Below, in pieces: positions 1 to 64,000 of a DNA stretch of 64,000 nucleotides. Source of the DNA: an uncultured Pelagibacteraceae bacterium (GTDB lineage: Bacteria > Pseudomonadota > Alphaproteobacteria > Pelagibacterales > Pelagibacteraceae); assembly GCA_902587435.1 (NCBI GenBank), contig CACILF010000003.1, positions 7,801-71,800 of the forward strand, in the 5' to 3' direction. A program made the position numbers and the translations under genes. Below the pieces are notes generated by a model. The model saw only the letters and a program-made list of their open reading frames with translations. It was not told where the DNA came from and searched no databases. Numbering within the stretch: the stretch's first letter is position 1; the number at the start of each line of letters is the position of its first letter.

Positions 1-56
1 TTACAGATTCTGAAATAAAAAATTTAATAAAAAATATTATGAGCTTAAAACAATGA
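1..56 (+). CDS. 3' end of upstream gene, probably SufD (truncated by window edge)
   Basis: Open frame TDSEIKNLIKNIMSLKQ* ends at TGA 54-56, overlapping the sufS ATG (ATGA). Identity inferred only from suf operon order. Confidence 0.5.
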   Translation, partial: TDSEIKNLIKNIMSLKQ

Positions 57-1273
57 ACATTAGCAATATAAAAAAAGAGTTTCCTATATTTGATAATAAA
101 GTTCATAATAATGATCTTGTATACTTAGATAGCGCTAATTCTTCTCAAAAACCAAGAGTTGTTGTTGATAGAATTTATGATTTTTATACTAAAGAATTTT
201 CTAACGTAGGAAGAAGTGTTCATTATCTCGCAGTTGCTGCAACAAATTTATATGAAAATACAAGAACATCAGTTCAAAAATTTATTAATGCAAAAGATGC
301 AAATGAAATTGTTTTTACAAAAGGAGCTACAGAAGCAATAAATTTAGTAGCAAGTACTTTTGGCCAAAATCATCTGAAAGAAGGTGATGAAGTTTTATTA
401 ACTGAGCTTGAACATCACTCAAACTATGTTCCTTGGCATTATTTAAGAAAATCCAAGGGTATTAAAATAGAGTTTGCAGAGATAAATGAAGATGGAGAAA
501 TTACTTTAGAGAGTATAGAAAAAAAAATTACGCCAAAAACTAAAATTATAGGAGTAACTCATTTATCAAATGTTACTGGAGCTATTTTACCAATTAAAGA
601 AATAGTTCAACTAGCTCACTCAAAAAATATACCAGTATTGGTAGATGGTTGTCAGGGAGCTCCACATTTAAAATTAGATATGCAAGACTTAGATTGTGAT
701 TTTTATGCCATTTCATGTCATAAAATGTATGGACCAACAGGCTTAGGTATTCTTTATGCAAAAAAAAAATGGTTAGAGGAATTACCTCCGTACCAAGGAG
801 GTGGAGGAATGATAGGCGAAGTCAAAAAAGAAGGCATAACCTACGGTGACTTACCAAATAAATATGAAGCTGGAACAATGGCAACAGCACAAGTAATAGC
901 ATTTGATGAGTCTATTAAATTTTTAAACAAAATAGGAATGGAAAAAATCATTAAACATGAAAAAGAACTTATTGAATATGGCCAGGAGATATTAAGAAAA
1001 AATAATTCTGTTAAATTAATTGGAAATCCTAAAACAAAAGGATCTGTTCTATCCTTTACTATTGATGGAATACATCCTCATGATATAGCAACTATTTTAG
1101 ATGAAGATGGCGTTGCCATAAGAGCTGGCCATCACTGTTGTCAAATATTACATGACAAACTTGATATAGCTGCTTCTGCAAGGGCATCATTAGGAGTTTA
1201 CAATACCAAGGATGATCTTGATAAACTGAATTCGTCAATTAACAAATGTAAAAAAATATTTGAACTAAAATGA
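53..1273 (+). CDS. sufS: Cysteine desulfurase SufS
   Basis: YLDSA..SQKP, SCHKMYGPTG PLP lysine, RAGHHC catalytic Cys; suf context. Confidence 0.95.
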   Translation: MNISNIKKEFPIFDNKVHNNDLVYLDSANSSQKPRVVVDRIYDFYTKEFSNVGRSVHYLAVAATNLYENTRTSVQKFINAKDANEIVFTKGATEAINLVASTFGQNHLKEGDEVLLTELEHHSNYVPWHYLRKSKGIKIEFAEINEDGEITLESIEKKITPKTKIIGVTHLSNVTGAILPIKEIVQLAHSKNIPVLVDGCQGAPHLKLDMQDLDCDFYAISCHKMYGPTGLGILYAKKKWLEELPPYQGGGGMIGEVKKEGITYGDLPNKYEAGTMATAQVIAFDESIKFLNKIGMEKIIKHEKELIEYGQEILRKNNSVKLIGNPKTKGSVLSFTIDGIHPHDIATILDEDGVAIRAGHHCCQILHDKLDIAASARASLGVYNTKDDLDKLNSSINKCKKIFELK

Positions 1274-1743
1274 ACTTAAAAGAACTTTACCAAGAAATAA
1301 TTTTAGATCATGGAAAAAATCCTAGAAATCTAAGAAAAACAGAAAATTTTAATAAAGATGCAAAAGGACACAACCCTTTATGTGGTGATAAGGTTCATAT
1401 TTTTTTAAAGCTTAATGATAATAAAAAATTAGAAGATATTTCATTTGAAGGTCAAGGCTGTGCAATTTCAATGGCTTCAGCATCAATAATGACTGATTTG
1501 TTAAAAGGAAAAGAAGAAAAAGAAGTAAAAGAAATTGTAACTGATTTTTTAGAAATGATTAAAGAAAAGGATGAAATTAAAACAAACCTTTTGAAAGATG
1601 AAGAAAAAACTAAATTAATGTGTTTGTCAGGAGTAAAGCAATATCCAATGAGAGTTAAATGTGCAACTCTATCTTGGCACACATTGACATCAGCTATAGA
1701 CAAATCTCAAAATGAAATTAATAGTGAAAGCTTGGAGGTATAA
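1270..1743 (+). CDS. sufU: SUF system NifU-family protein SufU
   Basis: LYQEIILDH, NPLCGD, GCAIS, RVKCA motifs. Confidence 0.92.
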   Translation: MNLKELYQEIILDHGKNPRNLRKTENFNKDAKGHNPLCGDKVHIFLKLNDNKKLEDISFEGQGCAISMASASIMTDLLKGKEEKEVKEIVTDFLEMIKEKDEIKTNLLKDEEKTKLMCLSGVKQYPMRVKCATLSWHTLTSAIDKSQNEINSESLEV

Positions 1744-2042
1744 TGGAATTAAAAGATAAAGTTATTGCTGAAATAAAAAAGATCTATGATCCAGAAATAC
1801 CAGTTAATATTTATGAATTAGGATTAATTTATGATATTATAATTGATGATAAGAATAATGTTAAAATAGATATGACATTAACGACCCCAAATTGTCCTGT
1901 TGCTGAAAGTTTACCAAATGAAGTGAAAAATAGTGTTAAAGAAATAAAAGAAGTAAAAGATGTTGATTTAAAACTAGTTTGGGAACCACCATGGGATAAA
2001 TCAATGATGTCAGAATCCGCAAAATTAGAATTAAATTTATGA
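1743..2042 (+). CDS. DUF59/SufT-type Fe-S assembly protein
   Basis: DPEIPVNIYELGLIY and TTPNCP motifs. Confidence 0.9.
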   Translation: MELKDKVIAEIKKIYDPEIPVNIYELGLIYDIIIDDKNNVKIDMTLTTPNCPVAESLPNEVKNSVKEIKEVKDVDLKLVWEPPWDKSMMSESAKLELNL

Positions 2043-2374
2043 TGAAACAAATAATTACATTAAGTGATAATGCCGCTCAAAGAATAAAAGAAATTATGTC
2101 AAAAGCAGAAAGTAACGCTGTAGGTGTAAGGGTGGGCGTTAAGTCCGGCGGTTGTGCAGGCATGTCTTATATAATGGAATACACAAAGGAAATTAATCCA
2201 AATGATGAAATAATTGAGGAAAAAGGGGTAAAACTTTTTGTAGATCCAGGCGCCATAATGTATCTTTTGGGGACTGAAATGGACTATAAAAAAGAAGAAT
2301 TTTCCTCATCTTTTGTCTTTAAAAACCCTAACGAATCTGAAAGATGTGGATGTGGAGAATCATTTAAGATATAA
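2039..2374 (+). CDS. sufA: A-type Fe-S carrier SufA/IscA
   Basis: GGCAG and CGCGESF motifs. Confidence 0.92.
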   Translation: MMKQIITLSDNAAQRIKEIMSKAESNAVGVRVGVKSGGCAGMSYIMEYTKEINPNDEIIEEKGVKLFVDPGAIMYLLGTEMDYKKEEFSSSFVFKNPNESERCGCGESFKI

Positions 2375-2380
2375 TAGTGA

Positions 2381-2572
2381 TTGATGAGAGATACTAAACA
2401 TTTAGAAAAGCATGCTAATAAATTAGCTGAAAGTAAAAAAGAAAAGGAATTATTTAGAGCTCAGCGTAAAGCAGTCGAGGCTGGCGCACACGGTACTCTT
2501 GAGTACACTATAAAAAAAGGGATAAATAAAGATAAAATTGCTGACGAAAAAATTCTTAAAAGCAAAAAATAA
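2381..2572 (+). CDS. Small basic hypothetical protein at end of suf operon
   Basis: 63-aa ORF fills the gap between sufA and the glnA stop, co-directional with suf. Confidence 0.6.
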   Translation: MMRDTKHLEKHANKLAESKKEKELFRAQRKAVEAGAHGTLEYTIKKGINKDKIADEKILKSKK

Positions 2573-2574
2573 TT

Positions 2575-3993
2575 TTAAGAGCTGTAATACATATCAAATT
2601 CAATTGGATGAGGTGTATGCTCTAAATTGTATATCTCTTCAAATTTTAAAGCTATATAAGCATCGATTTGATCATCAGTAAATACATTTCCTTGTTTTAA
2701 AAAATCTCTATCTAAATCCAAAGATTCCATTGCTTCTCTTAGTGAGCCACAAACAGTTGGAATATTTTTTACTTTATCTTCAGGTAATGCATATAAGTCT
2801 TCATCAAGAGGTTTGCCTGGATTAATTTTGTTTTTAATGCCATCTAATCCAGCCATTAACATCGCTGAAAAAGTTAAATAAGGGTTTCCAGCAGCATCAG
2901 GAAATCTAATTTCACATCTCGCTCCATTTTTGTTTAATGTGATTGGTATTCTGCAAGAAGCAGATCGATTTCTTGCTGAAAAAGCTAATAGAACTGGAGC
3001 TTCAAATCCGGGGATTAATCTTTTGTAGCTATTTGTTGTAGCATTTGAAAAAGCATTTATAGCTTTTGCGTGTTTTAAAATTCCACCAATATAATTAAGA
3101 GCTGTTTCCGACAGTCCAGAATATTTATCACCAGAAAATAATGGATTACTTTCTTTCCAAATTGATTGGTGTATATGCATACCGGAACCATTATCACCCT
3201 TTACTGGTTTAGGCATGAAAGTTGCAGTTTTGCCAAAAGAATGTGAAACCATTTGTACTACATATTTATATAACTGAACATTATCCGCTTGGTTAACTAA
3301 AGTTCCAAATAACATTCCCAGTTCATGTTGACTTGGCGCAACTTCATGATGATGTTTTTCTACTGTTATACCAACATCTTTTAAACCTTTTAAATACTCA
3401 CCCCTCATATCTTGCGCACTATCAACAGGAGGTACAGGAAAATATCCACCTTTTATTCCTGGCCTGTGTCCCATATTTCCATTTTCATAATTTTTTCCAG
3501 AGTTATATGGACCTTCAGTGCTATCTATTTTAAATCCTGTTTCATTCATTTCATTTTTAATTTTTACATCATCAAAGACAAAAAATTCTGGCTCTGGACC
3601 AAAATAAGCTTTGTCCCCAATACCGGTTGATTTTAAATATTCCTCAGTTTTTTTTGCTATACCTCTAGGATCTCTTTCATAAGGATTTTTTTTTATTGCA
3701 TCCAATATATCACAGAACAATATAAGTGTATTATGGGACGTATAAGGATCTATTATTTTTCTACTTAAGTCAGGTTTTAAAATCATGTCCGATTCATTTA
3801 TTGCTTTCCATCCAGCAATTGAAGATCCATCAAAAAATACACCATCATTTAACATTTCTTCATTCACAGCACTCGTATCCATAGTTAAATGTTGTAATTT
3901 TCCTCTAGGATCGGTGAATCTTAAGTCAACAAATTCAACCTCTTTATCTTTTATTAATTTTAAAACATCACTTGAACTCATAATTTTTTCCAA
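2575..3993 (-). CDS. glnA: Glutamine synthetase type I (likely ATG start at 3981)
   Basis: FDGSSIAGW, GPEPEFF, HHHEVA, FMPKP..GDNGSGMH, RNRSA, DLY adenylylation site. Confidence 0.97.
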   Translation of the reverse strand: MEKIMSSSDVLKLIKDKEVEFVDLRFTDPRGKLQHLTMDTSAVNEEMLNDGVFFDGSSIAGWKAINESDMILKPDLSRKIIDPYTSHNTLILFCDILDAIKKNPYERDPRGIAKKTEEYLKSTGIGDKAYFGPEPEFFVFDDVKIKNEMNETGFKIDSTEGPYNSGKNYENGNMGHRPGIKGGYFPVPPVDSAQDMRGEYLKGLKDVGITVEKHHHEVAPSQHELGMLFGTLVNQADNVQLYKYVVQMVSHSFGKTATFMPKPVKGDNGSGMHIHQSIWKESNPLFSGDKYSGLSETALNYIGGILKHAKAINAFSNATTNSYKRLIPGFEAPVLLAFSARNRSASCRIPITLNKNGARCEIRFPDAAGNPYLTFSAMLMAGLDGIKNKINPGKPLDEDLYALPEDKVKNIPTVCGSLREAMESLDLDRDFLKQGNVFTDDQIDAYIALKFEEIYNLEHTPHPIEFDMYYSS

Positions 3994-4050
3994 TCTTTAT
4001 TTGAACTTAATATCAAAAAATGCGGTAATAAGAAGATAATATAATAAGAT

Positions 4051-4073
4051 ATCACCTATGCATTTCTTACATG
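4051..4073 (-). promoter_or_regulatory. Putative LysR-type operator upstream of glnA
   Basis: Minus strand CATGTA-AGAAA-TGCATA-GG-TGAT; same TGCATAnnTGAT core as at 36830 and 45168. Confidence 0.5.
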
Positions 4074-4131
4074 GATAAATGGCTATTAATATGAAATTAT
4101 CAATTCACAAATTGTTACAATTATTAGTTGA

Positions 4132-4614
4132 ATGGAAGAATTATTAAATAAAGAACCAGTAAAAAGAGTACTCAAAGTTTTGAACGATTTTGATCAATCA
4201 ATAAAAGTCGAAAACTTAGATACATCAGCTAGAACAGCAAAAGATGCTGCAGAAAGTTTAAAAACCGAAATTGGGTCTATCGTAAAAAGCTTATTACTTA
4301 GAAGACAAAGCTCATTCTTGTTATGTTTAGTTGCTGGTGATAAGAGGTGTTCCTTAAATAAAATAAAAAAATTATTAAATGAAAAAGATGTAAGTATGGC
4401 TAATGCTGATCAAGTAAAAGAAATAACAGGGTTTACAATTGGAGGAGTTTCTCCAGTAGGGCATATAAATAAAATTGATATTTTTATTGATGAGTCATTA
4501 GCAAGATTTGCAAATTTATTTGCAGCTGCAGGCCATCCTTATAGTATTTTCAAAATTAATTTTGATAATCTTTGTAAAATTACAAATGGATCAGTCAAAG
4601 ATATATCTGAATGA
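4132..4614 (+). CDS. YbaK/EbsC aminoacyl-tRNA editing family protein
   Basis: IVKSLL and TGFTIGGVSPVG motifs. Confidence 0.9.
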   Translation: MEELLNKEPVKRVLKVLNDFDQSIKVENLDTSARTAKDAAESLKTEIGSIVKSLLLRRQSSFLLCLVAGDKRCSLNKIKKLLNEKDVSMANADQVKEITGFTIGGVSPVGHINKIDIFIDESLARFANLFAAAGHPYSIFKINFDNLCKITNGSVKDISE

Positions 4615-5504
4615 GAAATCCAAAGCCCCTAGATTATTTACTGCTAGGAACATTATCTTTAATTTGGGCATCTGCATTTTTTAATATTAAAATTGCAACT
4701 TATTCTTTTGGACCTGTAACAATTGCATTTTTTAGGATTTTTCTTGGAGCTATACCAGTTGTACTTTTATGTTTAGCAAAAAGAATAAAGATTGAAGCAT
4801 TTTCAAAAGACTGGTTGTGGTTCGCATCGATTGGATTCATAAATCTAGTAATACCATTTTTTTTAATCGCATATGGAGTACAAAAAGTACAAAGTAATCT
4901 TGCTGCAATTCTTATGGCCACCACACCTTTAAGTGCAACTATTCTTGCTCATTTTTTTACTGAAAATGAAAAATTTAATTGGTTTAAGAGTGTTGGAATA
5001 TTAATTGGATTTTCAGGAATAGTTTTTTTATTTTCAGACAAAGTGTTAATTAATACAGAAAATATACTTTATGCTCTCTCTATTTTATTAGGATCCACGT
5101 GTTATGTTATTGGAGGAATTTTAACCTTAAAAATAAGTAAAAAGAAGAATGAAAATGTTACAGCATCAATATTAATTTGGGGATCAATAATTGTATTTCC
5201 AATCTCAATGTTTTTTGAGCAACCATGGAATCTATCCCCAAGTATAGATTCTATGATTGCATTATTGTATCTTGGAGTTTTTCCAACTGGAGTTGCTTGG
5301 TTATTGAGATTTCATATTTTGAAAAATAATGGTGTAGTTTTCCAATCTCAAGTTGCGTTTTTAATTCCGATTTTTGGAGTTATTCTTGGATATATATTTT
5401 TAAATGAACTTGTAACTTCAAAAGTTATTGTTTCATTACTGCTAGTTATTTTAGGAATTTATTTAGTTAAAACATCAAACAAAATTAAAGTTACTTCAGT
5501 TTAG
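4611..5504 (+). CDS. DMT/EamA family transporter
   Basis: About 10 hydrophobic segments, two EamA repeats. Confidence 0.88.
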   Translation: MRNPKPLDYLLLGTLSLIWASAFFNIKIATYSFGPVTIAFFRIFLGAIPVVLLCLAKRIKIEAFSKDWLWFASIGFINLVIPFFLIAYGVQKVQSNLAAILMATTPLSATILAHFFTENEKFNWFKSVGILIGFSGIVFLFSDKVLINTENILYALSILLGSTCYVIGGILTLKISKKKNENVTASILIWGSIIVFPISMFFEQPWNLSPSIDSMIALLYLGVFPTGVAWLLRFHILKNNGVVFQSQVAFLIPIFGVILGYIFLNELVTSKVIVSLLLVILGIYLVKTSNKIKVTSV

Positions 5505-6408
5505 ATAGTTCTTTAATGTGAGATGAATCTGTTTCACAACAACCTCCCAAAATTGTTGCCCCTTTTTTAATAATTTTTTTTGCAAATTCACAAAAAACTT
5601 TTCCTGTGATTTCTTTCCTTTTTCCTAAAGTAATATTTGGATTTTTTCCAACCTCGTTGTGCCCTGCTTTATTGAATCTATGAACAGGCAAGGGTTCTTC
5701 TACAGCCCATAAATTTGCTTTAAAACCAAATGGTATATCTAAGCTTTTTAATTCGTCTGCTGTTTGTTCTATTATTTCTAATGATACACAGGCAGAAACT
5801 ACTCCTAACCAATTAGTACTCTTGTATTTTTTTACAGTTTCTCTAATTGTTTCTCCAGATGGAAGCAAACCATTTTTCTTTAAATGCAAACCAACCAGAA
5901 CTGGTTTATTTAATTTATTAATAACATTTAATGCTATCTCCACTTCTCTTCCGCTAGAGAGCACATCTAAATAAAAAAAATCAATATAAGGATTAATAAT
6001 ACTAGCTTGATCAAAAAAATCTTTTTCAATTATTTTTTTATCTCTTTTATCAACCTCATATGTATCATTTTGAGCAGGAAGACTGCCAGCGATTAAAATG
6101 TTTTTTTTTGATAATTCTTTTGCTTTTATCGCAAGTTTACAAGCTTTTTGGTTTGCAAATTGAAAATGATCTCCAACTTGATTTTGCTCCATTCTCACTC
6201 TTCTTGTAGTAAAAGTATTTGTTAATATTACCTCTGCTCCTGCTTCAATAGAAGATAAATGAGTATCAACTACTAAACTATTATATTTTTCATCTATTAA
6301 TGAAGTTGCTGACCAAAGGGTTCCTTTGGTTACAAGTCCTCTTGCAAGTAACTCTTGACCCATACCAGCGTCCAAAATTCTTTTTTTTTTAAAATAGTTT
6401 AAATCCAT
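5491..6408 (-). CDS. Homocysteine S-methyltransferase family (MmuM/BHMT-like)
   Basis: ILDAGMGQEL, AGAEVILTNTF, Zn ligands Cys (SACV) and GGCC. Confidence 0.88.
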   Translation of the reverse strand: MDLNYFKKKRILDAGMGQELLARGLVTKGTLWSATSLIDEKYNSLVVDTHLSSIEAGAEVILTNTFTTRRVRMEQNQVGDHFQFANQKACKLAIKAKELSKKNILIAGSLPAQNDTYEVDKRDKKIIEKDFFDQASIINPYIDFFYLDVLSSGREVEIALNVINKLNKPVLVGLHLKKNGLLPSGETIRETVKKYKSTNWLGVVSACVSLEIIEQTADELKSLDIPFGFKANLWAVEEPLPVHRFNKAGHNEVGKNPNITLGKRKEITGKVFCEFAKKIIKKGATILGGCCETDSSHIKELSKLK

Positions 6409-6409
6409 A

Positions 6410-7156
6410 TTATAAAAATAATTTAATACCTATCCTAATAGCAACAAATAATACCAGGACAGATGTTATTAACGCAAGAAATCTTGTTGGAAATATTTTT
6501 AAATTTAAAAAATTACCGATATGGCCACCAATAATTACAATTAAAAATAAATACCAGTAATTTGATATATCACTTAAAACTATATTTTTAGTTAATTGTC
6601 CAATAACACCAGATACAGAGTTGATAAAAATAAATAAAGATGCTGCAGTAACAATATGTTTGGGTTTAGCAGCTTTAATTAAAAAAAGAATAGGGCTTAA
6701 AAATATACCTCCACCAACACCAACTACTCCAGAGACAAAACCTAATATCGCACCAATTATAATTGAGATAAAAATTGGAACGTTTTTATAAGTTGATTCA
6801 TTATCATCATAAGATTTAAAATTTATTAAAAGCAGTGTTCCTGCAAGTATCAAAACTATAAATAAAAAAATTTCGAATAGATTTTTATCTATTTGTAGAG
6901 AGCCACCAAAAAATGCCAAAGGTATTGATCCTATTAGATAAGGAGTAAGTAATTTTAAATTTAAATTTCCAGCTTTTATATAATTAAAACAATTTCCAGA
7001 AACTACAAATATATTACATATTAAAGCTATTACTGGAAAAATATAATAAGGAATATCCCATATTAACATTAATGCTAGATAAGTTGACCCACCCCCAAAA
7101 CCAACACTGGCATATAATATTGCAGTTACAAAAAATAAAATTGATAATATAATCAT
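6410..7156 (-). CDS. TauE/SafE (TSUP) family membrane transporter
   Basis: YASVGFGGGS and SGVVGVGGGIFLSP repeats, about 8 TM segments. Confidence 0.88.
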   Translation of the reverse strand: MIILSILFFVTAILYASVGFGGGSTYLALMLIWDIPYYIFPVIALICNIFVVSGNCFNYIKAGNLNLKLLTPYLIGSIPLAFFGGSLQIDKNLFEIFLFIVLILAGTLLLINFKSYDDNESTYKNVPIFISIIIGAILGFVSGVVGVGGGIFLSPILFLIKAAKPKHIVTAASLFIFINSVSGVIGQLTKNIVLSDISNYWYLFLIVIIGGHIGNFLNLKIFPTRFLALITSVLVLFVAIRIGIKLFL

Positions 7157-7165
7157 TTAAATTTT

Positions 7166-7666
7166 ATGATTGTAAATATAGCACTATTAACAGTTACCGA
7201 TACAAGAACTTTAAAAACTGATAAGTCAGGAAGTATTTTAGTTGATAAGATAAGCAAGGCTAATCATAATTTAGTATATAGGAAAATTTGTAAAGATAGC
7301 AAAAATGCAATTAAAAAAATATTAAAAGACTGGATAAAGAAAAAAAATATTGATGTAATAATAACAACAGGTGGTACTGGATTAACTGGAAGGGATATTA
7401 CACCTGAGGCATTAGATGAAATAGCAGATAAACATATACCAGGATTTGGTGAGATATTTAGAACAATTAGTTTAAAAACTGTTGGTACTTCGTCTATTCA
7501 ATCAAGAGCTTGCGCAATACTGGCTAATGGCAAATATATATTTGCATTACCTGGATCTTCTGGAGGAGTAACTGATGCTTGGGATGAAATTTTAGTACAT
7601 CAGTTAGACATTAATCATAAACCTTGTAATTTTGTAGAATTATTCCCAAGACTTAAAGAAAAATAA
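7166..7666 (+). CDS. moaB: Molybdenum cofactor biosynthesis protein MoaB
   Basis: TTGGTGLTGRDITPEA, ALPGS, PCNFVEL. Confidence 0.93.
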   Translation: MIVNIALLTVTDTRTLKTDKSGSILVDKISKANHNLVYRKICKDSKNAIKKILKDWIKKKNIDVIITTGGTGLTGRDITPEALDEIADKHIPGFGEIFRTISLKTVGTSSIQSRACAILANGKYIFALPGSSGGVTDAWDEILVHQLDINHKPCNFVELFPRLKEK

Positions 7667-7670
7667 AATT

Positions 7671-8528
7671 TTAATTTTTTTCTCTTGTTGCAATATAAAC
7701 TCCTAATGTTGCAATTAAAAATCCAAATATATCAACAGAATCTAAACTTTCTCCTAAAAAAATAAAAGCCATAATAGCTGAAGTAGGAGGTATTAGAAAA
7801 AATACAGAAACAGTTTTGCTTGCTGAGTTTTTTTTTATTAAATACATTAAAATAGTAAATGCTCCAAAAGAAACAAAAAAGATTTGATGGCTTATTGAAA
7901 TTATAAAAGTTGTTGAAAAATCTATAAATGGTTTTTGAATGAAAAAAATAATTATAAATAAATGGAATAAAAAACCTCCTAATGCTTGGTACATATTACT
8001 AACTGATAAAGGCAAATTATTACTTATTTTTTTTTGCCATAGTGTTGCTGAAGTAACCGCAATCAAAGAAATAATTACAGCAACAACCCCCAAAGTTGGT
8101 AAAGATTTGCCTATATCAAAACCAATAACCAAAGCTGCTCCAACAAATCCTAAAAAAACTCCAAGCCATTTATTCCATGTAATTTTTTCATTTAAAATGG
8201 GACCAGCCAAAGCATTTGTTAAAACAGGCTGAAGTGTAACAATTAATGCTGCAATTCCGGTAGGAAGACCTATAGAAATTGAATAAAAAACACCACCAAG
8301 ATAAAATCCATGAAAAAGTATTCCTGTAGAAATTGATGGTAAAATATTTGTAGAATGAACTAAAACTTTTTGTTTTGAAAATAAGGAAAAAAAATAAAAT
8401 CCTATTGCAACTATTAAAAATCTAAAACTTAAAGCTGCAAAAGGATCACTGTAATCAACTATTGGTTTTGTTGTTATAAAGGCTGAAGACCAAAGCAATA
8501 TAAATATTAACGGAAGAAATTTTATCAC
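7671..8528 (-). CDS. DMT/EamA family transporter
   Basis: Two EamA repeats, WSSAFI start motif. Confidence 0.88.
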   Translation of the reverse strand: MIKFLPLIFILLWSSAFITTKPIVDYSDPFAALSFRFLIVAIGFYFFSLFSKQKVLVHSTNILPSISTGILFHGFYLGGVFYSISIGLPTGIAALIVTLQPVLTNALAGPILNEKITWNKWLGVFLGFVGAALVIGFDIGKSLPTLGVVAVIISLIAVTSATLWQKKISNNLPLSVSNMYQALGGFLFHLFIIIFFIQKPFIDFSTTFIISISHQIFFVSFGAFTILMYLIKKNSASKTVSVFFLIPPTSAIMAFIFLGESLDSVDIFGFLIATLGVYIATREKN

Positions 8529-8539
8529 TAGTTAAAAAA

Positions 8540-8785
8540 TTACTTTTGGTATTTTTTTTTCCACTCAGAATAAGGCATACCATATACATGTTCCCTTGCA
8601 TCTGGATCTGATATTGAAATACCTTTTTTTTCCGCTTCTTCTCTATACCATTTTGATAAGCAATTTCTGCAAAATCCAGCTAAATTCATTAAATCTAAAT
8701 TTTGCACATCTTTTCTTTCTCTAAGATGCTCAATTAATCTTTCGAATGCTGCTGATTGTAATTCCTTTTTTGTATTATCATCCAT
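8540..8785 (-). CDS. DUF1244 family protein
   Basis: DVQNLDLMNLAGFCRNCLSKWY and VYGMPYSEWK motifs. Confidence 0.88.
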   Translation of the reverse strand: MDDNTKKELQSAAFERLIEHLRERKDVQNLDLMNLAGFCRNCLSKWYREEAEKKGISISDPDAREHVYGMPYSEWKKKYQK

Positions 8786-8815
8786 AATAATTTGTGTTAA
8801 AGTTTTATTGTATTA

Positions 8816-9388
8816 ATGAAACTTTCTGGATCATATCAAATAAACTTAGAAAAACAAAAAGTTTGGGAAGCATTAAATGATCCTGAAATTTTGCAAAAAA
8901 CAATACCAGGCTGTGAAGAATTTATAAAAAAATCAGAAACAGAGTTTACTGCAACGGCGACTAACAAAATCGGCCCATTTAATGCAAGTTTTACAGGAGA
9001 TATTGAACTTAAGGATTTAAATCCACCCCATAGTTATAAAATTACTGGCTCAGGAAACTCTCCAGTAGGTTTTGCAAATGGAGAAGCCACAGTAAGTTTG
9101 GAGGATGAAGATCATGGTACTAAACTTACTTATACAGTTGAAGCAAATGTTGGCGGAAAAATTGCCCAGATTGGCTCACGTTTAATTGATATGACAGCAA
9201 AAAAAATGGCTGATGTTTTTTTTGGAAAATTTTCTGAATTAGTTTCAAATGATCATGATGACAAAAAAACTATAAAAGAAAATGCGGAAAAAAATGAAGT
9301 TACAAGTGAAAAAAAATCACAAAACAAAACATTAATTTATATATCTATTGCAATATTCACGGCTTTAGCGGTTTATTTAATTATGTGA
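8816..9388 (+). CDS. coxG: CoxG (SRPBCC domain with C-terminal membrane anchor)
   Basis: VWEALNDPEIL..IPGCE, VGGKIAQIGSRLID, C-terminal TM helix. Confidence 0.9.
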   Translation: MKLSGSYQINLEKQKVWEALNDPEILQKTIPGCEEFIKKSETEFTATATNKIGPFNASFTGDIELKDLNPPHSYKITGSGNSPVGFANGEATVSLEDEDHGTKLTYTVEANVGGKIAQIGSRLIDMTAKKMADVFFGKFSELVSNDHDDKKTIKENAEKNEVTSEKKSQNKTLIYISIAIFTALAVYLIM

Positions 9389-9479
9389 ATCGCGTAATAC
9401 TAGAATCTTTATTTTTTTAAAGTTGAGTGTGACAATATTGTATGTTTAACTGAAGCTAATTATTAAGGAGCGGAACCTT

Positions 9480-9941
9480 ATGAAGAAGATTGCTTTAGAA
9501 GTTAATGGCAAAAAAGTTACAAAAGAAATTTCAGATCATACGACATTATCAGGTTTATTAAGAGATATATTAAATTTGACAGGGACACACATAGGATGTG
9601 ATACGAGCCAATGTGGAGCATGCGTAGTTCATGTTGATGGAAAATCAATAAAAAGCTGTACAGCTTTAGCAGCAGACCTTGATGGCTCAAAAGTTACAAC
9701 AATTGAAGGTTTGGCTTCAAATGGAAAATTACATCCAATGCAAGAAGCATTTAAAAAGATGCACGGATTGCAGTGTGGATTTTGCACACCTGGCATGGTC
9801 ATGAGTGCAGTTGATCTTTTAAAAAATAAAAAAAACCCAACAGATCAAGAAATAAGAGATTGGTTGGAAGGTAATATCTGTAGATGTACAGGATACCATA
9901 ATATTGTTGCAGCAGTTAAAGAAGCTGCTTCAAAAATGTAG
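9480..9941 (+). CDS. coxS: CoxS 2Fe-2S small subunit
   Basis: [28 protein letters not shown]; AAGGAG RBS upstream. Confidence 0.95.
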
Positions 9942-9949
9942 GAGTTAAA

Positions 9950-12328
9950 ATGGCAAGTTTAGTAGGATCAAGAGTTGAAAGAAAAGAAGATAAAAGATTT
10001 TTGACAGGTAAAGGTAGATATACTTCTGATATTAATATTGCTAACCAGACATATGCCATATTTATTAGATCTCCACACGCAAGAGCAAAAATAAAAAAAA
10101 TTGATACATCAAAAGCTCTTAAATCTTCAGGTGTAGTAGATATTTTAACAGGAGAACATATAGCGCAAGACAAAATTGGAGGCTTGATTGCTGGATGGGC
10201 TATTAGAAGCGAAGATGGTTCAGAAATGAAATGTCCTGCAAATCCACCATTAGCAAAAGATAGTGTAAATTTTGTTGGAGATCCCGTAGCTGTAGTTTTT
10301 GCTGAAACTTTAGACGAAGCTAGAGCAGCAGCTGAATTAGTAAAAGTTGATTATAAAGTTTTAAAGGCAGTTTCTAATTTAGGTGAAGCAATGAACAGTG
10401 AAGCAATACACGATGGTATAGATAAAAATCTTTGCTACGACTGGCTGCTTGGTGACAGACAAAAAGTTAAAGAAGCATTTGATAAAGCAGACAAAATTAT
10501 AAAACTAGATATTAATAATAATAGACTTATTCCTAATGCTATGGAACCAAGAGCTTGTGTAATAGATTATAATACTGCTTCAGAAGAAATAACTTGTTAC
10601 ACAACAAGTCAAAATCCACATTTATCAAGATTGATTATGTCGGCTTTCGGAGGTGTTGCTCCAGAAAATAAATTAAGAGTTGTTGCACCAGATGTAGGTG
10701 GAGGATTTGGATCAAAAATTAATCTTTATAACGAAGAAATAGTTTGTAGCTGGGCTTCAAAAAAAATAGAAAGACCTATCAAATGGGTAGCTGAAAGAAC
10801 AGAGTCTTTTCTAACAGATACTCACGGAAGGGATCATATTACTCATGCGGAATTAGCAGTTACTAATGATGGTAAATTTTTAGGATTTAAAAATGAAACA
10901 ATTGCAAATCTTGGAGCTTATGCAAGAGTATTTGGAACTGTAACCCCAACATATTTATTTGGACCATGTGCAACAGGCGTTTATATAATGCCAGCTGCAT
11001 ATTCTAATGTTAAAGCAGTTTATACAAATACTGCACCAGTAGATGCTTATAGAGGTGCAGGTAGACCAGAAGCTACTTATACTATTGAAAGAATTGTAGA
11101 CAAGGCTGCAATGGAATTAGGTATTGATCCAATTGAGATAAGAATGAAAAATTTTCCTACTGAGTTTCCATTTAAGCAAACTTTAGTTCACCAGATAGAT
11201 TCAGGCGATTATGTTGCTGGATTAAACAAAGCAAAAGAAATGGCGGATTATGATGGTTTTGCTGCTAGAAAAAAAGAATCAGAGTCAAAAGGCAAACTTA
11301 GAGGTATTGGGGTTACCTCTTATTTTGAAGCATGTGGTATTGCACCATCACCTGTAGTGATGATGTTAGGTTGTGGAGTGGGTTTATGGGAGTCAGCAGA
11401 AGTAAGATTTAATCCAACAGGACAAGTTACAGTTTATACTGGTTCTCATAGTCATGGACAAAGTCACCAAACTACATTTGCGCAAATTGCAGCTGATGAA
11501 TTGGGTGTTCCAATTGAAAATATTGATGTTGTTCATGGTGATACTGACAAAGGTACATTTGGTATGGGAACATATGGTTCAAGATCCTTAACTGTTGGAG
11601 GAATAGCAATAGTTAACGCTTGCAAAAAAATAGTTAATAAAGGAAAAAAAATTGCTGCTAAAATGTTGGAAGCAAGTCCTGATGAAGTTGATTTTAAAAA
11701 TGGTGAATTCGTTGTTGCAAAATCAAATAAAAAGAAAACAATTGGAGAAGTTGCTTTTGCAAGTTATCTTCCCGGAGTAAGAGACGAAGTTAAATCACCT
11801 TTACCAGAAGGAGAAGAACCAGGATTGATAGAATCTTCTTTTTTTGATCCAGCTAATTTCTCTTTTCCAGCAGGATCACATATTTGTGAAGTTGAAATAG
11901 ATCCTGAAACAGGTCATGTAAAACTTGATAAATATACAGCAGTTGATGATTTTGGAACTATAGTGAACCCACTAATTGTTGAAGGACAAGTTCATGGTGG
12001 ATTGGCTCAAGGAATTGGGCAAGCTTTATATGAGAATGCTCAATATGACGATTCTGGTCAATTGATTACAGCTTCTTACATGGATTATACAATGCCAAGA
12101 GCCGATGATCTTCCAGACTTTAATTTAGGATTTACTTGTACAAAGGCTACTACTAATCCATTAGGAGTTAAAGGATGTGGAGAAGCAGGAACTATAGCGG
12201 CAACACCAACAGTAATGAACGCAGTTATTAATGCTTTGGATGGAAAAGAAATTTCTTTACCCGCAACAGCAGAAAAAGTTTGGAAAGCATGTAAAGAAAT
12301 GAAAAAATCTAATGCTAAGGCGGCTTAA
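9950..12328 (+). CDS. coxL: Form II CoxL / xanthine dehydrogenase family molybdopterin large subunit
   Basis: VGGGFGSK; active-site loop AYRGAGR (form II); S-L-M gene order. Confidence 0.92.
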   Translation: MASLVGSRVERKEDKRFLTGKGRYTSDINIANQTYAIFIRSPHARAKIKKIDTSKALKSSGVVDILTGEHIAQDKIGGLIAGWAIRSEDGSEMKCPANPPLAKDSVNFVGDPVAVVFAETLDEARAAAELVKVDYKVLKAVSNLGEAMNSEAIHDGIDKNLCYDWLLGDRQKVKEAFDKADKIIKLDINNNRLIPNAMEPRACVIDYNTASEEITCYTTSQNPHLSRLIMSAFGGVAPENKLRVVAPDVGGGFGSKINLYNEEIVCSWASKKIERPIKWVAERTESFLTDTHGRDHITHAELAVTNDGKFLGFKNETIANLGAYARVFGTVTPTYLFGPCATGVYIMPAAYSNVKAVYTNTAPVDAYRGAGRPEATYTIERIVDKAAMELGIDPIEIRMKNFPTEFPFKQTLVHQIDSGDYVAGLNKAKEMADYDGFAARKKESESKGKLRGIGVTSYFEACGIAPSPVVMMLGCGVGLWESAEVRFNPTGQVTVYTGSHSHGQSHQTTFAQIAADELGVPIENIDVVHGDTDKGTFGMGTYGSRSLTVGGIAIVNACKKIVNKGKKIAAKMLEASPDEVDFKNGEFVVAKSNKKKTIGEVAFASYLPGVRDEVKSPLPEGEEPGLIESSFFDPANFSFPAGSHICEVEIDPETGHVKLDKYTAVDDFGTIVNPLIVEGQVHGGLAQGIGQALYENAQYDDSGQLITASYMDYTMPRADDLPDFNLGFTCTKATTNPLGVKGCGEAGTIAATPTVMNAVINALDGKEISLPATAEKVWKACKEMKKSNAKAA

Positions 12329-12336
12329 AGGAAATT

Positions 12337-13122
12337 ATGAAAACATTTAATTATCATTCTGCAAAAGATGTCAAAGAAGCATCAAAGTTAGCATCCTCTA
12401 ATTCAGCTTTTTTAGCTGGAGGAATGACAACTATACCTTCAATGAAATTAGGCTTAGCTTCATATAAAGATATTATCGATATTAAAAGAATAAAAAAACT
12501 ATCAGGAATTAAAGTCTCTGGAAAAACAGTTACAATAGGAGCAACAACAAAACATTCCGAAGTAGCAAGTTCAAAAGATGTTAAAAAAGCAATTCCTTCA
12601 TTAGCAGCTCTTGCAGAAGGTATTGGTGATCCACAAGTAAGAAATAGAGGTACGATTGGTGGTTCAATAGCAAATAATGATCCTGCTGCAGATTATCCTT
12701 CAGCATGTATTGCTTTAAATGCTACTATACATACTAATAATCGTTCAATTGATGCAGAAAAATTTTTTAGAGGGATGTTTGAAACTTGTCTTAAAAGTAC
12801 TGAAGTAATAGAGTCAATTGAATTTTCAATACCTCAAAAATCAAGTTATCAAAAATTACCAAATCCAGCTTCGCGATATGCAATAGTGGGTGTTTATGTT
12901 GCACAACATAAAACAGGAATAAATGTTGGAGTAACTGGCGCTAAGTCATGTGTATATAACGATAAAGATTTAGCAGGGGCATTAACTAAGAATTTTTCTT
13001 CATCAGCCATAGATAGCGTTAAAGTATCTTCATCAGGTATGAACTCAGATATACATGCCTCTTCAGATTACAGAGCAAATATGGTTAAAGCTTTTGCTAA
13101 AAAAGCTGTTGATGCTTGCTAA
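12337..13122 (+). CDS. coxM: CoxM FAD-binding medium subunit
   Basis: LAGG, IGDPQVRNRGTIGGS, DPAAD, NPASRYA. Confidence 0.93.
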   Translation: MKTFNYHSAKDVKEASKLASSNSAFLAGGMTTIPSMKLGLASYKDIIDIKRIKKLSGIKVSGKTVTIGATTKHSEVASSKDVKKAIPSLAALAEGIGDPQVRNRGTIGGSIANNDPAADYPSACIALNATIHTNNRSIDAEKFFRGMFETCLKSTEVIESIEFSIPQKSSYQKLPNPASRYAIVGVYVAQHKTGINVGVTGAKSCVYNDKDLAGALTKNFSSSAIDSVKVSSSGMNSDIHASSDYRANMVKAFAKKAVDAC

Positions 13123-13152
13123 ATATTTCTTTCAGTAATACCTTTACATCTA

Positions 13153-13482
13153 ATGAAAAATTCATTTGATGAAAAAATTTTAGAAGAAGCAAATGATTGG
13201 TTAAATGCTAACCAAAAAGTTGTTCTTGCAACAGTAATTCAAACCTGGGGCTCATCACCTAGACAAGTAGGAAGCAGAATGATTGTCAATGAAAAAGGAG
13301 ATTTTTCAGGCTCCGTTTCTGGGGGATGCGTTGAATCTGCAGTAGTAAGAGAATGCATTGGTTTAATTAAAGACAATAAACCGTGTAAAAAAATTGAATT
13401 TAAAGTTTCCAACGAAAGTGCTTGGGAAGTGGGACTTGCATGCGGTGGTGAAATAGCAGTCTATTTAGAAAAGATAAATTAA
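13153..13482 (+). CDS. XdhC/CoxI N-terminal domain protein
   Basis: TWGSSPR, GSVSGGCVE, VGLACGG. Confidence 0.9.
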   Translation: MKNSFDEKILEEANDWLNANQKVVLATVIQTWGSSPRQVGSRMIVNEKGDFSGSVSGGCVESAVVRECIGLIKDNKPCKKIEFKVSNESAWEVGLACGGEIAVYLEKIN

Positions 13483-13486
13483 ATTT

Positions 13487-13621
13487 ATGATTGAGATACA
13501 TATAAAATATATAAACTGGTGGAAAAAAAAACTTAATCTTTCGGATTACGCAGTGCTTTGGATAACGTTTATTAAAGGCTTAATCATTGGACTTTTAATC
13601 TACCATTTTATTATTGTTTAA
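13487..13621 (+). CDS. Uncalled 44-aa small membrane protein
   Basis: MIEIHIKYINWWKKKLNLSDYAVLWITFIKGLIIGLLIYHFIIV; exactly fills the gap, stop abuts next ATG. Confidence 0.7.
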   Translation: MIEIHIKYINWWKKKLNLSDYAVLWITFIKGLIIGLLIYHFIIV

Positions 13622-14302
13622 ATGAAACACTCTCAACTTAAGGAAATAATCAAAAAAAAGGCTTCAAAGATAGAATTTGCAATTGTAACTAATCTTGAAA
13701 ATGGTTTGAGCGAAATATATGAACCTGGAAAATCATTAAGCAAAGAATTTGAAATTTATAAACAGCAAATTGATAATTTTTTTAAATTAAAAAAAAATGG
13801 AGTAATAGAAAATACTGAAATTTTTATCGAAACATATGTTAGACCTATAAAAGTTATTATTGTAGGCGCAGTTCATATAGCTCAATATCTGGTAGATTTT
13901 GCAAAAAGCTTGAACTTTGAAATTTCCATTATAGATCCTCGTGGCTATTTTGCATCGGAACAAAGATTTCCTGATATGAAAATTATCAATAAATGGCCAG
14001 ATGAAGCTTTTAAAGAAATAGAAACAAATGAAAATTCTGCACTAATTGCTTTAACTCACGACCCCAAAATAGATGATCCAGCATTACAATATGCTCTTAA
14101 TAAAAAATTTTATTATATAGGTGCGCTAGGTAGCAAGAAAACTCATGAAAACAGATGTCAAAGATTAAAAGATGCGGGATTTAATAGCGACCAAATTAAT
14201 TCAATACACGGTCCAATTGGTATTAAACTAGGTGGAAGATCAGCTCCAGAGATAGCTCTATCTATTATTGCACAATTAGTATCAGAAACTTATAAAAAAT
14301 AA
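13622..14302 (+). CDS. XdhC/CoxF C-terminal Rossmann domain protein
   Basis: VGAVHIAQ, IIDPR, LTHDPKIDDPAL, YIGALGS, PEIALSI. Confidence 0.9.
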   Translation: MKHSQLKEIIKKKASKIEFAIVTNLENGLSEIYEPGKSLSKEFEIYKQQIDNFFKLKKNGVIENTEIFIETYVRPIKVIIVGAVHIAQYLVDFAKSLNFEISIIDPRGYFASEQRFPDMKIINKWPDEAFKEIETNENSALIALTHDPKIDDPALQYALNKKFYYIGALGSKKTHENRCQRLKDAGFNSDQINSIHGPIGIKLGGRSAPEIALSIIAQLVSETYKK

Positions 14303-14722
14303 ATGGAACAAGTATTTGAGGAAATAAAAATTAATACCGAAGGGCAAGGTTTTTATAATTTTACTGAAAACACTTTAGATTGGATTGATAAACAAAAAAT
14401 TAAAAATGGTATTTTAAATATTAATATATTACACACCAGCGCTTCATTAATTATTCAGGAAAATGCAGATCCAGATGTATTATATGACCTTAAAAATTTT
14501 TTTCATAAACTAGTACCAATGGATCAAAAATTATACAAACATACCATTGAAGGAAAAGATGATATGCCAGCCCACATAAAATCTGCACTTACTAATAATC
14601 AATTAACTTTAAGTTTAAAAAATAAAAAATTAATTCTTGGAACTTGGCAAGGTCTTTATTTGTTTGAACATAGACTTGAAAACCAAACAAGAATTTTATC
14701 CCATCATTTAATTGGAGATTAA
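14303..14722 (+). CDS. yjbQ: YjbQ/UPF0047 family protein
   Basis: HTSASLIIQENADPDV, EGKDDMPAHIK, LGTWQG. Confidence 0.9.
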   Translation: MEQVFEEIKINTEGQGFYNFTENTLDWIDKQKIKNGILNINILHTSASLIIQENADPDVLYDLKNFFHKLVPMDQKLYKHTIEGKDDMPAHIKSALTNNQLTLSLKNKKLILGTWQGLYLFEHRLENQTRILSHHLIGD

Positions 14723-14725
14723 AAA

Positions 14726-15298
14726 ATGATTAAAGTTATTCTGTTAGCTGCAGGACAATCTAAAAGGCTTAAAAGTGAAAATAAATTAATTAAAAAGTTT
14801 AAAAATAAAGCTTTAATTAATCATTCACTACAAGCATTATTTAAAAGTAAAGTAGATAAAATTGTCATTGTTCTTGGTTATCAGAACAAAGAAGTAAGAA
14901 AAGTGATTAAGAAGAATAAAAAAAATATTTTTGTATTTAATAAAAACTTTAGATTAGGCATGTCATCTTCAATTAAAGTAGGTTTAAAAAAAATATCAAA
15001 AAAAGACAAAGGGTTTATGATTGTTCATTCTGATATGCCATTTATAAGGACTTCAGATATTAATAAAATTTATAATTCAATATCTAAAAAAAGACATTTA
15101 GTTCACGCATTAAAATTTAAGAATAAAATTGGCAATCCAATAGGTTTCGATAGTTCTGTATTAATTAAATTTAAAAGAATGAAAGGTGATGTTGGGGCCA
15201 AGTTTATGGTCAAAAGATTAAAAAATAATACTAATTTTATAAAAGTTTTAAGTAAAAAAGTTTTTAAAGATTTAGATTTAAGAAAAGATTTTAATTAG
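14726..15298 (+). CDS. mocA: Molybdenum cofactor cytidylyltransferase MocA-like
   Basis: LLAAGQSKR..NKL, GMSSSIKVG, DMP, GNP, GDVGA; cox context. Confidence 0.8.
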   Translation: MIKVILLAAGQSKRLKSENKLIKKFKNKALINHSLQALFKSKVDKIVIVLGYQNKEVRKVIKKNKKNIFVFNKNFRLGMSSSIKVGLKKISKKDKGFMIVHSDMPFIRTSDINKIYNSISKKRHLVHALKFKNKIGNPIGFDSSVLIKFKRMKGDVGAKFMVKRLKNNTNFIKVLSKKVFKDLDLRKDFN

Positions 15299-15737
15299 CT
15301 TGTATAGGATTTCCTTTTAGCCATTCACTTTCTTCATTTTCATAATGTTCTTTTTTCCAAATAGGAGATCTTTTCTTAATTTCTTCAATAATGTATCTAG
15401 AAAGAATATATGTTTCAGCTCTATGAGGACAGGCAACAGCAATAATAATACTTATTTCTCCTAATCCCAAATATCCTTTTACATGTTCAACATAAACTGC
15501 TTTATCTTTAATTTTTAATTTTTGGCCAACTTCATTGTAAATTTCCTCAAAACTTTTAATCACCATTGCATCATGACTATCATAGGTAATTCCTGTTACT
15601 TTTTTATTATCATTATTTTCTCTAACAGTTCCTTTAAAAATTAATGAAGCACCAAATTTAGATGAAGATACAAATTCTTCAGCTTTATTAACTTCTATTT
15701 TTTCTTTTTTAAGATCTATTATTTTTGCATGAAGCAT
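15291..15737 (-). CDS. moaE: Molybdopterin synthase catalytic subunit
   Basis: FKGTVR, PHR, PIWKKE. Confidence 0.93.
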   Translation of the reverse strand: MLHAKIIDLKKEKIEVNKAEEFVSSSKFGASLIFKGTVRENNDNKKVTGITYDSHDAMVIKSFEEIYNEVGQKLKIKDKAVYVEHVKGYLGLGEISIIIAVACPHRAETYILSRYIIEEIKKRSPIWKKEHYENEESEWLKGNPIQAN

Positions 15738-16006
15738 TAACCACCTCCAATAGGGGGAATAATTCCAATTTTTTGATCTTTTGTAATTTTATAATTTTCA
15801 GAAATAATATTATTATCTTCAGAGCAGAAAGCTGAAGTTTCAATTATTTTCTTAAAATTCTTATTTCCTTTAAACCTTTCATCAACATAATTAATAATTT
15901 TTTTCTTAAAATCTTTGATTGAAATCTTTTTTTCAATATTAAACTCTAAAAAATCATTATCACTTAAATCTCTACTTGCTCCAAAAAGCTCAAGTTTAAC
16001 TTTCAT
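15737..16006 (-). CDS. moaD: Molybdopterin synthase sulfur carrier
   Basis: C-terminal PPIGGG, between moaC and moaE. Confidence 0.9.
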   Translation of the reverse strand: MKVKLELFGASRDLSDNDFLEFNIEKKISIKDFKKKIINYVDERFKGNKNFKKIIETSAFCSEDNNIISENYKITKDQKIGIIPPIGGG

Positions 16007-16008
16007 AA

Positions 16009-16554
16009 TTAAAAAATATTTTCTAAAAATTTAGGAAGTCCATCTGGATTTGTCCATAATCCGCTTTTGCCACCTTCCTTAATTAATAATTTAACATTAT
16101 CAATTTTTAGATGTGGATTAACAATTTTACTTAGGTCGTAAATTGTAATCAGTGCTGAATTAACTCCCATAATTGCTTCCATCTCAACACCTGTTTTTGT
16201 AACTGCCGAAACAACACAAAATACTTCTAAAGAAGAATCTTCTTCGTGCATAATAATTTTAGTTGCAGTATGATCTATTGGAAGAGGATGACACAAGGGA
16301 ATTAATTCACTTGTTTTTTTAACACCTAAAACAGCCGAAACTTCTGCTAGAGTTATAGGGTCTCCCTTGGGCATTTCTTTGTTTTTAATCTTATTAAAAA
16401 CTTCTTTCCCAACATAAATTTTCCCCGATGCAAGAGCTCTTCTAAATGTTTCTTTTTTTGAGGAAACATCAACCATATTAAATGAATTTTTTTTAAAAAT
16501 TTCTTTTGCCCAATCTTTTAATTCATCTTGATTTACTATTTTTAATTTCGTCAA
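16009..16554 (-). CDS. moaC: Cyclic pyranopterin monophosphate synthase
   Basis: MVDVSSK, LIPLCHP, TGVEMEA, KEGGKSG. Confidence 0.95.
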   Translation of the reverse strand: MTKLKIVNQDELKDWAKEIFKKNSFNMVDVSSKKETFRRALASGKIYVGKEVFNKIKNKEMPKGDPITLAEVSAVLGVKKTSELIPLCHPLPIDHTATKIIMHEEDSSLEVFCVVSAVTKTGVEMEAIMGVNSALITIYDLSKIVNPHLKIDNVKLLIKEGGKSGLWTNPDGLPKFLENIF

Positions 16555-17541
16555 TTATCCTCCTGTTTTAGATAAATTTTTAGTTGAGCCCGTATCCCCA
16601 AGTTCTAAATAATGCGACTCTTTTTTAAACTGCATTTGTTTTAATATAAGGTCTTTTAACTCGTTAAGTTGATCGTCTTTTTGTAATAAATGTCTTACAC
16701 TTATTCCAGTATTTCCAAATAAACAAAGTCTCAAATCTCCTCTAGAAGTAATCCTTAAACGATTACAAGTTTTACAAAAATCTTTTGAATAAGGAGCAAT
16801 TATTCCAAATTTACCTTTATATTCAGGGTTTATGTAATTTAGTGATGGACCAGCGTCTTTTCCTAAAGTTTGGTAAATCCAATTATTTTCATTTAAATAA
16901 TTCTTAAATATCTTAGATGAAGTATGATATTTTTTAAAATATTCTAAATTATCACCTGTTTGCATTAACTCTATATATCTAAAATCTATTTTGTTATTTT
17001 GAATAAATTTTGACCATGAATCAAAGTCTTTTTCTGATGAATTAATACCATTGAGTAGAACAGCATTAATTTTAATATTTTCAAAACCTAATTCTTGTAA
17101 ATTTTTTATTCCTTCTAAAATTTCTGGCAACCTGTCATGCCCAGTAATATTTTTAAAAGTTTCACGGTTAAGACTATCTATACTTATGTTTATTCCATTT
17201 AAACCACTATCAACTAATAGCTTTGCTTTTTTATCTAAATGATAGCCATTTGTTGTAATTACAACTTTTTTTATTCCAGAATCTACTTTTAAAACTCTAA
17301 TAATTTCAAAAAAATCTTTTCTCACAGTTGGCTCACCACCTGTAATTCTAATTTTATTAACCCCTAATTCAGAGAAACATTTTGCAAGACGTTTTATTTC
17401 ATCAAGATGAAGAAATTTTCTATTATCACTTTTATCAATTTGGTACCCATTTGGTAAACAATAACCACATTTAAAATTACAAACATCTGTAATTGACATT
17501 CTAATATACGGAAATGTTCTACCAAAACTATCTTTAAGCAT
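16555..17541 (-). CDS. moaA: GTP 3',8-cyclase (radical SAM)
   Basis: CNFKCGYC, TGGEP, FCKTCNRLR..C, C-terminal GG. Confidence 0.96.
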   Translation of the reverse strand: MLKDSFGRTFPYIRMSITDVCNFKCGYCLPNGYQIDKSDNRKFLHLDEIKRLAKCFSELGVNKIRITGGEPTVRKDFFEIIRVLKVDSGIKKVVITTNGYHLDKKAKLLVDSGLNGINISIDSLNRETFKNITGHDRLPEILEGIKNLQELGFENIKINAVLLNGINSSEKDFDSWSKFIQNNKIDFRYIELMQTGDNLEYFKKYHTSSKIFKNYLNENNWIYQTLGKDAGPSLNYINPEYKGKFGIIAPYSKDFCKTCNRLRITSRGDLRLCLFGNTGISVRHLLQKDDQLNELKDLILKQMQFKKESHYLELGDTGSTKNLSKTGG

Positions 17542-17591
17542 TTTTATTTATTTTTTTTTAATTTAAGTTATCATAATTATTAAATTATATC

Positions 17592-18428
17592 ATGACCAAA
17601 ATCCTTACCAATGATGAGATAAATCAGTTCAAAAAAGATGGTGCTATATTTTTGAAAGGAAAATTTGATGTTAGTTGGATAAAAAAACTTCAGACTGGAA
17701 TTGAAAAAGACATAAAAAACCCAAGTCCAAGATTTAAATCTCATACTTTAGAACAAGACGTTCCTGCTTATTTAGAAGATTATTGGACTTGGCATTTAGT
17801 GCCTGAATTTAAAGATTTTGTATTCAATTCACCTTATGCAAAAATAGCATCAGAGTTAATGTCAGCAAAAAAAATAAATCTTGTTATGGATAATTGGTTT
17901 TTAAGAGAAGGTGGATCTAAATCAAAAACTCCTTTCCATCACGATGTTAGTTATTTTGATATGGAAGGTACAATGTGTGTACTTTGGTTGCCACTTCAAC
18001 CAAGTAAAAAAGATGAAGGTGTTGCTTGGGTAAAAGGATCACACTTATGGAATAAATTATTTTTAAGAGTTCTTTTTAAAGATGGGCATAAAATAGAAGG
18101 TAACGAATGTGTAATTAATGGAAAAAAATATGAAACACCTCCAGATATTTTAGGAAATAAAGATAAATATGAATTTTTAAATTGGGATTGTGATTTGGGA
18201 GACTGTGTAATTTTTGATATGAGAACACTTCATGGTGCTATTAGTCCGTCAATACCTAACAAAACTTTGAGCCGTTATACTTTAAGAGTTGCAAAAGAAG
18301 ATACAAAAATAAGCTATATTGGAGATTGGACTAGTTATAATTACAGAAAAGCTATGCAAGACGCTGGATATAAAAATGGTGATCCTTTAGGGGGCGAAAT
18401 GTTTCCAACTTTATATGAAACTAATTAA
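17592..18428 (+). CDS. PhyH-family Fe(II)/2-oxoglutarate dioxygenase
   Basis: HxD (PFHHD), GSH and distal His (TLHGA). Confidence 0.85.
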   Translation: MTKILTNDEINQFKKDGAIFLKGKFDVSWIKKLQTGIEKDIKNPSPRFKSHTLEQDVPAYLEDYWTWHLVPEFKDFVFNSPYAKIASELMSAKKINLVMDNWFLREGGSKSKTPFHHDVSYFDMEGTMCVLWLPLQPSKKDEGVAWVKGSHLWNKLFLRVLFKDGHKIEGNECVINGKKYETPPDILGNKDKYEFLNWDCDLGDCVIFDMRTLHGAISPSIPNKTLSRYTLRVAKEDTKISYIGDWTSYNYRKAMQDAGYKNGDPLGGEMFPTLYETN

Positions 18429-18455
18429 CTTCTAGCCCTTAAGACTAGAAGTTAA
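18425..18455. terminator. Hairpin between convergent genes, likely bidirectional terminator
   Basis: TTAACTTCTAG-9nt-CTAGAAGTTAA, perfect 11-bp stem. Confidence 0.7.
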
Positions 18456-18467
18456 ATTTCTAAAAAT

Positions 18468-18791
18468 TTATCCTGCAGGCTTATAAAGACCCATTGCTTT
18501 TCCAGCCATCTCAGCTGTTTTACTCATATCCATTTCTTCTAATATAGTAAAATTGCTAATAGCTCCAGAAGCCTCAACTGCTAATTTAACTGCAGCCATT
18601 GACTCAAAGTCTTTTCCGCTAACACATCCAACAAAATCATAAGATCCTCTTGTTATCGCAAATGATTCCATTTTAGCATCCAATGCTGTTGCCAATGCAT
18701 TTGCGGCAGCAGCTCTATCTTGTTTGGGATCTTTTATAAATCCTTTAAACGCTTGGGCAGTGTAGTTTCCGATTATATAAAATTTAGCCAT
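18468..18791 (-). CDS. GYD domain protein
   Basis: YT.....G..K.P..DR and GSYD pattern; GGAG RBS. Confidence 0.8.
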   Translation of the reverse strand: MAKFYIIGNYTAQAFKGFIKDPKQDRAAAANALATALDAKMESFAITRGSYDFVGCVSGKDFESMAAVKLAVEASGAISNFTILEEMDMSKTAEMAGKAMGLYKPAG

Positions 18792-18887
18792 AATATTCTC
18801 CTTTCTTTAATATTTTAGAATATCATTATTACAAAAATGTTATAATGAGTAAATTGCATAGTAGACACAATCTAAAGTAATGTTAAA

Positions 18888-20339
18888 TTGAAGCTTATGT
18901 ACGAAAAATTTGGACAATTTATTGACGGTAAATGGCAACAGTCGTCTGACAAATCAACATACGAAGTTATTAATCCAGCTAATGAAGAAGTTTTAGGTCA
19001 TGCATCAAAAGCAACATCAGCTGATATTGACAAAGCATTAAACTCTGCTGAAAAAGGTTTGAAAGTTTGGAAACAAACACCACCTTGGCAAAGATCTTAT
19101 ATTATTAGAAAAATAGCTGACAAGATGAGAGAAAAACAAGAAGTCCTGGCAAAATGGATGACTCTCGAGGTAGGCAAACCATTCGCTGAAGCTAAAGTAG
19201 AAGTTGGTGTTTCAGCGGATATTTTTGAATGGAATGCTGAAGAAACAAAAAGGATTTATGGGCAAACAGTTGAGAGCAGATTTGTAGATACAAGAGTACA
19301 TGTTTATTATCAACCAATAGGTGTTGTTGCAGCTTTAACACCATGGAATTTTCCATTGCTTTTATCTTCAAGAAAAATTTCTACAGCTCTAGCAGCTGGT
19401 TGTTCAGTAATAATTAAACCTGATATAATTACTCCAGGGAGTGTGATGGAATTAATAGATATATGTAGGGATTGTGGAGTTCCTCCAGGAGTAGTAAATT
19501 TATTATCTGGCGATCCACCAAGTATAGCTCAACAATTAATTTCATCAGACATTATCAAAAAAATTTCAGTTACAGGATCTACAAGAGTAGGAAAATTAAT
19601 CCTCAAACAAGCAGCAGAAAAAGTTCAAAGAGTTACCATGGAGTTAAGTGGTCATGCTCCATTTATTGTATTTGATGATGCAAATATAGAAAAAGCTACC
19701 GATATGGCTATTGCTGCAAAGTTTAGAAATAATGGTCAAGTTTGTATCTCTCCTAACAGATTTTACATTCAAGAAAGTAAAAAAGATGAATTTGTAAATC
19801 TCTTTGTTGAAAAAACTAAAAAATTAAAGATAGGTGATGGTATGGATCCAAATGTTCAACTTGGTCCTTTAACAACAAAAAAAAGATTAAATGAATTAGA
19901 AGAATTAGTTGAAACAACTAAAAAAGAAGGTGCAAAAGTATTATTAGGCGGTAAAAGACCTGCTGGCTTTAATAAAGGTTTTTATTATGAACCAACAATT
20001 TTTGATAATGTAAAAGATGATTATACCATTATGAAAGTGGAGCCATTCGGTCCACTAGTACCAATGTTATCTTTTAAATCATTTGATGAAGTAATTGAAA
20101 GAGCAAATAATAATGATTTAGGCCTTAGTAGCTACATATGCACAAACTCAATGGAACAAGCACATAGAGCATCAGAACTAATGGAAACGGGTACTGTTGC
20201 GGTTAACACTCCTTTAGTAGCCATAGCAGAAGCACCGTTTGGAGGAATAAAACAAACTGGATATGGAAGAGAAGGTGGTTCAATGGCGATTAAAGATTAT
20301 TTGAATGTTAAATACACACACCTTGGTATCAAAGGTTAG
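18888..20339 (+). CDS. NAD(P)-dependent aldehyde dehydrogenase, SSADH/2-ketoglutarate semialdehyde dehydrogenase-like (likely ATG start 18897)
   Basis: TPWNFP, TGST, EL.GHAP, KFRN.GQVCISP, EPFGP. Confidence 0.9.
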   Translation: MKLMYEKFGQFIDGKWQQSSDKSTYEVINPANEEVLGHASKATSADIDKALNSAEKGLKVWKQTPPWQRSYIIRKIADKMREKQEVLAKWMTLEVGKPFAEAKVEVGVSADIFEWNAEETKRIYGQTVESRFVDTRVHVYYQPIGVVAALTPWNFPLLLSSRKISTALAAGCSVIIKPDIITPGSVMELIDICRDCGVPPGVVNLLSGDPPSIAQQLISSDIIKKISVTGSTRVGKLILKQAAEKVQRVTMELSGHAPFIVFDDANIEKATDMAIAAKFRNNGQVCISPNRFYIQESKKDEFVNLFVEKTKKLKIGDGMDPNVQLGPLTTKKRLNELEELVETTKKEGAKVLLGGKRPAGFNKGFYYEPTIFDNVKDDYTIMKVEPFGPLVPMLSFKSFDEVIERANNNDLGLSSYICTNSMEQAHRASELMETGTVAVNTPLVAIAEAPFGGIKQTGYGREGGSMAIKDYLNVKYTHLGIKG

Positions 20340-20366
20340 TTAATTGAGAAAAAATAAGCTTAAAAA

Positions 20367-21275
20367 TTGATGCAAATAGGAATAGATTTAGGAGCCAGCA
20401 AAATAGAGAGTGTTGTCTTGTCCGAAGATGGAAAGGAACATTTAAGAGAAAGAGAGCATACGCCACAAAGTTACAATGAGACAATAAACCTTATAAAAAA
20501 AATAGTAATAGAGATTGAAAGAAAATTTAACAAAGAATTAAATGTTGGTTTATGTCATCCAGGCGCAATAATTCCTTCAACTGGTAAACATAAAAATGCA
20601 AACAATACTTTATGGTTAAATAATAGAACATTACAAAAAGATATATCTAAAGAACTTAATAAAAATGTTTATTGTGAAAACGATGCAAATTGCCTTGCTT
20701 TATCTGAAGCTATTGATGGATCTGCGAAAAATTATAAGACAGTTTTTGGTGTAATACTTGGCTCAGGATGTGGAGGTGGGTTAGTTATTAATAAAAAAAT
20801 TATTTCAGGATCAAATAATAATGCAGGTGAATGGGGCCATAACCCTTTACCATATTTTGGATTAATCGAAGATGAAGTTTCTCCATTATCGAAAGATAGT
20901 GTCTTTGTACCTAATATTTCTATTGAAAAATATGTTTCAGGCAAAGGATTAGAAGACTTATATTTCGAAAAATTTAAAAAAAAAACTTCATCAGAAGAAA
21001 TATTTAAAAACCAAAAGGAAAATCAAAAATTTATAGATAATTTCTATAACAGGCTCTCAAGAAGTTTGTCTACATTAATAAATACTATTGATCCAGAGGT
21101 TATAGTTTTCGGTGGAGGGCTATCAAATGAAATTAATGATTTGAATTTACTTAAATATATGACAGGAAATTTTGCTGGATCTTCGAATATAAATACAGAA
21201 TTCGTTAAACCCATGTACGGAGATGCAAGTGGAGTTAGAGGAGCTGCTAGACTAGGAAAAACAACTAATTATTGA
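20367..21275 (+). CDS. ROK family sugar kinase (Mak/fructokinase-like)
   Basis: GIDLG, ENDANC, AGEWGHNPLP, GDASGVRGAA. Confidence 0.88.
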   Translation: MMQIGIDLGASKIESVVLSEDGKEHLREREHTPQSYNETINLIKKIVIEIERKFNKELNVGLCHPGAIIPSTGKHKNANNTLWLNNRTLQKDISKELNKNVYCENDANCLALSEAIDGSAKNYKTVFGVILGSGCGGGLVINKKIISGSNNNAGEWGHNPLPYFGLIEDEVSPLSKDSVFVPNISIEKYVSGKGLEDLYFEKFKKKTSSEEIFKNQKENQKFIDNFYNRLSRSLSTLINTIDPEVIVFGGGLSNEINDLNLLKYMTGNFAGSSNINTEFVKPMYGDASGVRGAARLGKTTNY

Positions 21276-21289
21276 TATTATAAAATAAA

Positions 21290-22132
21290 ATGAAATTTTT
21301 ACGAATAGGGATCAAAGGAAAAGAAAAACCAGCAGTGTTGGACAAAGATGGAAAAATTAGAGATTTAAGTTCAAAAATAAAAGATTTTAGTCCTAAATTT
21401 TTAAACAATTCATCAATAAATAATCTTAAAAATTTAAATTTAGCCGATCTCCCCGAACTATCCAAAAGTGAAAGAGTTGGTGCTTGCATAGTAAAACCAG
21501 GAAAATTTGTTGCAATAGGATTAAATTATTCTGATCATGCAAAAGAAACAGGAGCCAAAACACCAACAGAACCTATAGTCTTCATGAAAGCGACTAGCAG
21601 TATTTCAGGACCGAATGACAATATAGAAATGCCAAAAGACTCTTCCAAGTTAGATTGGGAAGTTGAGTTAGCAATAGTTATTGGAAAAGAAGCAAAAAAT
21701 ATTTCTGAGAAAGAAGCGTCAGATCATATATTAGGCTACTGTATTGTTAATGATGTTAGCGAAAGAGAATGGCAACTTGAGAAATCAGGTCAATGGGTTA
21801 AAGGAAAGTCAGGTGATACATTTGGACCAACGGGACCTTATTTAGTAACTCAAGATGAAATTCCTGATATTAATAATTTAAATTTAATATTAGAAGTTAA
21901 TGAAAAAAAAATGCAATCTGGCAATACAAAGAATATGATTTTTAATGTAAATTTTTTAATTTCTTATTTGAGTAAGTTTATGTCTTTACAACCAGGTGAT
22001 TTAATTACTACAGGAACCCCTGCAGGAGTTGGAATGGGAATGAAGCCACAAGTATTTTTAAAATCAGGCGATAACATTAAATTGAGTATAGATTTTTTGG
22101 GCGAACAAAATTCAAAAGTTGTAATTAAATAA
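21290..22132 (+). CDS. Fumarylacetoacetate hydrolase family protein
   Basis: IGLNYSDHA, DWEVEL, NDVSER, KGKS.DTFGP, TGTP.GVG. Confidence 0.92.
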   Translation: MKFLRIGIKGKEKPAVLDKDGKIRDLSSKIKDFSPKFLNNSSINNLKNLNLADLPELSKSERVGACIVKPGKFVAIGLNYSDHAKETGAKTPTEPIVFMKATSSISGPNDNIEMPKDSSKLDWEVELAIVIGKEAKNISEKEASDHILGYCIVNDVSEREWQLEKSGQWVKGKSGDTFGPTGPYLVTQDEIPDINNLNLILEVNEKKMQSGNTKNMIFNVNFLISYLSKFMSLQPGDLITTGTPAGVGMGMKPQVFLKSGDNIKLSIDFLGEQNSKVVIK

Positions 22133-22140
22133 AATAAACT

Positions 22141-22848
22141 ATGTTTGAATTATTTATTGCTTTGGGCGCAGGATTAATTAGCTTTTTATCTCCCTGTGTT
22201 TTACCTCTTATTCCAGGTTATATTTCTTATATTTCTGGAAGTTCACTTAATGAATTAGTTGAGAAAAAAAATATTAATTTAATACCAATCATTTTATTTA
22301 CTGTTGGTTTTTCTATCGTCTTTATAATTTTTGGAGCAGCATCAACTTTTTTAGGTCAATTATTACTTCAAAATTCTTTCGAATTAAGAATACTAGCAGG
22401 AGTTATTATTATTATTTTTTCACTCCATATAATTGGTGTAATAAATTTAAAGTTTTTGAATTATGAAAAAAGAATTCAAACAAATACTAATAAAAATATA
22501 TTTAGTCCTATACTTATCGGAGCTGCTTTTGGTTTTGGCTGGACCCCATGTATTGGTCCAATTTTAGGTTCTATTTTAGCTTTAGCAGCAACAGAAGAGA
22601 GTATTAATAAAGGAATACTGCTATTATTTTTTTACTCATTAGGTTTGGCTATTCCATTTATTCTATCAGGATACTTAATACAGAGATTTTTGATATTTTC
22701 TAAAAACTTTAAAAAGAATATTAATTTAGTATCAAAAATTGGTGGAATAATTTTGCTTATCACAGGTATTTTGATTTTAACTAATCAACTACAGACTTTG
22801 GGTTATTATATTTTAAATATCTTTCCATTTTTGCAAAATTTTGGATAA
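22141..22848 (+). CDS. ccdA: Cytochrome c biogenesis protein CcdA (DsbD-beta)
   Basis: SFLSPCVLPL and WTPCIGPIL cysteine motifs. Confidence 0.92.
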   Translation: MFELFIALGAGLISFLSPCVLPLIPGYISYISGSSLNELVEKKNINLIPIILFTVGFSIVFIIFGAASTFLGQLLLQNSFELRILAGVIIIIFSLHIIGVINLKFLNYEKRIQTNTNKNIFSPILIGAAFGFGWTPCIGPILGSILALAATEESINKGILLLFFYSLGLAIPFILSGYLIQRFLIFSKNFKKNINLVSKIGGIILLITGILILTNQLQTLGYYILNIFPFLQNFG

Positions 22849-22857
22849 AACTTAATT

Positions 22858-23439
22858 ATGAAAATTTATCAAATTGATTGTAGTGCTAGAAAAAAAGGAT
22901 CTGCTTCAAGAGAATTAGCAAAAAAACTTTTAGAAAAAATTAAAAAACCAGAAGATGAAGTGATTTATAGAGACTTAGACGATGAGATGCTTTTTGTGGC
23001 TGGTCTTACAGAATCTGGAATGTCTATACCTGAAAATGAAAGGACAGATCAACACAAAAAAATGTTTGAGTTGTCTGACAAATTAGTAAAGGAATTAAAA
23101 GAAAGTGATATTATAATAATTTCAACACCGATATATAATTTTGGCCCACCTGCAACTCTAAAAGCTTGGTCTGATCTTGCCGCAAGAGTAAAATCAACTT
23201 TTAAATATTCTGAAGATGGAAAACAAATAGGACTTTTAGAAAGCAAAAAAGTCTACCTGGTAATTACTTCTGGAGGAACAAAAGTAGGAAGTAAAGAAGA
23301 TTATTTATCTCCTTGGCTTATACACGTATTAAATTTTTTTGGTATTAAAAATATACAGACTATTTCAGCAGATCAAATGTCAATAGATTATGAAGGATCA
23401 ATAAAAAAAGCTGAAGAACAAATAAGTAAAATAACTTAA
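22858..23439 (+). CDS. azoR: FMN-dependent NADH-azoreductase/quinone reductase
   Basis: SAR..SASREL, PIYNFG.PATLKAW.D, TFKYS, TSGG. Confidence 0.88.
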   Translation: MKIYQIDCSARKKGSASRELAKKLLEKIKKPEDEVIYRDLDDEMLFVAGLTESGMSIPENERTDQHKKMFELSDKLVKELKESDIIIISTPIYNFGPPATLKAWSDLAARVKSTFKYSEDGKQIGLLESKKVYLVITSGGTKVGSKEDYLSPWLIHVLNFFGIKNIQTISADQMSIDYEGSIKKAEEQISKIT

Positions 23440-23441
23440 AA

Positions 23442-24302
23442 TTATTTTTTTTCTGGCTTAGTAAATACTATTAAGATCACTCCAATTATAATTACAGCGC
23501 CTCCAATAAATAATTCTTTGGTTGGTTCTTCCCCTAAAAGAAAAATTGCAGCTAATAATCCAGTAGGAGGTATACCCATGGTGACTATTGGTAGAACTTT
23601 GTATAATGGATTTCTTTTTAAAACATAATAGAAACAACCATAAGTTATTGGCTGCATAATAAATCCTAGGTAAATTGCTATCATCCAACTTTCAAAACTT
23701 GCATTTTTAAAGTAGTTGATTGTATTTCCATCAAATATTGCAGAAAGTCCTATTAATATTGGTCCAGAAAATAAACCTAACCAAGCAACAAGTGCCAATG
23801 GATTTATTTCTTTACTTAATGGTTTTACTAAAACTTGTCCTAATGCCCAAACACCTGATCCTATAATAGTTAATGAGATACCAAGAACTTTACCATCTAA
23901 GTTAGGGGATCCGGTTAGAATATAAACACCAACAAATGCAATAGCTATTCCTATTAAAGCCCTGACTGTTGGTTTTTCTTTAAGCATAAAGTATGCAAAC
24001 AAAACTCCGAAAGGAACTTCAGTTTGAACAAGCAAAACTGCTGCTGAAGCATCTATCAAATCTAAACCAGTGTAAGTGATACTATACTGTATTGTATTTG
24101 CTATTAGAGAAGCAAAAAAAATTTTTTTAAGATAACCTCTTGGTATTGGAAACCACCAAACTAAAAGTAATGCTACAAAAGTAAATCGTAACCCCATCAA
24201 TAAAAATGGAGGTAAATACTCCATAGCAGGTTTTGCGATAACAAAACCAAATCCTAAAAAAATTGGAACTAAGGCAGCAATTAAAGAATCTCGAAGCGTC
24301 AA
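23442..24302 (-). CDS. EamA family transporter
   Basis: Two EamA repeats; overlaps stop of the dioxygenase gene. Confidence 0.88.
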   Translation of the reverse strand: MTLRDSLIAALVPIFLGFGFVIAKPAMEYLPPFLLMGLRFTFVALLLVWWFPIPRGYLKKIFFASLIANTIQYSITYTGLDLIDASAAVLLVQTEVPFGVLFAYFMLKEKPTVRALIGIAIAFVGVYILTGSPNLDGKVLGISLTIIGSGVWALGQVLVKPLSKEINPLALVAWLGLFSGPILIGLSAIFDGNTINYFKNASFESWMIAIYLGFIMQPITYGCFYYVLKRNPLYKVLPIVTMGIPPTGLLAAIFLLGEEPTKELFIGGAVIIIGVILIVFTKPEKK

Positions 24303-25402
24303 AGCTTAAATTTTCTTTTTAAATGTCTTAATTTACCTTCTGTACTATCAAAATCTATGTAACAACCTTGTAGAAATCTTTTTCCTTCTTTTGGATCAAA
24401 CTTAGTTCTTCCATGTAAAACTCTATAATTATCCATCATCATAAGATCTTTCGGAGTTAATTTAAATTCTATTCTATTTTTTTCGGAGTTATATAAATCA
24501 GATAATTTTTTTCTTGCTTTATAATATAAATCTAATTTATTTTTTTCTAACACTGGCACATAGTCTAGTCTTGGACTAAATCTTACTTGCTTAAATTCTT
24601 TATTATCATCTAAATGAATTAATTCAGACCAATCTTCTAACATTACGCTTTTGTCAGTAAATTTAAATCTAACTTTTACTTCGGAAAGAATTTTATAAAA
24701 TTCAGGATTATCTTTTTTAAGATTTTCAGTTACAGTATATCCGTCTACAAGTGTTGAAAAACCTCCCTTAACTTCATTTTCAATACAATGTAATAGTTGA
24801 ATACAAGGCACTGGATTTCTGTAAGGATTATCAGTATGTGGACTTAAATGTAATGTTGTATAAGCTAAATCATTTGGATTTGATTTAGATTTAACATTGA
24901 AATGTTCTCCAAAGTTAGTCCTTCTTACACTACCAATTGAATTTGCAAATTTAACAATATAATTATTTTCTGTAGGGACATTTTTTACAACAACAAAACC
25001 AAATTCATAAAATGAAACTAATAAATCATACATTTCTTTTGATTCAAAAAAACCTTCTTTGTATTCAAAATTTTTTATATTTTTTAAAGTAGAGTCCCAT
25101 TTTTTTTTGGGTATTGATTTAATTACAGTATCTTTATTTGAAAATTCAGTTTCGAGTTTAGTTATATCAAGTTTAGAGTTTACTCCATCATTAAAATCAA
25201 CTTCAAGAAAACCATTTTTTATCTGAGCTTTTTTTATAATTATTTCTCCATTCATTGTTGATGGATCAAACAATCTTTGTTGTGTGCCTTTGTCTAAAAA
25301 TTCATCTCCGTCAACTCTTTCCCTTAACCAAAAAGGGTGAATCTCTTGAACTGATTCGCCATTATTAAAGAAAACTTTATTTTCGTTTAGTTCAATTTTC
25401 AT
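24299..25402 (-). CDS. Gamma-butyrobetaine hydroxylase-like TauD/TfdA dioxygenase
   Basis: WLRE N-domain, DLAYT..L.PHTDNPY, DNYRVLHGR, RFLQGCY. Confidence 0.88.
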   Translation of the reverse strand: MKIELNENKVFFNNGESVQEIHPFWLRERVDGDEFLDKGTQQRLFDPSTMNGEIIIKKAQIKNGFLEVDFNDGVNSKLDITKLETEFSNKDTVIKSIPKKKWDSTLKNIKNFEYKEGFFESKEMYDLLVSFYEFGFVVVKNVPTENNYIVKFANSIGSVRRTNFGEHFNVKSKSNPNDLAYTTLHLSPHTDNPYRNPVPCIQLLHCIENEVKGGFSTLVDGYTVTENLKKDNPEFYKILSEVKVRFKFTDKSVMLEDWSELIHLDDNKEFKQVRFSPRLDYVPVLEKNKLDLYYKARKKLSDLYNSEKNRIEFKLTPKDLMMMDNYRVLHGRTKFDPKEGKRFLQGCYIDFDSTEGKLRHLKRKFKL

Positions 25403-25459
25403 AAGATTTTTTGAGGATTATTTAAAATTTAGCTTTAATCAAGATAAATAAGATAGTAT

Positions 25460-26275
25460 GTGATTGTTGCCATGGATCAATTAAGCAAAAAAGAATTCAG
25501 ATATTATGCTAATTTTTTAAATCGATTAGCAAGGGACATGACTAAGTTTTATAATTTAAAGCTAAACAAGCCCTTTAAACCTATAAACAAAAGTAGAGGA
25601 AAAGGTTACGACCCAGTGACTAAAGCAGACAGAGCTTTTGAGAAATTTATAAGATCTAAAATTCAAAAGAAATTTCCAAAACATGAGATTATCGGTGAAG
25701 AATTTGGTCGAAAAAAATCTAAAAGTGATTTTACATGGGTGATTGATCCGATTGATGGAACTAGATCATTTGTCATTGGCAATCCAACCTGGAGCAATTT
25801 AATTGCATTAAATTATAAAGGAAACCCAATAGTTGGATTAGCTAATTTTCCAAAATTAAATAAGTATTATTTAAATATTTCAAAAAATAATGCTTATGTA
25901 ATACAGGGAGGAAAAAAAAGAAAACTCTCGGTAAATAAAAAAGTTACTTTTAAAAATATTAAAGTTGCAGGAGCGTTTCATGGTTGGCTTTCATTAAAGA
26001 AACAAAGTAAAATTCCTAAAGTTTTAAAACTTATGCAATTTCCATGTTTTGATGCATTGAGCTATGCTCATTTTTGTGAAGGAAAAATTGATATTGTTCT
26101 TCAATGTCAAAATAAAATATGGGATGTGCACGCTCTCATTCCAATAATTTCTGCAGCAGGTGGAGTAGCAACTAACTGGAAGAATGGAGAAGCTAAACAT
26201 GGAGGTAGCATTTTAGTTTCAGCAAATAAAGCTATACACAAAAAAATGTTAAAACTTTTAAAGCCAGCGCTTTAA
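25460..26275 (+). CDS. Inositol monophosphatase family, HisN-like (likely ATG start 25472)
   Basis: DPVT.AD, GEE, WVIDPIDGTRSF, WD. Confidence 0.85.
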   Translation: MIVAMDQLSKKEFRYYANFLNRLARDMTKFYNLKLNKPFKPINKSRGKGYDPVTKADRAFEKFIRSKIQKKFPKHEIIGEEFGRKKSKSDFTWVIDPIDGTRSFVIGNPTWSNLIALNYKGNPIVGLANFPKLNKYYLNISKNNAYVIQGGKKRKLSVNKKVTFKNIKVAGAFHGWLSLKKQSKIPKVLKLMQFPCFDALSYAHFCEGKIDIVLQCQNKIWDVHALIPIISAAGGVATNWKNGEAKHGGSILVSANKAIHKKMLKLLKPAL

Positions 26276-26278
26276 ATA

Positions 26279-27001
26279 ATGAAAGTAATTATTTTACAAC
26301 ATATAAGCATAGAAGATCCTGGATACATTAAAGATTTAATGATTAAGGATGGTGCTGAATTAACTACTATTGAATTAGATGAAGGTCAAAAAATACCATC
26401 TGATCTATCAAAGTTTGATGGAATGTTTTGTATGGGTGGTCCAATGGATACCTGGATGGAAAAAGATTATCCATGGTTAATTGAAGAAAAAAAAGCAATT
26501 AATGAATTTGTTGTTTTTTTAAAAAAACCTTACCTGGGATTTTGTTTAGGATGTCAATTGTTAGGAGAAGTCACAGGAGGCAAAGTTGTAAAATCTAAAA
26601 ACCCTGAAATTGGAATGCTGGATATAAATTTTACAGAAAATAAAAAAAATGACTTATTATTTTCTAAATTTCCAGAAAAAATTAAATCACTTCAGTGGCA
26701 CTCTTATGAAGTTCAAGAATTAGAAAAAAATAAAGACATAACTTTAATTGCTTCATCTCCAGAAACAAAATATCAAATCTTTAAGTATAAAAATCATGCT
26801 TATGGAATTCAATTTCATATAGAAATTAAAAAAACTACAGTTAGCGAATGGGGATGTGTTCCTGAATATAAATCCGCTTTAGAAAAACAACTTGGAGAAG
26901 GGGCGCTAGATAAATTTGATAAGGACTCTCAGACTCATATGTCCAGTATGAACGAATATTCTAAAATTTTATATGAAAATTTCAAAAAATTAGTGCAATA
27001 A
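26279..27001 (+). CDS. Type 1 glutamine amidotransferase-like protein
   Basis: GGPM, GFCLGCQ nucleophile, QFHIE. Confidence 0.88.
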   Translation: MKVIILQHISIEDPGYIKDLMIKDGAELTTIELDEGQKIPSDLSKFDGMFCMGGPMDTWMEKDYPWLIEEKKAINEFVVFLKKPYLGFCLGCQLLGEVTGGKVVKSKNPEIGMLDINFTENKKNDLLFSKFPEKIKSLQWHSYEVQELEKNKDITLIASSPETKYQIFKYKNHAYGIQFHIEIKKTTVSEWGCVPEYKSALEKQLGEGALDKFDKDSQTHMSSMNEYSKILYENFKKLVQ

Positions 27002-27062
27002 TTCTTCTTTAGTTTCCCCGATTATTAAGCTAGATTTTTATATTTAATAATTAGGAGGGGAA

Positions 27063-28622
27063 ATGAAATCTAAAAATTTGGTCAAATTTTTGATAGCTAT
27101 TTTATTTGTTTTTTCATCTACACAAACATTTGCAAATACAATTAAATGGTCAATGCAAGGAGACAGTTTAACACTTGATCCACATGCTCAAAACGAAGGA
27201 CCAACAACAATGGTATCAAGACAGATCTATGAAGCTTTAGTTACTAGAGGTTTAGATATGTCTATTGGACCACAACTAGCGGAAAGCTGGGAAGCTACAA
27301 CACCTAAGACTTGGAAATTTAATCTTAGGAAAGATGTAAAGTTTAGCGACGGAACACCTATGACATCTGAAGATGTTGTATTTAGTATCTTGAGAGCTCA
27401 ACAACGTACATCAGACTTTAAAGAATATATAAGCACTATTACATCAGTAAAAGCAACTGACGCTTATACAGTTGAAATTCAAACAAGAGAACCAAATCCA
27501 ATTCTTTTGAACCAATTGTCAAATATATTCGTAATGTCTAAAAAATGGTGTGAAGAAAATTTTGCAATGGCTCCACAAAACTGGGATGCAGGACAAGAAA
27601 CATTCTCTGCAACTAATTCAATGGGGACGGGACCATTTAAAATTACTTTAAGAGAGCCTAATACAAAAACCGTTTTTAAAAAGAATACTAAATGGTGGGG
27701 TGAAGTTGAACATAACATAACTGAGATACACTTACTTCCAATTAAAAATGCAGCAACTAGAGTTGCCGCACTATTATCTGGAGAGTTAGATGTTGTAACA
27801 GATGCTCCAGTTCAAGATTTAGATCGTATTAGAGCATCGGGTGCACATAAAGTTCAAAGTACTCCACAGATGCGTACAATCTTTTTAGGAATGGACCAAG
27901 CTGCTGACCAACTTAGAACTGGTAATACTGGTGATAACCCATTTAAGAAAAAAGAGGTTAGACAAGCACTTTATCAAGCAATTGATATAGAGGCGATTAA
28001 GAAAAAAGTTATGAGAGGTTTAAGTGAGCCTGCAGGAATAATTACTTTCCCAGGAGTTACTGGATACACTAAAGAACTTGATGAAAGATTACCTTACGAC
28101 GTTGATGCTGCAAAACAGTTATTAGCTGATGCGGGTTATCCTGATGGTTTTGAAGTAGAACTAAGATGTCCTAATGACAGATATGTAAATGACGAAGCAA
28201 TTTGTACAGCTGTTGTTGGAATGTTAGGAAAAATTGGTGTTAAAGTAAGTTTATTTGCTCAAACTAAAAGTAAACACTTTAAGGAACTTAAAGATAACCA
28301 AGGAGACTTTTATATGCTAGGTTGGGGTGTTCCTACTTTAGACAGTCACTATGTATTTCATTACTTATATGAATCTGGCGCAAGCTGGAACAAAGTTAAC
28401 TTTAGCGATGCTGAAGTTGATGCTGCAATTAGAGTAATGGAAGGTGAAGTTAATCTAGAGAAAAGAAATGCTGCAATAGCAAATGCTTGGAAAATTGTAA
28501 AAGATAACATTGCTTATCTACCTTTACACCACCAAGTAATTTCTTGGGCATCAAAAAGAAGCGTTGATGTTCCTATAAGACCGAATAACGAACCATTATT
28601 CCGTTTTTCTAACGTAAGATAA
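27063..28622 (+). CDS. ABC transporter substrate-binding protein family 5 (Dpp/Opp)
   Basis: Signal peptide, TLDPH, LAESW, GTGPF, VRQAL..AID; GGAGG RBS. Confidence 0.93.
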   Translation: MKSKNLVKFLIAILFVFSSTQTFANTIKWSMQGDSLTLDPHAQNEGPTTMVSRQIYEALVTRGLDMSIGPQLAESWEATTPKTWKFNLRKDVKFSDGTPMTSEDVVFSILRAQQRTSDFKEYISTITSVKATDAYTVEIQTREPNPILLNQLSNIFVMSKKWCEENFAMAPQNWDAGQETFSATNSMGTGPFKITLREPNTKTVFKKNTKWWGEVEHNITEIHLLPIKNAATRVAALLSGELDVVTDAPVQDLDRIRASGAHKVQSTPQMRTIFLGMDQAADQLRTGNTGDNPFKKKEVRQALYQAIDIEAIKKKVMRGLSEPAGIITFPGVTGYTKELDERLPYDVDAAKQLLADAGYPDGFEVELRCPNDRYVNDEAICTAVVGMLGKIGVKVSLFAQTKSKHFKELKDNQGDFYMLGWGVPTLDSHYVFHYLYESGASWNKVNFSDAEVDAAIRVMEGEVNLEKRNAAIANAWKIVKDNIAYLPLHHQVISWASKRSVDVPIRPNNEPLFRFSNVR

Positions 28623-28630
28623 ATTAATTA

Positions 28631-28663
28631 TTTACAAGCCCTTTTTATTAAAGGGCTTGTAAA
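28631..28663 (+). terminator. Stem-loop after the binding-protein gene (mRNA stabiliser/attenuator)
   Basis: TTTACAAGCCCTTT-TTATT-AAAGGGCTTGTAAA, perfect 14-bp stem. Confidence 0.8.
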
Positions 28664-28678
28664 CAAAATTTTCATAAG

Positions 28679-29662
28679 TTGATTAAATATTTTTTTAAGC
28701 GTCTGATACAATCAGCAATGGTGATGCTTGTCGTTGCTTTTGTTTCTTTTTCACTATTTAATTTTGTAGGAGATCCGATCAACAATATGGTTGGAGAAGA
28801 AACATCAGATGAAGAAAGAGCAGAACTTAGAGAAACTTTAGGACTACTAGATCCTATACATATTCAGTTTTCTAGATTTGTTGTTAATGCTTCAAAAGGT
28901 AATTTTGGTATCTCTTATCAATTAAAAAGACCAGTTTCAGAGTTAATTTCTGAAAGATTACCAGCAACAATCGAGCTTGTTTTAATCTCAGCTTTAATCG
29001 CTCTAGTATCTGGGACTTTATTAGGCGTTTATACTGGCATAAATAGGAAAGGTTTTTTGAGTGACATAATATTAGCTATTTCATTGTTGGGTGTCTCACT
29101 CCCCACATTTGTAATAGGTATATTATTTATTTATCTTTTTGCAGTAATTTTAGGAGTATTACCTTCATTTGGCAGAGGAGAAGTTGTTAGTCTTGGTTAT
29201 TGGACCACAGGTTTTTTAACTTTGTCTGGATTGAAAGCTATAATTCTTCCTTCTGTAACTCTAAGCCTTTTCCAAATGACTTACATCATTAGACTTGTTC
29301 GGGCAGAAATGATGGAAATATTACAAACAGATTATATTAAATTTGCAAGAGCAAGAGGAATAAGTGAAAAAAGTATTCATTATAAACATGCATTAAAAAA
29401 TGGATTAATACCTGTAATAACAATTGCTGGAATAAATATTGGAACCCTAATTGCATTTTCAATAATTACAGAAACTGTTTTTCAATGGCCGGGTATGGGA
29501 TTTTTATTCATCCAAGCTGTTCAATTCGTAGATATACCAATTATGTCTGCATACTTAGTCTTTATAGCATTTGTTTTTGTAATGATAAATTTCATTGTAG
29601 ATATTTTATATTACTTCATTGACCCAAGAATTAGAGTTAAAGCGGAGGCAGTAAGTGGATAA
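28679..29662 (+). CDS. Dpp/Opp ABC permease (DppB-like)
   Basis: RLPATIEL, DYIKFARARG, ETVFQWPG, DPRIR. Confidence 0.93.
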   Translation: MIKYFFKRLIQSAMVMLVVAFVSFSLFNFVGDPINNMVGEETSDEERAELRETLGLLDPIHIQFSRFVVNASKGNFGISYQLKRPVSELISERLPATIELVLISALIALVSGTLLGVYTGINRKGFLSDIILAISLLGVSLPTFVIGILFIYLFAVILGVLPSFGRGEVVSLGYWTTGFLTLSGLKAIILPSVTLSLFQMTYIIRLVRAEMMEILQTDYIKFARARGISEKSIHYKHALKNGLIPVITIAGINIGTLIAFSIITETVFQWPGMGFLFIQAVQFVDIPIMSAYLVFIAFVFVMINFIVDILYYFIDPRIRVKAEAVSG

Positions 29663-30581
29663 TAAAAATTTAACATTATTTAGTAGAATTAAAGATAGCG
29701 ATATTTATTTCAGTTTTATAAAATCACCTACCGCTGTAATTTCTACTTTAATATTAATTATAATTTTCTTTTGTTCTTTTTTTGTTGAATTAGTAACACC
29801 ATATAATCCATTTGATCCATCATCATTATCTTTAATGGATGCATTTACTCCACCTTCGTGGACTGAGGAAGGTCTTGCTAAATTTATTTTAGGAACTGAT
29901 GGTCAAGGTAGAGATATGTTAGCGACTATTCTTTATGGATCGCGAATTTCTTTAATTGTAGGTTTTTCGGCAGTTATATTTGCTTTAGTTTTAGGAGTAG
30001 GTTTAGGACTAAGTGCAGGATACTTCGGTGGAAAATATGAAATGATTGTTATGAGATTAACAGATGTACAGTTAACGGTACCAAGTATTTTAATGGCACT
30101 TTTGGTTGACGGAATTGCTCGTGGAATTATTTCAAGAGAATTACACGATGAAATGGCAATCTATGTTTTAATTTTTGCAATCGGAATTTCCGAATGGCCT
30201 CAGTTTGCAAGAGTTTCAAGAGCTGCGACTTTGGTAGAAAAAAATAAAGATTATGTTTCTGCTTCAACAATTATTGGTGTTTCAAATATAATTATTATGT
30301 TTAAACATATTTTGCCAAATATAATGAGACCAATTCTAGTAATTGGAACAATAGGACTTGCACTTGCAATAATAGCTGAAGCAACTTTAAGTTTTTTAGG
30401 AGTAGGCGTTCCTCCTACGACACCTTCATTAGGCACATTAATTAGATTAGGTAATGATTTTTTATTTTCTGGTGAATGGTGGATTACATTTTTTCCAGCA
30501 ATATTTTTAGTAATATTAGCATTTTCAATTAACCTTTTAGGAGATTGGATGAGAGATACTCTTAATCCTAAACTTAACTAA
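29655..30581 (+). CDS. Dpp/Opp ABC permease (DppC-like)
   Basis: LGTD.QGRD, KHILPN, EATLSFLG. Confidence 0.93.
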   Translation: MDNKNLTLFSRIKDSDIYFSFIKSPTAVISTLILIIIFFCSFFVELVTPYNPFDPSSLSLMDAFTPPSWTEEGLAKFILGTDGQGRDMLATILYGSRISLIVGFSAVIFALVLGVGLGLSAGYFGGKYEMIVMRLTDVQLTVPSILMALLVDGIARGIISRELHDEMAIYVLIFAIGISEWPQFARVSRAATLVEKNKDYVSASTIIGVSNIIIMFKHILPNIMRPILVIGTIGLALAIIAEATLSFLGVGVPPTTPSLGTLIRLGNDFLFSGEWWITFFPAIFLVILAFSINLLGDWMRDTLNPKLN

Positions 30582-32263
30582 TGACATTTTTAAAAATAAA
30601 TAATTTAAGTGTTAACTATGAAATGCGAAGAGAAACAGTTAATGCAGCAAAAAAAGTAAATATAAATGTCGAAAAAGGTGAAATACTTGGCTTAGTGGGA
30701 GAATCTGGATCAGGAAAAAGTACAGTTGGTAATGCAATAATTAATCTTATAGATGAGCCTGGCAAAGTATCTGGTGGAACAATAATTTTAGATGGGACTG
30801 ATATTTATGAAAATCCAGAGAATATTATTAAATTAAGAGGAAAAAAAATAGGTCTTATTTTTCAAGACCCTCAAACTTCTTTAAATCCTATCCTTACAAT
30901 AGGTGAACAGTTAATTGAAACAATTCAAACGCATTTAAAATTAAATACAGAAGAAGCAAAAAATAAAGCTATTAATTTATTAAAAGAAGTTGGAATAAAA
31001 GATGCTGAAACTAGATTTAATAATTATCCTCATCAGTTTTCAGGAGGTATGAGACAAAGAGTTGTTATTTCATTGGCTCTTTGTTGTGAACCTGAACTTC
31101 TTATTGCTGATGAACCAACTACAGCGCTAGATGTTTCAATACAATCTCAAATTTTAGATTTAATTAAAAGGTTAACTAAAGAGAGAAATTTGGCGGTAAT
31201 ATTAATTACTCATGACATGGGGGTTATCTCTGAAACAACAAACAGAGTAGCAGTAATGAAAAATGGAGATTTAGTTGAAATAGGACCTACGAAAGAAATA
31301 TTAACAAAACCTAAAGAGATTTATACAAAAGCACTTGTAAGTTCAGTTCCTCCTACAAATAAAAAAATAGATAGATTTAAAATTATTGAAAAGGAAAACA
31401 AAACTCAAGGTGAAACCAATATTAAAATTTTAAATAGATGGACAAAAAAAGATATTATTGATCAGGACTTAGTTAAGGTTAAAAATTTAAGCAAAACGTT
31501 TGATGATAATTTTTTTACAGAAAGCACTAAAAACTCTGTAATGGCCGTAGACGATGTATCATTTAATATTAAAGAAGGAGAGTCATTCGGATTAGTTGGT
31601 GAAAGTGGAAGTGGTAAATCAACAATAGCCAAAATGATTGTTAATTTATATAGCCCAAGCGCTGGAGATATTGATTTTGATAATGTTTGTATAACAAAAA
31701 TTAAAAGTAATAAAGAAATGATGAAATTTAGAAAACAAATCCAAATGATATTTCAAGACCCTTATTCATCATTAAATGGAAGATTAAAAGTTAAAGATAT
31801 AGTTTCAGAACCCATAAAACTTCATAACCCTTCAATTAGTTCTAAAGATATAGATAGTTATATATATGATTTATTAGAGTCTGTTGAATTAACTCAACAA
31901 TCAGCAGAACGTTATCCACATGAATTTTCTGGAGGTCAAAGACAAAGAATTTCAATAGCAAGAGCTCTTGCAACCCAACCTAGACTTCTTGTTTGTGATG
32001 AACCAACTTCTGCTTTAGATGTCAGTATACAAGCGCAAATACTAAATCTATTAAAAGACTTACAAGAACAATTAAATCTGACGATATTATTTATTAGTCA
32101 TGACTTACCAGTTGTAAGACAAATGTGTGATAGAATAGCAGTATTAAAAAATGGAAAGCTTTGTGAGATTTCTAAAACTGAAGAATTATTTAAAAATCCA
32201 TCACATGAATACACAAAAGAACTATTAACGTTAATGCCAAAAATAGAATCAATTTATAATTAA
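30581..32263 (+). CDS. Fused double ABC ATPase (DppD/F-like)
   Basis: Two GESGSGKS Walker A motifs, YPHQFSGG/YPHEFSGG, two DEPT. Confidence 0.95.
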   Translation: MTFLKINNLSVNYEMRRETVNAAKKVNINVEKGEILGLVGESGSGKSTVGNAIINLIDEPGKVSGGTIILDGTDIYENPENIIKLRGKKIGLIFQDPQTSLNPILTIGEQLIETIQTHLKLNTEEAKNKAINLLKEVGIKDAETRFNNYPHQFSGGMRQRVVISLALCCEPELLIADEPTTALDVSIQSQILDLIKRLTKERNLAVILITHDMGVISETTNRVAVMKNGDLVEIGPTKEILTKPKEIYTKALVSSVPPTNKKIDRFKIIEKENKTQGETNIKILNRWTKKDIIDQDLVKVKNLSKTFDDNFFTESTKNSVMAVDDVSFNIKEGESFGLVGESGSGKSTIAKMIVNLYSPSAGDIDFDNVCITKIKSNKEMMKFRKQIQMIFQDPYSSLNGRLKVKDIVSEPIKLHNPSISSKDIDSYIYDLLESVELTQQSAERYPHEFSGGQRQRISIARALATQPRLLVCDEPTSALDVSIQAQILNLLKDLQEQLNLTILFISHDLPVVRQMCDRIAVLKNGKLCEISKTEELFKNPSHEYTKELLTLMPKIESIYN

Positions 32264-32272
32264 GGAGGAAAA

Positions 32273-32665
32273 ATGCCAATCTTTAAACCAATTAATGAAA
32301 ATGAAGCTACTGGAAAAGTTAAAGAAGTTTTTGATGAGATAAAAAGTACAAGAAAAATTACTGAAGTTCCAAATTTTTGGAAATATATTGCAAATAGCCC
32401 AGAAACTTTGGAAAGAACCTGGAAATCAACTTCACAAGTTATGAAACCTGGTGCATTAGATGCTGTAATGAAAGAATTAATTTATGTTGCAGTTTCAATG
32501 ACAAATAGTTGTGAGTACTGTACTAAATCTCATACAGCTGCTGCAAAGAAAAAAGGTGCAACGGATGAGATGATTAAAGAAATGATTGACGTTATGGGTA
32601 TCGCCAATCAGAATAATAAATTAGTAGAAGCTTATGGTGTTGAAATTGATGAAATTTACAAGTAA
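32273..32665 (+). CDS. CMD/AhpD-like protein
   Basis: KELIYVAVS..NSCEYC..SH. Confidence 0.88.
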   Translation: MPIFKPINENEATGKVKEVFDEIKSTRKITEVPNFWKYIANSPETLERTWKSTSQVMKPGALDAVMKELIYVAVSMTNSCEYCTKSHTAAAKKKGATDEMIKEMIDVMGIANQNNKLVEAYGVEIDEIYK

Positions 32666-33580
32666 CTAATCTATTGGATAGTTCCAAGCATCACCCCCAA
32701 CAACCTTTGATATTGCAGAGAAATCTTTTGTATCGTTTCCTTCTTCACAAAATTTATCATAAATTTCCAAAGCCATTTTTGCAAGTGGAGTAGAGGCATT
32801 GACTTGTTTTGCACATTCATTTGCTAATTTTAAATCTTTATTCATCATACCTGCAGAAAATCCTGGTCGATAATTATTATTTGATGGCGTTCCATCAATT
32901 AAACCAGGCAAAGGTGGATAAACAGAAATAGGCCAACTATTTCCTGACGCATTTTTCATAATTTCATGAACCTTTTTAATATCTATATTTAGTCTTTTGG
33001 CTAACATTAAAGACTCTGAGGCTGCAATCATTGTAATTCCTAAAGACATGTTGTTACAAATTTTTGCTCCATTACCACTACCAAGATCTCCAGCATGGAA
33101 TATATTTTTTCCCATTATTTTTAATAAAGGAAGAGCAATATCAAAAGCTTCTTTAGTTCCACCTACCATAATATTTAAAGTTGCTTTTTCAGCACCCATG
33201 ACTCCACCGCTAACGGGAGCATCGATCATTTTAATTCCTTTTTCTTTAGCCTTTTTTCCAATTTCAATTGAAGTTTGAATATCAATTGTAGAACAATCAA
33301 CAAGAAGACAATTTTTAGAAACTTTATTAATTATACCTTTTTCTCCCAAATAAACTTCTTTTGAATTCTTACCCTCAGGCAGCATTGTAATTACAGTTGT
33401 GACTTCATTTGTAATTAGTTCATCTAAATTTTCTACAACATCTAGTTTTTTTTCTTTTGCTTTTTCAATCATGTATTTTGAAACATCAAAAACTTTCACT
33501 TTTTTCCCTGCTTTAACCAAATTATTTACCATTGGGTTTCCCATATTACCAACTCCAATGAACGCTATTAGTTCAGACAT
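32666..33580 (-). CDS. mmsB: 3-hydroxyisobutyrate dehydrogenase
   Basis: FIGVGNMG.PM, DAPVSGG, AKICNN, KDL. Confidence 0.88.
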   Translation of the reverse strand: MSELIAFIGVGNMGNPMVNNLVKAGKKVKVFDVSKYMIEKAKEKKLDVVENLDELITNEVTTVITMLPEGKNSKEVYLGEKGIINKVSKNCLLVDCSTIDIQTSIEIGKKAKEKGIKMIDAPVSGGVMGAEKATLNIMVGGTKEAFDIALPLLKIMGKNIFHAGDLGSGNGAKICNNMSLGITMIAASESLMLAKRLNIDIKKVHEIMKNASGNSWPISVYPPLPGLIDGTPSNNNYRPGFSAGMMNKDLKLANECAKQVNASTPLAKMALEIYDKFCEEGNDTKDFSAISKVVGGDAWNYPID

Positions 33581-33601
33581 ATTTTTCTCCCTCTATTAAA
33601 T

Positions 33602-33937
33602 TTAATTTACTTTACCTAGTAAATTTACAATTAAGACTCCTGCTATGATTAAAATAATTCCAATTAAACCATATGCGTTGGGCATTTGATTATATTTAAC
33701 AATCCCAAAAATTAGTATTGATGCAACTGTTACTGCACTGTAAGTGGCATATGCAAAACCTACTGGGATTGCAGACATTCCTTTTGCAAGCGAAAACATA
33801 GTTACGCACATTAAAAGTATGCAAGCCACAGATGGTGTAAGTTTTGTAAATCCATCAGAAATTTTTGCAAAACTGTTTGCAGTTATTCCACAAGATATTG
33901 CTATAAATAAAAAAATATATCCTGTGAATGGCTTCAT
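33602..33937 (-). CDS. SMR family transporter subunit (atypical, no Glu14)
   Basis: 4 TM, K.SDGFT, IPVG.AYA, G..LI..GV. Confidence 0.85.
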   Translation of the reverse strand: MKPFTGYIFLFIAISCGITANSFAKISDGFTKLTPSVACILLMCVTMFSLAKGMSAIPVGFAYATYSAVTVASILIFGIVKYNQMPNAYGLIGIILIIAGVLIVNLLGKVN

Positions 33938-34273
33938 TTAATTCGCTTTTCCTAACAAGTTAACAATTAAAACACCAGCTATAATTAAAGCAAGACCTAT
34001 CATAGTATAAAGATCTGGAATTTGTTTAAATTTATACATTCCTACAATTGTTGTTGCTATAATACAAAGTCCCGCGAATGAAGCATAAGTTATTCCAACA
34101 GGAATTGTTTTCATAACAAGTGACAATGTATACATACACCCAACAATAGTTACTGCAGTAATAACACTAGGCAACAATAGTGTGAAACCTTGTGCACCCT
34201 TAGCAAAACCATTTGATGCAGTCCCCAAAACAACCGCTACAATTAAAATTATATAAGCTGATATATTAGTCAC
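33938..34273 (-). CDS. SMR family transporter subunit (atypical, no Glu14)
   Basis: 4 TM, K.AQGFT, IPVGITYA, GLALIIAGV. Confidence 0.85.
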   Translation of the reverse strand: MTNISAYIILIVAVVLGTASNGFAKGAQGFTLLLPSVITAVTIVGCMYTLSLVMKTIPVGITYASFAGLCIIATTIVGMYKFKQIPDLYTMIGLALIIAGVLIVNLLGKAN

Positions 34274-34288
34274 AACTAAAGATTATTA

Positions 34289-34510
34289 TTAATTGGTAAT
34301 TTTATCTACAAATTTTTTTGTTGGTGGACCCACAACTAGAGATGTAATTATTGCTATTGGTAAACTTACTGACCATGCTTTAAAAAATCTTTGAGCATAT
34401 TCACTATCCATTCCAGTATTAATATATGTAATAATTAAGGTCATAAACAAACTCATTCCAAAACCCATAATTAAAATAAAAATAAAATTAGAATATTTTT
34501 TTTTTAACAT
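34289..34510 (-). CDS. DUF2798-like small membrane protein
   Basis: M...MS..MT..IT.IN.G...W..S.PIA pattern. Confidence 0.75.
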   Translation of the reverse strand: MLKKKYSNFIFILIMGFGMSLFMTLIITYINTGMDSEYAQRFFKAWSVSLPIAIITSLVVGPPTKKFVDKITN

Positions 34511-35100
34511 TATTTTTTAGACCAATTTATAGCATCTTCCATTCTATCATCTCCCCAAAAAATCTCATTATTTACAATAAATGATGGACTGCCAAAAACT
34601 TTATTGTTACGTGCACTATCTGTATTTGCTAAAAATTCTTTTTCTATTTCTTTGGAATTTGCATTTAAAATCACTTTATCTTTATCTAGTTTTAGTTCAG
34701 AACATATTTCAGAAATATTAGGTTCTACCGCAGGCTCTTTATTTTCTTGAAACCATCTTTTATAAGTGAGCCTTACATAATCAACTCCCCAACCTTCTTT
34801 TAAACCAAGTATTGCAAGTTTATTTGCTAGGTCAAATTGAGTTAATGGATACGGAACAGGAGTTTTTGCAGAAAAACCATAACCTTCTGCTCTTCTTTCA
34901 ATATCTCTCCACATGTAATCAACTTTACTTTTTTTATCATCTGGAAAAGGATGGTTATTCATTTCATTCATTATTATTCTTACACTGAATGGTTTCCAAT
35001 TAAATTTTACACCATGTTTTTTTTCAACATCCAAAATTCTTGTTACAGAAAGGTATGTGTATGTACTTCCAATAGAAAAATAAAAATCAATATTACTCAT
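34510..35100 (-). CDS. DsbA-family HCCA isomerase / kappa glutathione transferase
   Basis: IDFYFS..S.YTYL, VFGSPSF, FWGDDR. Confidence 0.9.
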   Translation of the reverse strand: MSNIDFYFSIGSTYTYLSVTRILDVEKKHGVKFNWKPFSVRIIMNEMNNHPFPDDKKSKVDYMWRDIERRAEGYGFSAKTPVPYPLTQFDLANKLAILGLKEGWGVDYVRLTYKRWFQENKEPAVEPNISEICSELKLDKDKVILNANSKEIEKEFLANTDSARNNKVFGSPSFIVNNEIFWGDDRMEDAINWSKK

Positions 35101-35484
35101 TTAACCTAAAACGTATCTAGCTGTAATTTTATTACCGTCATGGTCACGGACATAACCATAATAATTTCCATCTGATCTTAATCCTGGAGCTCCTTCATCA
35201 ACAGCACCGTTTTCCAGTGCTGTTTTATGAAATTTATCTACCGCCTCTTTTGTTTCAGCTGCCAAAGCAACCATTGTACCGTTTCCTGCGTTAGCATTTT
35301 CTTTATTGTGAGGTTTTGTAATATAAAACTTTGCTCCATCATCTTCACTAAAACCGTATCCAATATATCTTTCTGTTACGGTAACTCTTTTCATTTTAAG
35401 ATGAGCCAATATAGCATCGTAAAACTTACTAGATTTTTCAACATCGTTAGTCCCAACCATTACAAATCCGATTACTTTATTCAT
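35101..35484 (-). CDS. VOC/glyoxalase family protein
   Basis: GNGTMVAL, DEGAPG.R, YVRD.DGNK. Confidence 0.9.
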   Translation of the reverse strand: MNKVIGFVMVGTNDVEKSSKFYDAILAHLKMKRVTVTERYIGYGFSEDDGAKFYITKPHNKENANAGNGTMVALAAETKEAVDKFHKTALENGAVDEGAPGLRSDGNYYGYVRDHDGNKITARYVLG

Positions 35485-35822
35485 TATAAGTCAGGAGCTC
35501 TCACTATTTCAAATCTTAATAGTTTATTATTCTTAATAATACCATGAAACATAACTGTATCTGGATTTTTATCCGAGTCTTTCCATTTAAAAGTTCCAAT
35601 AAGTCTTTTGTCATCCTCATAAATAGATTTAATATCAGAGATTACTCCTGGTTTAGTTTTAATCCAGTCCAAACTTTCTTGTAATGTATCAAAACCTTTT
35701 TTAGGCTGGTGAAGATTTATATGTTTAAAATTATCATCAAGTATTTTTGAAATTTCCGTTGGATCACCAGACTGAAAAGCTTTAGCCCACGTTGTTAGTA
35801 ATGATTGAATTGTTAGTGACAC
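35484..35822 (-). CDS. Hypothetical, NTF2/SnoaL-like protein
   Basis: W..AF..GD.....ILDDNF pattern, distant resemblance to the next gene. Confidence 0.6.
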   Translation of the reverse strand: MSLTIQSLLTTWAKAFQSGDPTEISKILDDNFKHINLHQPKKGFDTLQESLDWIKTKPGVISDIKSIYEDDKRLIGTFKWKDSDKNPDTVMFHGIIKNNKLLRFEIVRAPDL

Positions 35823-35831
35823 AAAATAAAT

Positions 35832-36152
35832 TTATTTAGGCATTGGTGTTGCGCCAGTTTCTAAAGAAATTATCTTACCGTCTTTATACTTATAAACTGC
35901 CATTACAGCTTCAACATTTCCATCATCAAATGTTACGAATGCATGGTGTATTCCAACTTCATTATTTTCATAAACAATTCTTGTTTTATCTTGTTTAATG
36001 TCACCACTCATCGCCCATTTGATTACATCAGATTTACTTAAAGAATTTCCTGATTTATGCATTGTAAATTTAAAATCATCATGCAAAAGTTCATTCATAG
36101 CTGCTTCATCTTTATTTGTCATTGCAGCACTATATTTTTCTAAAATAGACAT
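35832..36152 (-). CDS. NTF2/SnoaL-like protein
   Basis: D...M.ELLHDDF, KDGKII.LETGATP. Confidence 0.75.
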   Translation of the reverse strand: MSILEKYSAAMTNKDEAAMNELLHDDFKFTMHKSGNSLSKSDVIKWAMSGDIKQDKTRIVYENNEVGIHHAFVTFDDGNVEAVMAVYKYKDGKIISLETGATPMPK

Positions 36153-36153
36153 A

Positions 36154-36444
36154 TTATTTTGCTCCTTTAATTATTATTACATTTCCGACAGAGTTATCTA
36201 ACCGTATCTGTCTTACCGGTTTGTATTCTTCAGAATTATAAAATTCTAAAGCTTTTTCGTAAGAGGGAAATTTAACAACGACTGTTCTAGGAAGTTTCCA
36301 TTCACCCTCAACACATTCGTAATCACCACCTCTTACTAAATATTCTCCTCCATATTTAGCAACTAGCCCTGAAGCTTTTGCTACATAATTTTTATATTCT
36401 TCAGGGTTAGTTATTTCGATTTGAAATATTGCATATCCATACAT
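36154..36444 (-). CDS. DUF1330 family protein
   Basis: YGGEYLVRGG, EGEW, FPS...A..FYNS.EY. Confidence 0.9.
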   Translation of the reverse strand: MYGYAIFQIEITNPEEYKNYVAKASGLVAKYGGEYLVRGGDYECVEGEWKLPRTVVVKFPSYEKALEFYNSEEYKPVRQIRLDNSVGNVIIIKGAK

Positions 36445-36456
36445 TTTTATTAATCC

Positions 36457-36753
36457 TTATAGATTAACTTTACTCAATTCATACATTTCAACAACTTCGA
36501 TACATTCATCAAAAATAGGTTTTGCAATTGGGTTATTACCTGAAGCAAACTTCTTCATTTCTTCTTCATTATGAACCGAGACTTTAAACATAACATAACT
36601 TTTATCTGGTCCTATTCCTGGAACTGTTTTTTCAACATGAGCAACAGTTTTTCTTACTGCCATTCCTTCATCTGATTGCATAAATCCCATGAATTTTTCA
36701 AATTTTCCCTCTCCAGATTTAATTCTTGCTATTGCAAGCATTTCCTTTTCCAT
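36457..36753 (-). CDS. Hypothetical protein, first gene of the small-gene operon
   Basis: 98-aa ORF with strong AAGGAG RBS. Confidence 0.75.
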   Translation of the reverse strand: MEKEMLAIARIKSGEGKFEKFMGFMQSDEGMAVRKTVAHVEKTVPGIGPDKSYVMFKVSVHNEEEMKKFASGNNPIAKPIFDECIEVVEMYELSKVNL

Positions 36754-36809
36754 ATTTTTACTCCTTTCTTTTTTATATTAAAAATTATTTTATTAATTTT
36801 AATTTAGCA

Positions 36810-36829
36810 ATGTAACAACTTTGTTACAT
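36810..36829. promoter_or_regulatory. Perfect palindrome, putative operator
   Basis: ATGTAACAA-CT-TTGTTACAT in the cysK/small-gene intergenic region. Confidence 0.55.
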
Positions 36830-36852
36830 ATCAGGTATGCATTAATTATATC
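36830..36852 (-). promoter_or_regulatory. Putative LysR-type operator
   Basis: Minus strand GATATA-ATTAA-TGCATA-CC-TGAT; 12/12 identity TGCATACCTGAT with 45168-45179. Confidence 0.5.
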
Positions 36853-37847
36853 CAGTTAGGAAATGGTAGGCCTTTTTCTTCTAAAAATTTTTTATTAAAC
36901 ATCTTTGAGTTGTATTTATCTGATTTATCGCAAAGAATAGTGACAATAGTTTTTCCTGGCCCGAGTTCTTTTCCTAGTCTTATTGCTCCTGCAATATTAA
37001 CTCCACAACTTGTACCAAGACTTAAACCTTCATTTTGAATTAAGTCATACAGAATAGGTAAAGACTCATGGTCACTTATTGAAAATGCCCCATCTATTTT
37101 AGCTTCAGCAAAATTAGCTGTTACTCTACTTGAACCAATACCTTCAGTGATTGATCCTCCTTCACTTTTTAACTCTCCATTCTTTATATAATTGTAGAGA
37201 GCCGAACCTGTTGGATCAGATAAATATATTTTTATATCTTTATTTTTTTCTTTTAAATAACTACTCACACCGCCAATTGTTCCACCAGTTCCAGATGAAC
37301 ATACAAACCCATCTACTTTTCCATCTGTTTGCTCCCAAATTTCTGGTCCAGTTGTTTCATAGTGTCCTTTAGCATTAGCAGTATTATCAAATTGATTAGC
37401 CCAAACTACACCATGATTATTTGTACTCTTTAATTCTTCAGCTACTCTTTTTGCAACTTTTACGTAGTTACCATCATCTTTGTAAGGTTTTGGCGGCACA
37501 AGTTTTAAATCAGCACCTATATTTCTTAACATATCTTTTTTCTCTTGGGTTTGGTTATCGTTCATTACAATTATAGTTTTATAACCAATTGAATTTCCAA
37601 TAAGACAAAGACCAATTCCAGTATTACCTGCAGTGCCTTCAACTATTATTCCACCTTTTGAAATTAATTTTTTTCCTTGTGCATCTTTTATTAGTGCTAA
37701 AGCCGCTCTATCTTTAACTGATCCTCCAGGGTTTAAATATTCTGCTTTACCATAAATATTACAACCCGTTATTTCTGATGCAGCTTTGAGTTTGATTAAT
37801 GGAGTGTTTCCTATTCCCTCAATGAAATTATTTTGAGAATTTTTCAT
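36846..37847 (-). CDS. cysK: Cysteine synthase
   Basis: [18 protein letters not shown] lysine, TAGNTG, GTGGT. Confidence 0.93.
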
Positions 37848-38413
37848 TTATTATCTCCATTAGCAATACCGTAAGGTTTAAATTCTTCAGTTGCTGTTCC
37901 AACATTTTTTGCAGGGATACCAACCATAACTGCATTTTCAGGAACATCTTTTGTTACAACTGCATTTGCGCCAATTTTTGCATTTTTACCAACTACGACA
38001 GGTCCTAAAACTTGAGCTCCAGAACCCACAACCACATTATCCATTAATGTTGGATGTCTTTTAGAACCTCTTTGATCATTTGAATTAATACTTGGTGAAA
38101 TTCCTCCCAAGGTAACCATATGATATATCGTTACATTGTCACCAATTTCAGATGTTTCACCAATAACAACACCCATACCATGATCTATAAAAAGATTTTT
38201 ACCTATTTTGGCTCTTGGGTGAATTTCTATTCCAGTTAAAAATCTTGAAAATTGTGAAATTATTCTTGCGATTAAATCTAACTTAGCAATTGAAAAAAAA
38301 TTAGCTATTCGATGAAAAAAAACAGCTTTAACACCCGGGTAAGTTAATATTACACTTAGCTTGGATTTAGCAGCTGGATCCCTGTTAATTATGGATTCTA
38401 AAAAACTATTCAT
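37844..38413 (-). CDS. cysE: Serine O-acetyltransferase
   Basis: RDPAA, TGIEIHP, FIDHGMG, KRHPT, hexapeptide repeats. Confidence 0.95.
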
Positions 38414-38448
38414 GATATTTAAATTATTTTGATTATTTAAATGATCAG

Positions 38449-38568
38449 TTAGTTGTCACAACAACAACTACCTGAATCAGGTTTGCATGAGCACTCTTTG
38501 ATTGCATCACAAGTGCATCTATCACTAATACAATTTGTACATTTACATTTTGGGTTATCGCATGCCAT
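38449..38568 (-). CDS. Uncalled 39-aa metallothionein-like protein
   Basis: [39 protein letters not shown]; 11 Cys of 39, three CxC plus CCC, no aromatic residues. Confidence 0.85.
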
Positions 38569-38623
38569 ACTATGAATATAATATGTGTTGATATTTAAAA
38601 TACAAGGTCAAATTTGTCACTAA

Positions 38624-39316
38624 TTACAATCTATCTAAAGTAAGTCCTTTAACATTTGCAGGTACAGCAATATCCATCATCTTGGGATTTGCTAAGTTTA
38701 GATTATTCATTATTTCTGCATACTGTTCTTTTGAACTTACTTGAAGTCTAGGATTATTATTTTTTTCATTTTCAATTGTTGAGTATTTTTTTCCATTATA
38801 ATCATGTGCTGGATACACCAAAGTGTCTTTTGGTAATTTTAGTAATTTATTAAATAAAGATTCATAAGCATCTTCTGCACTTCCATTTTGAAAGTCTGTT
38901 CTTCCAGTTCCATTTATTAAGAGAGTGTCACCTGTAAAAACTCTGTCATTCATTAAATAACTGTAAGAACAGTCTGTATGACCCGGAGTATAAATTGCTT
39001 TAAGTTCTATGTTTTCTACATTTATTTTTTCACTATCTTTTATTCTTAAATCAATTACTTCAGATTTAGATTTTTCTCCCATAATTCTAGTACAGTTAGT
39101 TCTTTTATTTAGTTCGTTTAATCCAGTGACATGATCTGCATGTATATGTGTGTCAATTACTTTAACTAATTTTAATTCTAAATTTTTTAATACCTCTATG
39201 TATTTATCTGTATGTTCAATTACAGGATCAATTATTAAGGCCTCTCTACCTTTTCCACTTGATATAATGTAAGTGTAGGTTGAAGATTTGGTGTCAAATA
39301 ATTGTTCAAATATCAT
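38624..39316 (-). CDS. ETHE1-like persulfide dioxygenase (MBL fold)
   Basis: SSTYTY, IDPV, THIHADH, TPGHT, GRTDFQ, YPAHDY, NPRL, AVPAN. Confidence 0.88.
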   Translation of the reverse strand: MIFEQLFDTKSSTYTYIISSGKGREALIIDPVIEHTDKYIEVLKNLELKLVKVIDTHIHADHVTGLNELNKRTNCTRIMGEKSKSEVIDLRIKDSEKINVENIELKAIYTPGHTDCSYSYLMNDRVFTGDTLLINGTGRTDFQNGSAEDAYESLFNKLLKLPKDTLVYPAHDYNGKKYSTIENEKNNNPRLQVSSKEQYAEIMNNLNLANPKMMDIAVPANVKGLTLDRL

Positions 39317-39339
39317 TAGTTACTAAATACTATAAAAAA

Positions 39340-39368
39340 TTGCATAGCAAATCAATCTTGCTTATAAT
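39340..39368 (+). promoter_or_regulatory. Sigma70-type promoter of peroxiredoxin
   Basis: TTGCAT-17nt-TATAAT followed by AAGGAG RBS. Confidence 0.65.
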
Positions 39369-39400
39369 AATTCTAAAAAACAAATTCAAAGGAGAATTGA

Positions 39401-40063
39401 ATGACTTTAAAAATAAATAGTGTAGCTCCAGATTTCAAAGCTAAAACTCAAATGGGAGAAATTTCGTTTCATGAGTGGCTTGGAGATAGTTGGGGTGTTT
39501 TATTTTCACACCCAAAAGACTTTACTCCAGTTTGTACAACTGAACTTGGTGCATTAGCAAAAATGAAACCAGAGTTTGACAAAAGAAACGTAAAAGTTAT
39601 GGGTTTAAGTGTAGATCCAGTTGATGATCACGTGAAATGGATAGATGATATTACAGATGTTTGTGGAATGAAACCTGAGTATCCAATTGTTGCTGATGAA
39701 AAATTAGAAGTTGCAAAACTTTATAATATGCTTGAAGCAGATGCAGGTGTAAGCTCAGGTGGTAGAACTGCAGTAGACAATGAAACAGTTAGAACAGTTT
39801 ATGTAATAAGACCAGATAAGAGAATTGGTTTGTTTTTAACATATCCGATGACAACTGGTAGAAACTTTCATGAGATCTTGAGAGCTATAGATTCAATGCA
39901 AAGAACTATTAAACATAAAATTGCTACGCCAGCTGACTGGAAGCCTGGAGAAAAAGTAATTATTGTTCCTAAAGTTACAAATGAGGAAGCAAAAAAAATA
40001 TATCCAGATGGTTGGGAAACAATAAAACCTTATTTGCGTAAGGTTCCAGATCCACATAAATAA
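39401..40063 (+). CDS. 1-Cys peroxiredoxin (Prx6)
   Basis: FSHPKDFTPVCTTE, YP.TTGRNF.EILR, ATPADW. Confidence 0.94.
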   Translation: MTLKINSVAPDFKAKTQMGEISFHEWLGDSWGVLFSHPKDFTPVCTTELGALAKMKPEFDKRNVKVMGLSVDPVDDHVKWIDDITDVCGMKPEYPIVADEKLEVAKLYNMLEADAGVSSGGRTAVDNETVRTVYVIRPDKRIGLFLTYPMTTGRNFHEILRAIDSMQRTIKHKIATPADWKPGEKVIIVPKVTNEEAKKIYPDGWETIKPYLRKVPDPHK

Positions 40064-40065
40064 AT

Positions 40066-40719
40066 TTGGATCAAAAAAAATTAAACCAACAATCTCAGCA
40101 TTGGGAAAATAATTTCTCAAGTAAGCCTGAGATGTTCGGTTTAGATCCAAGTTTATCGGCAAAAAAAGCTCTGAAACTTTTTCAAGAAAAAAATATTAAA
40201 AGTGTAATTGAGCTCGGAGCAGGACTAGGAAGAGACACTATTTTTTTTGGAAAAAACTTAATCCACACGATAGCTTTAGATTATAGTCCATCTGGAATTA
40301 AAGTTATTGATCAGAAAATAAAAAAAGCAAATTTATCTAAATATATTTCAAGTAAACTATTTGATGTAAGAGAAAAACTTCCATTCGAAGATAATTCTAT
40401 AGATGCATGCTATTCTCATATGCTTTATTGCATGGCTTTAACAACTGAAGATTTGGCAAAACTAAATAACGAGATTAAAAGAATTTTAAAACCTGGTGGT
40501 ATTAATATTTATACAGTGCGCCACACAAATGATGGTGATTTTCAAAATGGAAATCACATAGGGGAAGATTTATATGAAAATGATGGATTTATTGTTCATT
40601 ATTTTTCAGAAGAAAAAATTAATTCTTTATTAAATGGATTTAAAAACATTAGTCTAGAAAAATTTGAAGAAGGTACCTTTCCAAGAAAATTATATTTTAT
40701 TGTAAATGAAAAAAAATAA
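40066..40719 (+). CDS. Class I SAM-dependent methyltransferase
   Basis: IELGAGLGRD, LPFEDNSID, RILKPGG. Confidence 0.88.
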   Translation: MDQKKLNQQSQHWENNFSSKPEMFGLDPSLSAKKALKLFQEKNIKSVIELGAGLGRDTIFFGKNLIHTIALDYSPSGIKVIDQKIKKANLSKYISSKLFDVREKLPFEDNSIDACYSHMLYCMALTTEDLAKLNNEIKRILKPGGINIYTVRHTNDGDFQNGNHIGEDLYENDGFIVHYFSEEKINSLLNGFKNISLEKFEEGTFPRKLYFIVNEKK

Positions 40720-40720
40720 T

Positions 40721-41416
40721 TTATTTTTTGTATTTTTTCATACAAACTTCAGCTAATAACAAGTTTGGATCAATAAAGAGCCTTGATTCTTTAGCTTTTC
40801 TAAATGATTTGTAAGCAAAAATAGCTATTGGTAATTCTGTACATCCCAAAATAATTTTTTTACACTTTTTTCTAATTAAATATTTTACAGCAGCTCTTAA
40901 TGCTATTTCAGCTTCTTTAACTTTACCCATTTTAACAAGTCTTATTGCTTTATTTACAGAATTTTTTTGTAATTTTTTTTCAGGACTAATTAGTTTAAAA
41001 TTTTTATCAAAATAATCATTATAAATATTTGTTTTTAAAGTTGCCTCAGTACACAAAATACCAATAGTAGAATTTTTTTTACACTTTTTTTTTGTATGTA
41101 AATAAACTTCTTTTGGCATACTTAGCAAAGGAACATTGATTTTCTTTTGAATATCTTTGTGCCAATAATGTGCAGTATTGCATGGCATAACAATAAATTT
41201 ACATTTATTTTTTTGTAACATTTTACAACCATCAACAAGGGCTTTTAAAACATTATAGTATTTCTTTAAATTTTCAGGTCTTTTTGGTGTATTAGATTTA
41301 TTGTAAAGAATAAACATTGGGTATTGTTGATCTAGTTTGCCCCGGTTAAGTTTTGCTAATTTATTACAAAAATCTAAACCTGCTTGTGTTCCCATTCCTC
41401 CTAATATTCCGATCAT
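40721..41416 (-). CDS. Aspartate/glutamate racemase family (possibly cysteate racemase)
   Basis: IGILGGMG, PCNTAH and LGCTELP catalytic cysteines. Confidence 0.88.
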   Translation of the reverse strand: MIGILGGMGTQAGLDFCNKLAKLNRGKLDQQYPMFILYNKSNTPKRPENLKKYYNVLKALVDGCKMLQKNKCKFIVMPCNTAHYWHKDIQKKINVPLLSMPKEVYLHTKKKCKKNSTIGILCTEATLKTNIYNDYFDKNFKLISPEKKLQKNSVNKAIRLVKMGKVKEAEIALRAAVKYLIRKKCKKIILGCTELPIAIFAYKSFRKAKESRLFIDPNLLLAEVCMKKYKK

Positions 41417-41483
41417 AAAGATTATTTAAATATTGATTTTTGTTTTTAACATTTATGTATACAACTATATTTTAAATATAATT

Positions 41484-42236
41484 ATGCAAGACATATATAT
41501 TGATGATATTGGATCAGGTTTCCCTTTAGTTTTAGTTCACGGGTATTTAGGTTCTTCAGAAATGTGGAATTTGCAAAAAAAATTCTTAAGTAAGCATTTT
41601 AGAATAATTACACCGGCTTTACCTGGTTTTGGAGAAAGTTATAAAGCTCAATCTTCAGACAATATTAATTCAATTGCAAAATTTGTATTAAAATGTCTAG
41701 ATGAAAAAAAAATAAATGAATTTCATTTAATGGGACACTCAATGGGAGGAATGGTAGTTCAAGAAATGGTAAAAATTTCTGAAAATAGAATTAAAAAGTT
41801 AATTTGTTTTGCAACTGGTTCAATTGGAGATATCCCAGGAAGATTTGAACCAATAGAAACTACAAGAGAAAAATTAAAAAAAGATGGATTAAAAGAAACA
41901 ATAAATAGAGTTCCACAAAAGTGGTTTGTTGAAGGTGATAAGGCTAAATATTATTATTTTTGCGAAAATGCAGTTAAAAATATTTCTATAGAAACGGCAG
42001 ATAATGCTCTTAAAGCTATGAAAAATTGGAGAGGCTATGAAAATTTAAAAAATATTAAGCAAGATACCCTGATCATTTGGGGCGATAAAGATGTTTCGTA
42101 TAATTTCGATCAAGTTGATGCCTTAAAAAAAAATATATCTAGTAGTCAATTAGAGATCTTCAAAGGTTGTGGCCATAATGTTCATCTTGAAGAACCTCAA
42201 AAGTTCAATGAAACGGTAAAAAATTTCTTATCATGA
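41484..42236 (+). CDS. Alpha/beta hydrolase
   Basis: LVHG, GHSMGG nucleophile, GH catalytic His; ATG 41484 preferred to TTG 41433. Confidence 0.88.
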   Translation: MQDIYIDDIGSGFPLVLVHGYLGSSEMWNLQKKFLSKHFRIITPALPGFGESYKAQSSDNINSIAKFVLKCLDEKKINEFHLMGHSMGGMVVQEMVKISENRIKKLICFATGSIGDIPGRFEPIETTREKLKKDGLKETINRVPQKWFVEGDKAKYYYFCENAVKNISIETADNALKAMKNWRGYENLKNIKQDTLIIWGDKDVSYNFDQVDALKKNISSSQLEIFKGCGHNVHLEEPQKFNETVKNFLS

Positions 42237-43399
42237 ACAGAAATCTTTCATTACTTGTTTCAAGTCAAGTATTTGCCTTTACTGCTGCTACAGTAACTGT
42301 TTTTATAAGTGGTATTATTGGATCACAATTAAGTCCTATAAAAACATTGTCTACACTTCCTCCATCAATATATGTAGTTGGAACTGCAGCAGCTACAATA
42401 TTTGCTGCTAAAATAATGAGCAAAATCGGAAGAAGACTTGGATTTGTGTTTTCTTCTGTTGCTGGTTCAATTGCTTGTTTGATCGGTGCTTATTCAATAA
42501 TGATAGAAAGTTTTTTTATATTTTGTATAGCTAAATTTTTTTTAGGAGCCACTATGGCTTTTACACATCAATATCGTTTTGCTGCAGCTGAAAGTGTAGA
42601 AAAAGATAAAGCTCCCAAGGCTATTTCATCACTATTATTAGCCGGTATCGTTGCTGCTTTTCTTGGTATAAGTTTATCAAATTATACAAAAAATTTTGTA
42701 AGCGATTATTTATATGTAGGTTCTTATTTAACATTAGCAGTTTTAACATTAATACCTTCATTTTTATTATTTTTTTTTAGAGACACTAAAGAAGTTTCTT
42801 TTGTATCTAATGAAGAAAATAAATCTAGAAATTATTTAGAATTCCTTTCTGATCCAAAATTTTTACAAGCAATTACCTCAGCAGCTTTTGCTTATGCGGT
42901 AATGTCTTTTTTAATGACAGCAACACCAATAAGTATGCATATTGTACATCATTTAAGCTTAGAAAAGACAGGTATAGTTCTTCAATTTCATGTTTTAGCG
43001 ATGTTTTTGCCATCACTATTTACTGGAAATTTAATCAAAAAGTTTGGTTATAGTTATATGATGTATGCAGGTGTTTTTTTTTATATTTTAACAATCTTAA
43101 TGAGTTTTTTTGAACCATCTTTTTTAAATTATTTTATCAGCTTAATTTTTTTAGGTATTGGATGGAATTTTTTATTTATATCTGGGACTAGTTTGCTGGT
43201 TACAACTTATAAACCTGAAGAAAAGTTTAAAGCTCAAGGATTTAATGATTTATTAGTTTTTTCTTCTATGGCAATTGCAAGTTTATCCGCTGGTGTTTTA
43301 ATTTCTCTTGCTAGCTGGAAAACTGTTAACTTATTTTGTATACCTTTTTTGATCTTAATTGTTCTATCAATAATAAATGCCGATCGTAAAACTATATGA
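42233..43399 (+). CDS. MFS transporter
   Basis: 12 TM, GRR.GF, YRFAAAE, MTATP. Confidence 0.88.
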   Translation: MNRNLSLLVSSQVFAFTAATVTVFISGIIGSQLSPIKTLSTLPPSIYVVGTAAATIFAAKIMSKIGRRLGFVFSSVAGSIACLIGAYSIMIESFFIFCIAKFFLGATMAFTHQYRFAAAESVEKDKAPKAISSLLLAGIVAAFLGISLSNYTKNFVSDYLYVGSYLTLAVLTLIPSFLLFFFRDTKEVSFVSNEENKSRNYLEFLSDPKFLQAITSAAFAYAVMSFLMTATPISMHIVHHLSLEKTGIVLQFHVLAMFLPSLFTGNLIKKFGYSYMMYAGVFFYILTILMSFFEPSFLNYFISLIFLGIGWNFLFISGTSLLVTTYKPEEKFKAQGFNDLLVFSSMAIASLSAGVLISLASWKTVNLFCIPFLILIVLSIINADRKTI

Positions 43400-44010
43400 G
43401 TTTTTTAATACTTGGTTTTATTACAGGTTTGAGTTTAATTTTTGCAATAGGTGCTCAAAATATTTTTGTAATTGAACAAGGTTTAAAGAAACAATATGTT
43501 TTTTTAGTTTGTTTAATTTGTTCAATATCAGACTTAATTTTAATTTTTTTAGGAATATTTTTATTTGAATATTTGAAAATTTACTTCACAAAAAATGTTG
43601 AATTAATTTTTAATATATTGCTTTTTATCTTTTTAATTTACTTTATTTATAGCAAAGTAAGGTCTTTATATAAAAGATCAGAAATAAACTTTGAAGGCAG
43701 TAATTTATCCCTTAAAAATATAATAATTAAAACTCTAGGATTTACATATTTAAATCCACATGTTTATTCAGATACAGTATTTTTTTTAGGAAATTTTTCA
43801 AAAAATTTCTTAATTTCACATAAATATTTTTTTGGAATTGGTGCAGCTTTTGCGTCATTTTTATTTTTTTTTTCATTAGGTTATTTAGCTAAATTTTTTT
43901 CGGACTATTTGATAAATTCAAAAGTTTGGCAAATTATAAATTTTTTTATAATTATATTTATGACTGTTTTATCAAGTTATGTATTTATAGAAATTATAGA
44001 TTTAGTTTGA
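43396..44010 (+). CDS. LysE/ArgO family exporter
   Basis: LI.AIGAQN.FV..QGL and T.LNPHVY.DT. Confidence 0.9.
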   Translation: MSFLILGFITGLSLIFAIGAQNIFVIEQGLKKQYVFLVCLICSISDLILIFLGIFLFEYLKIYFTKNVELIFNILLFIFLIYFIYSKVRSLYKRSEINFEGSNLSLKNIIIKTLGFTYLNPHVYSDTVFFLGNFSKNFLISHKYFFGIGAAFASFLFFFSLGYLAKFFSDYLINSKVWQIINFFIIIFMTVLSSYVFIEIIDLV

Positions 44011-44044
44011 CATCTATATATTAAAATTAATATTATAAATTAAT

Positions 44045-45100
44045 ATGTCTAATATTAAATTTTCAAATGTTCATAAGTCATTTGGTCAAAATAAAATTAT
44101 TAATAATTTTAATCTTGAAGGTAAAGAAGATGAATTTTTAGTTCTAGTCGGTCCTTCAGGATGTGGTAAGTCTACTTTATTGAGAATGATCGCAGGATTA
44201 GAAAAAGTCGATGAAGGAAAAATTCAAATCAATGATAAAATTATCAACGAATTACATCCCTCTAAAAGAGAAACAGCGATGGTTTTCCAATCTTATGCTT
44301 TGTATCCTCATATGAATGTATATGAGAATATGTCTTTTGGACTCAAAATTGAAAAACAAAGTAAAGAGGAAATTCAAACAAAGGTTTCAAGAGCAGCAAA
44401 AATACTTAAAATTGAAGAACTTTTAGAAAGAAGACCTAAACAGTTATCTGGAGGTCAAAGACAAAGAGTAGCTATTGGAAGAGCAATTACCAGAAATCCT
44501 AAAATATTTTTATTTGATGAGCCATTGTCAAATCTAGATGCAGCATTGAGGGCAGAAATGAGAGTTGAGATTTCAAAACTACACCAACAAATCAAGACAA
44601 ATATGATTTATGTTACCCATGATCAGGTTGAGGCAATGACTTTAGCAGATAGAATAGTTATTTTAAATCAAGGTAATATAGAACAAGTAGGTACACCAGA
44701 AGAAATTTATAGTGACCCAGCTAACATTTTTGTTGCACAATTTATAGGAACGCCAAAAATGAATATTTTAGAAATTGATGAAAAGGATATTAAATCAGAA
44801 AAAATAATAAAAGTATTAGGCAACGAACTTACTATAAAAAATGCAAAATTAGAAAAAAGAAAACATTTTATTGGTATTAGACCAGAACATTTAAAAATAA
44901 ATAATGAAACAAAATTTAAATTTTCACCTGAAATAGATATTATTGAGAATTTAGGTAACGAAAAAATTGTTTATATGAAAAAAGATAACCATCAATTAAG
45001 TGCCAAAATATCTAGTGGAACTGAAATTGGAAATTCATTTGGTTTTGATCTTCAAAACATTTTTATTTTTAATGAAAATGGAAAAAGGATCAAATGTTAA
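44045..45100 (+). CDS. Sugar ABC ATPase (MalK/UgpC-like)
   Basis: GPSGCGKST, LSGGQRQR, FDEPLSNLDA, YVTHDQ. Confidence 0.95.
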   Translation: MSNIKFSNVHKSFGQNKIINNFNLEGKEDEFLVLVGPSGCGKSTLLRMIAGLEKVDEGKIQINDKIINELHPSKRETAMVFQSYALYPHMNVYENMSFGLKIEKQSKEEIQTKVSRAAKILKIEELLERRPKQLSGGQRQRVAIGRAITRNPKIFLFDEPLSNLDAALRAEMRVEISKLHQQIKTNMIYVTHDQVEAMTLADRIVILNQGNIEQVGTPEEIYSDPANIFVAQFIGTPKMNILEIDEKDIKSEKIIKVLGNELTIKNAKLEKRKHFIGIRPEHLKINNETKFKFSPEIDIIENLGNEKIVYMKKDNHQLSAKISSGTEIGNSFGFDLQNIFIFNENGKRIKC

Positions 45101-45130
45101 CTCAACTTAAGATTGATATACTTTTTTAAA

Positions 45131-45151
45131 TTTTGTTATTTTATAACAAAA
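45131..45151. promoter_or_regulatory. Palindrome, operator or weak terminator
   Basis: TTTTGTTAT-TTT-ATAACAAAA. Confidence 0.4.
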
Positions 45152-45156
45152 AATCA

Positions 45157-45179
45157 TATGCATTACTTGCATACCTGAT
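45157..45179 (+). promoter_or_regulatory. Putative LysR-type operator upstream of sugar-binding protein
   Basis: TATGCA-TTACT-TGCATA-CC-TGAT perfect dyad (T-N11-A), centred about 30 nt upstream of TTGAGA-16nt-TAATAT. Confidence 0.6.
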
Positions 45180-45247
45180 CATTAGAACTACTGATTGAGA
45201 CATTTTGTCATTAACTTAATATGGAATAATTAAAACAAGGAGATGTT

Positions 45248-46573
45248 ATGAAAAACATATGTAAACTTATCTGCATCTTAACTATGTTTTACTCAAACAT
45301 AGCCTATGCAGATATTAAATTTTGGACCACGGAAGTCCAACCAGCAAGAATGGCTAAGCAGGAAGAGATGGCGAAATCTTTTGAAGCTAAAACTGGGATT
45401 AAAGTTGAAGTAATTCCAATTGAGGAAAAAGATTTAGGAACTCGTGCAACAGCCGCAGCCGCATCTGGAAATCTTCCGGACGTAATCTATCATACTTTGC
45501 AATATGTTCTGCCATGGGCTGAAGCGGGTATATTAGATGTTGATGCTAATAATGATGTAGTTAAGGCACTTGGTAAAAAAACTTTTGCACCAGGAGCACT
45601 TAATATGGCTAAATCAGGTTCTAAAATAGCCGCAGTACCAGTAGACGGATGGACTCAAATGGTAGTCTATAGAAAAGATCTATTTGAAAAAGCTGGGCTA
45701 GATGCACCAACAAATTATGCAAATATTACCAAAGCAATAAAAGCTTTATCAGGTGATAATATGTATGGTTTCGTTGCAGCAACAAAAACTGACGAAAACT
45801 TTATGAGTCAAGTTTTAGAGCATGTTCTTTTAGCAAACGGTGTAAATTTAGTTAAAAAAGGTGGAACAAAAAAACAAGGTAAAGCTTTAAAAAATTCTTT
45901 AGAATTTTACAAAGTTTTAGCTAAAGCTAGTCCTCCAGGAGAGCTTTATTGGAAACAATCTAGAGCATTGTATTTTGCTGGTAGAACACCAATGATAATT
46001 TGGTCTCCATTTATAATGGATGAATTAGCAGGACTAAGAGACTCTGCACCACCAACATTTAACGTTGATCCAACTTCTAATGAGTTAGCACAAAAAACTG
46101 GTTTTATAACTAATTTTAGTGGGCCAAATAATAAAAAAGGAGCTGCTTGGGCAGATATTAGATATTTTGGAATAACTGCAGATGCAGATACAGATGAAGC
46201 TAAAAAATTTATCATGTATTCTATGGATGAAGGTTACGCAAGTACATTATCTATAGCTCCAGAAGGTAAATTCCCAGTAAGAAGAGGTAACTCTAGCGAT
46301 CCAAATGCATTTACAAAAGCTTGGAGTAAATTACCTGTAGGAGTAGACAGAAAAGCTCCGTTAACAGATCTTTACTCTGCTGATGTAATCAATAATATTG
46401 TTGCAGGATTAGATACTGCAAGCAGATGGGGAGTTAAAGAAGGGGAATTATCTAGAGCATCAAAAATTATTAACGCTCAGTTTCTAAATAGAATCACTAG
46501 AGAATATATAGACGATGAAATCTCTGTTGATGAAGCTGTTAATAAAATTAATGCTGAGTTAGCTAAATTCTAA
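45248..46573 (+). CDS. Sugar ABC substrate-binding protein (family 1)
   Basis: Signal peptide, GIKVEV, LPDVI, YRKDLF.KAGL; AAGGAG RBS. Confidence 0.9.
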   Translation: MKNICKLICILTMFYSNIAYADIKFWTTEVQPARMAKQEEMAKSFEAKTGIKVEVIPIEEKDLGTRATAAAASGNLPDVIYHTLQYVLPWAEAGILDVDANNDVVKALGKKTFAPGALNMAKSGSKIAAVPVDGWTQMVVYRKDLFEKAGLDAPTNYANITKAIKALSGDNMYGFVAATKTDENFMSQVLEHVLLANGVNLVKKGGTKKQGKALKNSLEFYKVLAKASPPGELYWKQSRALYFAGRTPMIIWSPFIMDELAGLRDSAPPTFNVDPTSNELAQKTGFITNFSGPNNKKGAAWADIRYFGITADADTDEAKKFIMYSMDEGYASTLSIAPEGKFPVRRGNSSDPNAFTKAWSKLPVGVDRKAPLTDLYSADVINNIVAGLDTASRWGVKEGELSRASKIINAQFLNRITREYIDDEISVDEAVNKINAELAKF

Positions 46574-46587
46574 TAATTTTAATTTTT

Positions 46588-46624
46588 AAAAAAAGCGGGT
46601 AATATTATTTATCCGCTTTTTTTT
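46588..46624 (+). terminator. Intrinsic terminator-like hairpin after the binding-protein gene
   Basis: AAAAAAAGCGGGTAA...TTATCCGCTTTTTTTT, U-tract immediately before the permease ATG. Confidence 0.75.
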
Positions 46625-47884
46625 ATGAACGATACACTAGCAAAAACAGAAAAGAGAACAGCATATGTGCTAACTTTACCTGCGGTATTTTTAGTTTTTG
46701 CAATAGTCTTATTTCCAATTTTTGCAAATGTTTGGATTAGTTTTAAAGAAGTTGAATTAAAAGATATAAGAATACCCGAACCACGGGCAAAAAAAATTGT
46801 TAAATCTATTTCAGGGGAAACTACAAAAATTAAAATTCTTTATAAACTGAGAAATAGCTCTTTATTACAAGAAATTAGAGATGTTACTTTTCAAGACAAA
46901 TATCCTAAAAATTTTCAACCAAAAGATTTAGACAAAAGATGTGAATTCAAAAAAAATAAATTAAATTGTAAATTTGGAAATTGGCCAGCAAAATACAGAG
47001 AAAACTTTGAAGTAATTTTTGAGACTAAAGATGGATCCAATGTAAGTAAAAATGAAATAAAATCAATAAAACCAAAGCTAAAAGGAAAGTCTGACAATAT
47101 TTTACTCAATACAAAGTTTACTCTAAAAAATTTTAAAAAAGTTCTGTTCGAGAATGAGTTTATAGATCTATTATTAACTACGTTTTATTATACTTTTTTT
47201 GGCACTGTTGGTTCAATTGTATTTGGGATATTGACTGCTCAAATGGTCAACCAGAAATTCTTTGGTAGAACATTTATGAGGAGTGTTTTGCTTTTCCCAT
47301 ATGTAGCACCAGTTGTAGCATTAGCTTATACTTGGGAGCTTTTACTTGATCCAAACAGCGGTACTTTAAATAGTTTGTTAATTAATTATCAAATAATAGA
47401 AACACCGATTAATTTATTAGGTCAAAAATATATTGTAGTTAATATTTTAGGATTTGATTTTAAATTAAGACTTGCCCTTACAACAGTTATTATTTTTGAA
47501 ATATGGAGATATTTTCCGTTGGCTTTTTTATTTATTCTTGCCAGATTACAGGCTATTCCAAAGGAATTATATGAAGCTGCTGATGTAGACGGAGCAAGTC
47601 CTTTCCAAAAATTTTTTAAAATAACATTGCCTCAGATTACAGCTGTAATTTCTATTTTGTTCATGATTAGATTTATTTGGAATTTTAATAAATTTGAGGA
47701 TGTTTTTTTGCTTACAGGTGGAGCATCTGGAACCAGGACTTTACCAATAAATGTGTATCAGCAAGGTTTTGCAATATCAGATATTGGCACTGGCTCAGCC
47801 GTATCTATAGTAATAGTAATTCTTTTACTTCTTTTTATGTTTTTCTATTTTAAACTTTTAGGAAAGAGAGTTGATGAAAACTAA
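46625..47884 (+). CDS. Sugar ABC permease (MalF-like) with periplasmic insertion
   Basis: LQAIP.ELYEAA.VDGA EAA motif; about 100-aa soluble insert after TM1. Confidence 0.92.
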   Translation: MNDTLAKTEKRTAYVLTLPAVFLVFAIVLFPIFANVWISFKEVELKDIRIPEPRAKKIVKSISGETTKIKILYKLRNSSLLQEIRDVTFQDKYPKNFQPKDLDKRCEFKKNKLNCKFGNWPAKYRENFEVIFETKDGSNVSKNEIKSIKPKLKGKSDNILLNTKFTLKNFKKVLFENEFIDLLLTTFYYTFFGTVGSIVFGILTAQMVNQKFFGRTFMRSVLLFPYVAPVVALAYTWELLLDPNSGTLNSLLINYQIIETPINLLGQKYIVVNILGFDFKLRLALTTVIIFEIWRYFPLAFLFILARLQAIPKELYEAADVDGASPFQKFFKITLPQITAVISILFMIRFIWNFNKFEDVFLLTGGASGTRTLPINVYQQGFAISDIGTGSAVSIVIVILLLLFMFFYFKLLGKRVDEN

Positions 47885-49067
47885 AAATATTATAATTTTT
47901 TCAATTATTTCGTCTTTCTTTTTAGTAAGTTTGGTTTCTATATGGAAAATACTAGTTACATTACAAGGTATAAAATTAGAAAACTTTAATTTTCAAATTA
48001 TTTTTTTACTTGGTTTTTTAGTTTCATTGGCCCATGTTATAATAGGAAATAAACTTAATTATATTTTAAAATTAATAATTTTTTCATTAATATTTATATT
48101 TATTGATGGTTATTTAATTCAGTCTATGCCCATTTGGTATAATATTGGAGTATTTTTAATTCTTTATTTTTTCATTAATAAAATTAAAAAGTTTAACAAC
48201 AAAATTTTGGAAGAAGAACATTCTACTCAAATAATAATTTTCGATTTTTTAACACTTTTTGGAATAGTACTATTTTCATTTGTAATTCTATTTCCATTTT
48301 ACATGATGGTAGTTACTAGCTTTAAAACACAAATTGCATTATTAGTTAACCCTTTGGACTTTAGTATAAATTTTGCTCAAGGATTTAAAGATTTATTCAA
48401 ATCATATTTTGTAATATTTAAATCTTACAAATTTGGAAAGTATATATTAACTAGTACTATTGTATCTCTTGGAACTGTATTCATCACACTAGTTTTTGCA
48501 ATTCCAGCTGCTTATGCTATTGCCAGATTAAATTTTTTTGGAAAAACATTTCTATCAACATCAATATTGATAATTTATATGTTCCCAGCAATTGTTTTAG
48601 TGATACCACTTTATACTGTTTTTAGTCAGTTGGGTTTGAGAAATTCCATTGAAGGATTATTAATTGTTTATACTGCTACCACTCTTCCTGTGGCTATATA
48701 TATGTTACAAGGATATTTCAAAAGTATCCCTAAAGAATTAGAAGAAGCAGCGATATTAGATAAATTAAGCTGGTTTGGAATTATAACTAAAATAATAATT
48801 CCACTTAGTATTCCGGCTATTTCATCAGTTGCTTTATACGTATTTATGATAGCCTGGAATGAATTCTTATTTTCTTTAATGTTTTTAGATAATCCAAATT
48901 CTTTTACACTTTCAAGGGCAATACAATATCTAAGTGGTGATGCTGAAACTCCTAGACAATATCTTATGGCAGGATCGGTAATAGTGACATTACCTGTTTT
49001 ATTTATTTTTGTTTACTTTGAAAAATATTTAGTAAGCGGATTAACAGCAGGAAGCGTGAAGGGCTAA
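47871..49067 (+). CDS. Sugar ABC permease (MalG-like) with extra N-terminal TM segments
   Basis: IPKELEEAA, AWNEFLF, GLTAGSVKG. Confidence 0.92.
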   Translation: MMKTKNIIIFSIISSFFLVSLVSIWKILVTLQGIKLENFNFQIIFLLGFLVSLAHVIIGNKLNYILKLIIFSLIFIFIDGYLIQSMPIWYNIGVFLILYFFINKIKKFNNKILEEEHSTQIIIFDFLTLFGIVLFSFVILFPFYMMVVTSFKTQIALLVNPLDFSINFAQGFKDLFKSYFVIFKSYKFGKYILTSTIVSLGTVFITLVFAIPAAYAIARLNFFGKTFLSTSILIIYMFPAIVLVIPLYTVFSQLGLRNSIEGLLIVYTATTLPVAIYMLQGYFKSIPKELEEAAILDKLSWFGIITKIIIPLSIPAISSVALYVFMIAWNEFLFSLMFLDNPNSFTLSRAIQYLSGDAETPRQYLMAGSVIVTLPVLFIFVYFEKYLVSGLTAGSVKG

Positions 49068-50329
49068 TGAGTGATTTAGTTGAGGTTGCTAAAAAAATTC
49101 TTCTAGAGAATAGAAGGGCTGGCTACACACTACCTACAAATAATAAGCTATATCCAGCTCAGTGGAATTGGGACTCAGCTTTTATATCGTTAGGTTATTC
49201 ATATTTTAATTTAGATTATGCAATTCAGGAATTGGAAACTCTTTTAAAGGGTCAATGGGATGATGGCATGGTACCACATATTTTATTTCATGAAGTTGAT
49301 GACAGCTATTTTCCAAACCACACGACATGGTCTTGTGGAAAAGAAATACCATCTTCTGGAATTACTCAACCACCAATAGCAGCATCAATCTTAAGAATAA
49401 TTGTTAAAAATAATTCATTAGATGAAACGCAAAATAAAAAAGTTTTTAATCTAGTTTGTAAATTAAAAAAATATCATGAATGGTTTTTTAAAAATAGAGA
49501 CCAAAATCAATCGGGCTTAATATCTATAATACACCCGTGGGAAAGTGGTTATGATAATTCTCCATTATGGGACTTTGCATTATCTAAAATAAATGTAGAT
49601 AAAAATTTATCATACGAAAGAAGAGATCTTAAAGTTTCAAAAAATGATGAAAGACCACTAAAAAAAGATTATGATTGCTATATAACTCTCTTAAATCAAT
49701 TTAAGTCAGACAATTATAATCCTAATAAACTTTTAAATAATTCTATGTTTAATATTATTGATATTGGTTTTAATTCAATTTTTCTTAAAGCGAATAAAGA
49801 TTTAATAGAACTATTAAAATTATTTAAATTAGATTATTTAGATTTAGAAGAAAAAATCAAAAAAACAGAAAGTAAAATATTTGATTTATATAATGAAAAA
49901 GAAAAAATGTTTTTTTCATTTGATTTAAAAAATAATGAGGAAATTAAAATACCCTCATTAACTAATTTCTTTATTTTATTTGCAGATTTGAACCATGATG
50001 ATGTGAATACAAAAATAATTAAAAATCTTGAAGATTTTAATGTAAATGAGAAGTATTTTTTTACTACAATAAAACCCGACCATCATTCATTCGAAGAGAA
50101 AAGATACTGGAGAGGCCCTGTATGGATTAATACTAATTGGATAATTTATAAATCTTTAATTAATAAAAATAGAAATTTCGCTGAAAAAGTAAAAAAACAA
50201 ACAATTAAATTAATTAATCAAAATAACTTTCATGAATATTACAGTTCTAAAACTGGTCTCCCTTTTGGTGCAAATAACTTTTCATGGTCTGCAGCACTTT
50301 ATTTAGATTTAATGTTGAGTAAAAATTAG
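49067..50329 (+). CDS. GH63 glycoside hydrolase, mannosyl/glucosylglycerate hydrolase-like
   Basis: YP.QW.WDS, GITQPP, HPWESG.DNSP.WD, YWRGPVWIN.NW, F.EYY, FSWSAA. Confidence 0.85.
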   Translation: MSDLVEVAKKILLENRRAGYTLPTNNKLYPAQWNWDSAFISLGYSYFNLDYAIQELETLLKGQWDDGMVPHILFHEVDDSYFPNHTTWSCGKEIPSSGITQPPIAASILRIIVKNNSLDETQNKKVFNLVCKLKKYHEWFFKNRDQNQSGLISIIHPWESGYDNSPLWDFALSKINVDKNLSYERRDLKVSKNDERPLKKDYDCYITLLNQFKSDNYNPNKLLNNSMFNIIDIGFNSIFLKANKDLIELLKLFKLDYLDLEEKIKKTESKIFDLYNEKEKMFFSFDLKNNEEIKIPSLTNFFILFADLNHDDVNTKIIKNLEDFNVNEKYFFTTIKPDHHSFEEKRYWRGPVWINTNWIIYKSLINKNRNFAEKVKKQTIKLINQNNFHEYYSSKTGLPFGANNFSWSAALYLDLMLSKN

Positions 50330-50335
50330 ATTAGG

Positions 50336-50388
50336 TTTGATAGGGGTGATAATGGGGGCCTGTTGGTTATTTTAAAACCCCTATCAAA
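50336..50388. other. G/C-rich hairpin with 29-nt loop, terminator or candidate sRNA
   Basis: TTTGATAGGGGT...ACCCCTATCAAA 12-bp perfect stem between convergent genes. Confidence 0.6.
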
Positions 50389-50397
50389 TTTTGTTAC

Positions 50398-50604
50398 TTA
50401 GCTTTTAAAAAGATTTAGAGCTTTAATAAGTAGTTCTTCAGATTTCGCATGGTCACCTTCTTCATGTGCTTTTTTACCAGCATCTCTCAATTCCATAGCT
50501 TGTTGAATTTTTTCATCTACTTTTCCAACTAGCTTAAGACAAGATCCAGCAAAAGCAGAACTTGAGAAAAGTATCAAAGTAAGTGTAATTAATAATTTTT
50601 TCAT
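50398..50604 (-). CDS. Small secreted helical protein with Cys/His residues
   Basis: Signal peptide ending AFA, then SC and G...H..GDH..S motif; GAGG RBS. Confidence 0.8.
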   Translation of the reverse strand: MKKLLITLTLILFSSSAFAGSCLKLVGKVDEKIQQAMELRDAGKKAHEEGDHAKSEELLIKALNLFKS

Positions 50605-50762
50605 ATTTTTCCTCTCACTTTAATTAAATAATATTAATAAAATAATTTTAAGATAATTTTTTGTCACAGTACAAATGTGTCAACTTGTTACACTTGTTTA
50701 AGTTGATAAAAATATTTTTATAACCATATACCCATTATGAATTACGTAACTAAACATTTAAT

Positions 50763-51197
50763 ATGAAAACTTTAAAAAATCTTACTGTTTTAATTATTCT
50801 ATTATTTTTTTCATCTAACTCGTTTGCAGCAGATGAAACTATAGAGATGCTAAACAAATTAGACAAGGAATCTATGGTTTATTCTAAAAAAATTGTAAGA
50901 ATAGACGTTGGAGATACTGTTTTTTGGAAGTCAACAAATCCAGGACACAATGTTGAGTTTATTAAAGGTGGAGTTCCCGAAGGTGTTGAAAAATTTAAAA
51001 CCAAGTTTAGCAAAGATGCTGAATATACTTTTACAGTTCCAGGAATATACGCATATTGGTGTACACCACATAAGAGCATGGGTATGATTGGGTTTGTGGT
51101 TGTTGGAAATGATAAATCTAATCTAGAAGATATTAAAAAAATCAAATATTACTCTAGATCAAAAAAAATAGCACCAGAATTAATAAATTCTCTGTAA
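50763..51197 (+). CDS. Pseudoazurin-like blue copper protein
   Basis: Signal peptide, GHNV and CTPH..MGM type-1 Cu ligands. Confidence 0.92.
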   Translation: MKTLKNLTVLIILLFFSSNSFAADETIEMLNKLDKESMVYSKKIVRIDVGDTVFWKSTNPGHNVEFIKGGVPEGVEKFKTKFSKDAEYTFTVPGIYAYWCTPHKSMGMIGFVVVGNDKSNLEDIKKIKYYSRSKKIAPELINSL

Positions 51198-51202
51198 ATA
51201 AC

Positions 51203-52489
51203 TTAATTTGAAAAACCGTATTTTCTAAGCCTTACATCGCCAGTTCTTGCGTGCGCTTCCATCCCTTCGTATCTTGAAATTCTTGCAGCTGCAGCACCAA
51301 CTTCTTTTGTAGATTCTTTTGTCATTCTTTGAAAACTTAATGTTTTAATAAATTTACCTACAAACAATCCACCTGTATACCTTCCGGCACCTTTAGTTGG
51401 AAGAATATGGTTTGTTCCTGAACATTTATCACCGTAAGCAACTGTTGTTTCTTCACCTATAAATAAAGATCCATAATTTTTTAATCTCTCATGAAACCAT
51501 TTCAAATTTTTTGTTTGAACTTCTAAATGCTCTGGTGCGTATTGATCACTAATTTTTGCCATTTCTTCATCAGTATTGCAAAGAATAACTTCGCCAAAGT
51601 CTCTCCAAGCATCACCAGCACTTTGTTTAGGTAGTTCTGGTAAATCTGCAATTAACTCAGGCACTCTTTTCATAACTTCTTCTGCTAATTTTTTACTAGT
51701 AGTAAACAACCAAGCAGGTGAATTATAACCATGTTCAGCTTGACCAACTAAATCAAATGCTACTATCTCAGGATCAGCTGTTTCATCAGCAATTACAGCA
51801 ATTTCTGTTGGACCAGCAAATAAATCAATTCCAACTTTTCCAAACAATATTCTTTTTGCTTCAGCAACAAATTGATTACCAGGTCCAACCAAAATATCTG
51901 CTGGTGCATTTCCAAATAATCCATTTGTCATAGCAGCGATTGCTTGAACTCCACCTAAATTCATAATTACATCTGCTCCACATAAATCAGCAGTATAAAT
52001 AATTGATGGGTGTACTCCAACATCAGGTTTTGGTGAACTACAAACTAAAATATTTTTAACCCCAGCAACTTTAGCTGTTGTAACACTCATTACAGCTGAA
52101 GCTATATGAGCATATCTTCCCGCAGGAACATAGCATCCTGCTGTATTAACAGGTATTAATTTTTGACCAGCATATAAACCTTCCGAAAGTTCAACTTCAA
52201 AATCTTGACCGTAGTTTTTTAATTGTGCTTCTGCAAATTTTCTAACTCTTTCGTGTGAAAACTGAATATCATCCTTTGTTTTTTGATCTAAATTTTTTTT
52301 TATTTCTTCTATTTTCTCTTTAGAAACTATGATTTCACCATCGTACTTATCAAATTTTTTTCCAAGTTCTTTACATCCTTCTTCTTTTTTTACTTCAATA
52401 TCTTTTAAAATATTTTCTACAATCTCTCTTGTTTTTGTGTCATCGGTAGACGATGTTTTTGGTGATTTTTTTAGATACATGATTGTCAT
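51203..52489 (-). CDS. hpsN: HisD paralogue, sulfopropanediol (DHPS) 3-dehydrogenase HpsN
   Basis: MTI.YLKK start, GCYVP.GRY.HIASA, GPGNQFVAEAKR, QAEHGYNSP, YGDK..GTNH, as in HpsN rather than HisD. Confidence 0.8.
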   Translation of the reverse strand: MTIMYLKKSPKTSSTDDTKTREIVENILKDIEVKKEEGCKELGKKFDKYDGEIIVSKEKIEEIKKNLDQKTKDDIQFSHERVRKFAEAQLKNYGQDFEVELSEGLYAGQKLIPVNTAGCYVPAGRYAHIASAVMSVTTAKVAGVKNILVCSSPKPDVGVHPSIIYTADLCGADVIMNLGGVQAIAAMTNGLFGNAPADILVGPGNQFVAEAKRILFGKVGIDLFAGPTEIAVIADETADPEIVAFDLVGQAEHGYNSPAWLFTTSKKLAEEVMKRVPELIADLPELPKQSAGDAWRDFGEVILCNTDEEMAKISDQYAPEHLEVQTKNLKWFHERLKNYGSLFIGEETTVAYGDKCSGTNHILPTKGAGRYTGGLFVGKFIKTLSFQRMTKESTKEVGAAAARISRYEGMEAHARTGDVRLRKYGFSN

Positions 52490-52514
52490 AATTTTTAAGC
52501 TTTTAAATCATTAA

Positions 52515-53426
52515 TTAATCTAATGCAACTACTGCCGCTGCCATAGAAGCTAATCTTGCTGGAGCTTCATCTGATCTGCTTGTTATAACAACTGGAACTT
52601 TTCCTCCAATAACTACACCTGCCGCGCAAGCACCCATGAAATATATCATCATTTTAACCAATCCATTTCCAGCTTCAACACTTGGAACTAATAAAACATC
52701 AGCTTGACCTGCAACTGCATTTTTAATTCCTTTAATGGCAGCTGATTTTTTTGAAATACTATTATCAAATGCAAGAGGTCCAAAAACATCTGCATTTAAA
52801 TTTTCTTTTTTTGCTAATTCAGTAATTTCTTTTGCATCTAGCGAACTTTGAACACTATCCAAGACTTCCTCTGTTGCTGATAATACGGCAACCTTGGGTC
52901 TTTCATTTCCAATTCTATTTGAAAAATTAATTACATTTTTTAGTATATGCATTTTTGTTTTAATATTCGGCATTACATTTAACGCTCCGTCGGTAATTAT
53001 TAAAGGCTTATCTTCTTTATCTAAAGTCATATGCCAAATGTGACTTAATCTAGTTTTACCTAATAAATTATATTCTCTTTTTAAAACTTCTTTCATGAGA
53101 ACATCTGTATGAATATGACCTTTAACAATTATTCTTATTTTATTTTCAGAGGCTAATTTTGCTGCAACTTTTGCAGTATTATTTTCTACAGGTTCATGAA
53201 TAATTTCAAATTTCGATATATTAAATTTCAAATTATCAGCACATTTTTGAATTTCATCTTTATCGCCTATAAAAATTGGTAAGATTAAATCTTCTTTAAC
53301 AGCATCCATAACAGACAACATTGGAAGAGGTTTTCCTGCATTAACTATTCCTGCTACCACACCTTTTTTTTTATGTGCAACGTTTAGAAGGTTATTTGGA
53401 CAGACTATTTCTTTATCTGAAAGCAT
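52515..53426 (-). CDS. Phosphate acetyl/butyryltransferase
   Basis: KG..HT, ITDGA.N..P, GPLAFDN, EAGN, TSRSD. Confidence 0.9.
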   Translation of the reverse strand: MLSDKEIVCPNNLLNVAHKKKGVVAGIVNAGKPLPMLSVMDAVKEDLILPIFIGDKDEIQKCADNLKFNISKFEIIHEPVENNTAKVAAKLASENKIRIIVKGHIHTDVLMKEVLKREYNLLGKTRLSHIWHMTLDKEDKPLIITDGALNVMPNIKTKMHILKNVINFSNRIGNERPKVAVLSATEEVLDSVQSSLDAKEITELAKKENLNADVFGPLAFDNSISKKSAAIKGIKNAVAGQADVLLVPSVEAGNGLVKMMIYFMGACAAGVVIGGKVPVVITSRSDEAPARLASMAAAVVALD

Positions 53427-53501
53427 TTTTTAGTTTTTTGTATATATAAATTTATTATAATTTATAGTAAAATAGATAAATTAGAAAACTATGTCGGAAC
53501 T

Positions 53502-54350
53502 ATGGAAATAGTAACAAAAATAGCGCCTATTGCACTAGCATTGATAATGCTTGGTCTTGGTTTGGGTTTGACAACTCAAGATTTTGTGAGAGTCTTAAAA
53601 CAACCAAAGGATTTTTTAGTTGGTTTTACATCTCAGCTCATTATTTTACCTATAGTTGCTTTCATATTAATAAAAATTCTAGGAACATCACCTGAAATTG
53701 CTTTAGGAGTAATGATAATAGCAGCTGCACCCGGTGGAATCACATCAAATGTTTTAACAAAATTTGCAAAAGGAGACGTAGCATTATCAGTTTCGTTAAC
53801 AGCAGTAATAAGCATTATTAGTATTATAGCAGTTCCACTGATTGTTTTTACTTCAGCAGACCTTTTGGGAGTTAGTTTTGCAAATGAAAATATTAACATA
53901 ACTGGAACAGCTTTAAAAATGGCGTTGGTAGTAGCAGTACCGGTAATTTTAGGAATGATTATTAGAAAATTTGCAGATAATTTTATTGGTTCGAAAACTT
54001 CTATTATTGATAAAATTACAGGTTTATTATTTTTAATTGTTTTTATTGCGATTTGGGTTGAAGAAAAAGACAATATTTTTAATTATTTGGCTCAAGCAGG
54101 ATTAGTAGTTTTAACTTTAAATATCGTAATGATGATTATTGCTTATTTTCTAGCAAAAACTTTTGCATCAGGAATAGAGCAAATAAAATGTATTTCACTT
54201 GAATGTGGACTCCAAAATGGAACTTTGGCAGTTTTTGTTGCTACAGAAATTTCAAGTGAAATTATTTATATGATTCCTACAGCTGCGTACGCATTAATAA
54301 TGTACTTAACCGGATTTATATTTATTTATTTTTTAAGAAACAAAGCTTAA
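53502..54350 (+). CDS. Bile acid:sodium symporter family transporter
   Basis: IMLGLGL.LT, APGG.TSN, GD.ALSV, ECGLQN. Confidence 0.9.
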   Translation: MEIVTKIAPIALALIMLGLGLGLTTQDFVRVLKQPKDFLVGFTSQLIILPIVAFILIKILGTSPEIALGVMIIAAAPGGITSNVLTKFAKGDVALSVSLTAVISIISIIAVPLIVFTSADLLGVSFANENINITGTALKMALVVAVPVILGMIIRKFADNFIGSKTSIIDKITGLLFLIVFIAIWVEEKDNIFNYLAQAGLVVLTLNIVMMIIAYFLAKTFASGIEQIKCISLECGLQNGTLAVFVATEISSEIIYMIPTAAYALIMYLTGFIFIYFLRNKA

Positions 54351-55342
54351 TTATTCCAAAAAGGACATTCGCTTTTTGCAAGAAGATATTTTTTTAAGCT
54401 GTCATTTAATTTTAATGTAGTTATGGACATTCCTGCCATCTCCATAGAAGTTGCATATCTTCCAACATAAGTTTTAATATTTTTTATTTTAGAGTTCGAA
54501 AGATTTTCATTAACTCTTTTAGAAACAATATATAGTTCTTCAAGCGGTGTAGCACCTAAACTATTTATCATAATTGTAATATTATCATCAGCAGTTAATT
54601 TGGAATCATCAATAATTCTTTTATATAAGTCATCAACTAAATCATTTGCTGGTCTTAATTTTTCTCTCTTTATTCCAGGCTCTCCATGTATTCCCATTCC
54701 TATTTCAATTTCATCATCACTAATTTCAAAAGTAGGTTTTCCTGCTTCAGGTAAAATACAAGGTGAAACAGCAACACCAAGGGTTCGAATATTATTATTA
54801 ACTTCTGTAGCTGTTTTAAAAACATCATCAAGTGATGCGCCAGTTTCAGCAATTGCTCCGGCAACTTTAAATACAAATATCATTCCAGCAATTCCTCTTC
54901 TTTTTTCTTTCTCAGCCTCACTTGCGCTTGCAATATCATCAGCAACAATCACTTTTTTTGTTTTAATTCCTTCAGCTTCCACCATTTCACAAGCCATTTC
55001 AAAATTCATTACATCGCCACCATAATTACCAATAACGCACAAAACTCCATTGCCATTATCTGCGTTTTTTATAGCTGAAACCATTTGATCTACCGATGGA
55101 GAAGCGAATACTGATCCGATAGCACAAGCATCTAAAAATCCTTTACCAACATATCCTGTAAATACTGGCAAATGTCCTGATCCACCACCAGTTACTATTC
55201 CAACTTTGTTTGAAGCTTTATTTGCTCTCATCACAACTCTGTTGTTATCTTTGGCTAAAGCATAAATGTCAGGGTGAGATTTAATAAGTCCATCAATTGA
55301 CTCTTCTACAAAATGGGCTGGATTGTTGATTATTTTTTTCAT
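54347..55342 (-). CDS. dhaK: Dihydroxyacetone kinase substrate-binding subunit
   Basis: MKKIIN, GGGSGH, NY.GD..NF, RRG.AG, GMGIHGEPG. Confidence 0.88.
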   Translation of the reverse strand: MKKIINNPAHFVEESIDGLIKSHPDIYALAKDNNRVVMRANKASNKVGIVTGGGSGHLPVFTGYVGKGFLDACAIGSVFASPSVDQMVSAIKNADNGNGVLCVIGNYGGDVMNFEMACEMVEAEGIKTKKVIVADDIASASEAEKEKRRGIAGMIFVFKVAGAIAETGASLDDVFKTATEVNNNIRTLGVAVSPCILPEAGKPTFEISDDEIEIGMGIHGEPGIKREKLRPANDLVDDLYKRIIDDSKLTADDNITIMINSLGATPLEELYIVSKRVNENLSNSKIKNIKTYVGRYATSMEMAGMSITTLKLNDSLKKYLLAKSECPFWNN

Positions 55343-55386
55343 AACTATTTTTATATTTTAAATTTAAAAATATATATACTAGTAAA

Positions 55387-56526
55387 ATGACAAAACCTTT
55401 TAAAGTAGAGATTTCAGAAGAAAGCCTCCAAAATATATATTCAAAGGTGAAGAACTACCAATGGCATGAGATGCCTGACGATGGAGGTTGGGATTACGGA
55501 ACAAACTTAGATTACATGAAAGAATTTGCAGATTATTGGGTTAATAAATTTAATTGGAGAAAAACAGAAGAAAAAATAAATAAATTTAATAATTTTAAAT
55601 TTAATATAGATGGAATTGATATTCATTTTATACACGAAAAAGGAAGTGGATCTAATCCAAAACCATTATTACTAAATCATGGTTGGCCTGGTTCTATAGT
55701 AGAATTTTTACATATTATCGATCAATTAGCTCATCCCGAAAAATATGGTGGAAAAGAAGAAGATGGGTTTGATATTGTTGTACCATCTTTACCAGGTTAT
55801 GGGTTTTCGGGACGTCCTTCCAGACCAATAGGCCCAAGAAAAATGGCAAAAATATTTAATTCGTTAATGACAAATGTTCTTGGTTATAAAAAATATATTT
55901 CGCAAGGAGGAGATTTTGGAGGAACAATATGTACGTGGTTAGCTTATGATTATCCAAATAATTTATTAGGAATTCATATTAATATTTTAATTACCCGTCA
56001 TCCAGATGGACCACAGACACCAGAAGAAAAAGAATGGCAAGAAAGATTTAACAAAGATCAAAGAATTGAAGATGGTTATAGAACCCAACAAGCCACAAAA
56101 CCTCAAACATTAAGCTATGCAATGATGGATAGTCCTGTTGGTGTTGCCGCATGGATAATTGAAAAAATGCGAGGCTGGTCAGATATAAAAAATGGAGATA
56201 TTGAAAGTGTTTATTCAAAAGATATTTTGCTATCAAACATCATGGTATATCTGGTAACTAAAACATTTAATACAGCATCTTGGATTTATTATGGAAGAAG
56301 AGAAGAGGGAGGAAGATTTCTTCCAAAAGATCATCTACCTTTAAAAATTCCAACTGCAATTGCAAAATTTCCAAAAGAATATTTAGAATGGGCTCCTAAA
56401 TCATATGTAGAAAGAATATATAATGTTCAACAATGGACAGAGATGTCTGCAGGAGGTCATTTTGCAGCTTTAGAGCAACCAGATTTATTAATTAAAGACA
56501 TTAGAAAGTTTGCAAAAAGTTTATGA
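55387..56526 (+). CDS. Epoxide hydrolase (EHN-type)
   Basis: HGWPGS, PSLPGYGFS, QGGDFG, GGHFAALE. Confidence 0.92.
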   Translation: MTKPFKVEISEESLQNIYSKVKNYQWHEMPDDGGWDYGTNLDYMKEFADYWVNKFNWRKTEEKINKFNNFKFNIDGIDIHFIHEKGSGSNPKPLLLNHGWPGSIVEFLHIIDQLAHPEKYGGKEEDGFDIVVPSLPGYGFSGRPSRPIGPRKMAKIFNSLMTNVLGYKKYISQGGDFGGTICTWLAYDYPNNLLGIHINILITRHPDGPQTPEEKEWQERFNKDQRIEDGYRTQQATKPQTLSYAMMDSPVGVAAWIIEKMRGWSDIKNGDIESVYSKDILLSNIMVYLVTKTFNTASWIYYGRREEGGRFLPKDHLPLKIPTAIAKFPKEYLEWAPKSYVERIYNVQQWTEMSAGGHFAALEQPDLLIKDIRKFAKSL

Positions 56527-57512
56527 TTTTGGAAGAATTTATAAAAAAATCACCAAAGGCCGAATTACATTTGCATATTGAAGGAACATTGGAACCTGAA
56601 CTCATGTTCTCTTTAGCAAAAAGAAATAATATTAAGATCCCTTTTAAAAACATAAATGATGTTAAAAAAGCTTATAATTTTAGTAATTTAGACTCTTTTT
56701 TAAAAATTTATTATGAAGGAGCCAAAGTACTAATAAAAGAACAGGATTTTTTCGATCTTACATGGGCTTACATATTAAAATGTAGAGAGGATAACATAGT
56801 ACATACTGAAATTTTTTTTGATCCACAAACTCATACAGATAGAGGAATTGATTTTGATACTGTTATAAATGGAATTTTTAATGCATTAAAAAAAGGTGAA
56901 AAACAATTTGGTTTGAGTTTTAAAATAATAATGTGTTTTTTGAGACATTTAAATGAAGATGAATGTTTTAAAATTTTAGATAAAGCTTTGGCACATAAAG
57001 ATAAGATTTTTGGTGTTGGATTAGATTCATCAGAGGCAGGTAATCCCCCCAAAAAATTTAAAAATTTATTTAAAAAAGCTATAGAAAATGAATTTATAAC
57101 AGTCGCCCACGCAGGCGAAGAGGGGCCACCAGAATATATTTGGGAAGCCCTAAATTTTTTAAATGTTCATCGAATTGACCATGGAGTTCAATGTCTTAAG
57201 GATGATAAATTAGTTAGAATGTTGTCAGAAAGCCAAATTCCTTTAACAGTTTGCCCACTTTCAAATATAAAGTTAAAAGTATTCAACAAACTAGAAGAAC
57301 ATAACTTAAAAAAAATGTTAGACAAAAAACTAATGGTTATGGTGAATTCAGATGATCCTGCTTATTTTGGTGGTTATTTAAATAAAAATTTAATTGAAAC
57401 ACAAGCTGCTTTGAATCTTTCTTATGAAGAGGTAAAAACACTGCTTGTTAATTCGTTTAAATCCTCCTTTTTAAAAGATAAAGAAAAGAAAAAATGGATT
57501 TCTAAAATCTAA
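56523..57512 (+). CDS. add: Adenine/adenosine deaminase
   Basis: PKAELHLHIEG, AHAGEE, RIDHG, NSDDP. Confidence 0.92.
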   Translation: MILEEFIKKSPKAELHLHIEGTLEPELMFSLAKRNNIKIPFKNINDVKKAYNFSNLDSFLKIYYEGAKVLIKEQDFFDLTWAYILKCREDNIVHTEIFFDPQTHTDRGIDFDTVINGIFNALKKGEKQFGLSFKIIMCFLRHLNEDECFKILDKALAHKDKIFGVGLDSSEAGNPPKKFKNLFKKAIENEFITVAHAGEEGPPEYIWEALNFLNVHRIDHGVQCLKDDKLVRMLSESQIPLTVCPLSNIKLKVFNKLEEHNLKKMLDKKLMVMVNSDDPAYFGGYLNKNLIETQAALNLSYEEVKTLLVNSFKSSFLKDKEKKKWISKI

Positions 57513-57542
57513 AATGTTATTAAAAAAATTGAAAATATTTAA

Positions 57543-57680
57543 ATGCAAAAAATAATTTTTATTACAATATCTCTACTAATTATTGGTTATGTAATTTATA
57601 TGGGAGTTACAGCAGTGATTAGAGGAAAAAAATATAAAGAAGAAAATCAAAAAGAAGAAAATAAAGACGAAAATAAATGA
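57543..57680 (+). CDS. Uncalled 45-aa single-TM protein
   Basis: MQKIIFITISLLIIGYVIYMGVTAVIRGKKYKEENQKEENKDENK; ATGA overlap with next gene. Confidence 0.7.
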   Translation: MQKIIFITISLLIIGYVIYMGVTAVIRGKKYKEENQKEENKDENK

Positions 57681-57859
57681 ATTTAAGTACAATAGTAATA
57701 ATAATTTATGCGATTGGCATTGTTATAGGTGCTTTGTTTCTTGATTTATGGGGTGCCGAAACATCTTTATCCAAGGCCATGGCAGGAGTTGTGTGGACTG
57801 TATTATTTTTGATTTGTCTATTTTATTTTGAAAAAAAAGATGAACAAAACAGAGAGTAG
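57677..57859 (+). CDS. Small two-TM hypothetical protein
   Basis: 60 aa, two hydrophobic helices, coupled to both neighbours. Confidence 0.7.
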   Translation: MNLSTIVIIIYAIGIVIGALFLDLWGAETSLSKAMAGVVWTVLFLICLFYFEKKDEQNRE

Positions 57860-58431
57860 TGAAAAAAATATTATTAAAAATTAATTTTATAGTTTGCCTA
57901 ATTTTTCTTTTCTCGTACTCTACAACGATGGCAAATGAAGAAGCAAGTTATAATGTAGTACAAAAAAACGATATTTATGAAATTCGTTATTATTCAGATC
58001 GATTAATAGTTCAAGTACCAAACAAGGGAGATAATAATAGTTTTCGAAAACTTTTTAAATATATTTCTGGAGAAAATAAAAACTCTGAAAAAATAGCAAT
58101 GACAGTTCCTGTTACTCAAACAAAAAAAGATGATCAAATGTTTATGCAGTTCTACTTACCTTCGAAATTTAATAGAGAAACTACCCCTATACCAAACAAT
58201 CCTGATCTTGAAATTACAACAATTCCAGAAGGATATTTTGCAGTAATAAAATTTTCAGGAAGATCTTCAGATAAAAATTTTGACAAACATAATAAAATTC
58301 TTAAACAAAAACTTATAGAAGATAATATTTCAATAAAAGGATTTGCAATAAGGGCAACTTATAATAGCCCCTTTACACTCCCACCTCTTAGAAGAAATGA
58401 ATCAATGTTTAGTATTGATTGGAAAAAATAA
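57859..58431 (+). CDS. SOUL heme-binding family protein
   Basis: YEIR.Y, FR.LF.YI.G.N, KIAMT.PV, YNSP.T.P..RRNE. Confidence 0.9.
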   Translation: MKKILLKINFIVCLIFLFSYSTTMANEEASYNVVQKNDIYEIRYYSDRLIVQVPNKGDNNSFRKLFKYISGENKNSEKIAMTVPVTQTKKDDQMFMQFYLPSKFNRETTPIPNNPDLEITTIPEGYFAVIKFSGRSSDKNFDKHNKILKQKLIEDNISIKGFAIRATYNSPFTLPPLRRNESMFSIDWKK

Positions 58432-58434
58432 AAT

Positions 58435-58908
58435 TTAATTTAAGTTTTTTAACTCTTCAAAAACTTCTTTGGCATGGTCTTTAACCCTAACATTATTCCA
58501 AATTTTGTGAATTTTTCCCTGAGAATTAATCAAAAATGTAGTCCTTACTATTCCCATAAATTCTTTACCTAAAAAAGATTTTTTTCCCCAAACACCATAT
58601 TTTTTTATTACTTCTTTTTTTTCATCAGACAATAAATCAAATTTTAATTTATATTTTTTTTTAAATTTTAAATGACTTTCGATACTATCTTTTGAAATAC
58701 CAAGAACGATACTTTTATTCTTATTAATTAAACTATTTAATTTACTAAAATCTTTAGACTCTATTGTGCACCCAGGAGTGTCATCTTTTGGATAAAAGTA
58801 TAAAATTATATTCTTCTTTTTAACTTTATTTAATTCAAAAATATTTCCATCTGTACTAGCAAGTTTAAAATTAGGCGCTTTATTGTTATTTTTTAATCTC
58901 ATATTCAC
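58435..58908 (-). CDS. bcp: BCP/PrxQ peroxiredoxin
   Basis: YFYPKDDTPGCT, RTTFLI. Confidence 0.93.
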   Translation of the reverse strand: MNMRLKNNNKAPNFKLASTDGNIFELNKVKKKNIILYFYPKDDTPGCTIESKDFSKLNSLINKNKSIVLGISKDSIESHLKFKKKYKLKFDLLSDEKKEVIKKYGVWGKKSFLGKEFMGIVRTTFLINSQGKIHKIWNNVRVKDHAKEVFEELKNLN

Positions 58909-58983
58909 AAATTAAATATCTGAAAATTACGTTGTGTCAATGAGGCTCATTGTAATCTATTTTAGTATTTATACTATAATTTT

Positions 58984-59439
58984 ATGAGAAGAAACTTTTT
59001 AAAATTATTCAGCGCATCAGTAATTTCACTAATATTATTTCCATATAAATATTTATACTCAGCTACAAAAAAAATAATAAATCAAAATCTAACAGAACAA
59101 CAAAAACATATACTTTTTAATGAAGGAACTGAACGTCCGTTTACTAGTTCTTTGCTTTACGAAAAGAGAGATGGCTTTTATCACTGTGCCAATTGTGATG
59201 CCAAATTGTTTAGCTCTAATACAAAATATGATAGTGGAACTGGTTGGCCCTCTTTTACAGAGGCTCTTCCAGGGGCTTTTAATACTAAAACTGATTACTC
59301 ATTTGGAATGAAAAGAGTCGAATATCATTGTGCAAAATGTGGAGCACATCACGGACATGTTTTTGATGATGGCCCTGGTGAAAATGGTATGAGATTTTGT
59401 AATAATGGCCTTTGTTTAATTTTTAAACCAACAAACTAG
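58984..59439 (+). CDS. msrB: Methionine-R-sulfoxide reductase with Tat signal
   Basis: MRRNFLK, GTERPF, SGTGWPSF, two CxxC, GHVF.DGP, RFC.N. Confidence 0.93.
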   Translation: MRRNFLKLFSASVISLILFPYKYLYSATKKIINQNLTEQQKHILFNEGTERPFTSSLLYEKRDGFYHCANCDAKLFSSNTKYDSGTGWPSFTEALPGAFNTKTDYSFGMKRVEYHCAKCGAHHGHVFDDGPGENGMRFCNNGLCLIFKPTN

Positions 59440-59440
59440 T

Positions 59441-59938
59441 ATGAAAAAATTAATTTTAATATTTTTTTTAATTCCAAACATTTTATTTGCATCATCAATG
59501 AAGATGATAGGAGAGAAAGGTAAATTATCAGAAATAAGCAGAACAATTGAAATAAAAATGTATGATAATTATTTTGAACCAAATGTATTAAATATAAAAA
59601 AAGGTGAAACAATTAAATTTATTGTTAAAAACTACGGTGAACTAGTTCATGAATTTAATATTGCTACTAAAGAAATGCATATTAAGCATCAGCCAGAAAT
59701 GATGAAGATGGTAGAACACGAAATATTATTAGCAGACAGAATTGATAAAGAAAAAATGAAAGAAATGGCAAAAAAAGATCATTCAATGGCTCATTCTCAT
59801 TCCAATAGTGTTTTATTGGAACCTAATGAAATTGGTGAAATAATTTGGAAATTTAGTACTACAGCAAATCTTGAAGCGGCATGCAATGTGCCAGGGCATT
59901 ATGAGATAGGTATGGTTGCTAATATAAAAATAAACTAA
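59441..59938 (+). CDS. Periplasmic cupredoxin, CopI-like, His/Met-rich
   Basis: HEF...C.VPGH...GM ligands, HQPEMMKM and HSMAHSH tracts. Confidence 0.85.
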   Translation: MKKLILIFFLIPNILFASSMKMIGEKGKLSEISRTIEIKMYDNYFEPNVLNIKKGETIKFIVKNYGELVHEFNIATKEMHIKHQPEMMKMVEHEILLADRIDKEKMKEMAKKDHSMAHSHSNSVLLEPNEIGEIIWKFSTTANLEAACNVPGHYEIGMVANIKIN

Positions 59939-60381
59939 TGAGCCAAGAGATACTAAAATTTAATTGGTCATGTAATCACACTTGGAAAAGAAGTGCAAAA
60001 AACACAGCTTGGTGTTTACTTGGATGTGCTATTGGGGATTTTGGCACAATATTATTTTTTCAGTTAACAAAAATTCCATTTCCAGTTTTAAATATTATGA
60101 TTTTAGCAATTATAAATGGTTTAATAACGAGTATTATTTTAGAAACTATAATTTTAATTAAACAAAACATTCCATTTCTAAAATCATTGAAGACCGCAAT
60201 GGGAATGAGCATTATTGCCATGATAAGTATGGAGATAGCAATGAATGCTACAGATTATATTTTAACTGGTGGCGCCATATTAAATTGGTGGATTGTCCCA
60301 ATAATGCTAACAGTTGGTTTTTTAACACCCTGGCCATATAATTATTGGAGATTGAAAAAATACAATCAAACCTGTCATTAA
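59938..60381 (+). CDS. DUF4396 family membrane protein
   Basis: T.WCL.GC.IGD, MS.I.M..ME...N, P.PYN. Confidence 0.8.
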   Translation: MSQEILKFNWSCNHTWKRSAKNTAWCLLGCAIGDFGTILFFQLTKIPFPVLNIMILAIINGLITSIILETIILIKQNIPFLKSLKTAMGMSIIAMISMEIAMNATDYILTGGAILNWWIVPIMLTVGFLTPWPYNYWRLKKYNQTCH

Positions 60382-60933
60382 ATGAAAAAATTTTTAACAA
60401 TTCTATTTATTGGATTGTTAAACTTCACAAACAATGTTTTTGCTGATGATAAAATTTTAACCTCACTCCAAGAAGGTAATAAAATAATTTTTATTAGACA
60501 TGCAATTGCACCTGGAAATGGTGATCCAGAAATTTTTAATATCAAAGACTGTTCTACTCAAAGAAATTTAAGTGAAAACGGGATTAAGCAATCAAAGAAA
60601 ATAGGTCTTTTTTTTAAAAATAATAAAATAAAAATTGATAAAGTGCTGTCAAGTGAGTGGTGCAGATGCAAAGATACAGCAAAATATGCATTTAAAAATT
60701 TTGAAACTTTTGATGCTTTAAATTCATTTTACGATGAGAGGTTTGCTAAAAATGAAACTAAACAAATTAACGATTTAAAAAAATATATTAAAAATTGGAA
60801 TAGCGATAAAAACTTAGTTTTTGTTACTCACTATGTAGTTATTTCATCAATTTTAAATATAGGTACATCTTCTGGAGAAATTATAATTTCAGATAAAAAT
60901 TTTAATATAATTGGAAGTGTTAATACAATGTAG
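60382..60933 (+). CDS. Secreted histidine phosphatase family protein
   Basis: RHA, DC.TQRNL, SS.WCRC..TA, VTH. Confidence 0.88.
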   Translation: MKKFLTILFIGLLNFTNNVFADDKILTSLQEGNKIIFIRHAIAPGNGDPEIFNIKDCSTQRNLSENGIKQSKKIGLFFKNNKIKIDKVLSSEWCRCKDTAKYAFKNFETFDALNSFYDERFAKNETKQINDLKKYIKNWNSDKNLVFVTHYVVISSILNIGTSSGEIIISDKNFNIIGSVNTM

Positions 60934-60943
60934 GGGATTTCTG

Positions 60944-61066
60944 TTATAAATCCATATTTGGCCAATTGTCTCTATCATTGTACTTATCAAGCTCTCTTTT
61001 TGAAAAGGGTCTAAACAACACCCAACCAACAACTATTACTAAAGCTAAAAGTATTAATGTTTCCAT
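60944..61066 (-). CDS. Uncalled 40-aa single-TM protein
   Basis: METLILLALVIVVGWVLFRPFSKRELDKYNDRDNWPNMDL, starts 3 nt after the dhaL stop. Confidence 0.65.
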   Translation of the reverse strand: METLILLALVIVVGWVLFRPFSKRELDKYNDRDNWPNMDL

Positions 61067-61069
61067 GAG

Positions 61070-61657
61070 CTAAAATACTGAGGTTAATCTATTTAAAGCA
61101 AACATTCCAGGGTCGTCTAAATCTTTTGTTTTATCTTCAAACATTCTTGCCCGGCCTATTTTGATTTTTTTTCCTTTAAAATCTTCTAAGGCTTGTTTTG
61201 TTGATGATTTAAATACATCAGAGTAATTTTGGTTATTTTTGAGATTTTTAATTATTAAATCTAAGCTATCCGCAATAGTTTTATCTCCAAGATTAGTTTT
61301 TCCTCTTTCAAGTATAGTTTTTAATGCAGTTTCAAAGATTGAAACAATATCGTCATGATTACACTCATTTTTTCCTTTCAAATTTTTTGAAATATTCATA
61401 AATGAGAAAGCAATTAAAGTACCAAAACTAGATCCAGATTTTCTGACAAAAGCTTGAGAACAAAGTATAAAGTTTGCGCCTATATCATCGCTAAATTTAT
61501 TAATACTATTATTTATCTCTTCTAAACCGTGTAAGATTGTAACGCCTAAATCACCGTCTCCTATTTTCCCATCAGCGGAATTGAAATCATCATAAGAATT
61601 CTTTGCTTCTTCCAACAATTTTTTAAAAATTTTGGTTAAAATTTCTTTGTTAAGCAT
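61070..61657 (-). CDS. dhaL: Dihydroxyacetone kinase nucleotide-binding subunit (DAK2)
   Basis: D..IGDGDLG, GDKT..D, GRA, DPG. Confidence 0.85.
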   Translation of the reverse strand: MLNKEILTKIFKKLLEEAKNSYDDFNSADGKIGDGDLGVTILHGLEEINNSINKFSDDIGANFILCSQAFVRKSGSSFGTLIAFSFMNISKNLKGKNECNHDDIVSIFETALKTILERGKTNLGDKTIADSLDLIIKNLKNNQNYSDVFKSSTKQALEDFKGKKIKIGRARMFEDKTKDLDDPGMFALNRLTSVF

Positions 61658-62657
61658 TTAATTTTCTAAGATCCTCTGCAATATTTCCTGTAATATTAAT
61701 CTTTTTATTAAGATTTTTTTTATATCTTCTTTGTTTGCTTTGACCAGGATACAAGATTTCTTTTACACCTTTTATTTTAGGTAATCTTTTTATTCTTTTA
61801 ATATTTTCTTTTATTCTTTCACTATAATTTCCAACAAAAAGATTCGGCTTCATAGCAAAAAATAAGTGACCAATATTTTGTGGACCTGAAAAATCATCAA
61901 AAGGATCTTTTACTTTTCCTCCATGATTTCCTCCAGTAAAAACACCACTTAATATATCAACCATCCACGCAAGTCCTGAACCTCTAAATCCTGCTATCGG
62001 TAATTGAACACCTGCCAATGCTTTTTTTGCATCTGTTGTTGGTCTACCGAATTTATCTAAAGCAACTCCTTCTGGTATTTTTTTTCCATTTCTTGCAGCA
62101 ACTCTTATTTTACCTCTATTAATTACCGAAACAGACGTATCTAAAATAAAAGGAACTTTAGATGATGTTGGTGTTCCAAAGCATATTGGATTTGTTCCAA
62201 ATAAACTTTTTTTTGCACCATGGGGAGCTATTGCTGGTGGAGCATTTGTAAAACAAAAAATAATTAAATTTTTCTTAACAGCCTGTTCTGCGTAATAACC
62301 TGATAAACCGTAGTGGCCACTATTCTTAATTCCAACCAATCCTATTCCTGTTTTTTTTGCATTTTTAATTGCTTGTTTTATTCCAATATCAGCAGCTACA
62401 AATCCAATGCTATTATTAGCATCTATTCGACTTATTGATTGAGAAATTTTTTTAATTTTAATCTTTGGTTTTGGATTAATGACTTTTTTTTGAATCCTGT
62501 CACAATACATTTTTAATCTCGATAACCCATGAGAATGAGCACCGACTAGTTCAGCATTTATTAATGCTTTTGAACAAATTGTTGCATGGCTTGTATTTAA
62601 ACCATTTTTTTTTAAAATTTTTATTATTATCTGATTTAGTTTTTTTCCATTAACCAT
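61650..62657 (-). CDS. Ldh_2 family dehydrogenase (ComC/AllD/Mdh type 2)
   Basis: SHGL.R, S.HYG, GTNPI, G.GLA..VD.L. Confidence 0.9.
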   Translation of the reverse strand: MVNGKKLNQIIIKILKKNGLNTSHATICSKALINAELVGAHSHGLSRLKMYCDRIQKKVINPKPKIKIKKISQSISRIDANNSIGFVAADIGIKQAIKNAKKTGIGLVGIKNSGHYGLSGYYAEQAVKKNLIIFCFTNAPPAIAPHGAKKSLFGTNPICFGTPTSSKVPFILDTSVSVINRGKIRVAARNGKKIPEGVALDKFGRPTTDAKKALAGVQLPIAGFRGSGLAWMVDILSGVFTGGNHGGKVKDPFDDFSGPQNIGHLFFAMKPNLFVGNYSERIKENIKRIKRLPKIKGVKEILYPGQSKQRRYKKNLNKKINITGNIAEDLRKLNA

Positions 62658-63697
62658 AGCGCATTATGACTTAAAAAATATATCTTACCAGTACTCGGAT
62701 GTATTTGTATATCTCTTATTCTTCCAATTTTATTCTTGAAAACAATATCTTCTTTAACATTTTTTTTGTCAGAAAAATCAAGTTTTCTCAACGACTTATC
62801 TTTCAAGGAAGTGATAAGGGCATAACCATTCCATTCTTTAAATTCTTCACCTTTGTAAATAGTAATTGCGCTTGTTGCAATAGAAGGCACCCAATATTGA
62901 ATTGCTTTTGTAAAACCTGGTTTCCATTTAGGACCAATTTTTGTACCACTATAGTTTGTGCCTCCCCATCCTAATATTTTCCAACCATAATTTTCCCCTT
63001 CTTTAACTTCACCAAACCAATCACCACCTTTAGCACCATGATTACTAATATAAATTTTTCCATCAAAGGGCGACAATGTTAATCCTTGAGGATTTCTTAC
63101 ACCTATTTGATAAATCTCAGGAAGCCATTTTTTTTTATCTTTAAATTTTGGATTATCCTTTGGAACACTTCCATCCAAATGAATTCTAATAATACTTCCA
63201 GGATGTTTTGTTTCATCTTGAGCAATCATACCTTGTCCTCTCTCTCCTAGCGAAGCAAACAAATAATCATCTTTAATAGCGAGTCTAGATCCAAAGTGAT
63301 ATGGAGAGTCGATTGGTGGAGAAGCTTGAAAAATATTTTTAAAATTTATTTTATTTTTATCAAATAATCCTTTAGCTATAGATGTACTTGTTTCCCAATT
63401 TTCTCTTTGTTCGGTATAGGATACCCATACAGAATTATTATGAAATATTATATCTAAGAGCCCACCTTGACCATAATTTAGTACTTTTAAGTCGTGATCT
63501 ATCTCACTAATATTATTGTTAATTATGTTTAATAATTTTATTTTGCCTGATTTTTCGGTAATTAATAATTCAGTATCACTTATGAAAGTGGAGCCCCAAG
63601 GTTCTTCTAATGAAATAATTTTTTTTAGGCCAAATTCTTTAGCTTCAACAATTGAAGTTAGAAAAAAAAATAGAAATATTAACCTTTTCCACGCCAT
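62636..63697 (-). CDS. PQQ-dependent aldose sugar dehydrogenase (YliI-like)
   Basis: PW, GQGGLLD, HFGSR, G.RNPQG, G.NYGW, GRIRD. Confidence 0.9.
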   Translation of the reverse strand: MAWKRLIFLFFFLTSIVEAKEFGLKKIISLEEPWGSTFISDTELLITEKSGKIKLLNIINNNISEIDHDLKVLNYGQGGLLDIIFHNNSVWVSYTEQRENWETSTSIAKGLFDKNKINFKNIFQASPPIDSPYHFGSRLAIKDDYLFASLGERGQGMIAQDETKHPGSIIRIHLDGSVPKDNPKFKDKKKWLPEIYQIGVRNPQGLTLSPFDGKIYISNHGAKGGDWFGEVKEGENYGWKILGWGGTNYSGTKIGPKWKPGFTKAIQYWVPSIATSAITIYKGEEFKEWNGYALITSLKDKSLRKLDFSDKKNVKEDIVFKNKIGRIRDIQIHPSTGKIYFLSHNALWLMEKN

Positions 63698-64000
63698 GGG
63701 ATTGTTTTATCTATTATTTTTCTAATTGTAACGTCGAATAATAGTCCCAGCATTCCCATTACGAATATAGTTATCCAAATAACTTCATATTGCATATATT
63801 TTCTTGCGACATTTTCCACAAACCCAATTCCTGAAGTACCAGCCAAAAATTCAGCAGCAACTAATGTTCCCCAACACATACCAACTGCAACCCTTACACC
63901 TGTTAATATTTCAGGCAATGAATTAGGAAATATAACTTCTCTTAATATTTGCCATCTAGAAGCACCCAATGAATGGGCGGCATGAATTTTTGAAAGTTGA
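63679..64000 (-). CDS. tauC: 3' part of taurine/sulfonate ABC permease (TauC-like), truncated by window edge
   Basis: Frame open to window end: KIHAAHSLGAS..P.SLPEILTG.R...G..W.TLVAAE. Confidence 0.75.
   Translation of the reverse strand, partial: QLSKIHAAHSLGASRWQILREVIFPNSLPEILTGVRVAVGMCWGTLVAAEFLAGTSGIGFVENVARKYMQYEVIWITIFVMGMLGLLFDVTIRKIIDKTIPWRGKG

Follow-up and report, generated by a model that had tools for sequence, protein, structure and literature searches.

A metallothionein-like, cysteine-rich peptide gene between persulfide dioxygenase and cysE-cysK in a Pelagibacter lineage, with relatives in marine phages

The locus and its enzymes

The window analysed here is a stretch of 64,000 nucleotides from an uncultured Pelagibacteraceae bacterium (GCA_902587435.1, CACILF010000003.1:7801-71800), whose genome assembly is 71% complete. 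The genes and features under study are as follows, with positions counted from the first letter of the window and the basis of each assignment in brackets.

36846-37847, minus strand: cysK, cysteine synthase A (PRK10717 type), 333 aa (NF007989)
37844-38413, minus strand: cysE, short-type serine O-acetyltransferase, 189 aa (TIGR01172)
38442-38479, minus strand: predicted RNA hairpin across the Cys35-37 codons and the stop codon of the peptide gene (folding energy and covariation)
38449-38568, minus strand: peptide gene, 39 aa with 11 Cys, metallothionein-like (orthologue conservation)
38575-38605, minus strand: candidate promoter of the peptide gene (TTG-type -35, TAT-type -10, no Shine-Dalgarno site)
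38624-39316, minus strand: PDO, type I (ETHE1-like) persulfide dioxygenase, 230 aa (PDB match and active-site residues)
39317-39400, no strand: PDO/Prx divergent control region (sequence; function inferred)
39401-40063, plus strand: Prx, 1-Cys (Prx6-type) peroxiredoxin, 220 aa (PF00578 and PF10417)

The five open reading frames, their strands and their spacings, first described in a reading of the sequence alone, were all re-derived (gaps of 55 nt and 35 nt, and a 4-nt overlap between cysE and cysK), and the gap between the divergent PDO and Prx genes is 84 nt. The identities given to PDO, CysE, CysK and 1-Cys Prx in this sequence-only reading also hold, as judged by profile and PDB matches. 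The PDO has the metallo-beta-lactamase fold; its top PDB match is the Myxococcus xanthus enzyme (4YSB, E 9.5e-69), and it is also close to Arabidopsis and human ETHE1. It retains T56, H57, H59, D61, H62, H113, D130, R139, H171, Y173, R190, P211 and K212, the active-site residues for iron and glutathione named in PMC6060420, and thus carries the Fe ligands, the GSH-binding Arg/Tyr/Pro/Lys and the THxHADH motif of type I PDOs. Position 224 is a glycine, so that the surface Cys224 (Cys247 in the human enzyme), reported to be strictly conserved and essential in type I PDOs (PMC6060420), is missing; this segment lacks cysteine throughout a set of about 300 Pelagibacter loci that come almost entirely from the near PDO clade. 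CysE scores 217.7 bits against TIGR01172 (cut-off 210.65) and ends without the C-terminal Ile, its gene having no Shine-Dalgarno site. CysK scores 518.5 bits against NF007989 (cut-off 387) and contains the PLP-lysine motif SVKDR, while the Prx combines the PVCTTE peroxidatic motif with a 1-cysPrx_C domain, as Prx6-type enzymes do. PDO, CysE, CysK and Prx are ordinary enzymes, and the enzyme cluster alone is ordinary. The lack of assimilatory sulfate reduction in characterised SAR11 strains, noted in the sequence-only reading, fits five genomes carrying the peptide gene (hereafter carriers), where the sulfite reductase domain was not found, in agreement with PMC5069961. No gene for a metal sensor or a metal transporter adjoins the locus.

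The cysteine-rich open reading frame is a real gene of no catalogued family

The cysteines of the peptide lie at positions 3, 8, 10, 13, 18, 20, 26, 28, 35, 36 and 37, and the peptide of the window has no histidine, no aromatic residue and no signal peptide. Three lines of evidence show that the 39-codon open reading frame is no chance frame but a genuine gene on which selection acts. First, the cysteine positions are invariant in the first ten orthologues compared, which share 44-74% identity and the same genomic position; in the family at large, the eleven cysteines are fixed in a CxC-rich spacing and the remaining residues drift. Second, most of the Cys codons alternate between TGT and TGC with the residue unchanged. 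Third, closely related pairs show a pN of 0.037 vs a pS of 0.157. The family as sampled (70 variants) comprises peptides of 36-44 aa with 10-13 Cys, 30% cysteine and 0.6% aromatic residues.

Gene callers mostly skip this frame, which is uncalled in all six contigs that have an identical PDO. The peptide has no match in Pfam, NCBIfam or PHROG and no meaningful match in the PDB, and none of 20 family members matches any Pfam family; matches to mucin and to the LDL receptor were rejected as noise of cysteine composition. Its nearest neighbour in a language-model comparison is the metallothionein cluster PF02067 (0.85), a sub-threshold score that chance sequences can reach, and the HMM of this metallothionein family 5 gives no match to the peptide even at E 10. 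The AlphaFold model is of low confidence (pLDDT 59.5) and uninformative. The peptide is in no catalogued family, and a literature search of incomplete coverage returned no description of a SAR11 metallothionein or of this peptide family. We also considered, and rejected, a cysteine-modified RiPP precursor of the MNIO type: no modifying enzyme adjoins the gene, and a search of five carrier genomes for PF05114 found none.

Distribution and gene order

Of 401 Pelagibacter genomes, 73 have the peptide gene, each as a single copy; searches of 100 genomes from ten other genera of the order and of 300 genomes of other Alphaproteobacteria found none. Where it occurs, it lies immediately after PDO (68/68 loci) and immediately before cysE (66 of the 67 informative genome loci), and the order PDO-peptide-cysE was found in 108 of 120 further genome hits. 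The linkage to cysE-cysK claimed in the sequence-only reading, which homologues mostly unlinked to these genes would have contradicted, is therefore the rule. On the cysE-cysK tree the presence of the peptide needs two changes and fits about one gain and one loss, so this synteny is mostly one inherited event and not repeated independent evidence. Among 100 loci with the peptide, 67 have Prx and PDO in divergent orientation.

The enzyme genes have a wider distribution. PDO is present in 121 of 130 near-complete genomes, as is cysE (likewise 121/130). Adjacency of PDO and cysEK (31/122 genomes) belongs to one lineage, that is one PDO clade: 33 genomes have a PDO that shares 79-91% identity with that of the window, and in 31 of them it adjoins cysE. 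PDOs of the other clade are 60-68% identical to it, and some are fused to rhodanese; among 20 of their loci examined, cysEK is nearby in one and Prx in none. Fourteen of the 31 PDO-cysEK genomes have the peptide and 17 do not. At least seven loci have the peptide with PDO and without cysE, and at least seven others have it with cysE and without PDO.

Two roles in which the peptide would replace another component were rejected, and a third, as a source of a missing cysteine, was not supported. Replacement of glutathione was suggested by the lack of gshB in three carriers, yet gshB was found in 12/13 carriers of a larger sample; replacement of DUF4396, a frequent neighbour of PDO, is contradicted by most carriers, the genome of the window included, which also have DUF4396; and supply of the missing PDO Cys224 finds no support, this cysteine being lost in genomes without the peptide too.

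Promoters and transcription units

Upstream of the peptide gene, a TTG at -34 and a TAT at -12 occur in 29 of 32 representative loci (shuffled controls: mean 0.39, maximum 3), and the same motif in 50/58 of a second, partly overlapping set. The locus of the window is off-register, with its TTG at -37 from the peptide ATG. None of the 32 representative loci has a Shine-Dalgarno site before this ATG, and the promoter is probably leaderless or followed by a leader of at most about 3 nt, as judged from these spacings. In peptide-less genomes, a promoter motif of the same 22-nt geometry precedes cysE (13/15 representatives), whereas in carriers it precedes cysE in one of 28 loci, which is the chance level. 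Because the peptide gene has a promoter of its own and the cysE of carriers lacks the usual one, the predicted transcription unit is likely peptide-cysE-cysK, with the peptide as first cistron.

The region between PDO and Prx contains a TTGCAT-17-TATAAT element (39340-39368), an AGGAG Shine-Dalgarno site for Prx, an overlapping candidate promoter for PDO and a TTGC-ATA-GCAA palindrome; this control block is found again upstream of many PDO genes. On the simplest view, PDO and Prx make up a divergent pair of their own, with PDO transcribed from the region it has in common with Prx; read-through from PDO into the peptide gene is possible. Of the one co-transcribed block originally proposed, promoter anatomy thus keeps the peptide gene and cysEK together and takes PDO out. 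Two studies provide RNA-library contigs that span these junctions, one across PDO-peptide-cysE (38337-38905) and one across peptide-cysE (38225-38543); they fit co-transcription, weakly, as they may be DNA.

The cysE-type promoter is also found at trxB in six genomes. In its 22-nt geometry it is similar to the heat-shock promoters of groES, ibpA and grpE and to the RpoH1 consensus in the literature; with weight matrices, however, groES ranked 33rd and ibpA about 80th of 934, too low to support an assignment of this promoter to sigma-32.

The proposal of a single integrated system of four genes is not borne out: the peptide promoter lies downstream of PDO, PDO and cysE adjoin in one clade only, more than half of the PDO-cysEK genomes do without the peptide, and copies of the peptide persist without cysE or without PDO.

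A hairpin at the 3' end of the peptide gene

The sequence-only reading saw no obvious terminator between the cysteine-rich frame and cysE. A consensus scan indeed found no canonical one; a conserved hairpin nevertheless lies there. It spans the codons of Cys35-37 (38458-38466), with its loop at the third terminal Cys codon and the stop codon in its 3' arm, followed by a variable U-tract. The hairpin of the window has a folding energy of -14.2 kcal/mol (z -2.8; mean z -1.8 over 63 representatives), whereas the fold of the whole frame is unremarkable (z -0.29). In 50 gap-free sequences, 75% of the cells pair, vs 68% in shuffled ones; double-sided changes number 55, vs 28 in shuffled ones, a covariation that the kinship of the sequences inflates, the structure moreover being derived from the sequences on which it was tested. 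Slid registers score lower. The mean MFE is -9.3 kcal/mol, the most stable segment along the peptide gene; swapping the 3' halves raises it to -6.5, and recoding the codons synonymously to -4.8. RNAalifold returned no consensus structure. The hairpin is also present in a cysE-less copy followed by a convergent gene, and no specificity to cysE-linked copies was seen, eight copies without cysE being equally paired (8.75 vs 8.95 pairs, p 0.43). It is probably, in the main, a weak terminator or a 3' stabiliser of a short message.

The same elements raise the possibility, which we consider unlikely, that the frame doubles as a cysteine-sensing leader, a function compatible with metal binding. Under a shortage of Cys-tRNA, ribosomes dwelling on the Cys-Cys-Cys codons would keep the hairpin melted and thereby raise read-through into, or translation of, cysE-cysK. 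The layout would suit such a role, since the peptide gene is the predicted leaderless first cistron, its tri-Cys tract lies 25-39 nt upstream of cysE, the covarying hairpin is centred on the CCC codons, the CCC tail occurs in Pelagibacter copies and not in the phage relatives described below, and mycobacterial polycysteine attenuators are laid out in the same way (10.1101/834739). However, cysE has no Shine-Dalgarno site to sequester and the hairpin stops short of its start; the eight earlier Cys codons would stall the ribosomes first, letting the hairpin form, which is the wrong direction; and both the equal pairing in cysE-less copies and the limits of the covariation and RNAalifold results given above weigh on the same side.

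Relatives of the peptide in marine phages

A DNA pattern built on the first six cysteines matched 43 viral (marine phage) contigs and 33 further metagenome contigs that are not of the Pelagibacter type. The phage-type peptides are 21-62 aa long, acidic and often preceded by a Shine-Dalgarno site; all of them contain an additional cysteine, Cys15, and none has the CCC tail. Both Cys26 and Cys28, neither of which was in the search pattern, are present in 13 of the 18 phage-type peptides that are long enough. An hhalign comparison of the Pelagibacter and phage-type peptides gave a probability of 97.6, which is partly so by construction. The cultured phage genomes gave no match to the family. There is no cysE near the phage homologues, and neither PDO nor CysK beside them. 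Since they keep the cysteine register without a cysE nearby, the peptide product itself appears to be selected.

The viral peptides vary more than those from the one Pelagibacter locus, a difference suggesting that the Pelagibacter peptide was captured from a phage; we infer the direction of this transfer, because a rooted tree is impossible at peptide length. Its position could then be historical, a single phage-derived capture in a plastic region having displaced the cysE promoter with no tie to cysEK or PDO. We hold this to be rather unlikely. The single gain and loss on the cysE-cysK tree, the nature of the region, a shuffled gene array, and the survival of copies that lack either neighbour all speak for it. 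Yet the position is held across loci whose cysE falls to 70% identity and in some loci without PDO or cysK (L284 and L454), and just one clean loss was seen despite genome streamlining.

The neighbours of the phage genes include those for the baseplate wedge, the head protease and an exonuclease, and, in about three viral lineages, those for NifU, IscA-like, glutaredoxin or ferredoxin proteins; a single copy from a bacterium lies in frame with a ferredoxin. The phage copies that overlap a NifU-domain gene, join IscA-like or glutaredoxin genes or lie near a ferredoxin gene, along with this in-frame fusion, could mean that the ligand of the family is iron or an Fe-S cluster, or that the family acts as an escort in Fe-S assembly, instead of buffering Cu or Zn. 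This is improbable in our view, as such neighbours, given here as raw counts, are missing from about half of the viral groups, and chelation of Cu in protection of Fe-S clusters predicts the same neighbourhood.

An equally improbable role is that of a store of persulfide or reduced sulfur for CysK and PDO, a possibility raised in the sequence-only reading. It would account for a gene lying between those of two persulfide-consuming enzymes, would have a precedent in mammalian MT-3, which carries sulfane sulfur (PMC12618007), and could be related to the missing surface Cys224 of Pelagibacter PDOs. Against it, Cys224 is absent from peptide-less genomes as well, 12 of the 15 carriers with a completeness of at least 90% have glutathione synthetase, so that the normal persulfide carrier exists, 17 of the 31 PDO-cysEK genomes manage without the peptide, and its phage relatives have no adjacent PDO or CysK.

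A proposed metallothionein-like metal buffer as the best explanation

We propose that the peptide is a metallothionein-like thiolate metal buffer, co-expressed with cysEK beside an independent PDO/Prx pair, and give this reading a probability of roughly 0.55. According to this proposal, a peptide gene placed between PDO and cysE in one Pelagibacter lineage would encode a cytoplasmic product, and its leaderless promoter would replace the usual cysE promoter to yield a peptide-cysE-cysK transcript, with a weak hairpin at the 3' end of the frame stabilising or partly terminating a short message. The peptide would form a thiolate cluster around several ions of a soft metal such as Cu(I), Zn or Cd; metals would thereby be buffered, and thiols as well as Fe-S centres protected. 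The promoter common with cysEK would match cysteine supply to a peptide costly in cysteine. The PDO would remove surplus glutathione persulfide by oxidation. As glutathione persulfide is accepted by cysteine synthases (PMC13188885), CysK and PDO may compete for it, which would make sense of the neighbourhood whether or not the peptide is there. The analysis establishes that the gene is real, how it is distributed and placed, and that a promoter-like motif, the hairpin and homologues in phages exist; the ends of the transcripts, the binding of metals, control by stress and an origin in phages are what we infer in this scheme.

In favour of a metal buffer, the small size, the high cysteine content, the CxC and CC motifs and the few aromatic residues are those of metallothionein anatomy, and a P1B metal-efflux ATPase occurs in 6 of 131 genomes, none of them a peptide carrier. 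Against it count the lack of any match to metallothionein profiles and structures; the lack of an adjoining gene for sensing or transporting metals; the many Pelagibacter, indeed most, that have neither the peptide nor a P1B ATPase; the roughly single origin of the cysEK link, broken in at least seven loci each way; and the report that cysE and cysK are not induced by sulfur limitation in strain HTCC1062 (PMC5069961), which may not be a carrier. A composite reading, in which a phage-derived gene of metallothionein type gained the CCC tail and the hairpin, and now both buffers metals and senses cysteine for cysE-cysK, strikes us as distinctly unlikely.

Pelagibacter, the most common bacterium of the ocean, mostly lacks the standard metal-efflux ATPase, which bears on its handling of Cu and Zn. 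The peptide is a 39-residue candidate metal binder that about a fifth of the sampled species carry and that annotation mostly misses, and the relatives in phages suggest that viruses hold a pool of metal-binding genes so far overlooked. If the tri-Cys hairpin does sense cysteine, polycysteine attenuation extends beyond mycobacteria; and if the composite reading were true, a metal-binding protein would also be an attenuator leader, in a regulator-poor genome.

Comparison with known systems

Like SmtA/BmtA, the metallothioneins of Synechococcus and Pseudomonas (PflQ2 MT), the peptide is small, cytoplasmic and rich in cysteines with CxC motifs. It matches neither their profile nor their solved structures, and whereas SmtA/BmtA have a Cys9-His cluster with a conserved His, the peptide family has no conserved His; the known cases also come with an SmtB-type repressor, none of which lies beside the peptide gene (the His ligand and the repressor are described in PMC7387436). 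The peptide therefore appears metallothionein-like by anatomy, and not a member of SmtA/BmtA or of any profiled family. Metallothionein family 5 (PF02067) resembles it in having about 40 aa and all-Cys ligands. MymT, the mycobacterial Cu(I) metallothionein, is encoded by a small, Cys-rich and originally unannotated ORF (PMC7558416); the peptide gene is alike in these respects, but no sequence match between the two was detected, and, unlike MymT, the peptide occurs in Alphaproteobacteria and phages, beside cysEK.

The type I PDOs, such as the M. xanthus enzyme and human ETHE1 (4CHL), have iron ligands, GSH-binding residues and the THxHADH motif in common with the PDO of the window, which differs in having no counterpart of Cys224/Cys247.

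The mycobacterial attenuators Ms5788A and Rv2334A are leaderless polycysteine sORFs (10.1101/834739), and the peptide gene, as predicted from its sequence, shares one trait with this class, in that it is a leaderless sORF which has two or more Cys codons in a row and heads a cysteine-metabolism operon. Both have a leaderless first ORF (predicted here), a Cys run in an RNA structure at the 3' end and cysteine-metabolism genes downstream. In the attenuators, the Cys tract pairs with the downstream ribosome-binding region, whereas here it pairs with the last codons and the stop of its own ORF, the hairpin missing the start of a cysE that has no Shine-Dalgarno site. The peptide has eight further cysteines in fixed spacing, and it has homologues that exist without a downstream operon.

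Gene surroundings of the persulfide dioxygenase

The genes lying on both sides of the cysK-cysE-peptide-persulfide dioxygenase (PDO)-peroxiredoxin locus, and the distant DUF4396 gene of the same window, are as follows:
33602-36753, minus strand, array of about ten small genes directly 3' of cysK
40066-41416, methyltransferase gene, then a convergent racemase gene, beyond the peroxiredoxin gene
about 59956-60378, DUF4396 gene

The small-gene array includes DUF1330 and SnoaL-like members among others, and its 98-aa gene (36457-36753) had no match in Pfam or NCBIfam. The likeness of the methyltransferase to the selenoprotein MduS domain amounts to 244 bits, which is under the cut-off. For the cysteate racemase CuyB, the racemase falls slightly short (165 versus a cut-off of 190).

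DUF4396 occurs in 114 of the 131 genomes. In most other Pelagibacter, it adjoins the majority-clade PDO (loci L179-L198), frequently accompanied by a cupredoxin-like, small cytochrome c or thioredoxin-fold gene, and several of these PDOs (about 338 aa) carry a rhodanese fusion. We also noticed a separate cysE-cysK-PDO juxtaposition involving a majority-clade PDO (L181, genome G436). As for metal efflux, a P1B heavy-metal ATPase was found in only 6/131 genomes, all 6 being complete genomes (L199-L204).

Promoters

The promoters of trxB and cysE are of one conserved form, CTTTwAA, 15 nt, CTATATA (genome G000, C1:11849; L488-L492), and the high-ranking genes for it also include an Rrf2/IscR-like one and an IscA-like one. 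Such genes possibly constitute a thiol/Fe-S stress regulon. A CATATA -10 element lies 6-7 nt 5' of the grpE ATG (L172-L174), and grpE appears to be leaderless.

Relatives of the cysteine peptide and of the PDO

On marine phage contigs, a ribosomal protein L33 gene (L329:4367-4537, L337:1283-1453) neighbours glutaredoxin, IscA-like and cysteine peptide genes in shuffled order. A Tenericutes bin harbours a 17-Cys repeat of the cysteine-peptide motif in frame with a ferredoxin (L287:820-1200), and an Epsilonproteobacteria bin (L317) a 56-aa, 16-Cys version close to groES-groEL. The contigs labelled Polaribacter (L296; Pelagibacter-type peptide-cysE block) and Nitrospinaceae (L309; phage-type peptide) are probably both misbinned.

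The Pelagibacter PDOs examined (window 38624-39316 and about 300 loci) lack the C-terminal cysteine, a residue that type I PDOs are reported to require and to conserve strictly (PMC6060420).

Follow-up and report, generated by a model that had tools for sequence, protein, structure and literature searches.

The 39-codon reading frame between an MBL-fold gene and cysE in this SAR11 genome belongs to a real, unannotated gene family, which among the genomes searched is found only in SAR11 and whose cysteine codons are under selection. With a probability of about 0.6, we read its products as a new family of metallothionein (MT)-like thiolate peptides, which are unrelated in sequence to the known MTs and would bind metal through their conserved cysteines. 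No heterotroph of the surface ocean is more abundant than SAR11, and we are aware of essentially nothing on how these bacteria cope with toxic Cu or with a scarcity of Zn and Cd; to our knowledge, the established bacterial MT families are likewise very few (SmtA/BmtA and MymT). If the MT reading is true, this would be a third such family, with no sequence relationship to either SmtA/BmtA or MymT.

A conserved cysteine-rich gene family in SAR11

The ORF occupies positions 38449–38568 on the reverse strand of the window (the whole stretch of 64,000 nucleotides that was analysed) and runs from ATG to TAA, with 39 codons ahead of the stop. It lies in a gap of 210 nt, bounded by the MBL-fold stop codon at 38624 and the cysE ATG at 38413, where the original prediction had placed an uncalled Cys-rich ORF; the coordinates and the 11 cysteines were confirmed, and the peptide agrees exactly with the 39 residues that had been quoted. 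The cysteines stand at positions 3, 8, 10, 13, 18, 20, 26, 28, 35, 36 and 37, in the pattern C-x4-CxC-x2-C-x4-CxC-x5-CxC-x6-CCC, and the window copy is devoid of histidine, aromatic residues and leucine. The earlier description of the peptide as free of histidine and aromatics is correct for this copy but not for the family at large, in which 20 of 136 distinct peptides have a histidine and 17 of 136 have one aromatic residue. Eleven in-frame TGY codons had been judged very unlikely by chance, and this is borne out by the probability of at least 11 cysteines in 38 codons, which is 5.6e-9 under the base composition of the window and 1.7e-13 under the cysteine frequency of its proteome (1.06%). 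Among the 1071 stop-to-stop frames of at least 25 codons each in the window, this one has the highest cysteine content.

Intact homologues were recovered from at least 195 pooled loci that specify 136 distinct peptides of 36–43 aa, which establishes the predicted uncalled ORF as a conserved gene. Every pooled locus comes from a Pelagibacterales genome or an AT-rich marine contig. When prokaryotic species were scanned with one genome for each, 95 relatives were returned, of which the 80 listed are single-cell genomes or MAGs of Pelagibacteraceae/Pelagibacterales, and a metagenome scan added a further 151. These two scans contributed 160 kept loci (80 of the 95 genome and 80 of the 151 metagenome relatives), and the ORF is intact in every one of them. 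Six-frame searching of relatives recovered an intact homologue from 8 of the 36 congeneric genomes and from none of the 24 in the sister family. With a profile, 401 genomes of the host's own taxonomic family yielded 20 strong matches in four genera; about 5% of the family's genomes carry the gene. None of the closed genomes sampled has the ORF, and a scan of viral contigs recovered no relative of it. At the protein level, 1.84 billion representative proteins were searched exhaustively with an HMM and no more than 19 clusters came back, all of them from this family; a protein homology search with a natural 43-aa homologue returned two proteins only. A set of weak profile matches (L029–L034) appear spurious, as a screen found them to be without Cys-rich ORFs and without the reference neighbours; L033, which we inspected, has no Cys-rich frame and neither MBL nor cysE as a neighbour.

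Across the 136 distinct peptides, each of the 11 cysteine columns is 99–100% Cys, and Pro30, Asn5 and Asn12 are conserved at 96–99%, with the spacer columns admitting up to 15 residue types. Every cysteine column contains a mixture of TGT and TGC. The cysteine codons show a pN of 0.003–0.006 at saturated synonymous change and the spacer codons a pN/pS of ~0.7–1.05. Hence, the check on cysteine conservation in relatives that had been proposed along with the original prediction came out in its favour, with interchanging codons, constant residues and an intact frame throughout the kept loci. The spacers are themselves restricted in composition: the residues FYWLIMV make up 9% of them, as against a neutral expectation of 46% and a share of 37% in the window proteome, and in 25 sequences aromatics and histidine each account for 0.6% of the spacer positions. 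Hydrophilic small residues are thus tolerated and hydrophobic ones are not, which implies constraint on the spacers at the level of the protein. That the ORF could be a chance frame or a non-coding element, as its small size and missing annotation alone might suggest, is already refuted by these conservation data—the unbroken frame in all 160 relatives and the synonymous turnover at every cysteine codon, in addition to the composition statistics given above—and we accord this explanation a negligible probability.

The cysteine complement varies in several subtypes. In a 36-aa subtype, the deletion of three codons together with new Cys restores a regular [CxCxx]4 pattern, and this subtype also has a histidine at position 7. 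Others gain Cys15 or a fourth C-terminal cysteine, and there are subtypes with 12–13 cysteines in all. A separate observation is a 52-aa variant on a 511-nt ENA contig (P0001), in which tandem duplication of the nine-residue block NDNCQCDGT adds two cysteines; this could reflect growth of the peptide via internal duplication or an assembly artefact.

Existing annotation resources hold no description of the family. No Pfam model matched the window peptide or any of the 25 members tested at E ≤ 10 (the bias filters of HMMER may hide very weak matches), and no NCBIfam model, of the set by which NCBI names proteins, matched the window peptide at the same threshold. The comparison with known MT families that had been suggested earlier gave the same result for prokaryotic and eukaryotic models alike at E ≤ 10: neither PF02069 (Metallothio_Pro, the BmtA/SmtA family), searched with the window peptide and the 25 members, nor the eukaryotic MT families of Pfam (e.g. 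PF00131, PF02067 and PF01439) matched. A sequence-profile search of the PDB yielded only non-significant LDL-receptor class A repeats (E ≥ 1.8), and Rfam gave nothing for positions 38250–38750 at E ≤ 1. The single-cell genomes' own peptides, one of them from a RefSeq record, have no exact counterpart in a collection of 15 billion proteins, where the few metagenomic members of the family are all without a name. In the literature, we found nothing that links metallothionein to SAR11 or Pelagibacter, and searches on bacterial MTs turned up no description of this family. The case illustrates that genes of no more than 40 codons, even under strong selection, are still being missed in the best-sampled marine genomes.

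Likeness to metallothioneins

At 36–43 aa, the 136 homologues are of the low mass typical of MTs (under about 10 kDa); their cysteines are arranged in conserved CxC/CxxC/CC motifs and account for 11 of 39 residues (28%) in the window copy and 28–33% in the family, and aromatics and histidine, which are scarce in MTs, are altogether missing from the window copy. In size and in a cysteine content of ~28–33%, these peptides are close to the 11-Cys α-domain of vertebrate MTs and the 40–43-aa Drosophila Mtn proteins (PF00131, PF02067). They further share with the eukaryote-type MTs the CxC/CxxC/CC(C) motifs, the near absence of aromatic and hydrophobic residues, the variable spacers between invariant cysteines and the lack of predicted secondary structure. 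They are distinguished from them by being bacterial, by a cysteine order of their own and by the want of a Pfam match in any of the 25 members, and their metal binding is putative. Since there is no similarity to any MT model or solved structure, the case for their membership among the MTs is one of composition.

Among bacterial MTs, the SmtA type adopts a zinc-finger-like fold with histidine ligands and aromatic residues (Zn4Cys9His2). The BmtA/SmtA proteins (PF02069), which include the MTs of Pseudomonas and the BmtA of marine Synechococcus, are proposed Zn/Cd buffers, some of them in marine oligotrophs, and like the SAR11 peptides they are small, bacterial and Cys-rich. Unlike the SmtA type, the SAR11 family is mostly free of histidine, is predicted to be all coil and has no match to PF02069. 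MymT, the Cu(I)-binding MT of Mycobacterium, is also very small, Cys-rich, restricted to one lineage and unannotated by default, but it differs in cysteine pattern and phylum, and no NCBIfam model matches the SAR11 peptide at E ≤ 10; on these grounds, rather than by direct alignment, we set the two apart. The original prediction of a possibly new bacterial MT family therefore stands in regard to composition, cysteine pattern, distinctness from all known models and restriction to SAR11 among the genomes searched, with metal binding as the part that we infer.

An AF2 model built on 76 sequences is moderately confident (pLDDT 71) and has no regular secondary structure other than one short C-terminal turn, which is compatible with an apo-metallothionein but no proof of one, and neither Foldseek against the PDB nor a wide VIA-align search with this model gave a fold match. 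The nearest feature cluster in the ESM Atlas is that of the Diptera metallothioneins (PF02067; score 0.85, 182 shared features), which we treat as a lead only.

If the MT-like reading is correct, the gene would specify a small cytosolic thiolate-rich peptide, in which the 11–12 invariant cysteines, arrayed as CxC, CxxC and CCC between hydrophilic variable spacers, would wrap Cu(I), Zn(II) or Cd(II) within a single metal–thiolate cluster domain. By analogy with the 11-Cys α-domain of vertebrate MTs, this cluster would presumably hold ~3–4 divalent or 6–8 Cu(I) ions. The same peptide might also buffer oxidants by sacrificing its thiols. The gene would be an accessory stress gene, probably induced under stress. 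It would be transcribed either from a promoter of its own next to the ATG, in which case the mRNA is probably leaderless, or as an embedded member of thiol/heat-stress operons. In the commonest arrangement, it would be the first cistron before cysE and cysK, the makers of the very cysteine that it consumes. A peptide of 39 residues is one that biochemists can easily synthesise and test.

Gene neighbourhoods and alternative roles of the peptide

In the window, cysE (serine O-acetyltransferase; 37844–38413, reverse strand; TIGR01172, 217.7 bits against a cut-off of 210.65) begins 35 nt downstream of the ORF and overlaps by 4 nt with cysK (cysteine synthase A; 36846–37847, reverse strand; NF007989, 518 bits against a cut-off of 387). 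The MBL-fold gene (38624–39316, reverse strand; Pfam Lactamase_B) lies 55 nt upstream and encodes an ETHE1/persulfide-dioxygenase-like or glyoxalase-II-like protein. Its NCBIfam scores are below the cut-offs for GloB and Blh; of its earlier designation as a persulfide dioxygenase, the MBL fold stands and the specific enzyme falls short of curated standards. Divergent from it is the gene for a 1-Cys peroxiredoxin (39401–40063, forward strand; Pfam AhpC-TSA plus 1-cysPrx_C), and next after that comes a TehB-like methyltransferase. We also observed that most genomes of the genus have elsewhere a paralogue of the MBL gene with 60–68% identity, often in an open frame of ~340 aa that may be a fusion, and that a conserved 98-aa ORF without a Pfam family lies downstream of cysK (36457–36753, reverse strand).

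A divergent peroxiredoxin gene followed by MBL, the ORF, cysE and cysK in one direction is the commonest order, being seen at 77 of 80 genome loci and at 48 metagenome loci. Of the genome loci, 78 of 80 have cysE as the next gene after the ORF, at a distance of 25–39 nt, as do 64 of the 75 metagenome loci that could be evaluated. However, the ORF is not a fixed part of this array: of 30 loci with a close MBL orthologue, eight have the ORF and 18 pass directly from MBL to cysE (gap ~43 nt), and in the closed genomes cysE–cysK stand behind a different gene with no ORF. The gene is thus a presence/absence polymorphism, with sister genomes that share the gene order but lack it. A gene with ~5% carriage that is present or absent at a fixed locus could serve as a marker for marine trace-metal and redox ecology, to be correlated with gradients of metal, light or oxidants.

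This usual position raises the possibility that the ORF is solely a Cys-sensing leader whose peptide has no function of its own. Under such a mechanism, scarcity of Cys-tRNA would slow ribosomes at the 11 cysteine codons, especially at the terminal CCC, and the slowed ribosome would alter RNA folding or translational coupling such that cysE–cysK expression goes up. There is a precedent in mycobacteria, where leaderless polycysteine sORFs attenuate cysteine operons as a Cys "ribulon", for example Rv2334A before cysK1–cysE (Canestrari et al., bioRxiv 10.1101/834739). Attenuators of this class are marked by at least two Cys codons in a row within a short ORF at the transcript's 5' end, and by an RNA duplex over the next ribosome-binding site that opens when a ribosome stalls in the Cys tract. 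The SAR11 ORF shares with these its short length and missing annotation, a probable leaderless start, a C-terminal run of cysteines (here an invariant CCC) and, at most loci, a position directly before cysE/cysK. It differs in being longer, with 11 cysteines at fixed spacing across its whole length, and in having no detected duplex that masks a ribosome-binding site. Moreover, an attenuator of this class would always precede the co-directional cysteine-metabolism genes that it controls, whereas the SAR11 ORF does so at most loci only and is retained without any close co-directional gene as well as after groEL and msrB.

These exceptional loci bear directly on the leader mechanism. At 12 peptide-distinct loci, which represent about five arrangements, there is no co-directional gene within ~150 nt downstream. 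In 11 of these, all metagenomic, the next gene is a convergent ABC ATPase, ATP-grasp protein, glutaredoxin, zinc alcohol dehydrogenase, hisG or an unnamed ORF; at the twelfth (L200), cysE–cysK are missing and the next gene, co-directional and ~150 nt away, is the 98-aa ORF that in the window lies downstream of cysK. Five other genomes have msrB in place of cysE, 3 nt downstream of the ORF. One copy is found 7 nt past the groEL stop and is followed by convergent hisG (L239:799–2620, on an 82-kb metagenome contig; a single observation), and another is placed after msrB. These copies all keep the 11 cysteines and the CCC tail, with many differences in their spacers. The ORF is therefore independent of cysE, and its conservation in places with no downstream gene to control is at odds with a pure attenuator. 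A leader would also have no need of the eight further invariant cysteines that begin with codon 3 and keep a fixed spacing, nor of the invariant Pro30 and the bias against hydrophobic residues.

The recurrent neighbours across these arrangements are thiol/redox genes, namely those for the 1-Cys peroxiredoxin, the MBL/ETHE1-like protein, CysE/CysK, MsrB, glutaredoxin and a CDGSH protein, and we saw no metal transporter, metal sensor or metal-homeostasis gene near the ORF loci. The neighbours hence suggest a link to metals no more strongly than one to thiol, redox or heat stress, and for this reason a metal-independent thiol or sulfane-sulfur buffer is a real alternative, if one that we consider unlikely on balance. 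The peptide could then be a sacrificial antioxidant, a sink or reservoir of free cysteine, or a carrier/buffer of sulfane sulfur (persulfide) with the adjacent ETHE1-like enzyme and CysK as its partners, and any metal binding would be incidental. The copy in a groESL operon agrees with such a role. Cultured SAR11 require reduced sulfur, and given this need the storage or buffering of cysteine could pay. Against this, the regular CxC/CxxC/CCC spacing and the invariant Pro and Gly turns are what a metal–thiolate cluster needs, and simple thiol chemistry demands no such spacing of cysteines; further, the ETHE1 assignment of the neighbour is below curated cut-offs. A peptide with 11 free thiols also binds Zn and Cu in any cytosol.

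The neighbourhoods speak as well to the idea of a modified or secreted Cys-rich precursor, such as a RiPP, bacteriocin or disulfide-rich toxin. The size and cysteine richness of the ORF product are compatible with ranthipeptide/sactipeptide precursors and knotted peptides, but it has no signal peptide and no division into leader and core, its cysteines starting from residue 3. There is no gene for a radical-SAM enzyme, cyclase, protease or exporter in about ten contexts, and the fold search gave no knotted-peptide match. We accordingly see hardly any likelihood in this explanation.

Promoter, transcripts and RNA structure of the ORF

The region upstream of the ORF contains a –10-like hexamer, TATATT (38575–38580, reverse strand), so close to the ATG, its end being 6 nt away, that the mRNA is implied to have no leader or almost none. 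Comparison of 135 distinct upstream sequences shows TATAT at –12 to –8 to be conserved at 87–95%, and 101 of them have the same 6-nt distance between motif and ATG. A –35-like TTGTAT (38600–38605, reverse strand) is separated from it by 19 nt in the window and by 16 nt in most relatives, in which TTG at –34 to –32 is conserved at 79–96%; this element is proposed from comparison, as a scan with consensus promoters called no promoter for the ORF in the window. In several loci, the motif resembles the groES promoter of the same genome, as in ATTGAAA-N15-CTATATA (L012) and CTTGAAT-N15-CTTATAT (L040), and it could be either sigma-70-like or sigma-32-like in such AT-rich DNA. A putative separate promoter for cysE, GTGACA-16-AATAAT (38432–38459, reverse strand), overlaps the 3' end of the ORF and matches the consensus at 10 of 12 positions; it is the best match in the region, and such matches are no commoner there than in shuffled sequences.

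Genomes without the ORF have a CTATATA box 8 nt before the ATG of cysE (L054, L056, L062, L064 and L075), and closed genomes have one ~37 nt before it (L035–L039). The ORF thus occupies the spot between that promoter and cysE, and cysE in the ORF-less genomes may itself use a leaderless or very short-leader mRNA. Metatranscriptome contigs that cover the ORF come from four libraries of three studies, and one RNA-library contig extends across all three of MBL, ORF and cysE; such contigs record presence in the libraries and are no proof of transcription or translation, nor can their depth rank genes. Two RNA contigs from different studies (runs X17 and X18) have their ends right at the ATG, at 38570 and ~38567, which hints weakly at a leaderless start.

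At the other end of the ORF, an RNA hairpin (38442–38479, reverse strand) is predicted from codons 31–39, the stop and 7 nt beyond, with the CCC codons in its 5' arm near the loop. The centroid structure of the hairpin alone has an energy of –14.2 kcal/mol, and an 81-nt segment that includes it has an MFE of –15.1 kcal/mol, compared with –9.8 for shuffles (z = –2.0). Over 16 homologues, 84% of cells are paired in its 7-bp core, and one G-C/C-G pair covaries; this covariation is modest, and controls slid by –3 pair as well because of the UGU repeats. The default RNAalifold consensus for this 3' region differs from the hairpin of the single folds. A run of U5–6 follows the hairpin at some loci only. 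The hairpin is a candidate terminator, attenuator or stabiliser.

Several of these features are in keeping with a leader function: the conserved TTG-16-TATAT and the two contig ends suggest a leaderless 5' end; the invariant CCC is 0–2 codons (six in one variant) before the stop and falls within the hairpin; and the ORF is interposed between a promoter and cysE. Because it usually heads the cysE–cysK transcription unit, a point missing from the original prediction, a Cys-sensing leader is a serious rival. Still, the region from the ORF to cysE has no excess of RNA structure (mean z = –0.6), no pairing that masks the cysE start was found there, the CCC hairpin does not involve that start, and the gap of 25–39 nt is too small for a classical terminator plus antiterminator. 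Together with its conservation away from cysE, this leads us to exclude regulation as the sole function of the ORF and to rate a leader without a functional peptide as quite improbable.

A combination of the two is a tentative possibility for the common arrangement, to which we give a low probability: a SAR11 MT made from a leaderless mRNA, where the speed of translation through its 11–12 cysteine codons, as the first cistron, would in addition set the output of cysE–cysK as a Cys-dependent brake. The CCC tract lies within the 3' hairpin, and the peptide would be at once a sink and a sensor of cysteine. If true, this would provide a combined sink and sensor to an organism with almost no transcription factors.

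Three further sequence elements were observed in or around these regions. The groES promoter of the source genome (L157:1440–1500, contig C1) reads CCTTGAAA-N16-CTATATG (CTTGAAA-N16-CTATATG), with a leader of ~30 nt and a GGAG Shine–Dalgarno sequence, and we take it to be of the sigma-32 type known from alphaproteobacteria. Two copies, ~10 nt apart, of the self-complementary octamer ATTTAAAT fill the space from the ORF to cysE (38414–38448, reverse strand); the same pair is found in this gap in L002, L011, L022 and L040, with the second copy ending 3–4 nt before the cysE ATG. The pair could be an operator, or it could fold into an AU hairpin that covers the ribosome-binding region. Lastly, a GCGACAAA-like motif precedes the –35-like element of the ORF (~38611–38617, reverse strand; –49 to –43 in relatives), with its G/C/G/A positions conserved at 41–59% and the following A/A at 67–79%, and is a possible regulator site.
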